This document shows, piece after piece, positions 1-64,000 of a stretch of DNA of 64,000 nucleotides. The stretch comes from Candidatus Heimdallarchaeota archaeon (GTDB lineage Archaea > Asgardarchaeota > Heimdallarchaeia > Hodarchaeales > Hodarchaeaceae). Positions within the stretch are counted from its first letter, which is position 1, and each line of letters starts with the position of its first letter. Location: NCBI GenBank assembly GCA_020353515.1, contig CP070695.1, positions 1,399,637 to 1,463,636 of the forward strand. The letters are read 5' to 3'. The notes beneath the pieces were generated by a model. It was not told the DNA's origin, made no database searches, and worked only from the letters and a program-made list of their open reading frames with translations. The translations under genes were made by a program, and so were the position numbers.

Positions 1-1627
1 GAATATTGACTAGTCCATTGAGAGTTTCTCCACCATTAGGAAACTTTATTATTGGTTTTGAGAACCAATGAATTCGAGATGGATAGGGAAAAGCCAAAGG
101 ATAGTAATCTTGATTATCTGAAGAACCATCAATAGAATATGGTTCATCAACGAAATTATCACTATTTATATCTGGCTCTATCCAGTCATTCCAGAAATTT
201 TTTATGAAAGTATTATCTGATCCACTGTCACTAGCCTGAGATATCTCATTATCGTTATTAATAAAATTATTCTGGTCAATTATATTAAAACTCGACGAAG
301 AATGAATTATTATACCAAAGTCAGAACTATTTAAGATAATATTACCAGTGATGAGATTACTACTAGAGTTTGTTATAGAAATTCCGTATAAATTTTGGTT
401 GATAACATTTTCAGTAATACTATTATAATTTGCTTCCTCGAATAAGAATATACCAGCTTGTTTGTTTTTGAAGATGGTATTATTTATAATAAAATTTTGA
501 TCCCATGAAGTTTCTATAGAGATTCCATTTATTCCATTATTAGATACATTATTGGATTTGATGGTATTGTTTCTCGATGGTAAGTAATTTCCTAGATCAA
601 ATACTAAGGTAATACCAGATCCAGTGTTGTTGCAGACAATATTATTTGTAATGGTATTATCATTCGCTCCCTCAACAGTAATTCCATCTTGGAGATTATT
701 GAAAACAAAATTCTCTGAAATCTTATTTTCATATGAGTACCTAACCGAAATTCCCCAGTTCTTATTTCTAAAGAAAGTGTTGCTAGTTATGGTATTATTA
801 TAACAATAATTTTCTATGCAAATCCCGTGACTATTATTGGAAGCTATGTTATTAACAATTAAATTATTATGAGCTGAACTCCATAAAAAGATTCCGTGCC
901 AATTTGAACTGATTAATGTATTATTGATGATCTCATTATCATAAGCTTCATAACTGATTAAGATTGCACTCCACTTGATAGAATTAAAAACCGTATTGTT
1001 AATAACTTGGTTTTTATAAGCTGATCTTGAAATTCCAATGCCAGCTGCATTATCGTATAACTTATTATTGATGATCGTGAGATCATTAGAAGAATATCTG
1101 ACAAAGATTCCGTAGCCATCATTATTGTAAATAGTATTTTTCGATATAATCCCATGAGTGACATTATCGAGATAAATACCACCCAAGGATTCATTCAAAC
1201 CATTTAATATATTGTTAGTAATGATGAACCAATCTATTGTATTTTTAATTTCAATTAAGTAACCCATTCTACTGGTGATATTTAATCCCTCAATTACGAA
1301 CGGGTTATTCAAGGTTCCTGATCCATTAAATCCTAGGGAGTTAAAATCACTATTCTCATCAATGATAATTGGGCTAGATGGTTTATATTGGTTTGAGATT
1401 AGTGGTTTATAGAATGAAGTGTGTCTTTGGAAAATAGGGTTATCGTTATTAGAAATATGTTCTTGATGGGTCAATCCCTTTTTGATGATATGCGAATCTG
1501 AATAATGAATGTCCACTTGTTCGAATGTATGCTGTGATTTAGAGACCTTTTCACAAGAAAAATTAAAGGTTATGGTAAGCACAATCAGGCCTACAGAAAT
1601 GAGTTTCCAAACCACTTTGACCATCAT
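1..1627 (-). CDS. Secreted parallel beta-helix (NosD/PbH1-repeat) protein with Ig-like domain, partial (3' end runs off window)
   Basis: Not in ORF track because the stop lies outside the window. Manual translation from ATG at 1627: MMVKVVWKLISVGLIVLTITF (signal peptide), SPIIIDENSDF..GSGTLNNPFVIEGL, many N/I-rich 'NxIxxN..GI' repeats, then FPNGGETLNG near the window edge. Confidence 0.8.
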   Translation of the reverse strand, partial: MMVKVVWKLISVGLIVLTITFNFSCEKVSKSQHTFEQVDIHYSDSHIIKKGLTHQEHISNNDNPIFQRHTSFYKPLISNQYKPSSPIIIDENSDFNSLGFNGSGTLNNPFVIEGLNITSRMGYLIEIKNTIDWFIITNNILNGLNESLGGIYLDNVTHGIISKNTIYNNDGYGIFVRYSSNDLTIINNKLYDNAAGIGISRSAYKNQVINNTVFNSIKWSAILISYEAYDNEIINNTLISSNWHGIFLWSSAHNNLIVNNIASNNSHGICIENYCYNNTITSNTFFRNKNWGISVRYSYENKISENFVFNNLQDGITVEGANDNTITNNIVCNNTGSGITLVFDLGNYLPSRNNTIKSNNVSNNGINGISIETSWDQNFIINNTIFKNKQAGIFLFEEANYNSITENVINQNLYGISITNSSSNLITGNIILNSSDFGIIIHSSSSFNIIDQNNFINNDNEISQASDSGSDNTFIKNFWNDWIEPDINSDNFVDEPYSIDGSSDNQDYYPLAFPYPSRIHWFSKPIIKFPNGGETLNGLVNI

Positions 1628-2100
1628 CCATACTTTTTCAATTCTCTTTTCAATTTATCTTATAACAAATCAGGTTGAATAGGGATATAAGATTATTCAG
1701 TTTTTTATAAAATTTTTTATTTCTTAAATTCTTTATTTGTACCTCAAAGTATGAATTTAAAAGATCTTACTTTTCGCAGTTCTTTATATCCTGTCTCACA
1801 ATAATCCGTCAATTAAGTTAATGTATCTCTTCTTATGTTCTATATCAATTCTAAGAGCCGGAATTTAGAAATTTAGAGTATACACAGTAGGTTCCACACT
1901 TGATGGGTTGATGGTTTTGATTTGGTATATAAGAACTAAACTTCGTGCTATTCCAGATAAATATTCAAAAAACGGAAGTTTAATACTAGTCATTGTAAAT
2001 ATCCCTAATCACCATTATAGTCATTTGTGATATGTCGAATCTAATCTATAGAGACCTGAAGATTATCAAATGCCATTTTAGCATCGAGATGATAGGAAAA

Positions 2101-3051
2101 ATGATGAAAATTCTTATAGCGGATTCAATCGCAGCTTCAGCAATAGCAGAATTACAAAAAGAGTTTGAGGTAACGAACCAGCACTACTCCCCCGCGGAAT
2201 TGTTAACAGAAATAGACAAATATCACGCAATCATCGTCCGTAGTGCCACAAAGCTGCCTCGGGAGGTCATTGAGAAAGGAACCCAGCTGAAAGTGATTGG
2301 TCGAGCTGGAATTGGTGTCGATAACATTGATGTCCAAGCAGCTACAGAGAAAGGGATATATGTTGTAAACTCCCCGCGTGCTTCTACAATATCTGTTGCG
2401 GAAATGACAATAGCATTTATTCTCGCTCTGAGTAGAAAAATTATCCAAGCTTCCAGTCGAACTAAAAGAGGTGAATGGCCAAAAAATCAGCTTATGGGGA
2501 TGGAATTATTTGACAAAACATTGGGTTTTGTTGGTTGTGGGCGTATAGGAGCCGAGGTTGTGAAAAGAGCGAAAGCTTTTGGGATGAAATGTCTGGTTTA
2601 TGACCCGTATCTTCCTGGTGAAGTTTTTCAGAAGATAGGAGCGGAAAAAACAGAAGATCTTAACCGAGTATTGCAGGATTCTGATTTTGTCACTATCCAC
2701 GCCTTGTTAACTGATGAAACTCGTGGTATGATTAGTAAGGAGGAATTGGATCAAATGAAGCCATCTGCATTCATCATAAATTGTGCACGGGGAGGCATTA
2801 TCGATGAAGAAGCCCTCTATAACGCGCTAAAGGAAAATAAGATAGCAGGCGCGGCTCTCGATGTCTTTGCTGTAGAACCAATGAAAAATAATAAATTGTT
2901 TGAGCTCGAAAATGTATATGTCTCTCCTCACATAAGCGCCTCAACAAAGGAAGCACAAGAAAGAGCAGGGCAAATAACAGCTCAACAGGTTAAATTAGTA
3001 CTGAATGGTCAAAAACCTGAATTCTCTGTTAATGCTAACCAGTTGGAATGA
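2101..3051 (+). CDS. serA: D-2-hydroxyacid dehydrogenase / D-3-phosphoglycerate dehydrogenase-like (no ACT domain)
   Basis: GRAGIGVDNID, GFVGCGRIG NAD-binding motif, INCARGGIIDE, ALDVF, SPHI. ORF track starts at 2032; MMKILIAD at 2101 is the likelier start. Confidence 0.8.
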   Translation: MMKILIADSIAASAIAELQKEFEVTNQHYSPAELLTEIDKYHAIIVRSATKLPREVIEKGTQLKVIGRAGIGVDNIDVQAATEKGIYVVNSPRASTISVAEMTIAFILALSRKIIQASSRTKRGEWPKNQLMGMELFDKTLGFVGCGRIGAEVVKRAKAFGMKCLVYDPYLPGEVFQKIGAEKTEDLNRVLQDSDFVTIHALLTDETRGMISKEELDQMKPSAFIINCARGGIIDEEALYNALKENKIAGAALDVFAVEPMKNNKLFELENVYVSPHISASTKEAQERAGQITAQQVKLVLNGQKPEFSVNANQLE

Positions 3052-3557
3052 AATTCGGAAGCATATCTATGGTTGACAGATCCACTAAAGAACCGAAAAA
3101 GAAATCACGGAAGAAATCCTCTTTAGAGACATTTGCGATAAATCAGAACATATCGGTTGATGAAATCCGAGAAAAATTTCCAGCGTTATACTCTGAGCTT
3201 ACCAATAAGAAGATGAGTATGAGGATAGATGAAGTTGAGGATGAATCAGAATCTCATTCATCAAGAGAGGATGAGAGACAATCTTTCGATCCTTTTAGTA
3301 ATTATGAACCCAATATTTTTGATTTTCTCGCAAGGGCACGAACCAATAAGGAAGGTCTAGATGTCGTTGACTTTTTATCTAAACAAGGTCAAATTTCAGC
3401 GAAAACCGCAAAAGAGCTAACCGAAAAAATCAAAACTTTAGGTATACGATGTTTTGGCCCTGAACGGCCTGCTGATTACTACTACAGAAAATCTGAAGAA
3501 ATTAGAACAAAGAAAATTATTCAAAAAAGGTATCCCTCTCATAAAGATGATGAATGA
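3048..3557 (+). CDS. DUF2095-like archaeal protein
   Basis: KFPALYSEL...YEPNIFDFLARARTNKEGLDVVDFLSKQGQIS...GIRCFG..YY pattern; ATGA overlap with upstream stop. Confidence 0.6.
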   Translation: MKFGSISMVDRSTKEPKKKSRKKSSLETFAINQNISVDEIREKFPALYSELTNKKMSMRIDEVEDESESHSSREDERQSFDPFSNYEPNIFDFLARARTNKEGLDVVDFLSKQGQISAKTAKELTEKIKTLGIRCFGPERPADYYYRKSEEIRTKKIIQKRYPSHKDDE

Positions 3558-3567
3558 GACACTACTT

Positions 3568-4767
3568 TTAAGCAGCAGCTACTATCTTAACTACATCACC
3601 AAATTGGAGCTCGTGTTTTTCAGAAATCCGACGATTCGTACGAGCATCAATACCATGAATAAAGTTCTTAAAGAGATCCTGATGGATTAATCCAGCAAAT
3701 TCTTTAATTGTTGTCCCTTTTTTAACAAGAAATACATCAGGGAGAACTTTCCCTTCATTATCACTAAAATGACTCACATCGGCCACAGGATAAATTGGTT
3801 GCAGCTGTAAAACAGTAAAAACAGCTTTATTTAATGTTTCAAAAATACCAGTAGTTCTGTACGGCTTTAAAATCTCTGTTTGTATTTGAGTTACAATGGA
3901 TTCCTCTTTTGAGGAAAGATTCCCAATGAGATTCAAACGGCCACTGGCTGAGACATATTCTACTTTCTCTTGTTTAACAAGATTTCGGAGTACAATATCA
4001 GTGAGCGCCGAGGTAGGTACAATTATTTCTCCGAATTCATGTTTTAAACGTTCATAATTATCCTTTGAAGTAGGACGATCAATTTTGTTTGCTGCAATGA
4101 TTATTGGTTTTCCAATTTTGCGTATTTCGTGACATAGCTTTAATAAATCGTCTTCGGTCCAATTTTTTACTATAGAAGGGTCTAAATTGGCTGCATTTAT
4201 AGCTTTCATTATACTAATTCTTGAAATTTTCAATCCTGTCATTTTTTCGGTAATAAAATCGACAATGTTCCTTTTCTCTGTGTCTGCTTTCCGTACAGCG
4301 CGTTCCCAATCCTTTTTTAAGATTCCACGCATCCATGCAGCAATTTCATTCTCTAGAAACACTATATCTTTCGTTGGATCGTGAGTTCCAGGATCAACGG
4401 TTTCCCCTTCCTCATTCAGAGATCCTGAGATATCAACCACATGAATAAGAATATCAGCTTGAGCAAGATCGGATAAGAACTGATTTCCCATTCCTTTTCC
4501 TTCATGAGCTCCTGGAACCAATCCAGCTACATCAATTATCTTGATAGGTATTTTCCGAACTCTATCAATACATTCTGAATTTCGTGGATTACAAGTTACA
4601 TTAAGTTCTTGACAGATACATGGTGTGGTGACATACCCCACTCCTTGGTTTGCTTGAATTGTGGTAAAAGGATAATCAGCAGTCTTTGCTGATGTACCAC
4701 AGAGAGCATTTAGAAAAGTAGTTTTACCCGATGATGGTTTTCCAACAATGCCTATTAGAATAGACAT
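3568..4767 (-). CDS. ychF: YchF/OLA1 family translation-associated ATPase/GTPase with C-terminal TGS domain
   Basis: GKPSSGKTT, YPFTTI, DVAGLVPGAHEGKGMGNQFL, ANKID, TGS-like tail; archaeal Cys-rich insert CxC..C..C. Confidence 0.92.
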   Translation of the reverse strand: MSILIGIVGKPSSGKTTFLNALCGTSAKTADYPFTTIQANQGVGYVTTPCICQELNVTCNPRNSECIDRVRKIPIKIIDVAGLVPGAHEGKGMGNQFLSDLAQADILIHVVDISGSLNEEGETVDPGTHDPTKDIVFLENEIAAWMRGILKKDWERAVRKADTEKRNIVDFITEKMTGLKISRISIMKAINAANLDPSIVKNWTEDDLLKLCHEIRKIGKPIIIAANKIDRPTSKDNYERLKHEFGEIIVPTSALTDIVLRNLVKQEKVEYVSASGRLNLIGNLSSKEESIVTQIQTEILKPYRTTGIFETLNKAVFTVLQLQPIYPVADVSHFSDNEGKVLPDVFLVKKGTTIKEFAGLIHQDLFKNFIHGIDARTNRRISEKHELQFGDVVKIVAAA

Positions 4768-4973
4768 ATTCCAAACTCCAATAATCCGAATATTTCTTAT
4801 TTCAAGTATTGAAAATCTGTTTAACCTTAAAACTTGACACAGTGAATTATCATTTTAATATTTCTAATTATATTAAAAAATATCTTTCTATCATCTTTTG
4901 TCTAAACATGAAACTTTTTATTCTTTCAATAAAAGTTAAATTCAAGTAGTATTATCCGACCGTAGCTACATTT

Positions 4974-6722
4974 GTGTTTGAAATGAAAAGAATAGAATTT
5001 CCCGCTGAGCTGGCGATTTTTGCTGATCGCATTAGTGATCATTGGATCAATTTAATAACAACTGCTATTGTAAAAATTCAGGAGAAAGATTCTATTCCGA
5101 AGCTCGATGACTGGTATTTTGTTATTCGTAATCTTCTTGAAAAAGAAGAAAAACCTCCAAGCATACTTTGGGCTTTATGCTCGAAAATAGCCTGGATTCA
5201 GGCCGATATAGAATTTTTCATTAATAAATCCGATTTCCTAATCAAAGAAGCTGATACTCAATCTGATTCCCTATTACTTTCGTATACTGGAGCAGGAATA
5301 ACAGAGTTTGTCAATTCTGATCATGGCATCACAATTATTGGGAAGGGGTTTTCTCAATTAGAAGCTTCTAAAGATTGGCCTGCATTATTTGACGTTGTTA
5401 CGCCATATATGCTTTTACTAAGTAATTTAAATAGAATAACTACTCTTAAAGATGTCTACTCCACAATTAAGCGAATTTTTGAGGATGTTCTCGACTCTAA
5501 TTCGAATTATCAACACCTTTTTCTCCCCGCACAATCTTTTGCATTCAAAAAAAGCATCGAAGAAGCCCAAATTGATCTTTCAGACTCTATCAAAATAGTG
5601 GAGCAATCGCAACATCATCTGAATACAGGCCTCTTATACACTTTAGTGTCGCATAAAGAAGAAGGAGATGTTTTTAAGCGCCATTTAGAAGCCGCTATTC
5701 GAGAATATCAGCTAATCAATGCTAATAACCGCTTGATCATAGCCTATACAAATTTTGCATCTTATTATGCATCTAAGGCAAAACATGATGAGGCTTCTGA
5801 ATATTTATCTAAAGCTTTTTCCTTAACAGCATTACTGAGTAAAAAATTCGATGGTGGACTGTCTGTCTATCCATTAATTCAAAAAGCCTGGTTACTTGTT
5901 GAACAAGGTCAATTGCAAGAGGCAAAAAAAAGTTTTAAACTCGTTCTTGAGAAAGCTAAAACCTTTTGCTGCTCTCTTTACCAGATTAAAGTAGAATTTG
6001 GGCTTGCTTATGTTTTATTCCTTGAGTCACAGGATGATCTCGCGTTAACTCACGCAAAAACAGCTCTTTCAATTGTTGAGGAATCAGAATCAAAAGATCC
6101 CCAATTCCAAAATGATTTTCATCTGAAATATGCTGAATTGCTTATTGATCTGAATAAAGTGGATGAAATACCTAGTATTTTCGAGACTATAGATTCTAAT
6201 AATCTGAGGAGCTGTTCAAAAGCTTATTATCATTATATCAAAGGGAAATACGAGTTCCACATTCATAATATTGGTATTGCAAAGACTTCTCTGGAAGATG
6301 CAATGAAGTTTATAGATGATTGTCCTGATTTTCGATCAACTCTTCTTTACACTCAAGCTGAAATTTATCTGAATGAGTATAGGCTTTCTGAGGATCCTAA
6401 AGTACTTCTGGAAGCACAAAATATGATAAATGAAAGTTTAGAGAAGCTCAAAGGGGTTCCTGAGCGTACTAAAGGCCAATGTCTTTTAGCAATCATGCTT
6501 TCAGCTCAAGGACGGAATGAAGAAGCTGAAGAACTTCTTGAGACCCTTACAACTGATTCCTCGAAGTCTATCCCACGATTTCGAATCTTAGCAGAGAAGT
6601 TGTTGGATAATATTCATAAAAGCCGTGTTGGAAGTACACCTCTTTCTCCCATTACAAATATTAGAGATGCACTCAGATATCTTCGGGACGCAAAAACATT
6701 AATTGACTCTCAATCCCGATGA
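4974..6722 (+). CDS. TPR-repeat (alpha-solenoid) protein
   Basis: Repeated helical units such as AYTNFASYY..EASEYLSKA, AWLLVEQGQLQEAKKSF, LSAQGRNEEAEELL. Confidence 0.65.
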   Translation: MFEMKRIEFPAELAIFADRISDHWINLITTAIVKIQEKDSIPKLDDWYFVIRNLLEKEEKPPSILWALCSKIAWIQADIEFFINKSDFLIKEADTQSDSLLLSYTGAGITEFVNSDHGITIIGKGFSQLEASKDWPALFDVVTPYMLLLSNLNRITTLKDVYSTIKRIFEDVLDSNSNYQHLFLPAQSFAFKKSIEEAQIDLSDSIKIVEQSQHHLNTGLLYTLVSHKEEGDVFKRHLEAAIREYQLINANNRLIIAYTNFASYYASKAKHDEASEYLSKAFSLTALLSKKFDGGLSVYPLIQKAWLLVEQGQLQEAKKSFKLVLEKAKTFCCSLYQIKVEFGLAYVLFLESQDDLALTHAKTALSIVEESESKDPQFQNDFHLKYAELLIDLNKVDEIPSIFETIDSNNLRSCSKAYYHYIKGKYEFHIHNIGIAKTSLEDAMKFIDDCPDFRSTLLYTQAEIYLNEYRLSEDPKVLLEAQNMINESLEKLKGVPERTKGQCLLAIMLSAQGRNEEAEELLETLTTDSSKSIPRFRILAEKLLDNIHKSRVGSTPLSPITNIRDALRYLRDAKTLIDSQSR

Positions 6723-6769
6723 TCCAAAGGTTTTAGATTCTTCCTCTCCCTCTATAAAGGTAATGATCC

Positions 6770-8230
6770 CTAACGGCAATAATATGCAAGATAGTAGTCT
6801 ATTGGTTCCATGTCAAAGTTTTTTTTCCAGCTCTGATAAGACCCTCCATCATTTGCAATATCAGTCATGATTGGCGTTAATTCTCGACCCCCAATTGAGA
6901 GAATAGCTTGTATTGCTGCCCAATGAACCGGAAATGATTTAAAACGAATTGTTTTGCCTAAATTCTTTTTCAAGATATTGAATCCTTCTTGGATTTCTTT
7001 GTAATTGACACATTTGTCTACCAGCTTTGTACCACGCTTAGGAATGAGAGGTGTTACTGACATTGTTAATTTTATAGGATAAAAATCAGCTAAGTTGTTA
7101 ACAAGATTCACTATTTCTTGCGATTCTGAGACAATTCCAGAGGTCAAACCAAGAATAAAATAGAGTCTTATCTCTTGGATATTATATAGATCAGCTTTAT
7201 GGAGAAACTCAGAGATTTGGGAGTTGCTTATTTTTTTCCCAATTTTGAATCGGACATCTTCTAATGCTGTCTCTGGAGCAATACTAAGACTTCTTAATCC
7301 AGTTTGTTTGATTGAATCGAGAACATCAATTCCTGAATCAATTCTGATACTTGGAAGGGTGAACTTCAGTTTTTTCTTAATAAAATAATCCAGTAACCCC
7401 TTAAGTTGACTATAATCAGCGACGCTTGAACCAATGAGAGAAAAAAATTCTGTTTTTGTATCTAGAGTTCCTCTATCTATCAAATTCTTCAGCATTGGAA
7501 GAGATCTTTCCCTTTGTGGACGAAAGTACTTTCCAATTAAACAAAAGTGACATCCATGAGTACATCCTCTTGAAATTTGAAGAAAATAACCGTCTAATAC
7601 CCCTTTTTTCAGAGGCTTTATAGGCCGAACTTGAGCTGTAGGATAGTTAACCTCGTCAAGATTTGATGTTATTCCTGGCGACAGTTGATAAAATGTGTCA
7701 GGAGTATAAAAACCTGGAACTGATAGAATAGAATCCGATAATATACCATTTTTACTTGAGATAACCGCCTCAAGAAAAATTTCCGCGACTGATTCAAATT
7801 CACCAGAGAAAAAAACATCAAATATATCAAATAACGGTTCAGGATTAGCAGTAACCGTGGGTCCTCCAGCTAATAGTAAAGGATGATCTTCCATCCGATC
7901 TTCTGCAAATACAGGGATGCCAGATCGGAGTAACATCTTGATGGCATTAATGTAATCTAGCTCAAATTGAAAAGTAAAAGCTAGAAGATCAAATTGCGAG
8001 AGGATCTTTCCAGTTTCTATTGATTTTGGAGGCCCAGGAAGGGTTTCTGAGAAGAAAACTCGTTCTACAAAGATATTTTGATGCTGATTAAGGAGATGAT
8101 ACAACAGTTTAATTGTTAATCCTGACATTCCTACGGAATATGAGTTTGGGTACACTAATCCAATACGCCACTGTACATCCCGAGTCGGTTTTTCTATCAC
8201 ATTTATTTCTTTGAGACGACTCTTTCTCAT
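6770..8230 (-). CDS. Radical SAM protein with B12-binding-like N-terminal domain (COG1032-type)
   Basis: YPNSYSVGMSGL, AGGPTVTANPEP, RGCTHGCHFC (CxxxCxxC), IAPET, YFILG. Confidence 0.85.
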   Translation of the reverse strand: MRKSRLKEINVIEKPTRDVQWRIGLVYPNSYSVGMSGLTIKLLYHLLNQHQNIFVERVFFSETLPGPPKSIETGKILSQFDLLAFTFQFELDYINAIKMLLRSGIPVFAEDRMEDHPLLLAGGPTVTANPEPLFDIFDVFFSGEFESVAEIFLEAVISSKNGILSDSILSVPGFYTPDTFYQLSPGITSNLDEVNYPTAQVRPIKPLKKGVLDGYFLQISRGCTHGCHFCLIGKYFRPQRERSLPMLKNLIDRGTLDTKTEFFSLIGSSVADYSQLKGLLDYFIKKKLKFTLPSIRIDSGIDVLDSIKQTGLRSLSIAPETALEDVRFKIGKKISNSQISEFLHKADLYNIQEIRLYFILGLTSGIVSESQEIVNLVNNLADFYPIKLTMSVTPLIPKRGTKLVDKCVNYKEIQEGFNILKKNLGKTIRFKSFPVHWAAIQAILSIGGRELTPIMTDIANDGGSYQSWKKNFDMEPIDYYLAYYCR

Positions 8231-8248
8231 ACTCCTTCGTACCTTAAA

Positions 8249-9517
8249 TTACTTAAGAGATTTTTGAACAAGTCCTTTCTGGGGGTCATAATAAAGTAAA
8301 GTGTTGGGAGGAACGTCTTGATTGAGTAAAGTATGAGCTCCAATTTGTGAATTTTCTCCTATAGTGATTCCAGGCATTAAAGACACGTTGATTCCAGTTT
8401 TGACATTATCCCCCATAAAAATACCAAGTTTCTGTTTTCCAGAAGAGATTCGTTCACCTTTGATTGTCATAAAAATGCTTTTCTTATCAATTCTTAGATT
8501 CGCTACTTTGGTTCCAGCACCAAAATTACAATCTCTTCCAATAACTGAGTCTCCTACGTAGGAAAGATGACCGATTATTGTATTTTCAAGTATGATACTA
8601 TTCTTAATCTCAACAGCATTTCCTATACGAACATTTTCCCCCAAGTATGTACCTGATCGGAGAAAGCAATTAGGTCCTACGGTGACATTTTCCTCAATAA
8701 CAACTGGGCCTTGAATGAATGTACCTGGGCGTAGTATCACATTTTCTGCGATTTTGCATACCCCTTCTACTGTTACAGATGAAGGAGGAGTAATTTTAGG
8801 GAAATCTTGTATTTTCATTCCAATCTCATTTGCAGTTAACAGATCCCAAGGATACCCAATATCAATCCAGTGATCTTTGATGTAGTATAGAGCAAAAATA
8901 TAGCCATTCTGAATAAGCTGATTTATACTATCTGTAAGTTCGATCTCTCCCCGACTTGATTTTGGAGTATGGGTTAAATAATCAAAAACTGTTGAAGGTA
9001 AAACCATCATTCCTGCATTAATGTAAGAGCTTGGAGGTTGGGGATGTTTCTCAAGGATCTTAACTAAATAATCTTTTTTAATTTCAAGACACCCATATTT
9101 TTCAGGGTTTATTACCTTTTTTGCTGAAAAAATTCCCTTTCTTTGATCATTTGTTTGTCCTAATTGTATAATTTCGTTGATTACCTGTTGACTCGTAAAA
9201 ATATCACCATACATCATGAAAAACGAGTCAGAATCAATATATTGTTCACAGAGTTTCACTGCGTGGCCAGTTCCCTGCTGCTCCTCTTGGGTAACCCAAT
9301 CAATTGTGAAGGGGTAGTTTATTTGATTAATTGTATCCTTAACTAAATCCGCTTCATGACCAATAACAATGACTACGTGATCTATTTTTCTCGATAATGC
9401 GCCCAGAATATGACAGATTAAAGGGGAACCTGCTATCGGCATTAAAGGTTTAGGAATACTTTTTGTAACTGGATGAAGACGGGTAGCTTTACCAGCCGTG
9501 AGGATTATTGCGTCCAT
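8249..9517 (-). CDS. glmU: Archaeal bifunctional sugar-1-phosphate nucleotidyltransferase/acetyltransferase (GlmU-type)
   Basis: ILTAGKATRLHP..PKPL, GTGHA, RGEIELTD, hexapeptide repeats, HLSYVGDS, NFGAGT. Confidence 0.85.
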   Translation of the reverse strand: MDAIILTAGKATRLHPVTKSIPKPLMPIAGSPLICHILGALSRKIDHVVIVIGHEADLVKDTINQINYPFTIDWVTQEEQQGTGHAVKLCEQYIDSDSFFMMYGDIFTSQQVINEIIQLGQTNDQRKGIFSAKKVINPEKYGCLEIKKDYLVKILEKHPQPPSSYINAGMMVLPSTVFDYLTHTPKSSRGEIELTDSINQLIQNGYIFALYYIKDHWIDIGYPWDLLTANEIGMKIQDFPKITPPSSVTVEGVCKIAENVILRPGTFIQGPVVIEENVTVGPNCFLRSGTYLGENVRIGNAVEIKNSIILENTIIGHLSYVGDSVIGRDCNFGAGTKVANLRIDKKSIFMTIKGERISSGKQKLGIFMGDNVKTGINVSLMPGITIGENSQIGAHTLLNQDVPPNTLLYYDPQKGLVQKSLK

Positions 9518-9772
9518 TCAATTTCCCTCAATAATGTCCTGTAACGAAGTTTCTAGTCAAAAAATCTAGGAAATAAAACCCAAATTAAAAATTTTTACCT
9601 TTTTACAGCTTTGTTAGTATAGAAATTAGAAACTTTCATAATGGTACTCAAATGATTTATTTGGATTTATTTTATATCTTGACAGAGATAAAGAATTCTT
9701 CCATCAATCCAATAAGTTCCTCTTTCTTAATCATTCAGATAAATCTTGTTAATCAGTCGGATGCGACCGATT

Positions 9773-11719
9773 ATGGTGAAGAAAGCTTTTGATTACAAGA
9801 AATTAGGGTTTAAAGCGGGGATAGAAATTCATGCTCAGCTTTCTACCAAAAAAAAATTGTTTTGTCACTGTCCAGCAAGTTTAACAAATGAAGAGGCACA
9901 GGCTGTTGTACAACGTAGGTTTCGTCCTGTTCTAGGTGAGATGGGAAAATATGATCCAGCACTACTTATTGAATTTGAAAAAGGCCATACGATCTTCTAC
10001 GAAGTCTTCGATAGTATTTGTACTTATGAATTAGATGAAACACCACCTTTTCCTATCAATACTGAAGCTCTTTATGATGGTATCAAATTAGCAAGGATGG
10101 TGAATTGTCAGATTGTTACCGAAACAAATGTATGTAGGAAAAATTATTTAGATGGATCTGTTACCTCTGGATTCCAAAGAACAGCTCTTATTGGTTATGA
10201 TGGATATATTTCGCTGAAGAAAGAATTTTCTAGCCTTGAAGGAAAGAAATTACCAATTACTTGGATCTATATTGAAGAAGATGCTGCTCGTAAAGATAAT
10301 GAGCGAAGTGGGGACAAGGAAATCTTTTTTAAGTTAGATCGGCTTGGAATACCATTAATTGAGATCGTAACCGATCATAATTTATATTCTCCAACAGAAG
10401 TGGTTTCTGCAGCAAGATCACTAGGAATGTTAATCAAATCATCAGGTTTAGCACGGAAAGGTTTGGGTACTATACGTCAAGATATTAATGTTAGTATATC
10501 AAAAGGAGATAGAGTTGAGCTAAAGGGGATTCAATTACTTAAATTGATCCCAGATGCTATTGATCTTGAAATCCAAAGGCAATTGGGATTAATATCTATT
10601 CAAGAGGAACTACAAAAACGAAACATCCATCCCAAGGATATTCCCCTTCAAATTTTGAATATTACAGAGATTTTTTTTAAAACTTCCTCAAAGATAGTTC
10701 AATCAGCCCTTAAAAGAAAAGAAGAAGTATTTCTATTCCCTATTACAGGATTCAAGGGACTGTTGGGTCGGGAATTACAACCAAATAAGCGCTTTGGAAC
10801 AGAACTCTCTGAACGCGTTAAATCATTCACTGATCTAAAAGGGATCATTCATTCTGATGAAGATTTAACCAGATATAATTTCTCTGTGAGTGAAATTCAT
10901 GAATTATCAGAATTTTGTCGTGAAGATAACTTAGCATATGTCATCGCAATTGGAAAGAAAGATAAGGCACATAAAGCTCTTAATTTTGTCCACGAAAGAA
11001 TAATTGCCGCTTTTCAAGGAGTTCATCCAGAAACCCGACATGTAGATGAAGAAGGAATTTCTACTTTTACTAGAGATTTACATGGTAGAAGTAGGTTATA
11101 TCCTGATACCGATCTCCTCCCTATTGTAGTTGACTCAGATCGAGTAAAGGAGATTGACAAGAATCTACCGCCAAATCTATGGGATAAAATACAGCAATTA
11201 AGCAAAGAATATTCTATTTCTCGTAAATTAGCTGAGAATTTGATCTATGATAATAAAGATCAAATTTTTGTAGAGTTAATGCAAAAAGGAGCTCCAATCA
11301 AAGTGGTTGTGACTACATTAACACAAACATTAACTACAATTTCAAGAGAGGGAGTTGATATAGACAATATAACAAAATTCCATTTAATAGATATATTTGA
11401 GGCATTAAAGTCGAAACAAATAGCCAAGGAAGCAATTCCTGAGATTTTAGTCCAATTAGGGACTGACCCAACTAAATCTACAGCAAAAATAATTTCAAAA
11501 TTTGGGTATCTATCTCTTAAGGAATTAGACGAATTAATTATTACTGTTCTACAACGCACCCAAAATCTAATTAAGGAGCGAAAGATGGATGCTTTCTCTC
11601 CTCTAATGGGAATAATAATGAAAGAAGTCCGAGGGAAAATTGATGGGAAAATAATTAGCGAAAGATTGCGAAAATACTTGGAGGAACAGATTTCACAAAA
11701 CGTAAGAGGAGAAAATTGA
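9773..11719 (+). CDS. gatE: Glu-tRNA(Gln) amidotransferase subunit E
   Basis: GFKAGIEIHAQL, KLFC, DGSVTSGFQRT, IEEDAAR, LDRLGIPLIEI, GLGTIRQDINVSI, RLYPDTD. Start taken at MVKKAFDY (track starts at TTG 9746). Confidence 0.95.
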   Translation: MVKKAFDYKKLGFKAGIEIHAQLSTKKKLFCHCPASLTNEEAQAVVQRRFRPVLGEMGKYDPALLIEFEKGHTIFYEVFDSICTYELDETPPFPINTEALYDGIKLARMVNCQIVTETNVCRKNYLDGSVTSGFQRTALIGYDGYISLKKEFSSLEGKKLPITWIYIEEDAARKDNERSGDKEIFFKLDRLGIPLIEIVTDHNLYSPTEVVSAARSLGMLIKSSGLARKGLGTIRQDINVSISKGDRVELKGIQLLKLIPDAIDLEIQRQLGLISIQEELQKRNIHPKDIPLQILNITEIFFKTSSKIVQSALKRKEEVFLFPITGFKGLLGRELQPNKRFGTELSERVKSFTDLKGIIHSDEDLTRYNFSVSEIHELSEFCREDNLAYVIAIGKKDKAHKALNFVHERIIAAFQGVHPETRHVDEEGISTFTRDLHGRSRLYPDTDLLPIVVDSDRVKEIDKNLPPNLWDKIQQLSKEYSISRKLAENLIYDNKDQIFVELMQKGAPIKVVVTTLTQTLTTISREGVDIDNITKFHLIDIFEALKSKQIAKEAIPEILVQLGTDPTKSTAKIISKFGYLSLKELDELIITVLQRTQNLIKERKMDAFSPLMGIIMKEVRGKIDGKIISERLRKYLEEQISQNVRGEN

Positions 11720-13069
11720 ATGCCCGACAAACAATATGCTGGATATAAAAAATCAACATTATTTTGGTTGAAAAATCATAATTTGGAAGTTTGGGACGAG
11801 ATCGAGATAATAAAAGATAATTCAGTAATAAGAGGGGTAATCCTTCCTCGGAGTGAACTAGCTGATCCAAGATTTATTAGTTTAAAGCTACCTACTGGTT
11901 ATAATATTGGATTAAATCCAGAGGAAGTTCAATCAGTCAGAAAAATTAACCATATTAGGGGTGAATATCGAATCCCTAAACCTGATATTATCCAAAGACC
12001 TAATCTACCTTTTATCCCAATTTTAGGTTGTGGAGGCACAATTGCTTCCCGTTTAGACTATCAGACGGGAGGAACCATACCCGCACTGACTCCAGAGGAG
12101 CTTTTTTCCTCGTTTCCTGAAATTGCGGATTTGGCTAGAATTGAAACCCAGCTTCTCTTTGATATTTTCTCAGAAAATGTCAATTTCACGCATTATGAGA
12201 AAATATTAAGAGCTATTGAGGCCACTATCAAAAATAAGGAACCTCAAGGGATTGTTCTTACTCACGGTACAGATACAATGGCTTATACTGCAGCCGCCCT
12301 GTCTTTTGCTATTACTAATTCTCCAGTCCCTATTGTTATAACAGGGTCACAACGATCTTCTGACCGTCCCTCGTCTGATGCATTCTTCAATCTATATCAT
12401 TCTGTATTATATGCAACATCACCACAAGCTAAGAAAGAAGTTGTAGTCATTATGCACGAAGAATCATCAGACACTTCAACTGCTATCCATAAGGGTACAC
12501 GTCTTCGTAAAATGCATAGTAGCCGAAGAGATACTTTTAAAACGATCGGAGGAAATCCAATAGGACGTATTGTGGATAGTAAAATACAATATTTTGATGA
12601 TGATAATAAATACGCAGAACAAATTGAATCGAATGAAGATAAAGAATTTATCATCAGTAAGAAGTTTGAAAAAAGGATTGGACTGATTTATCATTACCCA
12701 GGTATTCAACCTGGATTAATAGAGCATTTTATAGAAACAGGATATAAAGGACTAGTGTTTGCGGGAACAGGACTTGGTCATGTTTCAACCGAACTGGTTC
12801 CAATGATAAAAAAAGCTATTGAAAACGAAATAATTGTTGTAATGACGACACAATGTTTACATGGGTTTACAGGACTGTCCGTTTATGAAAGCGGAAGGCA
12901 GCTCCAAGCAATCGGAGTAATTCCTGTAAATATCCTTCCAGAAACAGCATATATCAAACTCTCTTCTCTTCTAGGAAATTATAAGAAAACCAATAAGATC
13001 AAAGAACTTATGAAAACCGATCTAAAGGGAGAATTTTTATACCGAGAGAAGTTTCGTGAGTTCACCTAA
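11720..13069 (+). CDS. gatD: Glu-tRNA(Gln) amidotransferase subunit D
   Basis: N-terminal GYNIG barrel, GGTIASR, HGTDTM, GSQRSSDRPSSD, KMHSSRRD asparaginase-like motifs. Confidence 0.95.
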   Translation: MPDKQYAGYKKSTLFWLKNHNLEVWDEIEIIKDNSVIRGVILPRSELADPRFISLKLPTGYNIGLNPEEVQSVRKINHIRGEYRIPKPDIIQRPNLPFIPILGCGGTIASRLDYQTGGTIPALTPEELFSSFPEIADLARIETQLLFDIFSENVNFTHYEKILRAIEATIKNKEPQGIVLTHGTDTMAYTAAALSFAITNSPVPIVITGSQRSSDRPSSDAFFNLYHSVLYATSPQAKKEVVVIMHEESSDTSTAIHKGTRLRKMHSSRRDTFKTIGGNPIGRIVDSKIQYFDDDNKYAEQIESNEDKEFIISKKFEKRIGLIYHYPGIQPGLIEHFIETGYKGLVFAGTGLGHVSTELVPMIKKAIENEIIVVMTTQCLHGFTGLSVYESGRQLQAIGVIPVNILPETAYIKLSSLLGNYKKTNKIKELMKTDLKGEFLYREKFREFT

Positions 13070-13110
13070 TTGGATTCTAAATTTTTAGGATTATCTTATC
13101 TGCTGATTAC

Positions 13111-13124
13111 GAAAAGTTTTTTAT
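13111..13124 (+). promoter_or_regulatory. Putative BRE/TATA promoter element
   Basis: GAAAAGTTTTTTAT; a similar AAAGTTT(A/T) string recurs upstream of other genes (14639, 33112, 39283). Confidence 0.35.
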
Positions 13125-13261
13125 TCAGAAAATGAAGTGGTATAATTGGAATCTTACGGTGTTTTCGTGCCAACGAGAACTTTACCAATTATCTTGTAAA
13201 AACAAGGTTCTCTTCCCTCTCCCAATCTACTTTTGGCTAAAACATAAGGAGATATTAAGAG

Positions 13262-13789
13262 TTGAACAACACCGAGTTTCGGACATCTACTTCTGTTGCC
13301 TCCGAGATATCTCGGTTGCTACGTGAAATCGAAAATCATCGTGCTGTTGCCTCGGATTTTTATGAGGAATTAAAAGCACATGTTTCCTACTTGAAGACCA
13401 CCATTGATGGATCTGAGAGTGTGGATGAAAGAAAACGTCGATTCAAAAGAATTGGTGTTCTTCTTGAAGAATTAAAAGAGCAATATTGGGATCTTGTGGA
13501 TTTATTAACAGACTTGAGTGGAATTGAAATCTTGGAAAGCAATTTACCAGCACAAGGGACTCAATTGTCTCAGGATCTTGTTAAAAGCCTTAATCAGATG
13601 GAATCAACAGTTCGGAACACATATAAGTCACTCCATTCGAACGAACTCGGTACCGTCGGCAATGATCTCCATTCGATTGCTAAAAATAAGAAATTTTCTG
13701 AACTAAATGAGGTGTTGACGGAATTAATTACTGAAATTAGTCAAAGATCAAGTCAACTTGAAGATTTACGACAAAAAAGAATATTATAA
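13262..13789 (+). CDS. Hypothetical helical/coiled-coil protein
   Basis: 175-aa ORF, TTG start preceded by AGGAG at 13247-13251; heptad-like L/I spacing. Confidence 0.6.
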   Translation: MNNTEFRTSTSVASEISRLLREIENHRAVASDFYEELKAHVSYLKTTIDGSESVDERKRRFKRIGVLLEELKEQYWDLVDLLTDLSGIEILESNLPAQGTQLSQDLVKSLNQMESTVRNTYKSLHSNELGTVGNDLHSIAKNKKFSELNEVLTELITEISQRSSQLEDLRQKRIL

Positions 13790-13856
13790 GGTATTTTTGC
13801 TTGTTACAAGCAAAAATACAGCCTTTTTTCCCTTTAAACCCTATCTCATACTTTCT

Positions 13857-14453
13857 TCATTCGATTACTGGTTCACCACATGTTGGGCAGGTAAATGCAC
13901 CTGGTGGGATACTAGTACCACATTTCTTGCAGGTCCATACTTCCTTGGTTTTTGATGCAGCCCATGCTTTTCTTGTTGGTTTGGCTTTCGCTGCTTTAGG
14001 TTTTTCTTTTGTCACATTGCCCGTGGCGTATGCAGCTATGCAACAGGCTAGAGTACATGCTGCAGTTCCTAAGATGAAAGGAGCAAGAGCGGTTGAATCT
14101 TGTAATGCGTCAATATTAAGAACAGCTAAGAACCCTGCTCCAAGAATTGTTCCAAAAAAACCTGCCACAACACCCCAGAAACCATGTTTAGCTCTAACTC
14201 CAGCAATCATACCTGAGATTATCCACGCTACCCATACCGCTATAAATGAAACTAATGTATCAGCAGAAAGGAACATTCCTTCAAACATGCTTTCGATGAT
14301 GGGATTCAGTTCTAAAGATGTTAAAGAGGCAGCATTTCTAGGATCAAAGAATAATTGAGAAATCTCTAGAGCTGATAAACCTACAGTAATCACAAGAATA
14401 GTATTGAATATAGGATTAGTTGTTTTAGTAGTACTTCTCGTAGCTGTCATCAA
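13857..14453 (-). CDS. Membrane protein (about 4 TM) with C-terminal zinc ribbon
   Basis: Four hydrophobic segments, K/A-rich linker, WTCKKCG...FTCPTCG. Confidence 0.75.
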   Translation of the reverse strand: MMTATRSTTKTTNPIFNTILVITVGLSALEISQLFFDPRNAASLTSLELNPIIESMFEGMFLSADTLVSFIAVWVAWIISGMIAGVRAKHGFWGVVAGFFGTILGAGFLAVLNIDALQDSTALAPFILGTAACTLACCIAAYATGNVTKEKPKAAKAKPTRKAWAASKTKEVWTCKKCGTSIPPGAFTCPTCGEPVIE

Positions 14454-14637
14454 AATTCATCCTTTTTATTATAATAAAAATATTTACGATTTAAGATTTT
14501 TAGTGTTAATTAATTGATTCTCTCTTTCAGAATTACATATAATTTTTATATGTCAGATGTTGCATCCCAAGAGACTCACATTTAACAAAGATTACGATCA
14601 TTAATAAATATACCTAGATTGCCTTGATACTTGATAA

Positions 14638-14650
14638 TAAAGTTTATTTT
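14638..14650 (+). promoter_or_regulatory. Putative BRE/TATA promoter for rqcH
   Basis: TAAAGTTTATTTT about 45 bp upstream of ATG, followed by AAGGAG ribosome-binding site. Confidence 0.4.
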
Positions 14651-14692
14651 AGATAATATCTCGATTTTTGAGAAAGGAGTCGAATGTAAGGC

Positions 14693-16729
14693 ATGAAAAG
14701 GATGTCTAGCTTAGATATTTATGCTATTACTAAGGAATTACAAGGATTAGTAGGATATCGTGTTGATAACATCTATCGTGACATAACAGATACATTCTAC
14801 CTTTTCAAATTCAAAGGTAAAGGCCATTTAAAGAACCCATTTCTCTTAATTGAACCGGGAATACGGATCCATTTGACCGAGATGCAACATTCAGTTTCAA
14901 AACCTCCTTCTGACAAAATTTTAGCAATGAGGCAGCATCTAAAGGGAACTGATTTACTAAGTATTCAACAAATCGATTTTGATCGTTTGGTAGTATTAAC
15001 CCTGAAAGGAAAACAAGAATATAGGATTTATATTGAAATTTTTGGTAACCGACCAAATTTCATTGTTGTAGGCGACCAAAATCGTGTAATATTAGCAACT
15101 TGGTACAGAAAAATGCGTCATCGAGATGTACTCCCAGGAAAGGAGTTTGAATTTCCACCTAGTAGAGGGAAATCAATATTAGATATATCTTACGAAGAAA
15201 TACAACAAATAATTGAAGAAAATAATTCGGAAGATGAGCAGATTGTGAGAATGTTAGCTAAGAAAACGGGAGGAGGGGGTCCCCTAATGGAGGAAATCTT
15301 AGCTAGGTCAGATATAATTAAAACAACAAAAACCCAAGAAATAAGTGACAAAGAAGTCAATCAAATCTTTAATTCCATTAAGGAAATAAAAAAGGATCTA
15401 GAAAATCCAAAACCAACATTAATTGTTGACTCAGATGATACACCGTTATCATTTCAACCTATTGAGTTTAAATCAATAACAGGAATATCTAAAAAATACA
15501 ACAACTTTTCTTCAGCAGTAGATTCTTATTATTCCAATATTACTCCAAAAAGGTCTGTTGATCTAAAACAACACGATCGGGAAAAGAAGAAACTTCTCAA
15601 AGTTTTAGATTCACAGAAGAAAGCAATTATTGATTTTGAAACTAAGAAAAAGAAGTATAAGGACTTAGGAGACAAGATTTTTCTCCATTTAAATGAGATT
15701 GAAGAACTATTAACTACAATTGTGGCTGCTAGAAGAAATAACATTTCATGGTCAGAAATTCAGATAAAATTAGTGCAAGCGAAAAACGAAGGTAGGCCTT
15801 CGGCAAGGATATTCGATAAAATCATCCCTGATCGAGGACTAATTCACTTAACACTCGAAACAGAATCGATTGAGGTAGACTTCAGAAAATCAGCAACTGA
15901 AATAGCAAATGAATATTATGAGCGGGCAAAAAAAGCAACCAGGAAAATTTTGCCCGCTAAGGAAGCCATACTTGAAACTGAGAAAAGAATTAGTGTTCTT
16001 GAAAAAGATATTTCCGAACAACAGTTTGCTGAGAGTTTTACTCTAAAAAGAAGAAAGAGAAAATGGTATGAAAAATACCACTGGACAAAAACTGTTAATG
16101 GATTTTTAATTATTGGTGGTAAGGATATCCGAAGTAACGAGGAAATAGCTAAACGTCGAATGAAAAAAGATGACCTCTTCTTTCATGCAGAGTTACGTGG
16201 GGCACCTTATACCATTTTGATTCGCGATTCTAGTAGTGAAAACGTCACAGATAGTGATATTGCCTCAGCTGGGCTCTTGGCAGCTGCTTTTTCAAGTGGT
16301 TGGAAAGCTGGATATGGTGCTGTGGATGTCTATCATGTACCTGCAGAGAGTGCCAGTTTTACCGCGCCTAGTGGTGAGTATATCCCTAAGGGTGGAATAA
16401 TGGTTCGAGGAACGCGTAATTATCTTAGAGGTGTTAAAATGGCCCTAGCAATTGGAGTTAAAATAGGGGAATCCAATGCTTTGGTAATATATGGTTCAGA
16501 AGAAGATGTTGAATCAGAGAGTCCGATTTCCATAATTATTAAACCTGGGGCGGTATCAAAAGGAAAGATCGCCAAACAGATCCAAAAAATCCTAATTGAA
16601 AAAACAGAAAATCTTGAAGATAAAGCCAAAATACGTGGCATTGATTTTAATGATTTAGTCAGAGCCATTCCACACGATTCAGTTATCACTGAAGTGAGGT
16701 ATAGTGATTTGGGTGAGAAAAGAGATTAG
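14693..16729 (+). CDS. rqcH: Ribosome rescue protein RqcH / Rqc2-NEMF (NFACT family)
   Basis: MSSLDI N-terminus, FDR, coiled coil, KWYEKYHW, GGKDIRSNE, FHAELRGAP, PSGEYIPKGGIMVRG. Confidence 0.9.
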   Translation: MKRMSSLDIYAITKELQGLVGYRVDNIYRDITDTFYLFKFKGKGHLKNPFLLIEPGIRIHLTEMQHSVSKPPSDKILAMRQHLKGTDLLSIQQIDFDRLVVLTLKGKQEYRIYIEIFGNRPNFIVVGDQNRVILATWYRKMRHRDVLPGKEFEFPPSRGKSILDISYEEIQQIIEENNSEDEQIVRMLAKKTGGGGPLMEEILARSDIIKTTKTQEISDKEVNQIFNSIKEIKKDLENPKPTLIVDSDDTPLSFQPIEFKSITGISKKYNNFSSAVDSYYSNITPKRSVDLKQHDREKKKLLKVLDSQKKAIIDFETKKKKYKDLGDKIFLHLNEIEELLTTIVAARRNNISWSEIQIKLVQAKNEGRPSARIFDKIIPDRGLIHLTLETESIEVDFRKSATEIANEYYERAKKATRKILPAKEAILETEKRISVLEKDISEQQFAESFTLKRRKRKWYEKYHWTKTVNGFLIIGGKDIRSNEEIAKRRMKKDDLFFHAELRGAPYTILIRDSSSENVTDSDIASAGLLAAAFSSGWKAGYGAVDVYHVPAESASFTAPSGEYIPKGGIMVRGTRNYLRGVKMALAIGVKIGESNALVIYGSEEDVESESPISIIIKPGAVSKGKIAKQIQKILIEKTENLEDKAKIRGIDFNDLVRAIPHDSVITEVRYSDLGEKRD

Positions 16730-16753
16730 ATTGCTTGATATTAAAGTCTCAAC

Positions 16754-17395
16754 TTAAAAAATATCTGGGTCAGAGGATTGATCTTCTTCTGGTTGAGATC
16801 CTATACATGTTGGACATAATGTATAACCATTTGCACTTTTAAGGCAATCTGAATAATTACTACAATCATCACAAAATCCTTCAAACTCAATCAATACTCT
16901 TTCATTGTCATCAACAGACTTTTGAATAGTTTCCAACAACAAACGCTCTCTATGAATTCGAAGTAATCCTGGGGCAAATTTAAGGATATCATTAGTTGAA
17001 ACGATACCTAAGGGCTGGGAATAATCATTACCTTCAACAACTAAAATTCGTTCTATATTCTCTTGTGCCATCATTAACATTGTATTCTCTAAGGTTTCAT
17101 CCGCCGAAACAAAAGAAACAGGTTTACTCATGACGTCATCTACTAGAACAATACCAGGATCTAACGCACGACCCACAACTCGTTGAATAATATCTCCCTT
17201 TGTTATGATTCCTTCTATTTGGTTGTTTTTAATAATGATTGAACCAACCTGATTTTCAACCATTAATTTGGCCGCTTCAGTTACAGGTTGATTACTTGGC
17301 ATTGATATAATCCCTTTAGTTTTCTTTGATACTTCGCCTACTGACTGTGATTTTAGCAGGTTACCTATTAAAACCTCTCTTTCGTTATCAATCAA
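16754..17395 (-). CDS. CBS-pair protein with C-terminal zinc ribbon
   Basis: EAAKLMVENQVGS, GIITKGDI, GIVSTNDI; GFCDDC...LCPTC. Confidence 0.85.
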   Translation of the reverse strand: MIDNEREVLIGNLLKSQSVGEVSKKTKGIISMPSNQPVTEAAKLMVENQVGSIIIKNNQIEGIITKGDIIQRVVGRALDPGIVLVDDVMSKPVSFVSADETLENTMLMMAQENIERILVVEGNDYSQPLGIVSTNDILKFAPGLLRIHRERLLLETIQKSVDDNERVLIEFEGFCDDCSNYSDCLKSANGYTLCPTCIGSQPEEDQSSDPDIF

Positions 17396-17639
17396 CCCTT
17401 AAATCACCTGTGGATTCAGATTTTTGTTTAGATGTATTCTTCTATTTCATGAACAAGTAGTAATCTAAGCTCTATGGTCTTAACAACTAAAAAAACCTTT
17501 GCATAAGTACTTCTTTTTTTCTAAAAGATAGATTAGAAAATCGCTTCCATTTTGCCCTATCTCAGATCTTCGATAGGTATTACTGGATTTTTGTTCTCCT
17601 TAACGAACCAATTGCGCCTTAATGAATAGAATAACTTAT

Positions 17640-20600
17640 TTAGATTAGTGTAGTAGGACGAGGCCCCTTTTCAAATAATAAACGTTTATTTAATTCAACC
17701 AATTCAACCCAAGAATGACAATACTCGGAAATATCTGAGTTGTATTGGTCTTTTAGTTGATTAACAATTTGTAAATATCTAAGAACCCATCCTTCGGATA
17801 ATGTTAATCCGATAGTCCGACGATGGCAAACGGGACAATTTGAGAGAGGAACACGTCGGAAGGTTGTATTACATGTATTACACCGTACTGGCTGTAGAAA
17901 GAAACGTGTCATAGAGGTTGTTATCTTTGGTAGGAAATCATTTACCAATATATCGTCAACAAACTCTCCTTCCTTCACCCCCCGAATACGACTGAGAACT
18001 CGTAATTCTGTCTCTATTTTAGAAACAATTTTACTTTCACGAAAGAGATTTTCGAAATTATAACGAGAAACATTGTCAATGTTGTGGGAAATTGGTAAAG
18101 GAGGCTTAAGAAATGACATTTTATAGGATAATAACTCCTCTTTTAAGGGATTTTCGATTAGATTGTTAAAAAATGAAAGATTCATTAATATTGAATCATA
18201 ACTGGCATAAACAGATGTTTCTTCCCATTCATCAGATAGATTGATGATAGCAGGCACATCCATTGTTCCTCCACGTAATGTAGGAACAAACTCCATTGAA
18301 AAATTAAGTAAGACATCTAGAAGGAGTGTTATTGAATCAATATCTCCATTACAATTTCGTGTTTTGAGTATATGCCACAAGGGATGAGCATAAATGACAT
18401 TATTTTCAGTATACCCGATAATTCTTCCAATGACTGCAACCATTGAAAATGGAGACAATCCAACGATTAAAAAGCCGGTAATGTCATTCAAAGAATTGAT
18501 TCTATAATAAGGAGGTAGTTCATATAAAAATGTTAATTCATCATCAATAAACTTAGATAAATCGACAAGAAATTCGCCCGCTGTTTTACTTACTATTACA
18601 TCAAAAGGATTGATTTCTATGAGTTGATCATCTTGTATCAAGTCATTACCAAATACATCATGAGTATAACCAAGTCTTAGGAGATCCTCGACCGAGCTAT
18701 GAACTTCACTAGGTGTGAAATAGGTAAGAGGTGCATTAGTTTGGTCAAAACGGCTCGTTCCATCTTTGTAAACAAAAAGATTGTGTTTTGCTCGTAATAT
18801 TCCTTTGATGATGTGTTCTGGTATTCGATTCTTACTGTTTAGAAAAGATACTCCCTTAATTTTTGTTAAATCATCTATTCCTGTTTTTTGAACACCAGAT
18901 TTTATTATTCCTGCAACATTAATCGGTTTAATTCTTGCAGGAAAGGCATATTGACCACACTCTCTACAGTTTCTTGTGTCAGATATATGTCCAGTCTTAC
19001 ATACAAATTGCTGTTTTGTTTCTTCTAAACATTTTGGACAAAAGGTAACGTATGTAGATTCCCCGCATGTTGTACAAAATCTTTCTGATATTTGAATATC
19101 GACATTAGCTCCCTTTTTTACCTTCAAAAGATTTCTTTGGGTGCCCCCATGAGAACCGATGGGAAAAAGAATATGCGAAGGCGGATTAATATGTCGAGGT
19201 TCTGATTTTTCGACTCTTATTATTTTTAGTCCAATTCTTCTATGACATAGTGATCTTATAGGGATTTTAGTAAGCTCTTGAACTACTTTCTCAATTCCTA
19301 CAGCTGAATCCTCTGATAAAATCTGTGTAATTTCCTCCTCTTTTCCTCTCAATGAATGGATAAAGGGCTGAAATCGTTCTGATTGAATATTACTACCGTG
19401 AATTATAAAAGGGGCACCTAACTGTCTAAGTATTACCTTTAAATCATCATCATCGGGGAGTAAGTCTTCGTTAGTGCTATCTATTTTTTGAATTAATCGT
19501 ATGAGATCACTAATAGCAATTTCATTCCAGTTAAAAGAATAAAATGGGTGGATTGGGACTTCAGTTATCCTGCTTAAGTTAAGAGCAATTTCTGGTGATG
19601 GTTGAAAACGTGTTGGCTCACTCAATAATTTCTCTAGCTCAATAGGAGAAATCCGTATAATATTTGCTAAATATTCAATCGATCTGAATTTTGAGGAAAT
19701 CATACGCTTAACTTCTTGACTCCACCATTCCTCAGTCCAAGCAGACAATTCAATAGTTTCTGTAGCTGGAATATCATCTGGAGAAAGTAAAATGTCTCCC
19801 ATTTCCCAGATCTGAGTTACATCACTTTCTACTTCAATGATTCTGGTTAAGGATTCAATCCTCTCACTAGAACCATCTTTAAATTCAACTAGAGGACCTG
19901 TTAGGGTTGAAACTGGGAAAACTGTAAGGGGTCGTTCCATGAAATCAATTTTAATGCTCGTGCCTGGAGACATCATTTCTGAAAGATACATTGTCACTGG
20001 ATGAACTCCCGCGGCACCTTGGCCCGTGTTACGTGAATAGCCATATCTTAATCTAAATCCTCCAGGTTTTCCTGATCTTGAGAGTAAAGGCTGTGTCCCA
20101 CGAACCTCGTTTCTTCCAAATTCATGTTTTTTCCTTCTTATCCCTTCAAAAGGGGGTACAAGCCATTCCCACTCAGGAATACCTGAAGCTAGACGAAGAT
20201 GAGCGATTGAGTTGATATTATCAATTATTTTATCAAAAGCAACACACATACCCATTCGCAATCTATTTGTCATATTTGGTAAATTTCGATATTTCTTAAC
20301 TTCAATTCGTTCATACGCTTCCCCAGAAATCTCAACACCGATATTTTGTACTAAAAAGTTGATTAAGTCTTTTCGTAAATCCCAAGAACGATCATTCATT
20401 TTAAAGTAAATTTCTATTTCTTCAACATATCTATTTATCAGTTCTGGGGACGGATTATACCGATTAAGATGTAAAACATGTCGTATATAATCAGCAATTA
20501 GAACTACTAGTCCAACAGTCTCTCCAGTTACATAACGTACTGTATTGGAAAAATATATGGTTAAGTGGTTTGATTTAGAACCAATTGAAATCTTTGGAAT

Positions 20601-20960
20601 GCTTTCATGAGGAACTGAGATCAATCCTTGACTTAAAATCACTAAAGAGCTGTGTAGCGCCATTAGTATAAGATTCTCACGAGTATCTTTTACAAATCGT
20701 CCATTAACAATCTGTTTGGCAATATCTGCAGCTAAAAGAAGAGGACTTTCATGCCAAGAGAGATTTGAAGGGAGATATTCTTCTAATTTCGGAATATTTA
20801 GAATTGCTCCTATCTTCGCTTTTGAAGTAAAAGTAAGTTTGGATTCTATTTTGGATTGAGGGTCGAGCTTTCGGGCTCTTGCTTGTGTTGCTAATTGAAC
20901 TTGAGTTTTAAGGACGTTTTTTATATTTTGAAGATATTCTAGAAACTCTTTTTCTATCAT
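17640..20960 (-). CDS. polC: DNA polymerase D large subunit (DP2) homolog, strongly diverged, predicted catalytically inactive
   Basis: ARARKLDP, GGFRLRYGYSRNTG, KDGTSRFD, LGYTHD, RGGTMD, C-terminal CNTC..RRVPL..CPVC identify DP2; the catalytic motif reads KTRNCNGDID instead of KRRNCDGDED. Confidence 0.85.
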   Translation of the reverse strand: MIEKEFLEYLQNIKNVLKTQVQLATQARARKLDPQSKIESKLTFTSKAKIGAILNIPKLEEYLPSNLSWHESPLLLAADIAKQIVNGRFVKDTRENLILMALHSSLVILSQGLISVPHESIPKISIGSKSNHLTIYFSNTVRYVTGETVGLVVLIADYIRHVLHLNRYNPSPELINRYVEEIEIYFKMNDRSWDLRKDLINFLVQNIGVEISGEAYERIEVKKYRNLPNMTNRLRMGMCVAFDKIIDNINSIAHLRLASGIPEWEWLVPPFEGIRRKKHEFGRNEVRGTQPLLSRSGKPGGFRLRYGYSRNTGQGAAGVHPVTMYLSEMMSPGTSIKIDFMERPLTVFPVSTLTGPLVEFKDGSSERIESLTRIIEVESDVTQIWEMGDILLSPDDIPATETIELSAWTEEWWSQEVKRMISSKFRSIEYLANIIRISPIELEKLLSEPTRFQPSPEIALNLSRITEVPIHPFYSFNWNEIAISDLIRLIQKIDSTNEDLLPDDDDLKVILRQLGAPFIIHGSNIQSERFQPFIHSLRGKEEEITQILSEDSAVGIEKVVQELTKIPIRSLCHRRIGLKIIRVEKSEPRHINPPSHILFPIGSHGGTQRNLLKVKKGANVDIQISERFCTTCGESTYVTFCPKCLEETKQQFVCKTGHISDTRNCRECGQYAFPARIKPINVAGIIKSGVQKTGIDDLTKIKGVSFLNSKNRIPEHIIKGILRAKHNLFVYKDGTSRFDQTNAPLTYFTPSEVHSSVEDLLRLGYTHDVFGNDLIQDDQLIEINPFDVIVSKTAGEFLVDLSKFIDDELTFLYELPPYYRINSLNDITGFLIVGLSPFSMVAVIGRIIGYTENNVIYAHPLWHILKTRNCNGDIDSITLLLDVLLNFSMEFVPTLRGGTMDVPAIINLSDEWEETSVYASYDSILMNLSFFNNLIENPLKEELLSYKMSFLKPPLPISHNIDNVSRYNFENLFRESKIVSKIETELRVLSRIRGVKEGEFVDDILVNDFLPKITTSMTRFFLQPVRCNTCNTTFRRVPLSNCPVCHRRTIGLTLSEGWVLRYLQIVNQLKDQYNSDISEYCHSWVELVELNKRLLFEKGPRPTTLI

Positions 20961-20966
20961 TTCCTC

Positions 20967-21689
20967 TCACGATAAAATATGAACACCATTCATCAAGGTT
21001 ACATTAAGTATGCCCAGATTATCTAGGTTGTTTTCCCCCTCAAAGTAATATATGCCAGTATAGTCTGAACTGGAAGAGGGAATAAGATAGTGAGTAGTAT
21101 TAAAGATATAGATTGAAGAAGCATCTACGTTTTCGAGCTGTTTTCCTCTTGATTGTTGAATGATAACTTTATTACCCTGAATTTCAACACGTCCAATAAA
21201 AACAATAGAAAAGGCTTCATCAATGGTGAACGTAGACGAGACAGCACTCATCCTCAAATGCAGTTCTGCTTGAATCTGACTAGAATAAACAGTTCCGAAG
21301 CTGTCTGATACATTCCCATAAGGAGCTAATTGTGCGCTAAGATTGAAGTTGTGATTAGATAATTGGAATTCTGAAGTAACCCCTCTCGCAGAGTAGAGTG
21401 TTTCGATTCCATTTAAAAAATCATTTATTCTAGTGATGGCTGTACTGGGAGTCAATGTTGTACCATTCTCAGAGTATTCAGTTAAAATTAGTTCCAAGTA
21501 ATTCTGAATTTCACGTTTTGAGTCCAAGTATGGTTCTCGTAAGGTTTCCCGATCAAATTCGATTCTTTCGGCTCCAAGATTCATCAAAGCAGAGGTCATC
21601 ATTACAACATAAACAGCTATTAACATCGTTGCTAAGATGAACATCTGACCTCTATGTTTTTTCGAGTATTTGAATCCTGGAATTCCCAT
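20967..21689 (-). CDS. Pilin-like protein (class III signal peptide)
   Basis: KKHRG|QMFILATMLIAVYVVM: basic residues, G|Q cleavage site, hydrophobic helix. Confidence 0.75.
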   Translation of the reverse strand: MGIPGFKYSKKHRGQMFILATMLIAVYVVMMTSALMNLGAERIEFDRETLREPYLDSKREIQNYLELILTEYSENGTTLTPSTAITRINDFLNGIETLYSARGVTSEFQLSNHNFNLSAQLAPYGNVSDSFGTVYSSQIQAELHLRMSAVSSTFTIDEAFSIVFIGRVEIQGNKVIIQQSRGKQLENVDASSIYIFNTTHYLIPSSSSDYTGIYYFEGENNLDNLGILNVTLMNGVHILS

Positions 21690-22205
21690 CTAGAATTTCT
21701 CCCATAAATATAGTTGTACCAGATATTGCGTAGTATATTGCCCAAACGTGGCTGAAGTAAACGAACCTAAATGGTAATTCGCCACAACTCCTTTTCCTCC
21801 TTGTTGGAGTGCAACAAGGGCTGTTGAAGACCCAATAACGCTAAAAAAATCTTCATTAATTGTACCATTAACTATTTCATGAGCAATTAGGGCATAGTCA
21901 ATATTTTTAGACACTATAGTAGTAATATATTCATTCAGTAGATTTTTGTAACTTAAAAATTCCTGTTCATATCTAGTGTCTCCATAAAGATATATAACAG
22001 GTCTTAATAATCCTGCTTCATCTGAAGCTGCAAGAATATCTGTTGCTGTTTGATCCAAACCAGTAAGATTTGAATAAGACGATAAGGTCTGATTTGTTGC
22101 CCCTATCAATAGAAGAGCAAGAACAAGCATTAATGCTACTGAAACAAGTGTTTCTGCAATCTGTAGTTGTCCTCTATGTTTATTCATTTGTTCTATTTGC
22201 TCCAT
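21690..22205 (-). CDS. Pilin-like protein (class III signal peptide)
   Basis: MNKHRG|QLQIAETLVSVALMLVLALLLI; the true start may be the second Met. Confidence 0.75.
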   Translation of the reverse strand: MEQIEQMNKHRGQLQIAETLVSVALMLVLALLLIGATNQTLSSYSNLTGLDQTATDILAASDEAGLLRPVIYLYGDTRYEQEFLSYKNLLNEYITTIVSKNIDYALIAHEIVNGTINEDFFSVIGSSTALVALQQGGKGVVANYHLGSFTSATFGQYTTQYLVQLYLWEKF

Positions 22206-23353
22206 AAGGTTAATTGACAGCTCATTAACGTACCTCTGACAATAATGGGATAGAATTTTGATAACATTGATTTTGTTCTGGTACCAGGAATTTCTTCTCC
22301 AAATACCTGGTTAAATATCCCACCAGTCGAAACACGATCAAGAATCACAGGATATGATCCTATTTTTACTTGATACTGGTTATCAGTTATAGCAATACTG
22401 AGAAAGGCAACCAAACCTTCATTCGGAATTGAAACTGTCTCATTGCCATACGAGGCTGTTTCTAAATTTATAGTTTTTTTCGAGTAGCCCGATGTGGTAT
22501 TTTGATATATGATAGAGAGAAAATGCGAATCAGGACTTATTGGTAAATTATCTGATGCTAAAAAACTAGTAGAATTGATACCTCCTCCCCAAATAGTTGT
22601 ACTTGAAGATGGACCAATGAAAACTACTTCAGAAGTTGGATCATTGAAACTCCAGTTCATACACCAAAGAGGACCTTTTTCTACAATGATAAATACTATA
22701 TGTTCTCCCCCTGGGACATTTTCAGTGGGATTTGATAGCTGGAGAGAAGTTTCTCCGTTGGAATTAGTTAATGTTGCTCCTTCAGGAATCACATTGCCAT
22801 TAGTCAGATCAATGGTAAAGAAATTAACTAAAGCATCTGCAATAGATATATTATAAAGATTTTTTACATTTACTTGAGCGAAATTTGTAGAAGAAGCATT
22901 TACTTCTGCATTTAATAAAGGATAGAATCCTAATCGGAAATTAAAATCCCTATCTAAACCGATTGTCTCCTTAAGAGTGTCATAATCAAACATTGTGTAT
23001 CCTGATACACCAGATGAATCCTTAAACGTTAATCGCGCTATTTTTGCACTATCTAAAACAAGATATGACTGTGCATTACTATCCGCTAGGCCAAAAGATG
23101 CTGGAAGTGATTGATGATAGCCCCAATCAAGATCTCCATCCTCAAAAAGTAATTGACGACCTAAGATATCTAACTCCTCATAGGTTATGATTTCCCTTGA
23201 ACTGGTATTTATACCTGTTTGTACATTAATAACAAGTAAAATTAACTGCGATAACATAAGTAAGAAGAGAAAAAGACTCACAACAAAGTCGACAGCTCTA
23301 ATCTGTCCACGGCGTCGTTTTTTAAGTCTTGGAAAGTTCATCTTGTTACCCAT
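22193..23353 (-). CDS. Large minor pilin-like protein (class III signal peptide)
   Basis: KKRRRG|QIRAVDFVVSLFLFLLML followed by a beta-rich N/S/T-rich domain. Confidence 0.75.
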   Translation of the reverse strand: MGNKMNFPRLKKRRRGQIRAVDFVVSLFLFLLMLSQLILLVINVQTGINTSSREIITYEELDILGRQLLFEDGDLDWGYHQSLPASFGLADSNAQSYLVLDSAKIARLTFKDSSGVSGYTMFDYDTLKETIGLDRDFNFRLGFYPLLNAEVNASSTNFAQVNVKNLYNISIADALVNFFTIDLTNGNVIPEGATLTNSNGETSLQLSNPTENVPGGEHIVFIIVEKGPLWCMNWSFNDPTSEVVFIGPSSSTTIWGGGINSTSFLASDNLPISPDSHFLSIIYQNTTSGYSKKTINLETASYGNETVSIPNEGLVAFLSIAITDNQYQVKIGSYPVILDRVSTGGIFNQVFGEEIPGTRTKSMLSKFYPIIVRGTLMSCQLTLWSK

Positions 23354-23383
23354 TTATCGATGTAAATAATCCATTTAAACTCG

Positions 23384-23839
23384 CTAAGATATGACATCCT
23401 CGGTAGAAGAACCAACATTCGCGACCTCAAGTTGAATAACTATCTCTTGGATACGATCTTTTAATTCTAACATTGTTGTTTCCAATTCTGTCAATTGTAA
23501 TCCCTTCTCTAAGAGAGAGGTGGCTTGTGAAATTAGTTCATCAGCTTTCTGGGTTTTATCTGTCTTCATTGTTGAGGTTAGCTCTGTTAAATTATTCATT
23601 TTTTTCATAATTTCGGAGATATTGTTTTCAATTTCAGAGATTCTTTTTTCCAGAGGGGCTAGATCAACTTCAACAGGACCAGCTTGAGGAGCAGATACAG
23701 ATTTTAAGGCTGGAGATTTGGGTGTTGCTCCACCTGTTCCCATCCCCTGAACCATCAAAAACTCCATATTGGTTAGTTTATCTTCTAGAGCTGAAACTTT
23801 ATCTAGTAATTCTGTGAGCATTTTTTCTTCTTTTCCCAT
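23384..23839 (-). CDS. Cytoplasmic coiled-coil protein within pilus operon
   Basis: Two heptad-rich segments separated by a G/P/A linker; no TM or signal peptide; 23-30 bp from neighbours. Confidence 0.65.
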   Translation of the reverse strand: MGKEEKMLTELLDKVSALEDKLTNMEFLMVQGMGTGGATPKSPALKSVSAPQAGPVEVDLAPLEKRISEIENNISEIMKKMNNLTELTSTMKTDKTQKADELISQATSLLEKGLQLTELETTMLELKDRIQEIVIQLEVANVGSSTEDVIS

Positions 23840-23862
23840 GAAAATCGACCTCGAATTACATA

Positions 23863-24861
23863 TTATACCAGACCAAATAGTGAGAAAATCTGTGAGATAA
23901 TATCTGCTATTAGGATCTTAAAGATCACGTAGCAAATTATTAAAAGAATACAGGAATATTTTAGTCCAAGATTTGCATTTCCTTGCCCCATCTTACCTGC
24001 TATGAGACCTGCAAATATTGCTTCAACAACCATTAAATGGAAGAAGATTAATTGCATTCCTGCAACATTAAATGGCAATGCTGCTGTTAATGGTTGTTCT
24101 TCTGATACTGCTTCTACCATGTTAAGAGCTAAGGTTTGGAAGAAGGAAATGAGTAAAATGATCATCACTAACGAGAAGACGATATATGAAACAAAAATTA
24201 TCCAAGTGAATGGTTTCATCGACCCAAGACGTTCCCTTTTTAATCCAAGAACTTCTGATACGTGTCTATGAGCAGAATCGAATACATCCTCAATGGCTCC
24301 TCCTGAACGTTCAGCCTCTAAGATTAATAGTGATGTTCTTCTCATCAGGGGAGTATCTGTAATTTCCGTTAAACTTCGAAGTGTTTTACTAAAAGGGATT
24401 CCCCAACTGATCTTGGCTGCCATTTTTTTCAATTCAGGAGTAAGAGCTCCGTAATTGTGCTTACTTGCTGACATGATTGCCCTTGGCAATGGAAGACCAG
24501 TCTTTTGAGCGTCAGAAACCTCACGTAACAAGGATGGGATATTTTCATCAATGTTGTCACGCCATTTTTGGTCGGAATGATATGCCCAAGCTGGAATAAC
24601 AATTAAGACAAGAATAGCTACAACAGTTATGTCAATAACATCAAAGAAATTGACAATTGGATCTCTGATAACCTCACTTACTTTGTCAAGATAACTGTTA
24701 TCCATTGGATCTCCCTCTTCTTTTATGGGAGGTTCTACTGGAAAAATGTGATTTAAAACTGGGATATAAAAGTAGAAAAAGGCTGTTCCAGATGCTATTA
24801 TGAAGAAAAGTATCGATATAATCCAGATCCACCGTTCACGTTTTTTTGTTAATTTTCCCAT
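23863..24861 (-). CDS. Type II secretion F-family / TadC-FlaJ-like pilus platform protein
   Basis: IPSLLREVSDAQKTGLPL, YGALTPEL, ISWG, EAERSGG, FAGLIAGKMG; several TMs. Confidence 0.88.
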   Translation of the reverse strand: MGKLTKKRERWIWIISILFFIIASGTAFFYFYIPVLNHIFPVEPPIKEEGDPMDNSYLDKVSEVIRDPIVNFFDVIDITVVAILVLIVIPAWAYHSDQKWRDNIDENIPSLLREVSDAQKTGLPLPRAIMSASKHNYGALTPELKKMAAKISWGIPFSKTLRSLTEITDTPLMRRTSLLILEAERSGGAIEDVFDSAHRHVSEVLGLKRERLGSMKPFTWIIFVSYIVFSLVMIILLISFFQTLALNMVEAVSEEQPLTAALPFNVAGMQLIFFHLMVVEAIFAGLIAGKMGQGNANLGLKYSCILLIICYVIFKILIADIISQIFSLFGLV

Positions 24862-24882
24862 TGCTTGTAACCTCTTTTTCTA

Positions 24883-25791
24883 CTAAACCTCTCGTGAAAT
24901 CGTAGAGATCAACAAAATCATTACAACTAGCAAAATAGGCATTATTAAGTAAGTTAATAGCAACATTATGACAGTTAAAATTTCTATCTCTGGTGAAATA
25001 ACAGCAAGAATTGCGATAATAACAACAAAAAACAAAGGAGCAACCACTCCTAAAATCATAAATATTTCCGCTAATATTCCTAACTGCTCAATGAACTCCT
25101 TAGTTTCCTCTTCCTTCATTTTCATTAAAGCTTTTGCTTCAGCAGAGAGATAAAAGGTTAAATCTCCTCCACTTGTGACCGTTGCTGACATTCCATCTAA
25201 AAATTTAGAAAATCGTTCGGAAGGGGATCTTTCACTTGCAGTACGTAACGCCTTTAGAATGTCATATCCAAAGATTTCGATATCCCTTGTAATTCGCTTA
25301 CTCTCTTTAGAGATTTCTGGAGCAACTGAGGCTTCTCCTGCGAGTGAATAAAACAATCTGTTTGGAGGGACTCCTGAACTCGACATAGCGGAAAGATATG
25401 AAGCAGTAGAAGGTAATCCTGACTCTATCAATATTTTACGATCAGCGGCCTTCATCTGTGGCCAATAGAGGAATGGTAGATATGCAACAATGCTTATTAT
25501 TACCCCAATGACTATTCCAAGTAAGATGGACGGAAAAAGCTGATTTTGAATATTTGCAGCTTGAAGCAATAGTATACTGGTTGTTATAATGATAAAAGAC
25601 AAAATTCCCACAAGAATCGAACTAAAAATGGCACTTCCTAGATAAGCACGAACAGAAATATCCATACCTGCTTTTTTTAGACTTGTATTTAGTCTTTCAA
25701 AGCGTCCTTTTTCAATCCAGGGTTCAAGAAATCTGCCAAATCTGAGATAACCGACTCTTCTAATGACCTTACTCACAAGTAAACACTCCAA
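24883..25791 (-). CDS. Type II secretion F-family / TadB-FlaJ-like pilus platform protein
   Basis: LKKAGM, LPSTASYLSAMSSSG, GYDILKAL, SPSERF, SGGDL; several TMs. Confidence 0.88.
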   Translation of the reverse strand: MECLLVSKVIRRVGYLRFGRFLEPWIEKGRFERLNTSLKKAGMDISVRAYLGSAIFSSILVGILSFIIITTSILLLQAANIQNQLFPSILLGIVIGVIISIVAYLPFLYWPQMKAADRKILIESGLPSTASYLSAMSSSGVPPNRLFYSLAGEASVAPEISKESKRITRDIEIFGYDILKALRTASERSPSERFSKFLDGMSATVTSGGDLTFYLSAEAKALMKMKEEETKEFIEQLGILAEIFMILGVVAPLFFVVIIAILAVISPEIEILTVIMLLLTYLIMPILLVVMILLISTISREV

Positions 25792-25797
25792 ATGATC

Positions 25798-27306
25798 TTA
25801 AATTGCTTTTAACTCTCTTTTTGCACGATCAACTGTTTCAAGAGCACTCTGGTAATAACTGTTAATTACTTCAGACACCTGAGAAAAATGGGCTAACTTC
25901 TTTTTAACCATCCACCTTAAGATGGTTTTTCTGCGCTCAAGTTCATCGAAAACTTGGGCCTCAGTCAAACCTTGAGCTTCTTGAATACCTTCTAAGGCGT
26001 AGGATCGGCCATAGTTGATAAATGCATCCTCACGAGCATTCCATCCAAAAACTTTGTTCGTTATCAATTCTGTCGTTACAGGATCTATTCCTACGATTTC
26101 AGTGCATTCGATCACTCGTCGTACTTGTTTGTCACCACGACGGACCTTTCGAAGGACGAGAAGGATATTTAAGGTTTGAATTAAAGTTCTTGGAATATTC
26201 ATTGGTTCATTCTCTAGACGTCTAATAGTTCCAGTTACGCTATCACCGTGAATTGTCCCCATTCCAGTGTGACCAGTAGCCATTGCTTGAAAGAGATTAT
26301 ACGCTTCTGCTCCTCGTACTTCTCCAACAAAAAGGTAATCTGGTCTTTGGCGAAGTGCTGCACGTAGAAGGTCATACATTGAGACTTCTCCTCGACGAGT
26401 TCCATCAGCTTCACGCCCTCCATAACCTTCTCGTGCCACAGCAGGAATCCAGTTTTCATGGGGAATATGAAGTTCTGCTGTGTCTTCAATCGAAACGATT
26501 TTCATTCCAGGTCTGATATACATAGCGAGACTATTGAGGAGCGATGTTTTTCCTGCTGCTGTACCTCCTGCAATAACAATGGAATTTCTATTTTCTAAGA
26601 TATACCATAAGAACGCAGCCAAATCCTCATCAATGGTGTTAAAAATTACCATATCTGTTATTGTTAATGGATCAGATCGAAATTTTCTGATAGTAAAAGT
26701 ACTCCCTCGCTGGGTTACCTCACGACCATAGGTAAGCTGAAGTCGGCTGCCATCTGGTAATGCAGCATCTAGTAAAGGTCTCGCTACACTGATATGGCGT
26801 CCAGCTCGTTGAGCTAATTTGATGATAAATGCATCCAAGTTGTCCTCCTCCTCAAATTTAACATTTGTTTGGATACTTTCAAATTTCCGGTGCCAAATAT
26901 AAACAGGAATTCCTACTCCATCACAAGATATATCTTCGACATTGTGGTCCTTTAGCATTGCATCAATCGGACCGAATCCGACGAAATCACGAGTAATATG
27001 ATAATTAATCTTATCGAAGGTTTTCTCATCTAATTTTAGTCCATAATCTTTAGCAATTCTAATTACCTTAGATCTAAGGTAATCACGTGCAACCTCAGGA
27101 TTTTTAAGGACATTGAAATCTACATCCAATTCTTCTTCGAGAATATTTTTAATCATATCTAAGATTTCTTTCTCTTTAGTGCTTAAAGGAACTTCAACAA
27201 CAGTATATTTAGTCTGTTTGGTTTCAGGGTCGGTTGCAACCAACGCATAACTGAAGGGGGGGATTAATGGATATGTCTCTCGAATTAGACTACTTGATTC
27301 TGCCAT
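25798..27306 (-). CDS. Type II/IV secretion ATPase (VirB11/FlaI/TadA family)
   Basis: VEDISCDG, DAALPDGSRLQ, FTIRKF, GGTAAGKTS (Walker A), SIEDTAE, LRQRPD..VGEVRG.EA (Walker B), TGH..GTIH. Confidence 0.95.
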   Translation of the reverse strand: MAESSSLIRETYPLIPPFSYALVATDPETKQTKYTVVEVPLSTKEKEILDMIKNILEEELDVDFNVLKNPEVARDYLRSKVIRIAKDYGLKLDEKTFDKINYHITRDFVGFGPIDAMLKDHNVEDISCDGVGIPVYIWHRKFESIQTNVKFEEEDNLDAFIIKLAQRAGRHISVARPLLDAALPDGSRLQLTYGREVTQRGSTFTIRKFRSDPLTITDMVIFNTIDEDLAAFLWYILENRNSIVIAGGTAAGKTSLLNSLAMYIRPGMKIVSIEDTAELHIPHENWIPAVAREGYGGREADGTRRGEVSMYDLLRAALRQRPDYLFVGEVRGAEAYNLFQAMATGHTGMGTIHGDSVTGTIRRLENEPMNIPRTLIQTLNILLVLRKVRRGDKQVRRVIECTEIVGIDPVTTELITNKVFGWNAREDAFINYGRSYALEGIQEAQGLTEAQVFDELERRKTILRWMVKKKLAHFSQVSEVINSYYQSALETVDRAKRELKAI

Positions 27307-27449
27307 TTATTTGTAGCTCCTACTTTTTTTCTCTTCTAGATCCAAGAGTGATGTTTTTTTTTAGATTATTTTTTCCTAGGTAAATATTTCCTACTGATAA
27401 TATTTTTTTGATTTGGATAAAGGTAATCATAACTTTTAGTTTAATCTAC

Positions 27450-27902
27450 TCAAGAAATGGTTATTACGATATTATTTCCGTTTTTTTCTATATGTAAGGC
27501 CAATAGAGTATTTACACTTTCAAATATTGAATCTGATGTTTCAATAATGTATTTTGGGGCCACTGTAAAGATTTTTATCTGATCAACGTCTCCATTCGAG
27601 GAAAAACCGTGTAAAATGATCTGATTGTCAGAGGAGTTATAGATCTCAATAGAATACGGAGACATTTCCCCTATGACAGCTGGTAGTTCTAGTTGTTGTT
27701 CGATCAACTGACTACCGTCTGTTGAAAGAAGTAGTGATTGCTGAATTTGTTTTTGAATTAAATCAAGAATTCGTGTCATTTCCACATCTGCAATATTCTC
27801 CCGAAATTGGTCGCTTAATGTTAAGAACATGAGATTTGTGATAATAACCATGTTCAAACCAAGAATAAAGATAACAATAAATGTGATATATTGAGATGCC
27901 AT
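27450..27902 (-). CDS. Pilin-like / single-TM accessory protein of pilus locus
   Basis: MASQYITFIVIFILGLNMV N-terminal hydrophobic helix, LELPAVIG..Y.I pattern; lies between pilin and ATPase; no basic leader. Confidence 0.55.
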   Translation of the reverse strand: MASQYITFIVIFILGLNMVIITNLMFLTLSDQFRENIADVEMTRILDLIQKQIQQSLLLSTDGSQLIEQQLELPAVIGEMSPYSIEIYNSSDNQIILHGFSSNGDVDQIKIFTVAPKYIIETSDSIFESVNTLLALHIEKNGNNIVITIS

Positions 27903-27928
27903 ATATTATTCCACGATTTTTGTATTAT

Positions 27929-28870
27929 TTAAGATGTTGAGAGACCTACTTCATATACTAATGTTTGAACCACAATATTGAAGTATTGAAGATTAAGCCC
28001 TTGTATGGTTTGTGTACTCCAAATGGATGTAGTTAATGTTCCTGATGGTTGAGCATTATCCCAAACTAATTCTAAAGCTCCAATTGAGCTGTCTTCTGGT
28101 AAAGTATATGGAGTAGAATAGCTATTATAAGAATGAATTGTAATATGTTGATATTGGCTTCGAATAGCTTCAAAATCCGCCGAAAGCAGGATCAAAAAGA
28201 CCTCAAAGCGTATTTCGGGATCTGGTTGGGTTGAAATAGTTAAATAAATAGATATTCGATAGTTCAATGTTACATGGTGTCTTCTATCATCGAGATGGCT
28301 TAAAGTAAGGTTAGTTAGATCGAGATAATCAGTTGAGGAAAAAGTACCTGAAACAAAAATTGGATCACGAATTTTATAGGGGTCTGGTCCTGTTAAATAT
28401 TTCGTGGTTCCACGAGGAATGACAGCTCTCGGACTGTTATAGGTCCAATCTAGCACTCCGATCGTTAGAAATCCAGTGATATCATCAGTTAAATCTTCAA
28501 ATAGGTTATATACGAGGTTTTCATCTTGATCAAGCAACCTTAATCGATAAGAATATCGTGCAGGATCAAATTCAACCCGGCCAGCAGGTTTATTAAAGAG
28601 AACAGTCCGAAAACCTCCAGGAGCACCACTTTCACTTATCAAGGATTTTATTGTTGTATCCAACTCTAAGAAACTATTACTAGTTGTTGCTATCGCTTCT
28701 TCACTCTGAGCCTGTTGTATATATGGGACAACTTGAACGAAAGTGATCATGACTCCTGTAATGATTAGACCGAATATGATAACTGTCGCTAGAACAGGAG
28801 AAACACCACGTGTTGTCCGAAAAATTGGGTTAGTTTTTAGTTTCAGGTTAGTGATAATAGCTTTATTCAA
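27929..28870 (-). CDS. Archaeal type IV pilin (archaellin/pilin N-terminal-like)
   Basis: RTTRG|VSPVLATVIIFGLII matches the typical (K/R)G|VSPVIA archaeal pilin N-terminus. Confidence 0.85.
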   Translation of the reverse strand: MNKAIITNLKLKTNPIFRTTRGVSPVLATVIIFGLIITGVMITFVQVVPYIQQAQSEEAIATTSNSFLELDTTIKSLISESGAPGGFRTVLFNKPAGRVEFDPARYSYRLRLLDQDENLVYNLFEDLTDDITGFLTIGVLDWTYNSPRAVIPRGTTKYLTGPDPYKIRDPIFVSGTFSSTDYLDLTNLTLSHLDDRRHHVTLNYRISIYLTISTQPDPEIRFEVFLILLSADFEAIRSQYQHITIHSYNSYSTPYTLPEDSSIGALELVWDNAQPSGTLTTSIWSTQTIQGLNLQYFNIVVQTLVYEVGLSTS

Positions 28871-29208
28871 GTTCGATCCCTTTCTATCGTTTTAAATGCA
28901 TAATCACTATAAACAAGTCATTCTTCACGGATATATTATCAAAGATGTAATGATTTAAGGATTTTTGTATTCCCCAGAAAATTACTACACATTCTAAATT
29001 AACTCTTCTAAAGGGCAAAAAAATTCTTGTAAAGAATTAAGGGGAAGCCATAAAGAATTTACTCCAAAGAATAGAAAAGTCTTTCATAAAATTTCCTATT
29101 TTGTTTTATTCCTCAAAAGCAGAAAAGATTTAAGGAGTTCATAGGTTCAAAAAAATGACTTTTCTCAATAATCCTATGAGAGAATCTCCCTCTAAAACTG
29201 GTATGATA

Positions 29209-30243
29209 ATGGCACCGAAGAAAAAAACTGAAACTATTGAAGCAACAAAAACAACAAAAGTTGATAAAACGACTAAAGCTGTGACATCCATTACGGATTT
29301 ACCTGGAATAGGCCCCTCCACAGCTGCAAAATTAGTAGAGGCTGGTTTCTCAACCTTAGAATCCATTGCAACTGTTTCAGTTGGTGAGTTGACCTCAATC
29401 GCAAGTATGGGTGAGAAAACGGTAAAAAAGATAATCGAAGCAGCACGAGAAGCACTTGATATCGATTTTGAAACTGCCAAAACTGTGTTGGCTCGTCGTA
29501 AGGATTTGGCTAAAGTTACGACTGGTAGTCAAAAACTAGATGAACTATTTGGTGGTGGAATTGAAACTGGATCCGTAACGGAGCTTTTTGGCGAGTTTCG
29601 GACAGGAAAAACCCAAATTGCCCACCAACTCTGTGTGACCGTTCAGTTGCCCCGTGAAAAAGGTGGATTACGAGAAAGTGACAATTATCCAAAGGTAGTG
29701 TATATCGATAGCGAAAGCACGTTTCGTCCAGAAAGAATACTCTCAATGGCAAGTCGTTGGCAGGATGAATTAGATGAAGATTTGTTGTTAGAAAACATTT
29801 TACACGGACGTGCTCACAATTCCGATCACCAAATGGTATTAGTAGAAAAAATGATTAAGGATTATTTGCCTACTGAGAATGTTAAATTATTAGTAGTTGA
29901 TTCTTTAATTTCACATTTTCGTGCTGAATATGTTGGAAGAGGGACTTTAGCAACACGGCAACAAAAGCTTAACCAACACATCCACACCATTCTCCGAGCT
30001 GCAGAAATTGGGAATCTAGCTGTCATTGTCACAAATCAAGTCCATGCCAAACCTGACCAATTTTTCGGAGATCCCACCCATCCAGTAGGAGGACATATCG
30101 TTGCTCATGCAGCGCAAACGCGGGTATACCTTCGTAAATCAAAAGGTGAACGTAGAATAGCCCGAATAGTTGATAGTCCTCTCCTTCCTGAAAACGAAGC
30201 AGTCTTTGGATTAGCGGAAAATGGGATTATAGATGTAACATAA
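29209..30243 (+). CDS. radA: DNA repair and recombination protein RadA
   Basis: Hh[14 protein letters not shown], polymerization motif [44 protein letters not shown]. No intein. Track starts at 29155; MAPKKK at 29209 is likelier. Confidence 0.97.
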
Positions 30244-30308
30244 TCAAATTTTTATATTTAAATTGTAAAAAAAAGACGATAGATCAAATATAGTATGTAT
30301 CCACATAC

Positions 30309-30527
30309 ATGCAGGATACAACAAAAGAGCATCTCAGATATTATCCGATATATTATGAGGAAGGCGAAACATGGATATTTAATGAAACATATGAATTATA
30401 TGGGCACAATAATAGTGATCCTGACGCAGGGTATATTATGATAGGGAGCACTCCTCACAATTGGTATTTACATCCTGACACAGAGAATAGAGTGACAACC
30501 TATATTGATATTTACGATGGATTCTAA
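30309..30527 (+). CDS. Short hypothetical ORF, possibly a gene fragment
   Basis: 72 aa, Y/W/N/D-rich like an extracellular beta domain but no signal peptide; in-frame TAG at 30291 upstream. Confidence 0.3.
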   Translation: MQDTTKEHLRYYPIYYEEGETWIFNETYELYGHNNSDPDAGYIMIGSTPHNWYLHPDTENRVTTYIDIYDGF

Positions 30528-30615
30528 GATGAGAACTATATCCCTGACTTTTTTTTCTAAACAATTTTGTACCAAGAGATATGATAAATATGAGAAAATA
30601 GAAAGGAGAAATATT

Positions 30616-31275
30616 ATGTAATCACTTCAAGAAAAGAGTAACAATAGGTCAAGAATCTTTCTGGAGATCTGTTTAATTTTTGTCATAATTCTACTTTTTT
30701 TTAGTACTCCCCTACAAGTTGGTTCAACACAAAATAGAGTTTTATTGATTGATGAAGAGGGGATATTTAGCTTATCAAACACTTCAGATCGGTATATCTT
30801 ATTCAAGGAGACAATATATGCAAATGAAAGACATATTGGTACCACTTGGAACCTAACTATTGAGATTTCGAGTAATTCTAGTACTGGAGTGAAGTTCTCA
30901 TTTGAGAGTCAAGCTACAGACTGGTTTGAAGGCATTAAGGAATTCCAAGTGGACCCCAACAAGGCTCGTTCGGAGGTATATATTGCGCATTGCACATCTG
31001 ATGAAACACCAGGCTTTAATTTCCTATATTCTTTACTTAGTCCTGAAAAAAATGCTAGTGGAATATATAAAATCGAGAGAATTCATCCTGGGTATCTTTT
31101 GGATGAGGGGTCGGATCAATCATGTGTTTGGGATATTTCTGCGTGGTTAAAGCGAACTATTTCTACTTCATACTCATCTATTGGATCTAGTCAAGCTGTA
31201 CCAAGTTTAACTTTCATTCTTTGTCTTATTACACTAGTCTATGTAGACTTAATTACTGGTAAAAAAAAGGCGTAA
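30616..31275 (+). pseudogene. Surface protein gene with a stop at codon 2 (ATG TAA); downstream frame open and carries signal peptide and C-terminal anchor
   Basis: AAGGAG..ATG(30616) TAA, then the same frame stays open through RSRIFLEICLIFVIILLFFS into the 30745 ORF, which ends VPSLTFILCLITLVYVDLITGKKKA. Confidence 0.55.
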
Positions 31276-31434
31276 AAATGCTGGTAGATAAAGAATTCTC
31301 CTATTCTGAATGCAAACTTCTACAAAAATGTTCGTTTCATTCATTAAATGATCCAAGCATGTGAACTGCTGAAATACGTGATGATCGAATTTCTGAATGG
31401 CGAGTTTACTGGTTAGATCAGAGGGATTGAAAAA

Positions 31435-32217
31435 TTGTTTGAATATTGTTGTCACTACCTTAGTATAAATACGAAGAAGATTTTTATTGTTCTTCTTTGC
31501 TCTTTTCTACTCTGTAGAAGCTCCCCCAACATAAATTTTGCGTTAGGTCACTCCCCAGAGCCTACATCAGAAACTTATCCAGTCATTGATCCAGATTACT
31601 ACACCGTTAATGTCAGATCAGGAGAAAAAAGGAGTTATAATATCACTCGATTCATTAAGCTGCAGTCTAATGGAACATATATTCGAGAGGGTAAGATAAA
31701 TGTATTGGAATTTGACCAAGTTAAAGAAGGACAGACCTTAGTCGTAAAAGTTACGAAATCGTCAAATGAGATCATCCAATATGAGATCTCAATCCAATTC
31801 GATAATAATACTCTTTTAACTGGTCCTAAATCTACAATCTATAGAAGTAACGGCATGAAGAATGATTTTCGTTTCATAACGACTACCAACCAGACGCTAA
31901 TTGAACAATGGGTCGAGAAAGATTCAAATACTCAATATAACATCACATCAGATTTTTTCTCTATTAAATTTAGTAATAAATTCAATACCTATGAATATGC
32001 TTTTGACTTACGGACTGGTTGGCTAAACCAACTTCATTATCAGCATTTGAATACCACACATCTCATTGAGGAGTATCAAATAATTGCTTTTGAAAAGTCA
32101 GGATCTTTCTTTTCACCAAGTTTTAGTTATTTAGAAATCCTTGTTTTTGGAGTTGTTTTACTGATTTTTATCTTATTAAAAGGTAAAAGACATAAGAATA
32201 GGATTCTAAAAACTTGA
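31435..32217 (+). CDS. Secreted, C-terminally anchored hypothetical protein
   Basis: KKIFIVLLCSFLLC signal, YAFDLRTGWL, C-terminal SPSFSYLEILVFGVVLLIFILLKGKR. Confidence 0.65.
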   Translation: MFEYCCHYLSINTKKIFIVLLCSFLLCRSSPNINFALGHSPEPTSETYPVIDPDYYTVNVRSGEKRSYNITRFIKLQSNGTYIREGKINVLEFDQVKEGQTLVVKVTKSSNEIIQYEISIQFDNNTLLTGPKSTIYRSNGMKNDFRFITTTNQTLIEQWVEKDSNTQYNITSDFFSIKFSNKFNTYEYAFDLRTGWLNQLHYQHLNTTHLIEEYQIIAFEKSGSFFSPSFSYLEILVFGVVLLIFILLKGKRHKNRILKT

Positions 32218-32478
32218 TATAATGAATAACTATATTAAATAATCTCGTATAAAGAACTCATTTAATTGGATATAAAAATGTTAGATGTCATCATTTTCAA
32301 AAGTATGTTCCAAATGTCGCTTTTTCAGGGTATTTAAAAATAAAAGAATGGGTTTTTCTCTAGTTCTTACCCTGAGAGGAGAGATTGAGCCTTCAAAAAT
32401 CAACAATTGTATATTTGGAGACAGAGCGACTTAGTAATGACTTAAAAAAATATACCAATGGATTATTTGACGACATTC

Positions 32479-33072
32479 TTAGAAAATCAGTCTAGTTTTC
32501 AATAATCCTTTGTGATTAAGTAAGTCCTTTAATGATAATAAAAAAGAGAGATTTACGTTATTTTCTTGCTCGAATTTCTTCATCAGTTCTTTATTAGGCA
32601 ATCTATTGATGAAAACAAATATTGAGGCAACTTTCGCTCCATGGTTACGAATCATGTTCAATAATGGTATTTTACTTCCACCTGAAGTTATAACATCATC
32701 AACCAATAATATCCTTTTATTAGAAATATTTCCTTCAATTAATTTTTGTGTTCCATGTTTTTTACGTTCTAAACGAGCCAAAAAATACTTTTTCTTCAAT
32801 TTAAGAGCTAAAGACACCCCTAAAGGAATACCTGCTAATGGTGGGGCTATAATACCATCGAAAAAACCAATATTTTCTGAAGTTCGGATATAATCCGCTG
32901 CAATATTAGTAATTTCTTGAAATTCTGCTGGATAATTAGGTAAAATTCTCAAATCAATATAAAAAGAAGACCTTGATCCATTTTTTAATTCAAAATCACC
33001 AAATCTTAGCACATTAATCTTTTCTAAAGTAGAAATCACCTGCTTTGTTAACGCTAATGATAATCGGGGCAT
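32479..33072 (-). CDS. pyrE: Orotate phosphoribosyltransferase
   Basis: FGDFELKNG.RSSFYIDLR, RKKHGT, LLVDDVITSGGS PRPP motif. Start at MPRL (track 33105). Confidence 0.92.
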   Translation of the reverse strand: MPRLSLALTKQVISTLEKINVLRFGDFELKNGSRSSFYIDLRILPNYPAEFQEITNIAADYIRTSENIGFFDGIIAPPLAGIPLGVSLALKLKKKYFLARLERKKHGTQKLIEGNISNKRILLVDDVITSGGSKIPLLNMIRNHGAKVASIFVFINRLPNKELMKKFEQENNVNLSFLLSLKDLLNHKGLLKTRLIF

Positions 33073-33145
33073 GAAAATACTACCACTAATGAATTGAAAA
33101 ACCACTTTTTAAAAAGTTTTAAAGTTGAAAGAGTTTTCTTGAATT

Positions 33146-33928
33146 ATGAGTTTCTTAAAGCTTTTATCAGCTTCTAAGGAAGAATCAAGAAGTAATGTTT
33201 GTATCGGATTAGATTTAGCCGTATATGGAAGCCGAAAAGAAAAAACTCTTCAAATTGATGAGGAAAAAACGGAAGTAATCCTTAATCTTATTGACAGTCT
33301 CTATCCTTATTGTTGCTCCTTCAAGGTAAATCGCCAATATATTCTAGATCTATCAGTGGCTCAAATACAGAATATAACTGCAAAAGCTCATGAATATAAC
33401 CGTCCTATTATTGTTGATCATAAAATTTCTGATATAGGACCTTCAAATGAGCAAATGCTGTATCACTGTAAACAAGAAGGATTTGATGCGTTTACAGCTA
33501 GTCCTTTTCCTGGGAATGTAAAAGAAATCTGCACCTTATCTCATTCATTTGGATTATCCTCACTAATCCTAGTTTTAATGTCCAATCCTGAAGCAGAATG
33601 GATGAAAAGAACCACTTTAAATGGAATCCCACTCTACAAATACTTAGCTCGCTTAACAAATAAATATGCTCAAGGTGCCGTTGTTGGAGCCGCTGGACAT
33701 GTTGGGATGAAAGAATTAAAAATTATCGCAGAGGAAATTTCTGGCAAAGTAATTTTATCTCCAGGTGTAGGAGCACAAGGAGGGGAAGTAAAGAATTTAT
33801 TAACAGCATTCAAAGATGATGTCATATTCAACATAGGACGAGGAATTATTTATCATAAGAATCCAGTAGAAGAAATAAAAAAGTACAACAAATCTATTGA
33901 ATCAATCTATCAATCACTGGGTCTTTAA
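33146..33928 (+). CDS. pyrF: Orotidine-5'-phosphate decarboxylase
   Basis: CIGLD, DHKISDIG (DxKxxD), MSNP, PGVGAQGG, GRGI. Confidence 0.92.
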   Translation: MSFLKLLSASKEESRSNVCIGLDLAVYGSRKEKTLQIDEEKTEVILNLIDSLYPYCCSFKVNRQYILDLSVAQIQNITAKAHEYNRPIIVDHKISDIGPSNEQMLYHCKQEGFDAFTASPFPGNVKEICTLSHSFGLSSLILVLMSNPEAEWMKRTTLNGIPLYKYLARLTNKYAQGAVVGAAGHVGMKELKIIAEEISGKVILSPGVGAQGGEVKNLLTAFKDDVIFNIGRGIIYHKNPVEEIKKYNKSIESIYQSLGL

Positions 33929-33929
33929 A

Positions 33930-35165
33930 TTGCTTTTAAAAAATGCCTCGATATGGTATCGTGAGCAAATTATTCATGGTCACGTTCTTGTGGATGAATT
34001 AACTGGTTTAATTAAACGCATCTCTCTTTCAAACACAAGTTCTGCAGATTCTGTAATTAATTTGAAAGGAAAGCTAATCATTCCAAGTCTCGTTGACATT
34101 CATTGTCATTTAAGGGATTTTGAAGAGAGTCATAAGGAAACATATGAAACTGGGGCTCTAGCAGCAGCTGCAGGGGGATTTACGACAATTTTTGACATGC
34201 CCAATAAAATAAATCCTATTAATTCTTCTAAAAGTCTTAATATGGCTGTAGAAAGAGCTGATAGAATCCAGTCTTGTGAGATCATCCCTTATGTTCTTTT
34301 GAATAAAGGAACAGAGGCCTCACTAATTTCTAATTACCCTTATTCGAAAGCTTATCTTGGAATTACGACTGGAAATTTTAGAACTGATGTTTCAGAAGTT
34401 GCAGCTTTTTTAATCCAATCATCAGGAGTACTAGCTGTACATTGTGAAGATAATGAAAGAATCAATAACAATCTAAAGAAGTTTCAAGCTACTCTAGAGA
34501 ATCATGGAAAAATCCGAGATCCTCAATCTGAGGTACTAGCAATCAAAAATCTGCTAGAAACAACAAAAGATATAGTAACAAAAGGAAAATTACACATTGC
34601 TCATGTTACACTTCTAGAATCAATAGGAATTTTACACTCAAAAAATATTTCCTTTGAAGTAACTCCACACCATTTATTTCTGAACAATGATGATTTATAT
34701 CAACTTGGTGTAAAGGGGAAAATGAATCCTCCATTAAGGTCAAAATTAGAGCAAAAAAAATTGCTAGAGGCTTTCCTTGCAAATCAAATACCAATAATTA
34801 GTACTGATCATGCTCCTCACACAAAGCAAGAGAAGGAAGATCTGGAATTAGCTGGAGTCCCTGGTTTGGAAACGTGTCTCCCTCTTCTATTTCATTATTG
34901 TAAACCTTTAGATATGCGAAAATTAAAGCTTATCATAAATGCTTTGGCAATTAATCCACGGGTTCTAATGAATTTATCTGAAAAAGGGATTATTGTTGCA
35001 AATGAGCCAGCTAATCTGACAGTTATAGATCGAAAAAAGACTAAGGTGGTTCGAGGAGAAGATCTTAGAACTAAGTGTAAATGGAGTCCATGGGAAGGAT
35101 ATGAACTATTGGGATGGCCAGTACTTACCATTCGAGAAGGTAAAATTGCGTTTAATGACCTTTAG
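33930..35165 (+). CDS. pyrC: Dihydroorotase
   Basis: DIHCHLR, AAAAGGFTT..DMPN, VHCED, HIAH, EVTPHHL, KMNPPLR, STDHAPH. Start at TTG 33930 just after pyrF stop (track 33897). Confidence 0.92.
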   Translation: MLLKNASIWYREQIIHGHVLVDELTGLIKRISLSNTSSADSVINLKGKLIIPSLVDIHCHLRDFEESHKETYETGALAAAAGGFTTIFDMPNKINPINSSKSLNMAVERADRIQSCEIIPYVLLNKGTEASLISNYPYSKAYLGITTGNFRTDVSEVAAFLIQSSGVLAVHCEDNERINNNLKKFQATLENHGKIRDPQSEVLAIKNLLETTKDIVTKGKLHIAHVTLLESIGILHSKNISFEVTPHHLFLNNDDLYQLGVKGKMNPPLRSKLEQKKLLEAFLANQIPIISTDHAPHTKQEKEDLELAGVPGLETCLPLLFHYCKPLDMRKLKLIINALAINPRVLMNLSEKGIIVANEPANLTVIDRKKTKVVRGEDLRTKCKWSPWEGYELLGWPVLTIREGKIAFNDL

Positions 35166-35185
35166 ATTCTCTATAAAGTATAATA

Positions 35186-36034
35186 TTACCTGAAAGAGTA
35201 CTTTGAACCATCAGCTCGTCTACCGAATTTTCCAAAATCTTCGACTTTCGCTAGTATGTTCCCGCGAAATACTGGACCATCTTGACAAATGCTAAGGCCT
35301 AAATCATCTAAAAAACATGATCCACAAATTCCGAAACCACATCGAATATAACGATCTGCTAAGCAAATTTGAGTGTTTTCTGCTAGATCATGATCCTGAG
35401 CAATTGTTAAAATTTTTCTAAGCATTAATTCTGGACCACAGGAATAAATTTCCCAGCCCGTTGGATCCTGCATGAGATCGTAAAAAGATATTTCCATTTT
35501 TTCGGACACTAATCCATCAAATCCATAGGATCCATCTTCTGTGCAAAATTCAGTAATAATAGGCAGTTTTTCAAATTCTTCTCTAAAAAGTAACTCGGTT
35601 TTAGTCTTAGCTCCTTGTACTAATACAATTTTGGGTGATTTAGAAGAAGTCCTAGTCATTTGGTGAATCAAAAAGCGTAAGGGCGCTATTCCTATCCCCC
35701 CAGCAACAATAAATGCATTTCTTGAAAATTTAAGATCAAATCCATTTCCAAATGGACCTCTTAGGCCTATCAAAGTATTAACTTCCTTCTTGATGATATC
35801 ATTTGTTGTAGGCCCGACTCCACGAATCGTAAAGGACATTATACTATTTTGATAATGACTAACTGCTATAGGAATCTCATCATTACCAGGCAGCCAGAGC
35901 ATGAAATACTGGCCTGGAATTACTTTCAATAAATTCCCTTCAGGTATTGAAAAACCGATTGATACAGTGCTTTCATTCTCAAAACATTTTCTAAGAATTG
36001 GTAAGCAATAAGGAAGGTCATAGCAATTAGCCAT
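35186..36034 (-). CDS. pyrK: Dihydroorotate dehydrogenase electron transfer subunit
   Basis: PGQYFMLW, RGPFGNGF, AGGIGIAP, CGPELM, CGFGICGSC...CQDGPVF [2Fe-2S] motif. Confidence 0.92.
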   Translation of the reverse strand: MANCYDLPYCLPILRKCFENESTVSIGFSIPEGNLLKVIPGQYFMLWLPGNDEIPIAVSHYQNSIMSFTIRGVGPTTNDIIKKEVNTLIGLRGPFGNGFDLKFSRNAFIVAGGIGIAPLRFLIHQMTRTSSKSPKIVLVQGAKTKTELLFREEFEKLPIITEFCTEDGSYGFDGLVSEKMEISFYDLMQDPTGWEIYSCGPELMLRKILTIAQDHDLAENTQICLADRYIRCGFGICGSCFLDDLGLSICQDGPVFRGNILAKVEDFGKFGRRADGSKYSFR

Positions 36035-36965
36035 GTGCCATCCCCTTTAACTCTTCTATAGTTAGATCTTCTCGAACAAGATAAGAATCTAGTCCATTTA
36101 ATAATTCTGTAATGAGAACCTTTGGTGATGAATAATTATGAAACGCAGAACCTATTTGAACGGCACTTGCTCCTGCTAATAGATATTCAACAACATCCTC
36201 CCATTTAGAAATCCCCCCTAATCCTATTAATGGAATTTTTGGTCCAATAGATTCAAAAAGATCGTAAATCGCTCTTAATCCAATAGGTTTGATAGCTCTG
36301 CCCGAAAGTCCACCTCTAATATTTCCTAATATTGGTTTTTTTGCTTCAATATCTATAAGTAAAGCCTTAATAGTATTAATAGCAACAAGAGCATCAGCTC
36401 CCCCTGATAAAGCTGCTTCTCCTATTTTTGTTATGTCGGAGATATTGGGAGTTAATTTAACCCAAATTGGAATATTAAAAGTAGTCTTAACCTCTTTAAC
36501 TATCTCTTCAACAACTTCGGGGTCTGTACCAACAGCCATCCCAAACCTTTTCGCATGAGGACAGCTTAAATTTAATTCAAAAGCTACAGGACTGGTCCTC
36601 ATTCTAACTTTTCTAAGGCAGTCTATTACAGAAATAAATTCATCGGGGGAGGACCCAAAAACTGATACAATTAGACTCACATCGGATTCAATATTTTGTA
36701 GTTCCTTACTGAATTTAGAACAACCAGGATTGGCTAATCCTATCGCATTGATAACTGAATGGATTTCTGGAAGATAAAGGACTGATGGATTCGGGTGTCC
36801 TTCACGTGGTTCAATACCTATTGATTTAGTTGTTACTGCCCCAAAACCTTCATGGAATGATCGGTTGAGGGTGGAGTAGGTTGATCCCAAAATACCTGAA
36901 GCTAAAATTAGCGGGTTTTTGATTTCAACATTCCCAATGGTGGTTTTTAGTTCTTTCATCATCAT
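36027..36965 (-). CDS. pyrD: Dihydroorotate dehydrogenase (class 1B) catalytic subunit
   Basis: NPLILASG, TKS, NAIGLANPG, ELNLSCPH, VKLTPN, INT, GGLSG, GASAVQIGSA. Confidence 0.95.
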   Translation of the reverse strand: MMMKELKTTIGNVEIKNPLILASGILGSTYSTLNRSFHEGFGAVTTKSIGIEPREGHPNPSVLYLPEIHSVINAIGLANPGCSKFSKELQNIESDVSLIVSVFGSSPDEFISVIDCLRKVRMRTSPVAFELNLSCPHAKRFGMAVGTDPEVVEEIVKEVKTTFNIPIWVKLTPNISDITKIGEAALSGGADALVAINTIKALLIDIEAKKPILGNIRGGLSGRAIKPIGLRAIYDLFESIGPKIPLIGLGGISKWEDVVEYLLAGASAVQIGSAFHNYSSPKVLITELLNGLDSYLVREDLTIEELKGMAHG

Positions 36966-36967
36966 TA

Positions 36968-37462
36968 TCAGAGCATTAATGAGATATGCTCGTGAATATT
37001 AAAAATTACATCACAATATGCGCATCGGAGGCTTATTGGGTGATGATCATCCAATACTGTAAATTCAGATTCAACATCCTCTTGTTGGCTAGTTATACAA
37101 TTCAACCCTGGACATTTTAATACTCCAGAAATTTTTTTGGGGATCTTGATTTTTTCTTTTTCAATTATTTTGTAGTCCTTGATATATGCGATATTACTAC
37201 CAGATATCAACAATCCCAATTTTTTAATATTTAAATCCTCTCTGTTCATATTACGTATCTTTAATATGTCTTTTCGCCCAAATTTACGTGAAGGAAGATT
37301 AATCGCTACAAACACAGAGTGAGGAAAGTTTTCATCAATATTCAATGCTTTTAATGCATAAAAGGCTCTTCCTGGAGGTGTAATGTGGTCAATAACTATT
37401 CCATTATCGATTTTTGCCACAATAAGCTCTTTTTCTGTCTTTTCTTCTAAATTATTCAACAA
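36968..37462 (-). CDS. pyrI: Aspartate carbamoyltransferase regulatory chain
   Basis: IDNGIVIDHI, GRKDILKI, CPGLNCIT, LRCAYC. Confidence 0.92.
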   Translation of the reverse strand: MLNNLEEKTEKELIVAKIDNGIVIDHITPPGRAFYALKALNIDENFPHSVFVAINLPSRKFGRKDILKIRNMNREDLNIKKLGLLISGSNIAYIKDYKIIEKEKIKIPKKISGVLKCPGLNCITSQQEDVESEFTVLDDHHPISLRCAYCDVIFNIHEHISLML

Positions 37463-38405
37463 AATTACCTCCCAATAGCTGATCTAAAATTGCCATTCGT
37501 ATGTAGACGCCATTTTTGGCTTGAGTGAAATATTTCGCTTGAGGAAACCGGTCTATTTCATATGGGATTTCATCCACCCTAGGTAAGGGATGTAATATCA
37601 ATGATGTATCCTTAACTGATTTGAGTAAGGATGTGTGTAGCTGATAGGAGCCTTTAACTTTCTGATAAAGCATTGGATCAGGAAATCTTTCTTTCTGTAA
37701 TCTTGTTACATAGAGAACGTCAATATCACTAATTACTTCTGAAATATTCTCTGTTTCGATTATTTCTAAATTCGTTTCTTTAAGATCCAATCGTAAGTCT
37801 TCTTGTAAACGTAAAGAAGGGTGGGAGATGAGATTAATTGTATTTCTGCCAAATTTACTTAAAGCTAAAAGGAGTGATGAAATTGTCCTACTATAACGTA
37901 AATCTCCCATAAGAGCAACATTCAATCCAGAGAGTCGGCCGAAATATTCACGAATTGTAAAAATATCAAGAAGCGCCTGGGTAGGATGTTCTTGACTACC
38001 TGATCCTCCCGAGATGACTGGCACTTCAAATTTTTGAGCAATCTCAGCTGCTAGCTTCGCTGATCCTCGTAGTGGATGACGAATTACGATTCCATCTGCA
38101 TAATTCGCCAGCATTGTTATTGTATCTGAAAGCGATTCTCCTTTCTCAAGAGAAGTTCCTGTACTACTTGAAAAACCAGTAATACTACCTCCAAGTCTTA
38201 ACATAGCAGTTTCGAAAGACAAGCGAGTTCGTGTGCTTGGTTCCCAAAAAGCTAAGGCTAGTATTCTTCCTTTGAGTCGAGTGTGGTAATGAGATGGATT
38301 TTGTTTAATCAATTTCGCATAATCTAGGATTTCAACGATTTCTTGCTCTTTTAAATCTCGGATTGCAATCAAATGAGAAGTTTTTGAAATCTGAATGCCA
38401 ACCAT
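37452..38405 (-). CDS. pyrB: Aspartate carbamoyltransferase catalytic chain
   Basis: FWEPSTRTRLSF, KGESLSDT, HPTQALLD, GDLRYSRT, TRLQKER, HPLPR. Confidence 0.96.
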   Translation of the reverse strand: MVGIQISKTSHLIAIRDLKEQEIVEILDYAKLIKQNPSHYHTRLKGRILALAFWEPSTRTRLSFETAMLRLGGSITGFSSSTGTSLEKGESLSDTITMLANYADGIVIRHPLRGSAKLAAEIAQKFEVPVISGGSGSQEHPTQALLDIFTIREYFGRLSGLNVALMGDLRYSRTISSLLLALSKFGRNTINLISHPSLRLQEDLRLDLKETNLEIIETENISEVISDIDVLYVTRLQKERFPDPMLYQKVKGSYQLHTSLLKSVKDTSLILHPLPRVDEIPYEIDRFPQAKYFTQAKNGVYIRMAILDQLLGGNFVE

Positions 38406-38564
38406 TATTGTTTCTCCTTATTATAGGTTATTATCTAAATAGATATTGAATTATAAGGATTTAACCATTGATTTCTTTTCTTCGAATGTAACCTACCTAA
38501 AAAAAGATGTTCATTAGTGTGTAAAGAAATTTTCTAGTCAAAAACAAGCGCATGTGTACATTTA

Positions 38565-39233
38565 TTAGAAAAAAGAGATTATCTCTTTCATATTCTTAGT
38601 CTGGCAAACAATATCTGATGCTTCAGCTACACGTTCAGAGCTTGGTTCAATTGTGATAGATAACCCTGCAACCTTAAACATATCAATATCAGCCGTTGAA
38701 TCTCCAATCGCTATTGAATTTTCAGGGAGCATCTTAAATTGTTTAAGAAAATTCCTTAGAACTTTTCCTTTCTCCTCCCATCCTATATTTATTTTAACTT
38801 CTCCTGAAATTCGATTATTATACCGTACAAGTTCGTTTCCAACCCAATAATCAAACTCAAGTTGAACAGCAATTTTCTTTACAATATCTTGGAGGCCCAT
38901 CGATAATATTATTAATATGCAGCCCTTACTTCTTAAGAAAGAGACGAGCTCCGTAATACCTTCCCTTAACTCGATACTAGCGATTGCCTTTTGATATTCG
39001 TCCTCTGTACGGCCTATCCAAGCTTCAGCATCAGCTTTACAGAATTCATAGTATGAGATCTCTCCTTTAAGGAAGCGATGTAAAATTGGTTTTCCATGAA
39101 TTTCCCATGTTCCAAAAAATTCATGAACAGCTTGCCATGATGATCTAAAATCTGTAGTTGTTAGAGTTCCATCTAAATCGAAAGCTACCAATGTATAATC
39201 TGATAATTGAAATCGTTCATTGTATTTTTTCAT
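38565..39233 (-). CDS. HAD-IB phosphatase (phosphoserine phosphatase-like)
   Basis: FDLDGTL motif I, LSMG motif II, K, GDSTAD motif IV. Confidence 0.85.
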   Translation of the reverse strand: MKKYNERFQLSDYTLVAFDLDGTLTTTDFRSSWQAVHEFFGTWEIHGKPILHRFLKGEISYYEFCKADAEAWIGRTEDEYQKAIASIELREGITELVSFLRSKGCILIILSMGLQDIVKKIAVQLEFDYWVGNELVRYNNRISGEVKINIGWEEKGKVLRNFLKQFKMLPENSIAIGDSTADIDMFKVAGLSITIEPSSERVAEASDIVCQTKNMKEIISFF

Positions 39234-39279
39234 GAAAGGAGGCTAGTGATAGCAATCAAAAATGATTTTCGATTGTGAT

Positions 39280-39295
39280 GAGAAAGTTTAATTAA
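39280..39295 (+). promoter_or_regulatory. Putative BRE/TATA promoter for kinase-NDT gene
   Basis: GAGAAAGTTTAATTAA about 100 bp upstream of ATG 39392. Confidence 0.35.
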
Positions 39296-39391
39296 GATAA
39301 GCCAGATGTTTGTTATCAAAGTACTGCTCCAGACTCAAGTCGTACAATGGAGATTTATCATACCTCCTCTTAATCAAAGGACGAAAGGAAA

Positions 39392-40435
39392 ATGCGTGTA
39401 ATAGTTAGTGGCATCAGTGGTTCTGGCAGATCCGACGCGGTTGCTGATCTGGAGAATTATATTCAGAAGAACTACCCTAAGAAAAAAATAGTTGTAATGA
39501 ACACCAATCGAATGATGTGGAAAACCGCGCAAGAGTTAAGAATGGATGTTAAACGTGAAAAAATGTTAGATCTATCCCCACCCACTTTTCAAGCCTTAAG
39601 ATCTACTGTTTTCGAACGTATTATTCGTGAGGTAGAAGAACACGAAGAAAAACATGATGAACTCGCAATTATAATTAATACTCATGCTACTTTTAGATGG
39701 AGAGAGCATCTATTAGCTGGTTGGGATTTCTTCTATTTAACAAAATTAAAGCCCGATCTGTTTATTACAATCATTAATATTATTAACGATATTTATGAAA
39801 CACTTGAAGCAAATTCACTTTGGAAAGGGATGAATAATCGGCTTCAATTAGGAATATGGCAAGAGGAAGAAGCCTTCACAACAAAACTCATGGCTGAAAC
39901 TTTAAAAAAGCCATTTTACATTGTTGCTCGTCGTCAACCACCTGAAACTCTTTATCGGCTAATTTTTGAGCATGAGGTAAGCGAAAAGGTTTATTTATCC
40001 TATCCAATGACACATCTCAAAGATGATTCAAAAAAAAACGAAATTGACCAACTGGCAGCAAAACTTAGAAAGTTAGGATTCGTGGTGTTTGATCCTGGTA
40101 CAATGGAATTGGAAAAAATTCACGTTGATATACCTGAAGACATACGTGTGTTTGATTTTTACCAAACAGTTTATCGCGATTTTCAACTTATCGATCAGGG
40201 AACGATGGTAATTGTGTATTATCCTGAAATTGTACACTCAAGTGGTGTCGTCAATGAACAAGCCTATGGATTTCGTAACAATAAGTACGTTTTTGCTGTG
40301 TTTCCTGCAGAAAACTTTAGTCCTTTCACATCATTTTTTGCTGATAAAACATTTATGTCTGTGGAAGCCCTCATACAATTTTTACAAGAAGAATTACTTC
40401 CTTCTCGTCAATTAATAAAAGATCAAGAAAAATAG
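39392..40435 (+). CDS. Fusion: archaeal adenylate-kinase-like P-loop domain + nucleoside 2-deoxyribosyltransferase-like domain
   Basis: N-term VIVSGISGSGRS, INTHATF, LKPDLFIT (AdkA-like); C-term KVYLSYPMT, GFVVFDP, RDFQLIDQ, SSGVVNE (NDT-like). Confidence 0.7.
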   Translation: MRVIVSGISGSGRSDAVADLENYIQKNYPKKKIVVMNTNRMMWKTAQELRMDVKREKMLDLSPPTFQALRSTVFERIIREVEEHEEKHDELAIIINTHATFRWREHLLAGWDFFYLTKLKPDLFITIINIINDIYETLEANSLWKGMNNRLQLGIWQEEEAFTTKLMAETLKKPFYIVARRQPPETLYRLIFEHEVSEKVYLSYPMTHLKDDSKKNEIDQLAAKLRKLGFVVFDPGTMELEKIHVDIPEDIRVFDFYQTVYRDFQLIDQGTMVIVYYPEIVHSSGVVNEQAYGFRNNKYVFAVFPAENFSPFTSFFADKTFMSVEALIQFLQEELLPSRQLIKDQEK

Positions 40436-40453
40436 AAGGAATTTTCTGAAAGG

Positions 40454-41608
40454 CTACTTTTTTCTAAAGCATAGAATGCTTAACATTACCAAATTCAACA
40501 ACACCAATCCAAATCCTGGTGTTTTTTTTACTTGAGTTTTTGATGATTCGTCTTCAGGAGGTATTGGGGGCATCCATGGATTGTCAAATCCTGTGGTATC
40601 TATATTTAATGAAGCAAGGTCTTCTTCACTTAATTTAGTCATTAACCCTGAATCCACTAAGGCGGTGTACCACAGATTGGCTGTATTTATCGCTGCAAGA
40701 TCAAGTCGTGCATTTATCATCTCACCAAGAATAGCCCACATGTCTTTGATTGTATCCTTTGTTCTTACCCCACTTGGTGCTAATATTTTGTCCGTTTCTA
40801 AAATGAAGGAAACATTTCCAAGACCTGTTTCAATAGAATGAAGTGTTTGATTGATTGGCGAATCTACATATACAGCAGGCTTATGAGTGAAGTTTACATC
40901 GGAAAGATACCCTGTTGTTTCATGATCTAATAATGGATATTCAATAAAAGAATGGATTCCACCTTGTCCTGTAAGTTGTCCATCATAATTAACTGTCGCG
41001 TGAAGTGGCATTGTAGCATCAGCAACATAATGGGCCAACCAACCCATATGGATTATAGTAAAATGCCAAATTGTGGAGTTTGATGGATCATTAGCAATAA
41101 GAGACATGTAATCCGTTACTTTTCTCGTGAAATTAAGGACTGCCCATTCAACTACCCCTTTCTGATACTTTTTACTTGTGCTAGAGACATTTATACTTAT
41201 AAATTCGATGTCTTCAGCCGTGAATTGGGCATCTATTAAATGTGCGTTCTCTGGAAGAGATACATTATAGATAGTGCCGTCTAGTTCCTTTGTATCATGA
41301 TCATCGAAATGTCGGGGGGCTTCTTCATTATATAGGTCCATTCGATAATATTTCAGGTGTTCACGATATTGATCTGGTCCATCAGCATGAATAAAAAGGA
41401 AATCAGAAGAATCTGTGAAGAATTCCTTCCAAGGAGAAGGGAGAGAAAGAATGGCTTGTTCAGTAATTGTGCCCTGACTCAGATCATCCCATTGTATCTT
41501 AGCTTGAGCTGTACTAGTTTGGCGTTCTATAATCATAGGAGTTACTGTAATAAGCACAAATAAGAAAATTAGAAAGATTCTCTTCTGTTGAGATTTTACT
41601 ATTTTCAT
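40454..41608 (-). CDS. Surface-anchored S1/P1 nuclease / Zn-phospholipase C superfamily protein
   Basis: Signal peptide, W near mature N-terminus, GPD, PRHF, LAHYVADATMPLH, GIHSFIE; C-terminal TPGFG + TM + RKK. Confidence 0.8.
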   Translation of the reverse strand: MKIVKSQQKRIFLIFLFVLITVTPMIIERQTSTAQAKIQWDDLSQGTITEQAILSLPSPWKEFFTDSSDFLFIHADGPDQYREHLKYYRMDLYNEEAPRHFDDHDTKELDGTIYNVSLPENAHLIDAQFTAEDIEFISINVSSTSKKYQKGVVEWAVLNFTRKVTDYMSLIANDPSNSTIWHFTIIHMGWLAHYVADATMPLHATVNYDGQLTGQGGIHSFIEYPLLDHETTGYLSDVNFTHKPAVYVDSPINQTLHSIETGLGNVSFILETDKILAPSGVRTKDTIKDMWAILGEMINARLDLAAINTANLWYTALVDSGLMTKLSEEDLASLNIDTTGFDNPWMPPIPPEDESSKTQVKKTPGFGLVLLNLVMLSILCFRKK

Positions 41609-41932
41609 TTAATCGCACACTCAGTGATTAACTCAAACTTCATGAACTGAATAAAACCAAATAAGTAGAAAAATATTTTGTTGAATTAACTGGATTTTGT
41701 TTTCAAAATGCGTATTCACAATGTGATACTTGTTGTTTATTAGCTTTAACAACTAGCAAAATTAATAAAGATGAATAATGTTGGTTTTAATGGCCCTCTA
41801 TGTGTATATATAGGATTATATATACGATCTATCTAAAGGGTTCGATCAAAAGATAAAACCAAGCTGAAGAAGAAACTTTATCTGTTTCCTGAAATAGCAG
41901 AAAAGGATCCATTCATTAAATGGTGAAATAAA

Positions 41933-42916
41933 TTGAAAAGAGGATATGAAAGAATATTTTTAATTTTAGTTTTTACACTTTGTTTGGTCGCTGCTGCTTC
42001 TATTAATGTAGCAGCCGATAAAGTGTCAAACCCAGAAATTTTGATCCACAACGGGTCAGGAGCTTACCATAGAACAGGTAATATTACTGACACAGCAGAA
42101 GATTGGGGTTATGAAGTAACTGAAGTCAAGAGTGTGAACGACTCCATTCTTAAAGGTGTAGACATTCTAATCCTGAATGCCAATGATCTCCTTTATACCA
42201 ATGAATCAGGTTGGATCAAAGACTGGTGGGACGATGGATATTCCAAAACAGTCTGGGTCGCTGGTGATAGTGACTATGGTGGTTACTTCAAGTATGGCCC
42301 CTTAAACGAACTTCTTGTTAATCTAGGTGGCCATATGATTCTCCAAGATGATGCCATTAGTGATCCTGAGAGTAATGATGAGGCAGCATATCGTGTTATA
42401 TCAAATGTTACCAATTCTGAGTATAATGACAATCTGACTAAGGGTGTCAGCCTAGTTGTCACACACAGTCCTTGCCCTGTTGCCCCCTATGATGGTGGAG
42501 TCAATGGCAAAGGAGATTTTGTCACTTGGGATTCATTAGCAACCGCTGATTGGCTTCTGAATAGTTCTCCCGCAGCACAAATTCTCGATCAGGACTTTGA
42601 CGACGATAATATATGGGAAGGCTACCCACCATTATCTAATGGGTCTGTGACCACTCTTGGAATCGAGTGGGGCTTAGGATCCGAAAAATTGTCCAAATTA
42701 ATTGTTTCAGGTGAAGCAATCTATTCTGATGGGGAAGCAATGTTTGCAGATAAATCAGAAAATGCAAAGATTGACATTGACACCATTAAGTTCGTAAAAG
42801 CCCTCCTAGAATGGGGAACTCCTGAGGCAGCTCCAGGAGCCGTTCCTGGGTTTACTGTCGTGCCTTTCTTCCTTGCTTTAGGAATTGTTGTAGTCATTGT
42901 CAAAAAACGCCGGTAA
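41933..42916 (+). CDS. Secreted PGF-CTERM-type surface protein (alpha/beta, GATase-like/ABC-auxiliary-like fold suspected)
   Basis: Signal peptide; ILIHNG, LKGVDILIL, VWVAGDSDY, LIVSGE; C-terminal VPGFT + TM + KKRR. Confidence 0.6.
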   Translation: MKRGYERIFLILVFTLCLVAAASINVAADKVSNPEILIHNGSGAYHRTGNITDTAEDWGYEVTEVKSVNDSILKGVDILILNANDLLYTNESGWIKDWWDDGYSKTVWVAGDSDYGGYFKYGPLNELLVNLGGHMILQDDAISDPESNDEAAYRVISNVTNSEYNDNLTKGVSLVVTHSPCPVAPYDGGVNGKGDFVTWDSLATADWLLNSSPAAQILDQDFDDDNIWEGYPPLSNGSVTTLGIEWGLGSEKLSKLIVSGEAIYSDGEAMFADKSENAKIDIDTIKFVKALLEWGTPEAAPGAVPGFTVVPFFLALGIVVVIVKKRR

Positions 42917-42920
42917 ACAA

Positions 42921-42942
42921 CTTTCCCTCTCTCTTTTTTTTT
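42921..42942 (+). terminator. Pyrimidine-rich/oligo-T archaeal terminator
   Basis: CTTTCCCTCTCTCTTTTTTTTT right after the stop at 42916. Confidence 0.5.
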
Positions 42943-43158
42943 AAGATGAAAGATAATTGAATTATGTTCAAGATAATATAGTTCACTTAAGGTTCTCTTT
43001 CTGAATTTCAGTTGTGAAGAAATAGACAGATTAATAAAGATTCTTCCTGTACAACTCTACTAAGGGTTCAATCAGTTGAATTCATTCGTCAGAGAAGAAA
43101 TTCTTGATTAAAGAGTAGATAAATCAAATAAAGCTTCAAATAATGGAGGCTTATGTAA

Positions 43159-44235
43159 ATGGTCGAAGTTCGTTTAGAAAATGTGACAAAGAAATTTGGT
43201 GATGTTGTCGCGGTAGATGATGTGTCTTTTGAGGTACGTGAAGGCGAAATTTTAACCTTACTTGGTCCATCGGGGTGTGGAAAATCATCCACCTTACGTA
43301 CTGTCGCAGGGTTTTATTATCCTGATTCAGGAACCATATACTTTGGTGAGAAAGATGTCACAAATCTTCCTCCACAGGATAGAAATACTGCCATGGTTTT
43401 TCAAAATTATGCTTTATGGCCTCATATGTCTGTACGTAATAACGTCACCTATGGGTTAAAATTAAGAGACGTTTCCAAAGAAAACCAGAATAAACGCGCA
43501 AAAGAAGCGCTAAAAATGGTACAAATGGAAAAATTCATCGATAGAATGCCAAATAAACTATCAGGGGGTCAACAACAGAGAGTTGCTGTAGCTCGATGTT
43601 TAGTGGTTAACCCAGATGTATTGTTGATGGATGAACCTTTATCAAATCTTGATGCTAAATTACGAATTGAAACACGCAGAGATATTCGAGATTTAGTGAA
43701 AGATTTAACATTAACTGCTATTTATGTAACTCATGACCAAGAAGAGGCTTTAAGCATCTCTGATTACATTATCGTCATGGATGAGGGCAGAATAAGACAA
43801 AGAGGAAGACCCCGAGAAATATGGGAACGTCCATCAAACTGTTTTGTAGGTACATTTATAGGTGAGGCAAATTTATTGAGCTTTACAGTTCAATCCGTTA
43901 CAAACGGTACAGGCATACTGAACATTACTGATACTGATCGTGTTTTAAAAACAAAATACGGTGTCGAATTGGAAGAAGGAGGGGAAGCAAGAATAGTATT
44001 ACGACCAAATAGATTCAAAATTGAATTAGAGGAAGATAAGAGTGCCAATCAGATTCCTGCGAATGTTAGAGCATTGATGTATCTTGGAACATATGAAAGG
44101 ATTACAGCAAGATTGGACAATGGTAGCGATGTAATTATCTATAATGATGAAGGTATTCCTTTGGAAGTAGGCCAAGATATCTTCTTAAGGGTGAAACCTG
44201 AAGATGTTTTTGCATTTGGCCCAAAAGCATATTAA
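43159..44235 (+). CDS. ABC importer ATP-binding subunit (FbpC/PotA/MalK-type, with TOBE)
   Basis: GPSGCGKS, VFQNYALWPH, LSGGQQQR, LLMDEP, VTHD. Confidence 0.95.
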   Translation: MVEVRLENVTKKFGDVVAVDDVSFEVREGEILTLLGPSGCGKSSTLRTVAGFYYPDSGTIYFGEKDVTNLPPQDRNTAMVFQNYALWPHMSVRNNVTYGLKLRDVSKENQNKRAKEALKMVQMEKFIDRMPNKLSGGQQQRVAVARCLVVNPDVLLMDEPLSNLDAKLRIETRRDIRDLVKDLTLTAIYVTHDQEEALSISDYIIVMDEGRIRQRGRPREIWERPSNCFVGTFIGEANLLSFTVQSVTNGTGILNITDTDRVLKTKYGVELEEGGEARIVLRPNRFKIELEEDKSANQIPANVRALMYLGTYERITARLDNGSDVIIYNDEGIPLEVGQDIFLRVKPEDVFAFGPKAY

Positions 44236-44270
44236 ATTAGTAGTTACAATATATTTAAGGAGATGAAAAA

Positions 44271-46397
44271 ATGAAACAAAGTCAAAAAAGAGTTATTTTA
44301 ATTATAAGCGCAATCTTCGCAGCTTATTTACTCGGAGCTGTTGGTAATATCAGCTCTGTGATTGGAACGGTTAAAAAACCACAAGCGACATTATTTGCCG
44401 TTACAAGACACGACTTCACAATTTATGACAAGTATGAAACCCGTTTTAAGGAACTTTATCCAGAATGTGGGGATATCCAATGGTTAGAGCTTGCTGATGT
44501 GGCTGCTTGGAGATCAGCAATCCAAAGCCCCAATTACAATATTGATATCTTATGGGGTGGTGGTCCGACATTCTTCAACGTTTTGGCTGATGAGGATTTA
44601 ATCCTACCGATTCAAGATGCAACTCTTACATCATATCTTGATGATAATGTTCCTGAGGAAATGGCTGGCGCTGAAATGAGCCGAAAAGAGGGTGGTGAAT
44701 ATCTATGGGTAGCTGCCGCAATTTCGTCATTTGGTTTTACCGTAAATCATAAGAACTTGGAAACTTATGGCTTGGAAGTTCCTAGAAGCTGGGAGGAGCT
44801 TGCCTCTCCTGAATACTTCCTGGGGACGACACAACATGCTATAGGTATGGGTGATGCTCCAGAAACAACCTCCAATACTAGAATATATCAGATTATCCTG
44901 CAGAAGTTCGGTTGGGAAGCAGGATGGGATATTCTAACACGAATGCACGGAAATTCGAAGATTTTTGAAGCTGGTTCGGGAGCAACTAGAGACTCCGTAG
45001 TCACAGGTGAACAAGCAGTTGCGATGACCATTGATTTTTATGGATATCAAGCACAAGTTCAGAATAAGGACTGCGAATATATTCTTCCTGAAAATGAGAC
45101 CTATATAAACGCAGATCCTATTGCGGTGGCATCATCTACTGCAAATCGGGATTTAACTGAAAAATTTGTTGAATTCGTAATGTCAGATCAAGGTCAAGCT
45201 ATGTGGCTAGATGATACGATTAATCGTATTCCCATTCTATATGATGCGTTCGAATATGCTGAAACTAACTTCGACAACGAACGTCCAGATCTAGAATCAG
45301 TATTTCTTAACCTCAACACTTCTGCTCAGACTATTGACTTTAGTGAGGATATTGCCCTTTCAATTTTTGATGCAATGCGATTCCACTGCCATGGCGCATA
45401 TACAAAGTCCCAAGAGTATTTATACGATACTTGGGGCGACCTCGTAGACCAGTATCGGAAAGGAAGGATTTCTGAAGCGGAATTCCGTTCACTTTCTCGT
45501 GAAATGAGTGATCCGCCAGTAACATTAAAGGAAATGCAACAAAAAGAGTCAGATTATGTTGCTGATCCAAATCTTAGAGACAAAATTATCAATGATTTCA
45601 AGAGTGCAGCGCTCGAACGATATGCTGCTGTCAAAGAAAAGATCGTAGAAGAGGTTAATGACTTTGATGATAAAGGGTCATACTTTGATGAGTATGAAGT
45701 TGAAATAACAAGCCCAACAGAAGATTCTACTGTAAGTGGTACTACTACAATTAAAGCAAATGCTGTAGAATACGGTGACTGGTCCTTTGTTTACGGAATT
45801 TCTAGTATGGCTTTTTATGTAAACGATGAGCTTCTTGAGAATGTGACTTCAAAACCATTTGAAGCTTCTTGGGATACAACTGGAGCAGCATCAGGGTCAC
45901 ACATCGTCAGAGTAGTTGCCAAAGAGTACACAGGAAGACTCACAACTGATGTAATCCAAGTAAATATTGGTACCTCTTCTTCATTCCCTCTCTTGAATAT
46001 CACTGCTCCTGCAGATGATAAAGTCTTTGACAATGCGACATCTATCTCAATTGATGTAACTGCAGAACAGGCTGGTGATTTTCAAATAGATAGTGTTGTA
46101 ATAGAAATTGTTGGTTCAAGTGGCCAGGCTTTATACAAGAAGGTCACAACAGGATTTAGTGATATCAGCGTTTCGTGGGACATTACCAAAAGCCTCAGTG
46201 GTAATTACACAATTTTCGCAGTTGCATTTTATGAAAACGGTAATGCGCAATATAAATCTGTAAAAATACTTATTCAGAGACCAATAGAGGATAAGAAGGA
46301 TGAAGCCGGACCTGGTTTCGACTTTATAAGTGTAACACTAGGAATTGCCGCATTACTTGGGATATCTATATTCCTAAATCGAAGAAAGAGAAGATAA
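44271..46397 (+). CDS. ABC substrate-binding protein (AfuA/FbpA-like) with two Ig-like domains and PGF-CTERM-type anchor
   Basis: TRHD, DILWGGG, AAAISSFG, PRSWEEL, TSNTRIY, IDFYG; ITSPTEDSTVSGT..F..SWDTT..GSH (Ig-like); GPGFD + TM + RRKRR. Confidence 0.88.
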   Translation: MKQSQKRVILIISAIFAAYLLGAVGNISSVIGTVKKPQATLFAVTRHDFTIYDKYETRFKELYPECGDIQWLELADVAAWRSAIQSPNYNIDILWGGGPTFFNVLADEDLILPIQDATLTSYLDDNVPEEMAGAEMSRKEGGEYLWVAAAISSFGFTVNHKNLETYGLEVPRSWEELASPEYFLGTTQHAIGMGDAPETTSNTRIYQIILQKFGWEAGWDILTRMHGNSKIFEAGSGATRDSVVTGEQAVAMTIDFYGYQAQVQNKDCEYILPENETYINADPIAVASSTANRDLTEKFVEFVMSDQGQAMWLDDTINRIPILYDAFEYAETNFDNERPDLESVFLNLNTSAQTIDFSEDIALSIFDAMRFHCHGAYTKSQEYLYDTWGDLVDQYRKGRISEAEFRSLSREMSDPPVTLKEMQQKESDYVADPNLRDKIINDFKSAALERYAAVKEKIVEEVNDFDDKGSYFDEYEVEITSPTEDSTVSGTTTIKANAVEYGDWSFVYGISSMAFYVNDELLENVTSKPFEASWDTTGAASGSHIVRVVAKEYTGRLTTDVIQVNIGTSSSFPLLNITAPADDKVFDNATSISIDVTAEQAGDFQIDSVVIEIVGSSGQALYKKVTTGFSDISVSWDITKSLSGNYTIFAVAFYENGNAQYKSVKILIQRPIEDKKDEAGPGFDFISVTLGIAALLGISIFLNRRKRR

Positions 46398-46461
46398 TTC
46401 TCCTTTTTCATCTTTTTTTCCAGAAAAAAGAAAGCAAATAAAAAACAAGGAGACTGTTCAA

Positions 46462-48795
46462 GTGGGATTTTCATTAGAATCGATTTCTAAAAACATCCAA
46501 AAACTAAGATTTGAACTGGGTAGAGGCCCTTCATTATTCATAACGTTTATATTCATATTTTTTGGTTTTTTCCTCATCATTCCGATTTTTACAATAATGT
46601 TTTGGTCTTTTACAAGCTCTGGGGATGTTCTTTCTGATCTAGCAGGATTTTTTAGTTATGTTTTAGGTCAAAATCCCACAGATTATCTCTTCAAACCCTT
46701 TTTTGACATTTTTTTGGACGAAAGTATTTGGGGGGGTAGTTTTAGTACTAGAGTAGCTTTTGAAGACAAATCAGCCATTTCAGCTTTATGGTTATGGAGT
46801 TTTTTGGGAATTATCATATTTCTATTTGTTTACTATCGCTATATTCGACCAAGGGCACAAACTCAAGATAGCTTCCTCGGAAAATATCTTGGATGGCTCA
46901 TATGGGGCTCACTCATTATCGCATTGGCTGGGTTCATTTATTATTTTTGGACTGAACTTAAAATGGTATTTGATGAACCGATTCCAGGTGGAGGAACAAA
47001 AATAATCATTCAGGGCCCCAATATGGGAGCTTTACTCAATAGTCTTATAATAGCGCTTGCTACAACCGTTTTATCAACTATATTTGGTATTTTTTTTGCT
47101 TTTATTATGGCACGATATACCTTCCCAGCTAAAGATTTCTTCAGACCATTTCTCCTTCTCCCACTAATAATTCCACCATTTGTATCAATCATTGGATTTC
47201 ATCGAATCATGGGTGAAACTGGCATCCTTAACGTTCTTCTATACGATCTGTTTAACACACGAATAGTGTTAGGCGGATCAGTTGGAATTGTGTTTGTACA
47301 ATTCCTACATTTTTATACTCTCGTTTATTTGAACGTTTACAGTTCATTAGTAAATATTGATCCAAGTCTTGAAGAATCTGCGGAAAATTTGGGTGCGAAA
47401 GGATTTAAACTAACCCGCTCTATCACACTTCCTTTAGCAATGCCAGGTTTAGCTGCTGGTTCAATTTTAGCATTTATTTTAGCTATTGAAGATCTTGGAA
47501 CACCATTGATTTTTAGTACATTACAGACTGGTGATAAATTTGAATATATGCCAACTTTAATTTTTCATAACCTCATAAATTTAACCCCAAGAGCAGATTT
47601 GGGATATACAGTCATTGGAAAATATGCAGCTTTATCAGCGATCCTAGTTGTTGTTGCTGTTCTTGGATTTATTATTATCAGACGATTCGTTTCCTTAAGA
47701 CATTTTGCAATGATCTCTAAAGGAAGAGTAGGAGAACCAAGAACATCACCAGCCAGTAAAACATTAGCAATAATCATTATCGTTGTTTTGGCAGTATTTT
47801 TACCTATTGCACTAATACCTCACATTGGAACAATGATCTATGGTCTGGGAGAGGACGGGTTCCTAATTTTCTTATTCCTTAGCGCTATCATTGTTGTTAA
47901 CATTGCCATTTTCTACTATCTAATAAAGAATCGCCATGGATCTGAACGAATTCCTGGTATTCTTCTTCTTTTAGTCGGAATAATCGTCTTTATTTTAAGT
48001 GGGATAGTATCTGGACTGAGTTATGTTGCAGAGACTCAACCTGGATTTAGAACATTTCTTGCGTATTTCGGTATTGGGGAGGTTCCAAGTCAAGCAGAGG
48101 CTTTTAGAGAGGGGATATTGACGTCTCTCTGGAATATGTTTCTGTATTCTTTCATTGCAACTCTTATAATCGTTACTCTTGCCACGGTAACAGCGTATCT
48201 CCTAGCAAGGAAGAATTTTCCGGGCAAAGAGCTCCTTGATACCATTGTGACACTTCCCCTAGCCATTCCAGGGATCATCATTGGTTTTGGCTATTTTATA
48301 ATGTTCTACAATCAACCTATTCCACTTCTTGAAGATTGGTTTAATCCTGCTTTCAATCCAGTACCCCTCTTAATAATAGGTTATACTGTAAGGAAATTTA
48401 CATTCACAATTCGAGCAGCATTTGCTGGTATGCAACAAGTTGATGTCCAATTAGAAGAAGCTTCTTTCAATCTTGGAGCAAGTCGCCTTAAAACACTTAG
48501 AAGTGTAACAGTACCTATGATAGCAATCAGTGTTTTCGCTGGAGGATTAATTTCTCTGGTCTATTGCATGTCTGAAGTCTCAACGACAATAATCCTCTTA
48601 GATTACACTTTTGATAAAAGCAAATTTGGCACAGCTACATGGAAAATCTGGGATATTTATGGTGATCCCCTTCCTCAGTTTGGGTATCCAATGGCAGCGG
48701 TTCTAGGTATTATCTTAATGTTTATTCAAGCAGCTTCAATATTTATTACGAATGTAATACTGAAAAGTCGGTCTGAAGCATTAACAGGTATCTAG
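46462..48795 (+). CDS. ABC importer permease with two fused modules (FbpB/AfuB-type)
   Basis: Two EAA loops (IDPSLEESAENLGA; VDVQLEEASFNLGA), PLIIPPFV, PLAIPG. Confidence 0.92.
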   Translation: MGFSLESISKNIQKLRFELGRGPSLFITFIFIFFGFFLIIPIFTIMFWSFTSSGDVLSDLAGFFSYVLGQNPTDYLFKPFFDIFLDESIWGGSFSTRVAFEDKSAISALWLWSFLGIIIFLFVYYRYIRPRAQTQDSFLGKYLGWLIWGSLIIALAGFIYYFWTELKMVFDEPIPGGGTKIIIQGPNMGALLNSLIIALATTVLSTIFGIFFAFIMARYTFPAKDFFRPFLLLPLIIPPFVSIIGFHRIMGETGILNVLLYDLFNTRIVLGGSVGIVFVQFLHFYTLVYLNVYSSLVNIDPSLEESAENLGAKGFKLTRSITLPLAMPGLAAGSILAFILAIEDLGTPLIFSTLQTGDKFEYMPTLIFHNLINLTPRADLGYTVIGKYAALSAILVVVAVLGFIIIRRFVSLRHFAMISKGRVGEPRTSPASKTLAIIIIVVLAVFLPIALIPHIGTMIYGLGEDGFLIFLFLSAIIVVNIAIFYYLIKNRHGSERIPGILLLLVGIIVFILSGIVSGLSYVAETQPGFRTFLAYFGIGEVPSQAEAFREGILTSLWNMFLYSFIATLIIVTLATVTAYLLARKNFPGKELLDTIVTLPLAIPGIIIGFGYFIMFYNQPIPLLEDWFNPAFNPVPLLIIGYTVRKFTFTIRAAFAGMQQVDVQLEEASFNLGASRLKTLRSVTVPMIAISVFAGGLISLVYCMSEVSTTIILLDYTFDKSKFGTATWKIWDIYGDPLPQFGYPMAAVLGIILMFIQAASIFITNVILKSRSEALTGI

Positions 48796-48906
48796 CTTGG
48801 AACTACGTATAAGATAAGGGCTATTGCAATCTTAGAGAAACTCAAATATGCATAGCTCTGACTGTTAACCAACCAACTATAGCAATTTATTTGTGAGGAA
48901 AATAAA

Positions 48907-50862
48907 ATGAATAAGTCTCAATTTAGATTACTAATGGTTTTATCAATTTTCTTACTATTTGTCAATCCTTTTTCATTATCAAATGGAAAATATTCTAATC
49001 CTAATAAGATAGATGCAGAAAGCAATCCTCCTACGGTGATGATTATTAATCCAGCTCAAACAACTGTGGGAGATACTGTTACAATTCATTTTGATGCAAC
49101 TGATGAAAGTAGGATTGTTGATTTTGAAGTACAGATCGATAGTGTTGCAGTAAATCGTGACAATATAATTCGAAAAGACAATTACTTCATATATTATTGG
49201 GATACGGATGCTGAGACTGCTGGGTCACATAATCTGAAAACCCGAGTAAAAGATGAGTTTGATAATTGGGGAGAAGCAGACATGACAGTTACTGTTGATA
49301 AAACGTATGAATCGGGTGTCATAAAAATTTTGAATTGGAATATCGATGGGAATCGTCAAGATGACAAACGATGGATTCCAGTTGCAAAAGCAGAAAATGC
49401 TGATATCATGTTTCTAGATGAGATCGGCCCTTGGACTGATACTCCAAGTATGTTCACCAACTCTTTAAATGAATTAAATGATTTCTTTTCAGACGAGGAA
49501 CCTTACGCTGCAGAGTATGAATCGAGTGGGAGGATTGTAGAAGGTCATTCTATTTGGAGTCGTTTTCCTATTGTTGATATAGAAAATTTTGAACATGGAG
49601 TTTTTGACAATGGTACAGATTATGAGCTATATAGGGACGCTCTTCACGCTATCATCGAAATAGGGGAAACTTATGTTCATTTTGTTGGTGTCCATCTGAA
49701 GTGCTGTGATAATTTTGATATAGTCCGAGAAAATGATATGGAAGCTCTAATCAACTTTATTGACTCTCTAGGCCCCGTTCCAGTGATATTCTTAGGGGAT
49801 TTTAACACTTTTTCCCCTTATGATGTTGGTGATGTCGCTCCAAATCCTGGAACCAATTTAGGTGCCAACTTAGGAATTGGTCCAATAACATTTCTATTAA
49901 ATCAGTCTCACCCTCTGGCTCCCAAAAATCATACTTGGATCGATGTATTTCGTGAATTAGATCCTCATAATCCTGGATTCACTTGGTATGATGATCAATA
50001 TAAAAGCAGAATCGACCATATTTTTGTAAATGAATTTTTCTTTGATAAATTGATCAATACAACTGTTTTTGATACCCCCGCCGAACAAGGTGTCTTCCTT
50101 AGCTCAGATCACCGTTCTCTAGACGTTTTCATAAACATGGATGCATCAACAACTGACCTACGCCCCCCAACGAGGGTTCACAAGGTTACAGGGACATTGG
50201 TTGATGCTACAGGAGTTGATTTAACATGGGCTCCAAACAATGAATCAGACTTTTCACATTACAACGTTTATCGAAATGAATCATTAATGTCTCAAGAGCT
50301 TACGAATCAATATGAAGATGAGAACTTAATATCATATACATACTATTATTACCATGTTTCAGCTACTGATACCACTAATAACGAGGGATTCAAATCGTTC
50401 CCAATAATAGTGAACACAGCTTATGGAATCTGTAAAAAGCCAAATGCTCCTATAGTTCAAGGATCTGGAGCTAAGGGGAAAATTACTTTAACTTGGGAAG
50501 TGAATGATACTGGTGGGCTCCCTATCTTAGCCTATGCCATCAAACGACGGTATTATGACCCAGCAATTAAAATGGAAGCTGATTTTCCAAGAGGACGGGT
50601 ACTTGGTAATGAAACAACTTTCATAGATCCAATGGTAGTCAGTGGAAGGACATATAGATATCTCGTTATAGCTATAAACGAATTGGGAGAAAGCGAAGTT
50701 TCTAATATAGTGGAGGTCACAGTAGAAGAAGCTCCACCAACAACTACAGAAAAAACTATTGATCAAGAAGCTACACCCTTCAGTATAAGTTCTTTATTCC
50801 TTGGATTAGTCTTTATTGTACTAGTAGCTGGGAATTTTCGACGAAGACATCATAAAAACTAG
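48907..50862 (+). CDS. Surface-anchored endonuclease/exonuclease/phosphatase (EEP) protein with Ig-like and two FN3 domains
   Basis: Signal peptide; WDT..GSH Ig domain; LNWNI, FLDE, HLKCC, GDFN, RIDH, SDH catalytic motifs; FN3 (LTW..YNVYR, YRY..AINELGES); TPFS + TM + RRR. Confidence 0.88.
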   Translation: MNKSQFRLLMVLSIFLLFVNPFSLSNGKYSNPNKIDAESNPPTVMIINPAQTTVGDTVTIHFDATDESRIVDFEVQIDSVAVNRDNIIRKDNYFIYYWDTDAETAGSHNLKTRVKDEFDNWGEADMTVTVDKTYESGVIKILNWNIDGNRQDDKRWIPVAKAENADIMFLDEIGPWTDTPSMFTNSLNELNDFFSDEEPYAAEYESSGRIVEGHSIWSRFPIVDIENFEHGVFDNGTDYELYRDALHAIIEIGETYVHFVGVHLKCCDNFDIVRENDMEALINFIDSLGPVPVIFLGDFNTFSPYDVGDVAPNPGTNLGANLGIGPITFLLNQSHPLAPKNHTWIDVFRELDPHNPGFTWYDDQYKSRIDHIFVNEFFFDKLINTTVFDTPAEQGVFLSSDHRSLDVFINMDASTTDLRPPTRVHKVTGTLVDATGVDLTWAPNNESDFSHYNVYRNESLMSQELTNQYEDENLISYTYYYYHVSATDTTNNEGFKSFPIIVNTAYGICKKPNAPIVQGSGAKGKITLTWEVNDTGGLPILAYAIKRRYYDPAIKMEADFPRGRVLGNETTFIDPMVVSGRTYRYLVIAINELGESEVSNIVEVTVEEAPPTTTEKTIDQEATPFSISSLFLGLVFIVLVAGNFRRRHHKN

Positions 50863-51073
50863 TTTTATCTCTGAATAGCAATATTATTTAAAAAGAGGGA
50901 GAAATTCTTTTTTACATTAGAAATTAGTAATGCTAGTGAAGACAACACTTTTGAGATAATTTCTTAAAATTGTCTGTGTGATGAGAACGACGGTCTCCCG
51001 AGATCTGTGAATCAAATTAATTTGATTCTTAGGATTAATGACGAGAGTTGCACTTACTGACATATAAGAATTT

Positions 51074-52006
51074 ATGGGTCTAATCATGCCATTAACAATA
51101 TTAGAATTCTTTCGAGAGCTCACTCCATTTGATTTCAGGATACTCTCTGTTATTGAGGTATTAATGGCAAGACATGAAATAGTGCCCACGGAGGAGATTG
51201 CAGCCTATTTGCATTATACAGAGAAGAAAGTACAAAAGGCTTTGAATAGACTCCTTAATTATAAACTCATTTTCCTTGCCCAACGCCATTATCAGGGAGC
51301 CGCATTAACATTCTCTGGATATGACGCTTTAGCATTAAAAGCCTTAGTTGAAAAAGGAACTATTGATCAAATTGGCCCAGAGGTTGGGGCGGGGAAAGAA
51401 AGTGATATCCGTTTAGCTGTAGATGATGAGGGAAATGAATTCATAGTAAAGACGCATAGATTGGGCAAATTGGATTTTCGAGCAACTAAACGGGCTCGAG
51501 CTTTTATTGCAGAGAAGAGTCATACTTCTCCCCTTTATGAGAGTCGTTTGTCAGCAGAGCGAGAGTTTAAAGCTCTTAGTGAACTTTTCAAAGCAGGAGT
51601 GAGTGTTCCAAATCCAATAGCTCAAAATCGACATGTTGTTGCAATGCATATCATAATTGGCCAGGATTTATATAGAATTAAAAAGAATGAATTTCAATCA
51701 GACGAAGAAATATTAACATTGTTTAACAACATAATACTTGAAATGCAGAAAGCAGTGAAACAAGGTTACATTCATGGTGATTTAAGCGAGTATAATATTC
51801 GTTTGAATGAAGAAAATTACCCAGTCTTTTTTGATTGGCCCCAATATATTGAAACTGAGTCTGAACAGGCTGAGAGAATATTGACTAGAGATTTGAGTAA
51901 TATTCTTAACTATTTCAAGAAAAAATTCCAAATGACAGTCAAGACAAATCTATCAGAGTTATTACTGAAATATTTTGATAACTGGGAGTTCCAATCGGTT
52001 TTGTGA
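51074..52006 (+). CDS. rio2: RIO2-type atypical Ser kinase with N-terminal wHTH
   Basis: DFRILSVIE, LTFSGYDALAL, GAGKESD, KTHRLG, SAEREF, HGDLSEYNI, DWPQ. Confidence 0.92.
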   Translation: MGLIMPLTILEFFRELTPFDFRILSVIEVLMARHEIVPTEEIAAYLHYTEKKVQKALNRLLNYKLIFLAQRHYQGAALTFSGYDALALKALVEKGTIDQIGPEVGAGKESDIRLAVDDEGNEFIVKTHRLGKLDFRATKRARAFIAEKSHTSPLYESRLSAEREFKALSELFKAGVSVPNPIAQNRHVVAMHIIIGQDLYRIKKNEFQSDEEILTLFNNIILEMQKAVKQGYIHGDLSEYNIRLNEENYPVFFDWPQYIETESEQAERILTRDLSNILNYFKKKFQMTVKTNLSELLLKYFDNWEFQSVL

Positions 52007-54207
52007 TTATGCCAGAATCATCTGTTATTTTTGGATTAGATATACTAGCTCGATCTAATAGGCCTAGTAAGGGGTCTATCTTTTCACTTGTTGTTTTAAC
52101 ACGAGAACGTATAGATAAATATCTTAAAATCAATAGAAGAACATTATTTAATAAGATTGAAGATTTAAAGCCTGATTACATCGCCATGGATAACATCTTT
52201 GAGTTATCACCTAGCGCAAAAGGCATTACACGATTTCTCCAGAAAATTCCCCCACAAACAATGCTAGTTCAAGTTACAGGATCTCCACGGAGCGGGATGG
52301 AGAAGATCACTACACTTATTCGAAAGCATAGGTTGAAGAAAGAACTAAGTTTTCCTTTTGGTTCTCAGAAAATGAATTCTCTAGAAACAGCAGAGGTTTG
52401 TGCCCGCTTATGTCAAAAACATATTGGATATGAGATACTGGCTTTTGAAGAAGAGATTAGAATCCGTGTGTCTAAGAAGAAAAGTCATGGACGAGGTGGT
52501 TGGTCAGCTCCACGTTATGAGCGGATCAGTCGTGCTGCTGTCACACAAGCGGGGAATGAAGTCGAATCGATTTTACGTAGAAAAAGTACTACGTGGGACG
52601 TGTTTGAATATCCTCAACGAAGAGTTTACATTGTTCAACTTGAAAAAAATTTGATTTCCGAAATTCAAACTCTGATTAAACCGCTGACAACTGAGCTTGT
52701 ACGAGTGACATTAGAACGAATATCGAAATCAAACCTTGATTTTCAACCCCTTGATGTTGACATTGCACCAACAAGCCTCTCTCTTAGAAATATCATATTA
52801 GGAGTTGATCCTGGCACAACTACTGGAATAGCTGTCATAGATTTGATGAAAGGGAATTTATTATACTTAAATTCTAAACGGGAGTGTGGTATCTCAACAA
52901 TTATTAGAACTGCGTCAAAATTTGGAAAGATATGTTGTGTTGCGGCTGATGTGATCCCCATCCCTGCAGCAGTTGAAAAAATCGCAAAAATTACTGGTGC
53001 TAAATTGATAGCTCCTACTGTTCTGGTATCAGCGGCTGCTAAAAGAGAATATTTGTATGATTACAGAGATAAAACAGTTAATTATAGTCACCTGAATTCA
53101 CATGAGAGGGATGCACTTTTTGGAGCAATTAAGGCGTTTAATTCGCTGAAAGAGCAGCTTACTAAGATAAATCAGACAGTTAGAGGTTCTCATCCAGAAT
53201 TAGTGCCAAAACTTCCTGAAATTCAAAGACTTGTAATATCAGGAAACAGTATTTCCAACGCAATTGAGATGATTCAAGGGAAAGTTAGGGTTCAAAAAAG
53301 TCTTGTTCCAGAAGAAGAACCAGATCAGCTGACTTTATCATTAAAACACGAGAATGAAATACTACAAACAAAAATTGAGGCAATTTATGAAGAAATGGAT
53401 AAACTAGACCAAGAAGCCGCGTTCTGGCGAAAGCAAGCCCGCGAAAAAACGGTCAGGATAAAAGAATGGAAGGATAAATATGAGCAAGAACGATTAAAAC
53501 GCTCCAATCAGATGCAAAAAAGAATTAGCGAGGCTGTAGAGCGGGAAGTAGGTCGAATACAGGAAGAAAATCAAGAAATTCGGCGAATATTACGTCAAAA
53601 CCAACAAGAAATGGAAAAACTCAAACAAATTCGAAACTTCTGGGTACAGGGACGGGAAATACCATTAAAAGTTATGAATTCGTTTACTGATTCTGCTATA
53701 AGAGAAACAGAAGAAAATTATGGTCTAAATGAGGGAGATCTAGTTTTAGTTCTTGATCCAAGCGGTGGAGGGGCTCAAACAGCTCAAAAAATGATTGATA
53801 TTGGCATTAAAGGCATAATTGTTCCGGAAAAAGCCGCCAAATTCTCAGACCAGGCGATTAATCAATTTCGAGATAATTGTGTTCCATGTCTTTACCTACC
53901 TCTCAAAGATTTTTCTGAGAGAACAAGGATCTTAGATCCATCAAAACTTGAATTATGGGTTTATGATGGTCTCTACTTAACTGATATCGGGATCAAGGAA
54001 GAAATTAGAAAGAAAGAACTGAAACTTCGTGAAATTCTCCGCCAAAAAAGAATTGCTATAAGTAAAAAGGTTAAACGATCATCTAAACCACAATTAAGTA
54101 ATGAATTCGATATTGATAAAATTCTAAATGATTTCAAAGACGATTATAAGGCACAATATTTTCCAGATCTTGATGACAGAACCAAATCTTCAGCAGAAGA
54201 AGAATGA
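52003..54207 (+). CDS. DUF460 / COG2433 protein (RNase H-like domain + long coiled coil)
   Basis: IFGLDI, AMDNIFEL, LVQVTG, GRGGWS..RY.R, GVDPGTTTG, HERDAL, DPSGGG. Confidence 0.85.
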   Translation: MIMPESSVIFGLDILARSNRPSKGSIFSLVVLTRERIDKYLKINRRTLFNKIEDLKPDYIAMDNIFELSPSAKGITRFLQKIPPQTMLVQVTGSPRSGMEKITTLIRKHRLKKELSFPFGSQKMNSLETAEVCARLCQKHIGYEILAFEEEIRIRVSKKKSHGRGGWSAPRYERISRAAVTQAGNEVESILRRKSTTWDVFEYPQRRVYIVQLEKNLISEIQTLIKPLTTELVRVTLERISKSNLDFQPLDVDIAPTSLSLRNIILGVDPGTTTGIAVIDLMKGNLLYLNSKRECGISTIIRTASKFGKICCVAADVIPIPAAVEKIAKITGAKLIAPTVLVSAAAKREYLYDYRDKTVNYSHLNSHERDALFGAIKAFNSLKEQLTKINQTVRGSHPELVPKLPEIQRLVISGNSISNAIEMIQGKVRVQKSLVPEEEPDQLTLSLKHENEILQTKIEAIYEEMDKLDQEAAFWRKQAREKTVRIKEWKDKYEQERLKRSNQMQKRISEAVEREVGRIQEENQEIRRILRQNQQEMEKLKQIRNFWVQGREIPLKVMNSFTDSAIRETEENYGLNEGDLVLVLDPSGGGAQTAQKMIDIGIKGIIVPEKAAKFSDQAINQFRDNCVPCLYLPLKDFSERTRILDPSKLELWVYDGLYLTDIGIKEEIRKKELKLREILRQKRIAISKKVKRSSKPQLSNEFDIDKILNDFKDDYKAQYFPDLDDRTKSSAEEE

Positions 54208-54314
54208 CAACTCATTATCATGATCTTAATAAAGAAAAATTTTTAGAATTAATATTTAAAACGACTGAATTAAAGGAATTTTTATCATTTATGCTTCAAA
54301 GAGGAAATATAACG

Positions 54315-54533
54315 ATGTCACAGCCATTGCAAACGTTAGAAAAATCTGTGGGGAAAGTAATTACGGTCCAACTAAAAAGTAATCAGCAATACACTGGACG
54401 TCTCCGAATCACAGACCAATATATGAACCTGATTTTGGAAGACTGTTCTGAAGTTGAAGATGGGAAAATTAGCAAGCGTTATGGACAAGCGTTTCTTAGA
54501 GGAAATAATATTCTTTTCATAAAAATAGAATAA
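54315..54533 (+). CDS. Sm-like (Lsm/SmAP) RNA-binding protein
   Basis: PLQTLEKSVGKVITVQLK..YTGRL..DQYMNLIL (Sm1), FLRGNNI (Sm2); AGAGGA before ATG 54315 (track 54204). Confidence 0.9.
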   Translation: MSQPLQTLEKSVGKVITVQLKSNQQYTGRLRITDQYMNLILEDCSEVEDGKISKRYGQAFLRGNNILFIKIE

Positions 54534-54619
54534 ATAATTAATAGTCCTCAATATAGAAGGATTGACAAATCAGAACTAGAGTGAAAATCACTCTACCTCA
54601 TATAGATGTGTGAATTTTT

Positions 54620-55339
54620 ATGAGTAGGGCATTGATTCCAATTGGTGTGCCAGTTATAGATGAATTCATAACTGGTATTCCACGGGATACTCTTATTCTG
54701 ATATTAGGCGATCCTGGATCAGGGTTCATCACATTTATGCATCAGCTGTTAGTTACACGTGCGAGAAGTGGTGTTCCTGCTATTTACACTTCACTAGATA
54801 AACCAGAAAGTGAAATTCGGCATGATTTGGCTACTTTTGGATGGAAACTCGATAAACTAACTTGGCAATTCAATGATCTAAGTCCATTTACACGAAAACG
54901 AGAGGCGCGAACTCTTCAGTGGGAAGGAGACGCTGTGAATATCGTCTCTCATAATTTATTTCGAAAAATATTAGAATTCAAGGAAGCCCGGGGAATTACT
55001 GCTTTTGATTCCGTGGTTAATACAGTAACTTACATGCTCATTCAGTCTTCTTTAAAGTCAGTTTTGCGTTTTCTAAATGAATACTCTACGGCGATAAAAG
55101 GTACAAATGGTTGGCACTTCCTCACAATGGTACGAGGTGTTCATGGGATTGATGTTGAAAATATCTTTTCTCATTATAGTGATGTGGTTTTAGAGTTTGC
55201 ATTGACTCTTAATACAGAGACAAGATTATATGAGAGGGTGTTAGGAATTAAAAAATTGTTAGGTGTTGATTCTCGAGTATTTCCTATTGAATTTGATAGA
55301 CATGGGATAAGACCAATAACTACCTCGAAGATTCAATGA
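54620..55339 (+). CDS. KaiC/RAD55-like RecA-fold protein, degenerate Walker motifs
   Basis: IPIGVPVIDE..GIP..LILILGDPGSG, YSDVVLEF, FDRHGIR; Walker A lacks Lys (GSGFIT). Confidence 0.75.
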   Translation: MSRALIPIGVPVIDEFITGIPRDTLILILGDPGSGFITFMHQLLVTRARSGVPAIYTSLDKPESEIRHDLATFGWKLDKLTWQFNDLSPFTRKREARTLQWEGDAVNIVSHNLFRKILEFKEARGITAFDSVVNTVTYMLIQSSLKSVLRFLNEYSTAIKGTNGWHFLTMVRGVHGIDVENIFSHYSDVVLEFALTLNTETRLYERVLGIKKLLGVDSRVFPIEFDRHGIRPITTSKIQ

Positions 55340-56294
55340 TCTGAGCTCTAATTATATTTTGACGAAGATCGATCATATCCTCTAAGATTTTCTCAGGTGT
55401 TTTTCTAAATTCAAGGAATAAAGATGTGACACTTGTAGCAAATGCAGCTGCATCAAGTTCATTTTGAAATGCCATTAAATGGGTAATGAAACAAAAAAGG
55501 AATATATCTCCTGCTCCTGTTTCATCAACAATTATACCTTCTGTGTAAGCAGGGACATCAAATATACAAATATCTTTCTGGCTTTTATATCCCAATATTG
55601 CACCGTTTCTTCCTCGAGTAAGAATTACAGAGGTGATTGGTGTTTCCAAAATCTTTTTTACAACTTCTATAGGAAGGATGCCAAGGCCTAAATATTTAGA
55701 TTCAATTTCAGATATCTGAAGACAGTCAACAATTTCCAGAATCCTAGAATCCCACCAATTGCGAAATTCTATCTTCCCTTCTGATGTGAGGTAACGAAAA
55801 CAGCCTTGAGGATCAAAAGCAATGTAAGAACACTTTTTTCTCAAGAAACTAAAGAGTTTAATGTCATTAAATTCATGAAAAGTGGATCCAATAATCACCA
55901 CTGGCGATTCTTTAAATTCCCAATTAAAATCTGTTGGATTAAACTGTACTGGGGGATCTTTTAAAGATAACATTCTTTCTTTTTTGTCACTTGGATATTC
56001 TAAGCGAAACTGAGGGCATTTGGGTTGTATTTTCAGATTATTCAAATTCATTTGATATTTTGGGTAATTTTTCAATAAAGAAATCGCTTTGGGGCAAGTA
56101 TAAGCGTAGATTAATGGTGGATAAATCCAAGAGTACATTTTTGAAAGAATTGCCCCTATAATTCCCGCAAAAGATGGAGGCCCTCCTATTGTTTGATTAG
56201 TTTGATTGTTAACTCGAGATCGGTTTTGGTCATTATGAATCACAGTATCTAATACCATTTGGCCAAGAGCTATGGTAGGTCTCCTATTTCTCAC
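55320..56294 (-). CDS. PfkB/ribokinase family kinase
   Basis: GQMVLD, IGGPP, FDPQG, LTRGRNGA, VDETGAGD. Confidence 0.85.
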   Translation of the reverse strand: MRNRRPTIALGQMVLDTVIHNDQNRSRVNNQTNQTIGGPPSFAGIIGAILSKMYSWIYPPLIYAYTCPKAISLLKNYPKYQMNLNNLKIQPKCPQFRLEYPSDKKERMLSLKDPPVQFNPTDFNWEFKESPVVIIGSTFHEFNDIKLFSFLRKKCSYIAFDPQGCFRYLTSEGKIEFRNWWDSRILEIVDCLQISEIESKYLGLGILPIEVVKKILETPITSVILTRGRNGAILGYKSQKDICIFDVPAYTEGIIVDETGAGDIFLFCFITHLMAFQNELDAAAFATSVTSLFLEFRKTPEKILEDMIDLRQNIIRAQIIESSR

Positions 56295-56466
56295 TTAAGT
56301 CAACTCACATAAATTAAGTAGAAAATACAGTAAGGTTTAAATTTTTGCTAAATGTTAAATCTATTATTCGAGAATGGGTATTGAATTAACCAGAAACCCT
56401 GTTCTATAAACCATATGGAATAATATGCTGTCTTAAGACTTTATGGGTTTCTTTGAAGGTGGAAAC

Positions 56467-56901
56467 ATGGCTTTTGCGCTTACAGTTGAACAAAAGAAGA
56501 AATTAATTAAATTATTACAAGAAATAGTTCGGTATGCAGATCTGGAAGCATTGGCGTTAGTCACCCGAACTGGGATGAGCGTTGCATTTTTCTCAGAGAA
56601 GGATGCCGATCCTGATTTATTCTCCGCGTTATCTGCAGCGGTACTGAGCACGGGTGGGATGGTTGTAGATAGAATGGATCATGGACATTTATGGGAAGTA
56701 TTGGTTCGTGGTGAGAAGGGTTACACCGTATTAAGTTCAGCCGAGGATTTTATCTTAATAGGAGCTTCTAACGAAGCCCACTCTTTAGGATTAGCGATTA
56801 GAGTACTCCGTAGATATTCGCGAAAAATACCAGAAATCTTCAAAGAAGAAGAAAAAGATATTTCAAGTCTGGTATCTGAACTTAAGGATTTACTAAGTTA
56901 G
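56467..56901 (+). CDS. Roadblock/LC7 domain protein
   Basis: ALALVTRTGM, FSALSAAVLSTG, L.EVLVRGEKGY, SLGL. Start MAFALT after GGTGG (track 56443). Confidence 0.85.
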   Translation: MAFALTVEQKKKLIKLLQEIVRYADLEALALVTRTGMSVAFFSEKDADPDLFSALSAAVLSTGGMVVDRMDHGHLWEVLVRGEKGYTVLSSAEDFILIGASNEAHSLGLAIRVLRRYSRKIPEIFKEEEKDISSLVSELKDLLS

Positions 56902-56936
56902 GCCCTAAAACTGGCTAATTAAAGGAATAATTTCTT

Positions 56937-57593
56937 TTGGTATCCCTTTTTCTCTTACTTTTTTCTTTGGACCTCTTATTTATAGCAGTTGTAAGTTCAT
57001 TAGATGGGTTCCTGCTGCTTATACTACTCATTCCTTGGACGCTTCTTATCTACATGGTTTTATGCTTCAAAGGTATACGCTTTTCAACAAATGATGAGCT
57101 TCAACAGCTAGCAGGTAGACTTTATTGGATTAGTCAAGGGATTTTTCAAAGTACAGTAATCGCTGTTATGAATATCATTCTAGGGATAATTATTGTCCCC
57201 GATTTGAGTTTAGCACAGTTTGAAAACAATTTTGGGATGTTTACCTCAGTTCTTGTTTTTTTGTTGTTACCTTTCCCTAGTTTTCTCATCTTGAATATGA
57301 AAAAAATGGATCAAGAACAATTATATAGCCTAATTTATCAGGAAATGGTTCAAAGGGGTGAGGCACCCGAATTCGTTGAATTAACATCTGAACTTCTCAC
57401 AATGAAAGAACGTTATACAGAGGAATACATAAATAGATTAACAAAAGTTCGAGATTATGTTTATCAATACATTCACCAAACTTTTCCTCAAATATCTCCC
57501 TATTTTCTTCAAGAACAGAACCACCATCTGAATCTAGAAAACTTAGCTTTTTTTATTACTAGGAATATAACTTCACTAGAGAAAGAGTTTTAG
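56937..57593 (+). CDS. Hypothetical membrane protein (about 4 TM + soluble tail)
   Basis: Four hydrophobic stretches in the first 120 aa. Confidence 0.6.
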   Translation: MVSLFLLLFSLDLLFIAVVSSLDGFLLLILLIPWTLLIYMVLCFKGIRFSTNDELQQLAGRLYWISQGIFQSTVIAVMNIILGIIIVPDLSLAQFENNFGMFTSVLVFLLLPFPSFLILNMKKMDQEQLYSLIYQEMVQRGEAPEFVELTSELLTMKERYTEEYINRLTKVRDYVYQYIHQTFPQISPYFLQEQNHHLNLENLAFFITRNITSLEKEF

Positions 57594-57815
57594 GCCAATT
57601 TTACAGTATATTCATGCTATTTGAAAGGGTTTTACTAAGGAAAAATAATCCATAAAGGTATCTAGTAAAGGAAAAACACATTTTATTTTCTAATGTAACG
57701 AAGAAGTGTAAAATGATATAGCTACATTATCAATGAATATTCTCATAAAAAATTAATTAATGCATTCTGAAAGCGTTAGTACAGAATTTTTTTGTTAAAA
57801 AATGAGGTTTCCTCT

Positions 57816-58091
57816 TTGGGTAAGAAACGTAAGTCTGGTGGGCGAAGCAAGGGCAAAAAAGGGACTCTTTCAAAGGTTCAATGTTCATCCTGCCGTCGAA
57901 TGATACCACGTGATAAAGCTAAACGAAAAACAAGTTATAAAGCTCTTGTTGATTTTACAATCGGAAAAGAACTACGGCAACAAGGTGCTCATGTCCCTCG
58001 TGTTCCATATGTAAGGTATTATTGTGTGTCATGTGCAATTCACAGACATCACGTGAAAATTCGCGCAGAAGACGAACGAAAAAGCCGCTAA
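57816..58091 (+). CDS. rps26e: 30S ribosomal protein S26e
   Basis: KKRKSGGRSKG, VQCSSC, PRDKAK, YCVSCAIH, VKIR; TTG start after GAGG (track 57792). Confidence 0.95.
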   Translation: MGKKRKSGGRSKGKKGTLSKVQCSSCRRMIPRDKAKRKTSYKALVDFTIGKELRQQGAHVPRVPYVRYYCVSCAIHRHHVKIRAEDERKSR

Positions 58092-58113
58092 AAAATTAAG
58101 ATAGCTGTGAGGT

Positions 58114-58233
58114 GGATCCGTGGCTCAGCCTGGATAGAGCGTCTGGCTTCGGAAGGTAAAACCTGTTCTTTCATTGAAAGTAATAATACCTGAAGTAACC
58201 AGAATGTCGTGGGTTCAAATCCCTCCGGATCCG
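58114..58233 (+). tRNA. tRNA-Arg(TCG) with 45-nt canonical-position intron (58153-58197)
   Basis: Acceptor GGATCCG/CGGATCC + G discriminator, D arm GCTC/GAGC, anticodon stem TCTGG/CCAGA with CT-TCG-G|A, T loop GTTCAAAT; no encoded CCA. Confidence 0.95.
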
Positions 58234-58332
58234 CTATACTCTAGGTAGAATCCATTTGGAGTAATCATCACTAGCAAAAAATGGGTTGAGCTAATAGGAA
58301 CTTGTTCCTACTAGATACTCTTACTCTAGTGA

Positions 58333-60768
58333 TTACAATCTATCATAGTAATCTTCTGGTTTGGGGGGAAGAGGGTGATGAAAACCTTTACGCTTACGGG
58401 TTGCAATAACAAATTGTCGGGCTAATCCTCCACCTTCTTCTTCAGGTTTTGTTGGGTCTCCTGGTACTTTCTCCCAATGGTCAAATACCATTTGACTGAA
58501 AGCAAATCCAGAGGTTTCGGATCGCAATTCCGTTGTGATCCCAAATGATTCAGTAACAGGAACCTCCGCAATAATAATATTTAGTGGGGTGCCTTCTCTT
58601 TTCTGAGTATCAATCACACGGCCCCTTCTTCTGGTGAGAACCTTATAGACATTCCCTAAGTATTGTTCAGGGACTTGAACTTGAACCTTATAGATAGGTT
58701 CCAAGAGGATAGGTTCCGCCATTAACATGGCTCCAAAACAAGCTCTACGAGAGACTGGCATGACTTGTCCTGCGCCACGATGGACTGGATCTTCGTGGAG
58801 CTTCACATCTTCGAGCATGAATCGTAATCCATAAAAAGGCTCACCACATAAAGGCCCCTCCTTAGCTGCCCAACGAAAACCCTGGATAATGTAATCTTTC
58901 ACTTCTCTGAGATATTGAACTCCCTTGGTAGCATCGATAAAGAAATTTGGATCATCTTCTTCAGGACCCATTCCCCAAACCTTTCGTCCAGCTTTTGCTT
59001 CCCATCCTGCTTTGTCTCTAAGAAGCTGAGCCATTTCTTTGCGATCTGTATATTGGTGAATTTCTCCATTTTCAATTAGTTCGATAGCACCAGAATCTAG
59101 GGGTCCCGCACGAACCCATAATCGGTTATGTTTATTGGGTGACTTTGCTAAGGACTGTTGATATGATTCCCCTTGAACTGACTCCCGAAAAACAACAATA
59201 GGTTCACTTTGCATTACTTCAATGTGTTGAAGGTCTTGAAGGTCCTTCACCGCAATTTCAAGATGGAGTTCTCCAGTTCCAGAAAGTAAATACTCCCCTG
59301 TTTCTTCGTTGATTTTTGTCTTTAAGGAAGGATCGACCAACTCCATAAGCTGCATCCCTTCTGCCAGTTTTGGTAGCTCGCTTGGAGTTTTTGCTTCTAT
59401 AGCAATGGTGACAACTGGTTCTACAGCGTAGGAAAGGGCATGGAATGGCATTACTGTTTCTAGACTAGTTATTGTGCTACTAGCTGTAGCTCCGCGTAAT
59501 CCCTGTAAAGCAACAATATTTCCTGCAGGAATTTCTTCAACCTTTTCTGTCTTTGCTCCCATGAGCATTGAAACCTGCTGTATATTGGTCGTAAATCGCC
59601 GTTCTTTGCCTCCTGGTTTATAACCTGGAAGTAATGCTGTAATTTTTTGACCAGCTTTTACTTTACCTGAAAAGATCCTACCCATGGCAATTATTCGCTT
59701 TGCCTTACCTGGAATCATTTTAGACAATGCAATCATTACCGGTGCATCTTCGTTGCATTCTAACAGTCCCTTCCCTTCTTCTGTCTCAAAATCTCCCGTC
59801 CAGAAGCTTTTAAAGCGATATTCCTGTGCTGCTAGAGGTGATGGACAAAACTGAACCACCATATCCAATACAGCCTTTTCTACAGGTAGCCACTTTTCTA
59901 ATAGAGCTTTTGCAATCCTTTTTGGTGGTTCTAGCCAGACAGTCTCATCTAATCGTAATTCTAATTGCTTTGCTACCTTTTTAAGAGAATCTAAATCATT
60001 ATCTTCAGCTTTTTGATATATTTCATAAGTTGGTTTTAAAACACCATTTACAAAATTATTTTTCATCCAAAGGTTTTTGATCAATTTATCAATTGGTTGT
60101 CCTGTTTTTTCATGCCAAATTTCAGCTAAAGCGGGAATCGTTAATCCAAAACGATGAATTGCCGAACCAAAAGCGACAGTACCTTGCCGAGGATCTACAC
60201 GCCAAATTTTTTTGTATTCAGGAGGCGCATAAGTCTCAATTAAAACATTAAAGTCACTAATTATCGTCTTAAACTTTTCATAAGCATCTTCAGGTGACAT
60301 TCGCATTTCAGTAATTAATCGGTCAACTTTGTTGATAATCAAAACAGGACGAACTCGTTCTGCTAACGCTTGTTGGGTAACAACTTCAGTTTGAACCATG
60401 ACTCCCTCAACAGCGTCAACAAGCACCAGAGCGCCATCAACCACTCGTAAAGCTGAAGTAACTTCTCCAGAAAAATCAACGTGTCCAGGGGTATCTTGAA
60501 GATTTATAAGGAAAGTTTTTTGATCAAATTCATGGATAAGGGATATTCCAGTGGTTTTAATGGTAATCCCGCGTTCTTGTTCATCATCCCGCGTATCAGT
60601 AGCTCGTGCTTCTCCAGCAATTTTTTCTGCCAGAAGACCGCAGGCCGCAAGAAGAGAATCAGTGAGTGTGCTTTTCCCATGATCTATATGAGCGATCACG
60701 CCGAGATTACGTACTAAATCTCGATTGTAAAGTAATTTTTGGGCTTCTTCAACTGTGAATTTCGGCAT
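58333..60768 (-). CDS. fusA: Elongation factor 2, 811 aa, with eukaryote-like insertions
   Basis: AHIDHGKS, ERGITI, DTPGHVDF, NKVD, GTGELHLE, KSPNKHN, HEDPVHRG diphthamide loop, RKRKG. Confidence 0.97.
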   Translation of the reverse strand: MPKFTVEEAQKLLYNRDLVRNLGVIAHIDHGKSTLTDSLLAACGLLAEKIAGEARATDTRDDEQERGITIKTTGISLIHEFDQKTFLINLQDTPGHVDFSGEVTSALRVVDGALVLVDAVEGVMVQTEVVTQQALAERVRPVLIINKVDRLITEMRMSPEDAYEKFKTIISDFNVLIETYAPPEYKKIWRVDPRQGTVAFGSAIHRFGLTIPALAEIWHEKTGQPIDKLIKNLWMKNNFVNGVLKPTYEIYQKAEDNDLDSLKKVAKQLELRLDETVWLEPPKRIAKALLEKWLPVEKAVLDMVVQFCPSPLAAQEYRFKSFWTGDFETEEGKGLLECNEDAPVMIALSKMIPGKAKRIIAMGRIFSGKVKAGQKITALLPGYKPGGKERRFTTNIQQVSMLMGAKTEKVEEIPAGNIVALQGLRGATASSTITSLETVMPFHALSYAVEPVVTIAIEAKTPSELPKLAEGMQLMELVDPSLKTKINEETGEYLLSGTGELHLEIAVKDLQDLQHIEVMQSEPIVVFRESVQGESYQQSLAKSPNKHNRLWVRAGPLDSGAIELIENGEIHQYTDRKEMAQLLRDKAGWEAKAGRKVWGMGPEEDDPNFFIDATKGVQYLREVKDYIIQGFRWAAKEGPLCGEPFYGLRFMLEDVKLHEDPVHRGAGQVMPVSRRACFGAMLMAEPILLEPIYKVQVQVPEQYLGNVYKVLTRRRGRVIDTQKREGTPLNIIIAEVPVTESFGITTELRSETSGFAFSQMVFDHWEKVPGDPTKPEEEGGGLARQFVIATRKRKGFHHPLPPKPEDYYDRL

Positions 60769-61167
60769 TTATATTGTCTCCAAAAAATCAGACTAAATGA
60801 TATTATTTCCATTTTAGTTTATGGAAATGCTACCTTTCCTCAGATAATAAGTAATTTACCTCTTAAAAGTGGTTATATCTTTATTTAGAGTGTTTCAAGA
60901 ATTACATATTTGAACTTCGATTATTACGATTATTAACATGACATTTTCTACAATAGTCAATTGACTTTCACTTATATCCACTTTTTTTCAGGAGTCTTTT
61001 TTCAAAGAAGAAATTATCAACCATTATAGAATGACTATCAATTGAATCGTTTTGATCCTTCCAAACAATTTGCTTATGATTCATTCATTAAAGTCGCTCC
61101 TGAGGATGTAATTTTCAAGACCGATCAATTAACTGCCTTCAATATCCCAAAAAAATTGTGAAATGTA

Positions 61168-61392
61168 ATGATTGAAAAGGACAAAGTCAATGCTATCCTT
61201 CGTGAATTTCAAGACATTTTAAAGAAGTACCGTCCCAACACCTCGGAATTACAGTTAATAAATTCAAAAATTTCGCAAATGACGGCAAGAAATATTGAAA
61301 AACAATTTGGAAAAACAACTTCCTCGCCACGACGAAAGCCCCCTGCCCCTAAACCAGTTAAGAAAAAATGGCATAAGATAAAAATCGATTAA
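61168..61392 (+). CDS. Small basic hypothetical protein
   Basis: 74 aa, helical N-terminus, K/P/R-rich tail. Confidence 0.4.
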   Translation: MIEKDKVNAILREFQDILKKYRPNTSELQLINSKISQMTARNIEKQFGKTTSSPRRKPPAPKPVKKKWHKIKID

Positions 61393-61497
61393 TTCCTTGT
61401 TGTGATAAATTCTGTATACTTCTATTTAGAACACAATTTTTTTTAAACTACCAAAATGGGAGTCCACACTATCTTCTAAATTATTTGCTGGATTGTT

Positions 61498-62172
61498 ATG
61501 GCTAAAATTAGAGTTAAAATTATGTTACATCTCTATGCCATCCCCATTCTCCTTACTTTCTTTCATCTTTGCTACCGTATTAAAATCTGGGGAAAAAAAT
61601 ATGTTCCTGCAAGGGGTTGGAATAATAAAGGAATCATTATTATGGCAAATCACCGATCTCTTCTGGATCCTTTTTTAATCGGTTTAACAGCTTTTCCTAG
61701 ATTTTACAAGCCCTTTTTTTATCCTGCAGATGCTAAATTGTGGAAACTCTCCCTATTCCGACCAATCCTGCATGGTATGAATTGTTTTCCAGTTTTTAAA
61801 GGTTCGAAAAAAATGGATATAATAAAATATCACATTGCAGTAGTAAAAAACGGAGGATCGGTTTGTTACTTCCCTGAAGGAGCTCGAACTAAGGATGGCA
61901 AACTACAACCTGGGAAGTTAGGAGCAGGTCTAATAGCTCATTCTACTCGTGCTTTGGTCATTCCGTGCGCTGTTCAGAATACTGATATTGCTATGCCAGT
62001 AGGAAAACCATTAACATTGGGAGGGGGCCCAAGAAAAATTACATTAAAAGTGAAATTTGGGCCTCCGCTTGATTTAAGGAAGTTCTATAAACTTCCAAGC
62101 TCTAAAGAAACATCCCAACAGATTAGTGATTACATAATGGGGAAGATTGCAGAGTTAATGGAAACGATTTAA
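61498..62172 (+). CDS. plsC: 1-acyl-glycerol-3-phosphate acyltransferase (PlsC/LPLAT family)
   Basis: ANHRSLLD (HxxxxD), YFPEGART, GKLGAG, VIPC, VKFGPPL. Confidence 0.85.
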   Translation: MAKIRVKIMLHLYAIPILLTFFHLCYRIKIWGKKYVPARGWNNKGIIIMANHRSLLDPFLIGLTAFPRFYKPFFYPADAKLWKLSLFRPILHGMNCFPVFKGSKKMDIIKYHIAVVKNGGSVCYFPEGARTKDGKLQPGKLGAGLIAHSTRALVIPCAVQNTDIAMPVGKPLTLGGGPRKITLKVKFGPPLDLRKFYKLPSSKETSQQISDYIMGKIAELMETI

Positions 62173-62188
62173 TCAGGAGAATTTTAAA

Positions 62189-63352
62189 TTGGTTCGTTTT
62201 GTGACAAAAGAGAAATTAAGCTATTTATACGATGAACTGGAAAATTCTGGGATTGATATCCTATATCTTACTGATTGGGAAGAAAACCGAAATGTGAATG
62301 TAAAATATCTTTCAGGTATTCCTGAGGATGCTAACTTATTCATCGATGTTCAGAATCAACAAACAGTACTCATTCCGCGAGATTTTCAGTTAGCTGAAGA
62401 GTATGCAGAAGCGGATCAGTTAATAAATACAGCAGAATTTGAGGGTGGAGTGGATCCTGCGACATCTGAAACTCTCAAGCAAATTTCAAGCTCTCACCCT
62501 AAAATTGGCGTTCTTAAGGAAATTCCATATCATCGTGTTAAAACCATTCTTGATCAAGTACCAGATGCCGAAATAGTGTTTAATCCGAAGAAGATTGATA
62601 CCTTACTAAACAGCCTTCGAGCAACCAAGTCTTCTTACGAGATTGCCTTATTAAAAAAATCAATAAAGATTAGTAACCAACTTGTAGATGAAATAGAGGA
62701 TCTCCTAACCACTGAAAACGAAATTAAGAGTGAAATTGACCTAGCGATTTTTGTAGAAACCCAGATGCGTAGGTTGGGTGCTCAAGGAATCGGATTTGAG
62801 ACTATGGTGGCAAGTAGTGCCCGATCGTGGCAGATCCATACCTATCCACGTGTGGATCCAGAATTACCACTTTGTCGTCCTGGTTTAGCACTGATTGATT
62901 TTGGTGTTGATGCAGAAGGGTATACTTCCGACGTTACACTACCATTTGTCATGGGGATCATGAATAAGAAAATGAAAACGATAGTAGAAACAGTGCAACA
63001 GGCTCACGATGAGGCAATTGACGCCCTTAAAGACAATCATTTTCTCCATGATGTAGCAGAAGTCGCATTCAATATAATTGAAGCAGCAGGTTTCAAAATG
63101 CCCCATGGATTAGGCCATGGTATAGGATTAACAGTTCATGATTCCCCATTTATTAGACGAAAGTCTACTAATGAACTTTCACTGAAAAATTGGGTCGATA
63201 TAGAATTAGAAGAAGGTATGGTCTTTACAGTTGAACCAGGGATCTATGAAAAGGATGTAGGTGGATTTCGTCTCGAAAATGATATTATTATAACAACAAA
63301 AGGCGCCGAGGTTGTTACAAATTCTCATCCAATTTTTATCGGTTTATCTTAA
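62189..63352 (+). CDS. Xaa-Pro aminopeptidase / prolidase (M24B)
   Basis: LRATKS..EI, IDFG..GYTSDVT, HGLGHGIGL.VHD, TVEPGIY, GFRLEND. Confidence 0.92.
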   Translation: MVRFVTKEKLSYLYDELENSGIDILYLTDWEENRNVNVKYLSGIPEDANLFIDVQNQQTVLIPRDFQLAEEYAEADQLINTAEFEGGVDPATSETLKQISSSHPKIGVLKEIPYHRVKTILDQVPDAEIVFNPKKIDTLLNSLRATKSSYEIALLKKSIKISNQLVDEIEDLLTTENEIKSEIDLAIFVETQMRRLGAQGIGFETMVASSARSWQIHTYPRVDPELPLCRPGLALIDFGVDAEGYTSDVTLPFVMGIMNKKMKTIVETVQQAHDEAIDALKDNHFLHDVAEVAFNIIEAAGFKMPHGLGHGIGLTVHDSPFIRRKSTNELSLKNWVDIELEEGMVFTVEPGIYEKDVGGFRLENDIIITTKGAEVVTNSHPIFIGLS

Positions 63353-63423
63353 AGAATGAAACTTTTTCGTATATTTGTTATTTAAAGAAAAGGCTTGCTT
63401 CTTTCATGATTAATTGACTGTTA

Positions 63424-63969
63424 TTAACTTGGAGTAATGAAATCTCCAAGATATTGTCTTTGATTCTTATCACAGAATACAATAGAAAGGTTCCAATCTG
63501 AAACAAACGTAACCCCACTTAATACGATTTTAAAATCATAATTTTGAATTTGATTTAACATTTTTATTTGATTAGGAGAAAAAGAAAACTGAAAAGGTGA
63601 CCATGTATTTATCCCTGTTCGTGACTTTACTTCAATAACATATCCCTTTAGCCAGGGTAAATTGTTTTTTGCTTTTAAAAATCGAGTTAATCCTTCTTTT
63701 TCAGAAAAATACTGGTAAATAATTTCTTCAGGTTTGAATTCATTTTCTCTATGATAAGGAGCTATCCCAAGAAAATCCATTGTTTGTTGGTTTTTTCGTA
63801 TGAAATCGACATATCTCCCCACAATTGACGCTTTATCTAGATATTTCAGTACTGTTGAAGGACGAACAATTAAAATTGGGAAGCGTTGAGTAAGTATATA
63901 GCGTGTAAATTCTTCTGCGATTAAACCTCTAAGGACTGTATTTTCTCCCGTTAAAAGATTGTAAAGCAT
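63424..63969 (-). CDS. PD-(D/E)xK nuclease-like protein
   Basis: GLIAEE helix, MDFLG, VIEVKSR, FSPNQ. Confidence 0.6.
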   Translation of the reverse strand: MLYNLLTGENTVLRGLIAEEFTRYILTQRFPILIVRPSTVLKYLDKASIVGRYVDFIRKNQQTMDFLGIAPYHRENEFKPEEIIYQYFSEKEGLTRFLKAKNNLPWLKGYVIEVKSRTGINTWSPFQFSFSPNQIKMLNQIQNYDFKIVLSGVTFVSDWNLSIVFCDKNQRQYLGDFITPS

Positions 63970-64000
63970 GAATTAAACCTCAAATATTTTCTTTTCGTAT

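Follow-up and report, generated by a model that had tools for sequence, protein, structure and literature searches.

The closest described case is the Heimdall_B3/LC3 group, reported to be without an active DP2, the large subunit of PolD, and to carry a B-family polymerase (PolB) of group B10 in the same genomes (Kazlauskas, Krupovic, Guglielmini, Forterre and Venclovas 2020, NAR 48:10142, PMC7544198, Fig. 7, Suppl. Fig. S16). In that work, which rests on two MAGs and treats the matter in a brief remark, the DP1 of LC3 is called inactive and that of B3 possibly active. The inactive state of DP2 is already published for Heimdall B3/LC3, and the core fact is not new. The inactivated archaeal PolB2 is a similar case, a conserved polymerase homologue with broken catalytic motifs. 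It belongs to another protein family, however, and co-exists with active paralogs. As for the canonical enzyme, alanine scanning found D956 and D958 critical for polymerisation (as cited in PMC4996933; alanine was tested, not asparagine), and cryo-EM gives N954, D956 and D958 as the ligands of Mg-A (PMC10721889). The roles of the DP1 active-site residues and of the exo-channel residue R1178 are taken from the latter paper.

The window (the whole stretch of DNA that was analysed, 64 kb) lies in a Hodarchaeales (Asgard, Heimdallarchaeia) genome made of one contig of 4.94 Mb, 96% complete, and its features of interest are collected in Table 1. The DP2 protein matches all three Pfam domains of the family, the N-terminal PF03833 (2e-42), the central PF24844 (3.6e-70) and the catalytic PF24846 (8.6e-80), the last over positions 4-216 of a 299-position profile only. 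It does not reach either NCBIfam equivalog cut-off, with scores of 782.3 against 1269 for NF003103 and 687.9 against 702.15 for TIGR00354. Identity to Heimdallarchaeia DP2s is around 30%. The protein falls in the same clade as the Heimdall_B3/LC3 type, with a disrupted polymerase motif in both and, in the same genome, a Pol-epsilon-N-like PolB of group B10 and a divergent DP1. Compared to the P. abyssi DP2 (6HMS, 6T8H, 8PPT), it has the same three domains, Zn fingers I-III, GGFRLRYG and KDGTxRFD motifs and overall length, and its C-terminal domain is predicted here to dock DP1 as well. The differences are Asn in place of D956, alterations at R867, APHTSAG, AGPIRSxGGT and other near-invariant columns, the partial catalytic Pfam match, the scores below the NCBIfam cut-offs, the replaced PIP box and a DP1 gene that is not adjacent.

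This is the only DP2 locus of the genome. Searches with the DP2 protein and with Pfam PF24846, PF24844 and PF03833 each matched here only, and a second copy is absent from all 24 Hodarchaeales species genomes that we surveyed, 23 of which have exactly one. The gene is thus the orthologous, only DP2 of its genome. The sequence-only reading had called it a paralog and had named a sole DP2 in a complete genome as a refutation. The single copy refutes the paralog part only. Inactivation is upheld by a substitution found throughout the order and by the further decay of the motif in sister lineages.

Table 1. Features of the DP2 locus, with positions in the window
Feature	Position	Strand	Basis or remark
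DP2 gene, 1106 aa	17640..20960	(-)	sole PolD large subunit of the genome; reading frame without stops
GPRPTTLI tail, replaces the C-terminal PIP box	17643..17666	(-)	comparison of C-termini; clade-specific and conserved
Trp1084, in place of exo-channel Arg1178 of P. abyssi DP2	17709..17711	(-)	alignment
Zn-finger III of the C-terminal domain (C1027, C1030, C1042, C1045), predicted to dock DP1	17826..17882	(-)	clade-invariant; within the predicted DP1 interface
Catalytic loop, residues 859-876 (HPLWHILKTRNCNGDIDS)	18333..18386	(-)	aligns to P. abyssi 944-961 (6hms_B)
Asn871 codon, at the position of essential P. abyssi Asp956	18348..18350	(-)	HMMER alignment to 6hms_B
KDGTSRFD motif, residues 732-739, kept	18744..18767	(-)	sequence and clade conservation
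Zn-fingers I/II (C629, C632, C641, C644, C654, H658, C665, C668)	18957..19076	(-)	invariant in 36 clade members
GGFRLRYG motif, residues 300-307, kept	20040..20063	(-)	G300, G301, F302, R305 and G307 invariant in the clade
Pilin-like gene, class III signal peptide (KKHRGQ), last of the pilus-like operon	20967..21689	(-)	ends 6 nt ahead of the DP2 start codon (ATG)
Type IV pilus-like operon upstream of DP2: pilin-like genes, T2SSE ATPase, two T2SSF platform genes, coiled-coil gene	20967..28870	(-)	order conserved in Hodarchaeales
radA, divergent from the pilus operon	29155..30243	(+)	Rad51 Pfam match 1.7e-89; layout kept in 5/5 Hodarchaeales genomes tested

Residues 863-875 read H-I-L-K-T-R-N-C-N-G-D-I-D, and the HMMER alignment to P. 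abyssi DP2 (6hms_B) pairs N871 with D956, D873 with D958 and D875 with D960, which confirms the RNCNGDID loop and the Asn codon described from the sequence alone. The same description took the first two Asp of the motif as the residues that bind Mg2+. This needs amending, since the cryo-EM ligand set is N954/D956/D958 (PMC10721889) and one of the three is altered here. The triad (NCDGD) is replaced by N869, N871 and D873, and the E-to-I change of the loop falls outside the ligand positions. All 73 non-intein canonical DP2s that we retrieved have D-G-D here, in nearly all cases within CDGDED. For proteins of the clade itself, the first Asp position is N in 42 of 45, with one D, one K and one S as exceptions. 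A sequencing error at this codon is rejected, with the Asn common to dozens of independent assemblies across the clade. The clade shows no variation at H859, P860, W862, H863, K866, R868, C870, G872, D875 and S876 and a conservation of at least 90% at N871, while N869, D873 and D875 are all kept in the genome's own lineage. Few stretches of the protein are as well conserved as this loop, so that some function of it, possibly metal binding, is still under selection.

Outside the loop, the picture given by the sequence-only reading holds. Conserved N-terminal motifs are eroded, AGPIRSxGGT appearing as SNTVRYVTGE and TEGxVSAPxEGI as SQGLISVPHESI in the alignment to 6hms_B. The frame, the GGFRLRYG and KDGT.RFD motifs and the Zn-finger cysteines are all intact, as had been stated, and the cysteines are invariant across the clade. 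The RPTTLI end also proved to be without a PIP box when set against canonical DP2 C-termini, which carry one of the QxxLxDF[FL] type. Of the 209 columns with a conservation of 95% or more among 72 canonical DP2s, the clade keeps 131, loses 54 and is mixed at 24, and many of the lost columns are fixed to a new residue in 37/37 clade members. The exo channel is one such region, with R1178 of P. abyssi replaced by W1084, H1104 by D1008, D1108 by K1012 and N1112 by S1016. At the first of these positions 37/37 clade members have W, whereas 95% or more of the canonical DP2s have R. The AF2 model of the full-length protein, built on a 36-row clade alignment, has a mean pLDDT of 63.5 and a pTM of 0.38, with catalytic and C-terminal regions below 50.

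The change is a property of the order. No Asp is found at the D956 position in any of the 22 Hodarchaeales genomes with a readable loop, the residue being N in 20 and S in 1, with the whole motif gone in 1. The DP2s of other Heimdallarchaeia families are canonical and match the full Pfam profile. Conservation of the D-to-N exchange among Asgard relatives, raised as a check by the sequence-only reading, is thus seen within Hodarchaeales. A nested subclade goes further, with a loop of the form S-C-N-G-[AV]-x-D in which all three Mg ligands are lost. One Hodarchaeales genome of a second family reads FLGAVH in the loop and has lost GGFRLRYG as well, yet its frame stays open over at least 946 aa and the Zn cysteines are kept. 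Pairwise Nei-Gojobori dN/dS is 0.10-0.14 for DP2 pairs with dS of 0.35-1.3, the ligand-less subclade included, and the gene is under strong purifying selection.

In a FastTree phylogeny the clade is monophyletic with a support of 100, sits on a long stem branch and contains B3_Heim P0032 (CEE45_06820). On account of that stem, the tree cannot place it among the Heimdallarchaeia DP2s. We argue for vertical descent of the Hodarchaeales DP2 from copy number, not from topology. Horizontal acquisition of an alien DP2 is not needed, given that each genome has one copy and that the sister families carry canonical ones; the tree itself leaves room for it.

The genome has a single DP1 gene, coding for 539 aa, at contig position 2.72 Mb and approximately 1.3 Mb from DP2. 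No DP1 gene was found in the window, in line with the earlier statement that none is nearby. DP1 keeps 7 of the 8 nuclease active-site residues. D360, H362, D404, H451, H497, H560 and H562 are kept across 19 species, with one H451-to-R exception, and the eighth residue, N450, is E in all 19, so that GNHD reads GEHD everywhere. DP1 may be a live nuclease, with the N450-to-E change as a reservation. The presence elsewhere in the genome of a DP1 with a nearly intact nuclease site suggests that DP2 probably still belongs to PolD and is not a DNA-binding protein on its own. Docking of DP1 by the C-terminal domain of DP2 is also predicted by structure modelling, with a score of 0.90 against 0.00 for the best of 3 controls, runs that share at least 85% of contacts and a partner pLDDT of at least 75. 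The 0.90 mark is reached by 58/80 solved complexes and 2/110 mismatched pairs. Similar complexes have been solved (6HMS, 6T8H, 8PPT), and the pass may therefore reflect likeness to them and not binding by this copy. In two genomes of the second family (80-85% complete, 760-860 contigs) DP1 was not found with the protein, Pfam PF04042 or a clade profile as queries; if it were truly absent there, DP2 would have a role independent of DP1.

As for other polymerases, three PolBs of the genome have intact exonuclease and polymerase motifs. One of them is the B10 PolB, 1432 aa long, whose best PDB matches are catalytic subunits of Pol epsilon (3e-56) and whose motifs are complete (ExoI DIE, motif A DVTSMYPS, motif C ELDTDG). 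At E <= 1e-30, B10 is present in 21/21 Hodarchaeales and in 0/40 other Heimdallarchaeia. In a further PolB of the genome, neither the exonuclease DxE nor the polymerase DTD motif can be recognised.

We consider it likely that DP2 has lost polymerase catalysis but survives as the large subunit in a complex derived from PolD. The broken polymerase centre together with purifying selection makes a non-catalytic role the best reading, as the sequence-only reading had proposed. DNA synthesis would then be carried out by B-family polymerases instead of PolD. The two-barrel cleft, KH domain and Zn fingers of DP2 would still clamp DNA, while its Zn-III and C-terminal helices would still hold DP1. The resulting complex may be a platform for the 3'-5' nuclease of DP1, a scaffold in the replisome, or both, with a remodelled exo channel and with GPRPTTL[IF] at the C-terminus as a new docking peptide that would replace the PCNA-binding box.

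Other explanations have to be weighed against this one. DP2 could still be an active polymerase, perhaps slower or specialised, with a non-canonical N-N-D metal site possibly aided by D875. Asn is able to coordinate Mg2+, the loop is highly conserved in the clade (D873 in nearly all of the genome's lineage, D875 in every member), GGFRLRYG and KDGTxRFD are intact and dN/dS is around 0.1. This explanation has to face, however, that D956 belongs to the only pair of aspartates found to be essential, that neighbouring invariants are lost too (R867 to T, H838-T839-S840 of APHTSAG, R290, K343, G581 and P583) and that both NCBIfam scores fall short of equivalog level. Moreover, the nested subclade lacks N954/D956/D958 and the sister family lacks the whole motif, with the same selection on both, and therefore the conserved function cannot depend on the triad. 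We regard an active enzyme as unlikely. The eroded active site, the low identity to Heimdallarchaeia DP2s and the long stem branch would also be expected of a paralog beside an active DP2 or of a decaying pseudogene, and one relative (G009) even has an in-frame TGA at DP2 codon 237. Copy number rules out the former, since the single-contig genome has a lone DP2 locus and no genome surveyed in the order has more. The latter is rejected on the intact 1106-aa frame, a dN/dS of around 0.1 and the 131 of 209 canonical columns kept, and we give this pair hardly any chance.

The surroundings of the gene offer another possibility, namely that a dead DP2 was recruited to a job of the type IV pilus-like operon, such as handling DNA imported or exchanged by the pilus together with the divergent RadA. 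The short gap to the pilin-like gene holds a Shine-Dalgarno-like sequence, GAGGAA. A gap of at most 10 nt and the same gene order are found in 8/8 Hodarchaeales genomes, down to 50% DP2 identity, radA diverges from the operon in every genome tested, and the canonical DP2 genes of other Heimdallarchaeia (n=8) lack these neighbours. Yet synteny extends over the whole region of approximately 17 kb and takes in unrelated genes on the opposite flank (NFACT and CBS), so that the conserved order may be general synteny within one GTDB genus-level group. DP1 also lies outside the cluster, and operons of mixed function are common in archaea. A scan for Sigma-70-type promoters and terminators around DP2, a method ill-suited to archaea, gave sites no more than in shuffled sequence. 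Such a recruitment seems to us quite improbable, and slightly more so the specific version in which the dead DP2 has left the replisome as a DNA-threading end component of the pilus-like operon that receives or processes pilus-borne DNA.

A different proposal is more likely than this last one, although we put it forward only tentatively. The dead DP2 and a live DP1 may together act in trans as a non-catalytic module next to the Pol-epsilon-like B10, which would make them a present-day analogue of the scaffold made by the C-terminal half of Pol epsilon and Dpb2. The likeness to the eukaryotic pair (C-terminal half and Dpb2/POLE2) would be one of function, a dead polymerase module that has a structural use and holds a subunit of the DP1 family, next to an active PolB of the Pol-epsilon type. 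The folds are unrelated, the C-terminal half of Pol epsilon being a PolB and DP2 a two-barrel enzyme, and in Hodarchaeales the dead and live modules are separate proteins. The B subunits differ too, with nuclease motifs kept in Hodarchaeales DP1 and lost in eukaryotes (PMC4996933). In a published two-hybrid assay, the B10 C-terminal domain and a Hodarchaeal DP1 did not bind (PMC12680538).

Compared to the report of Kazlauskas and colleagues, the present analysis adds the single copy in a closed genome, the 24 species genomes, dN/dS values and a stepwise order of ligand loss, and also the DP1 motifs kept with GEHD in 19 species, the re-fixed exo-channel residues and the new C-terminal motif. 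Its value lies in confirmation, breadth and testable detail, because the core fact is already in the literature (PMC7544198). Since the closed genome hides no active DP2 elsewhere, what a polymerase-dead PolD does becomes a well-posed biochemical question. Hodarchaeales are among the archaea proposed to be closest to eukaryotes, which have replaced the catalytic core of DP2 by a PolB but retain a B subunit of the DP1 type and the C-terminal domain of DP2. The order may represent an intermediate state that is alive today. Its genomes still code for the PolD holoenzyme, with the polymerase centre switched off and a nuclease subunit that looks intact, and each member has a PolB of the Pol-epsilon type.

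The window DP2, the large subunit of PolD, matches all three Pfam DP2 domains and aligns over its full length with the solved DP2 chains of P. abyssi and T. kodakarensis (E ~1e-164). Its scores of 782 and 688 fall short of the two NCBIfam equivalog cut-offs, 1269 and 702 respectively. The protein also covers only positions 4-216 of the 299 in the Pfam catalytic-domain profile; canonical Heimdallarchaeia DP2s cover positions 6-299. The catalytic loop reads HILKTRNCNGDID. In the HMMER alignment, N871 (codon 18350-18348) falls on D956 of P. abyssi, whose numbering is used here for canonical residues, with D873 on D958 and D875 on D960. Sauguet et al. 2016 (PMC4996933) name D956 and D958, picked out by alanine scanning of every aspartate in DP2, as the invariant pair critical for polymerisation, and the Mg-A ligands in PolD are N954, D956 and D958 (Betancurt-Anzola et al. 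2023, PMC10721889). Therefore, one of three Mg-A ligands and one of two essential aspartates are altered in the window protein. This confirms the active-site Asp to Asn change proposed in the sequence-only reading, and the remaining motif changes and retentions listed there are each as described. Its Glu to Ile change is present too, but lies outside the ligand positions.

The same reading took the gene for a paralog. In its own genome, a single contig of 4,943,496 bases that is 96% complete, no second DP2 was found: the window protein, PF24846, PF24844 and PF03833 each match this locus alone, which rules the paralog out. Across the order, surveyed in 24 Hodarchaeales genomes (one per species), a single DP2 was found in 23 and a second DP2 in none.

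Features of the DP2 region and of related polymerase loci. Positions are in the window unless a locus extracted from the same genome (L) is named, with its genome position (G000) in brackets
Feature	Position	Strand	Remarks
DP2 gene	17640-20960	minus	uninterrupted 1106-aa frame
Type IV pilus-like operon	20967-30243, including divergent radA		runs into DP2; pilin-like genes, T2SSE, two T2SSF, coiled-coil
T2SSE ATPase	25798-27306		in the pilus-like operon; 91-97% identical between genomes with DP2 only 50-77% identical
NFACT (Rqc2-type) gene	14693-16729		downstream of DP2; syntenic in 8/8 relatives
CBS-pair protein with C-terminal Cys-rich tail	16754-17395		downstream of DP2; syntenic in 8/8 relatives
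DP1 gene	L003:1345-2964 (G000:C1:2720725-2722344)	minus	motif III is GEHD
Dead-looking PolB homologue, 765 aa	L006:1429-3726 (G000:C1:4311189-4313486)	minus	without Pfam exonuclease match, DxE or DTD motifs

A database search returned 44 relatives with 47-89% identity across residues 690-1106, the named ones labelled Hodarchaeales/Hodarchaeota, Heimdallarchaeota or Promethearchaeota, and one Hermodarchaeota. Below these, identity falls abruptly to about 40%, where the ordinary DP2s begin. D-G-D occupies the D956-D958 positions in 73/73 canonical DP2s (non-intein only); in this clade the first position is Asn in 42 of 45 proteins, the exceptions being one Asp, one Lys and one Ser. Among the surveyed genomes with a readable loop it is Asn in 20 and Ser in one. 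The loop is S-C-N-G-[AV]-x-D in a nested, well-supported subclade to which the published B3_Heim protein belongs, so N954, D956 and D958 are all lost there. As for the second, LC3-like family, one of its two genomes has the loop ANGDID and the other FLGAVH. In the latter GGFRLRYG is gone too, while the frame stays open for at least 946 aa, with Zn-finger cysteines present and 23% identity to the window protein. Read from these loops, D956 was lost first, with further decay later in several lineages, as expected once a site no longer does chemistry.

One clade protein, on a 6.5-kb Logan contig (P0012), has the loop NCDGDID, where Asp occupies the D956 position and Ile still replaces Glu; this Asp is possibly a single-base reversion. 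A related single-contig genome (G009) has an in-frame TGA at codon 237 of an otherwise full-length DP2 (RM*MCV, RMGMCV elsewhere). This TGA, a sequencing error or else a break particular to that lineage, accounts for the 868-aa database protein P0014.

In terms of phylogeny, a FastTree of 66 DP2s, seven of them canonical ones from other Heimdallarchaeia, recovers the clade as monophyletic, with a stem of ~1.5 substitutions per site between it and every canonical DP2. Because of this long branch the clade is not placeable inside Heimdallarchaeia. One copy per genome makes vertical descent with acceleration the simplest interpretation, of which the tree itself is no proof.

Codon alignments of relatives (Nei-Gojobori) put DP2 dN/dS at 0.10-0.14 where pairwise dS is 0.35-1.3, a range that also covers pairs within the ligand-less subclade. 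Amino-acid identity between genomes is 50-77%, similar to neighbouring genes. Inactivation of a DP2 held under selection, as previously claimed, is supported. Among 72 canonical DP2s, 209 alignment columns show conservation of 95% or more. The clade, judged on 37 members, retains 131 of these (in 80% of members or more) and has lost 54, the other 24 being mixed. Losses concentrate around the active centre: R867 to T, the APHTSAG motif, R290, K343, and G581 with P583 (RMGRPEK). Many lost columns carry one new residue in 37/37 clade members, a sign of altered constraint instead of simple decay. The exo channel, the path bringing the primer end to DP1, contains or adjoins four of these re-fixed columns: H1104 to D1008, D1108 to K1012, N1112 to S1016 and R1178 to W1084. 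Residues were placed there by alignment to canonical DP2, with roles from published structure work (PMC10721889). The C-terminal PIP box is gone, and the clade has a conserved GPRPTTL[IF] tail instead.

DP1, the small nuclease subunit, is encoded by one gene ~1.3 Mb from DP2. In 19 Hodarchaeales species genomes that yielded a full-length DP1, the metal ligands and essential histidine stay in place (D360, H362, D404, H451, H497, H560, H562; P. abyssi numbering), and motif III has GEHD instead of GNHD (N450 to E). One of them (G003) has the variant GERD, altered at the H451 position, alongside a more eroded DP2 loop, CSGNID. Judging from these residues, the DP1 site is under constraint and is plausibly active. 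The predicted complex of DP1 135-539 with the DP2 C-terminal domain 970-1106 scores 0.90, against 0.00 for the best control; this mark is reached by 58/80 solved complexes and 2/110 mismatched pairs. Runs share at least 85% of contacts, with partner pLDDT of at least 75. Since PolD complexes are already solved, the prediction indicates an interface that looks preserved and stops short of proving that these two proteins bind. In the second family (G022 and G023, 80-85% complete), protein, Pfam and profile searches found no DP1; a very degenerate DP2 persists there.

The genome has four PolB genes. Two are ordinary, with DIE, DxxSLYP and YGDTDS motifs intact. The 765-aa homologue is, by its motifs, probably an inactivated PolB, so that the genome would hold two kinds of dead polymerase. 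The fourth, of 1432 aa, has Pol epsilon catalytic subunits as best PDB matches (3e-56) and intact ExoI, motif A (DVTSMYPS), motif B (KVPLNSIYG) and motif C (ELDTDG); it belongs to the Pol-epsilon-like B10 group of Kazlauskas et al. At E <= 1e-30, B10 is present in 21/21 Hodarchaeales genomes searched and in 0/40 from five other Heimdallarchaeia families, whose DP2s are canonical and often intein-bearing. Loss of DP2 catalysis thus coincides with B10 presence. In five relatives (G011, G018, G017, G005, G007) B10 frames run to 1900-2020 aa with the match broken near residues 930-980, suggestive of an intein inserted between motifs B and C.

DP2 comes last in a series of genes on one strand. The others are pilin-like genes bearing class III signals (KxRGQ), a T2SSE ATPase, two T2SSF platform genes, a coiled-coil gene and a further three pilin-like genes, with 6 nt between the stop of the last pilin-like gene and the ATG of DP2. 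The T2SSE ATPase is conserved unusually strongly. The divergent radA is so arranged in 5/5 Hodarchaeales. A meaningful link between DP2 and this operon might be read from the gene order and gap of at most 10 nt before DP2, kept in 8/8 Hodarchaeales genomes, and from eight other Heimdallarchaeia, where no such operon was found beside canonical DP2. However, on the opposite side of DP2 the NFACT and CBS genes are equally syntenic, and the linkage is therefore treated as an unexplained association, a DP2 role tied to the operon being a rival reading of low probability.

An inactive DP2 in the Heimdall_B3/LC3-like group is already published, with DP1 inactive in LC3 and possibly active in B3, and B10 co-occurring (Kazlauskas et al. 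2020, PMC7544198). That DP2 is of the same kind as ours, B3_Heim lying inside the ligand-less subclade. A 2025 Asgard replisome study covers Hodarchaeal DP1 and B10, leaves the dead DP2 undiscussed, and reports that DP1 and the B10 C-terminal domain did not interact in a two-hybrid assay (PMC12680538). Beyond PMC7544198, the literature searched gave no further treatment of the dead Hodarchaeal DP2. What is added here is its single copy in a closed genome, its order-wide breadth and the stepwise decay of its metal site, together with DP1 motif retention, re-fixed exo-channel residues and a new C-terminal motif.
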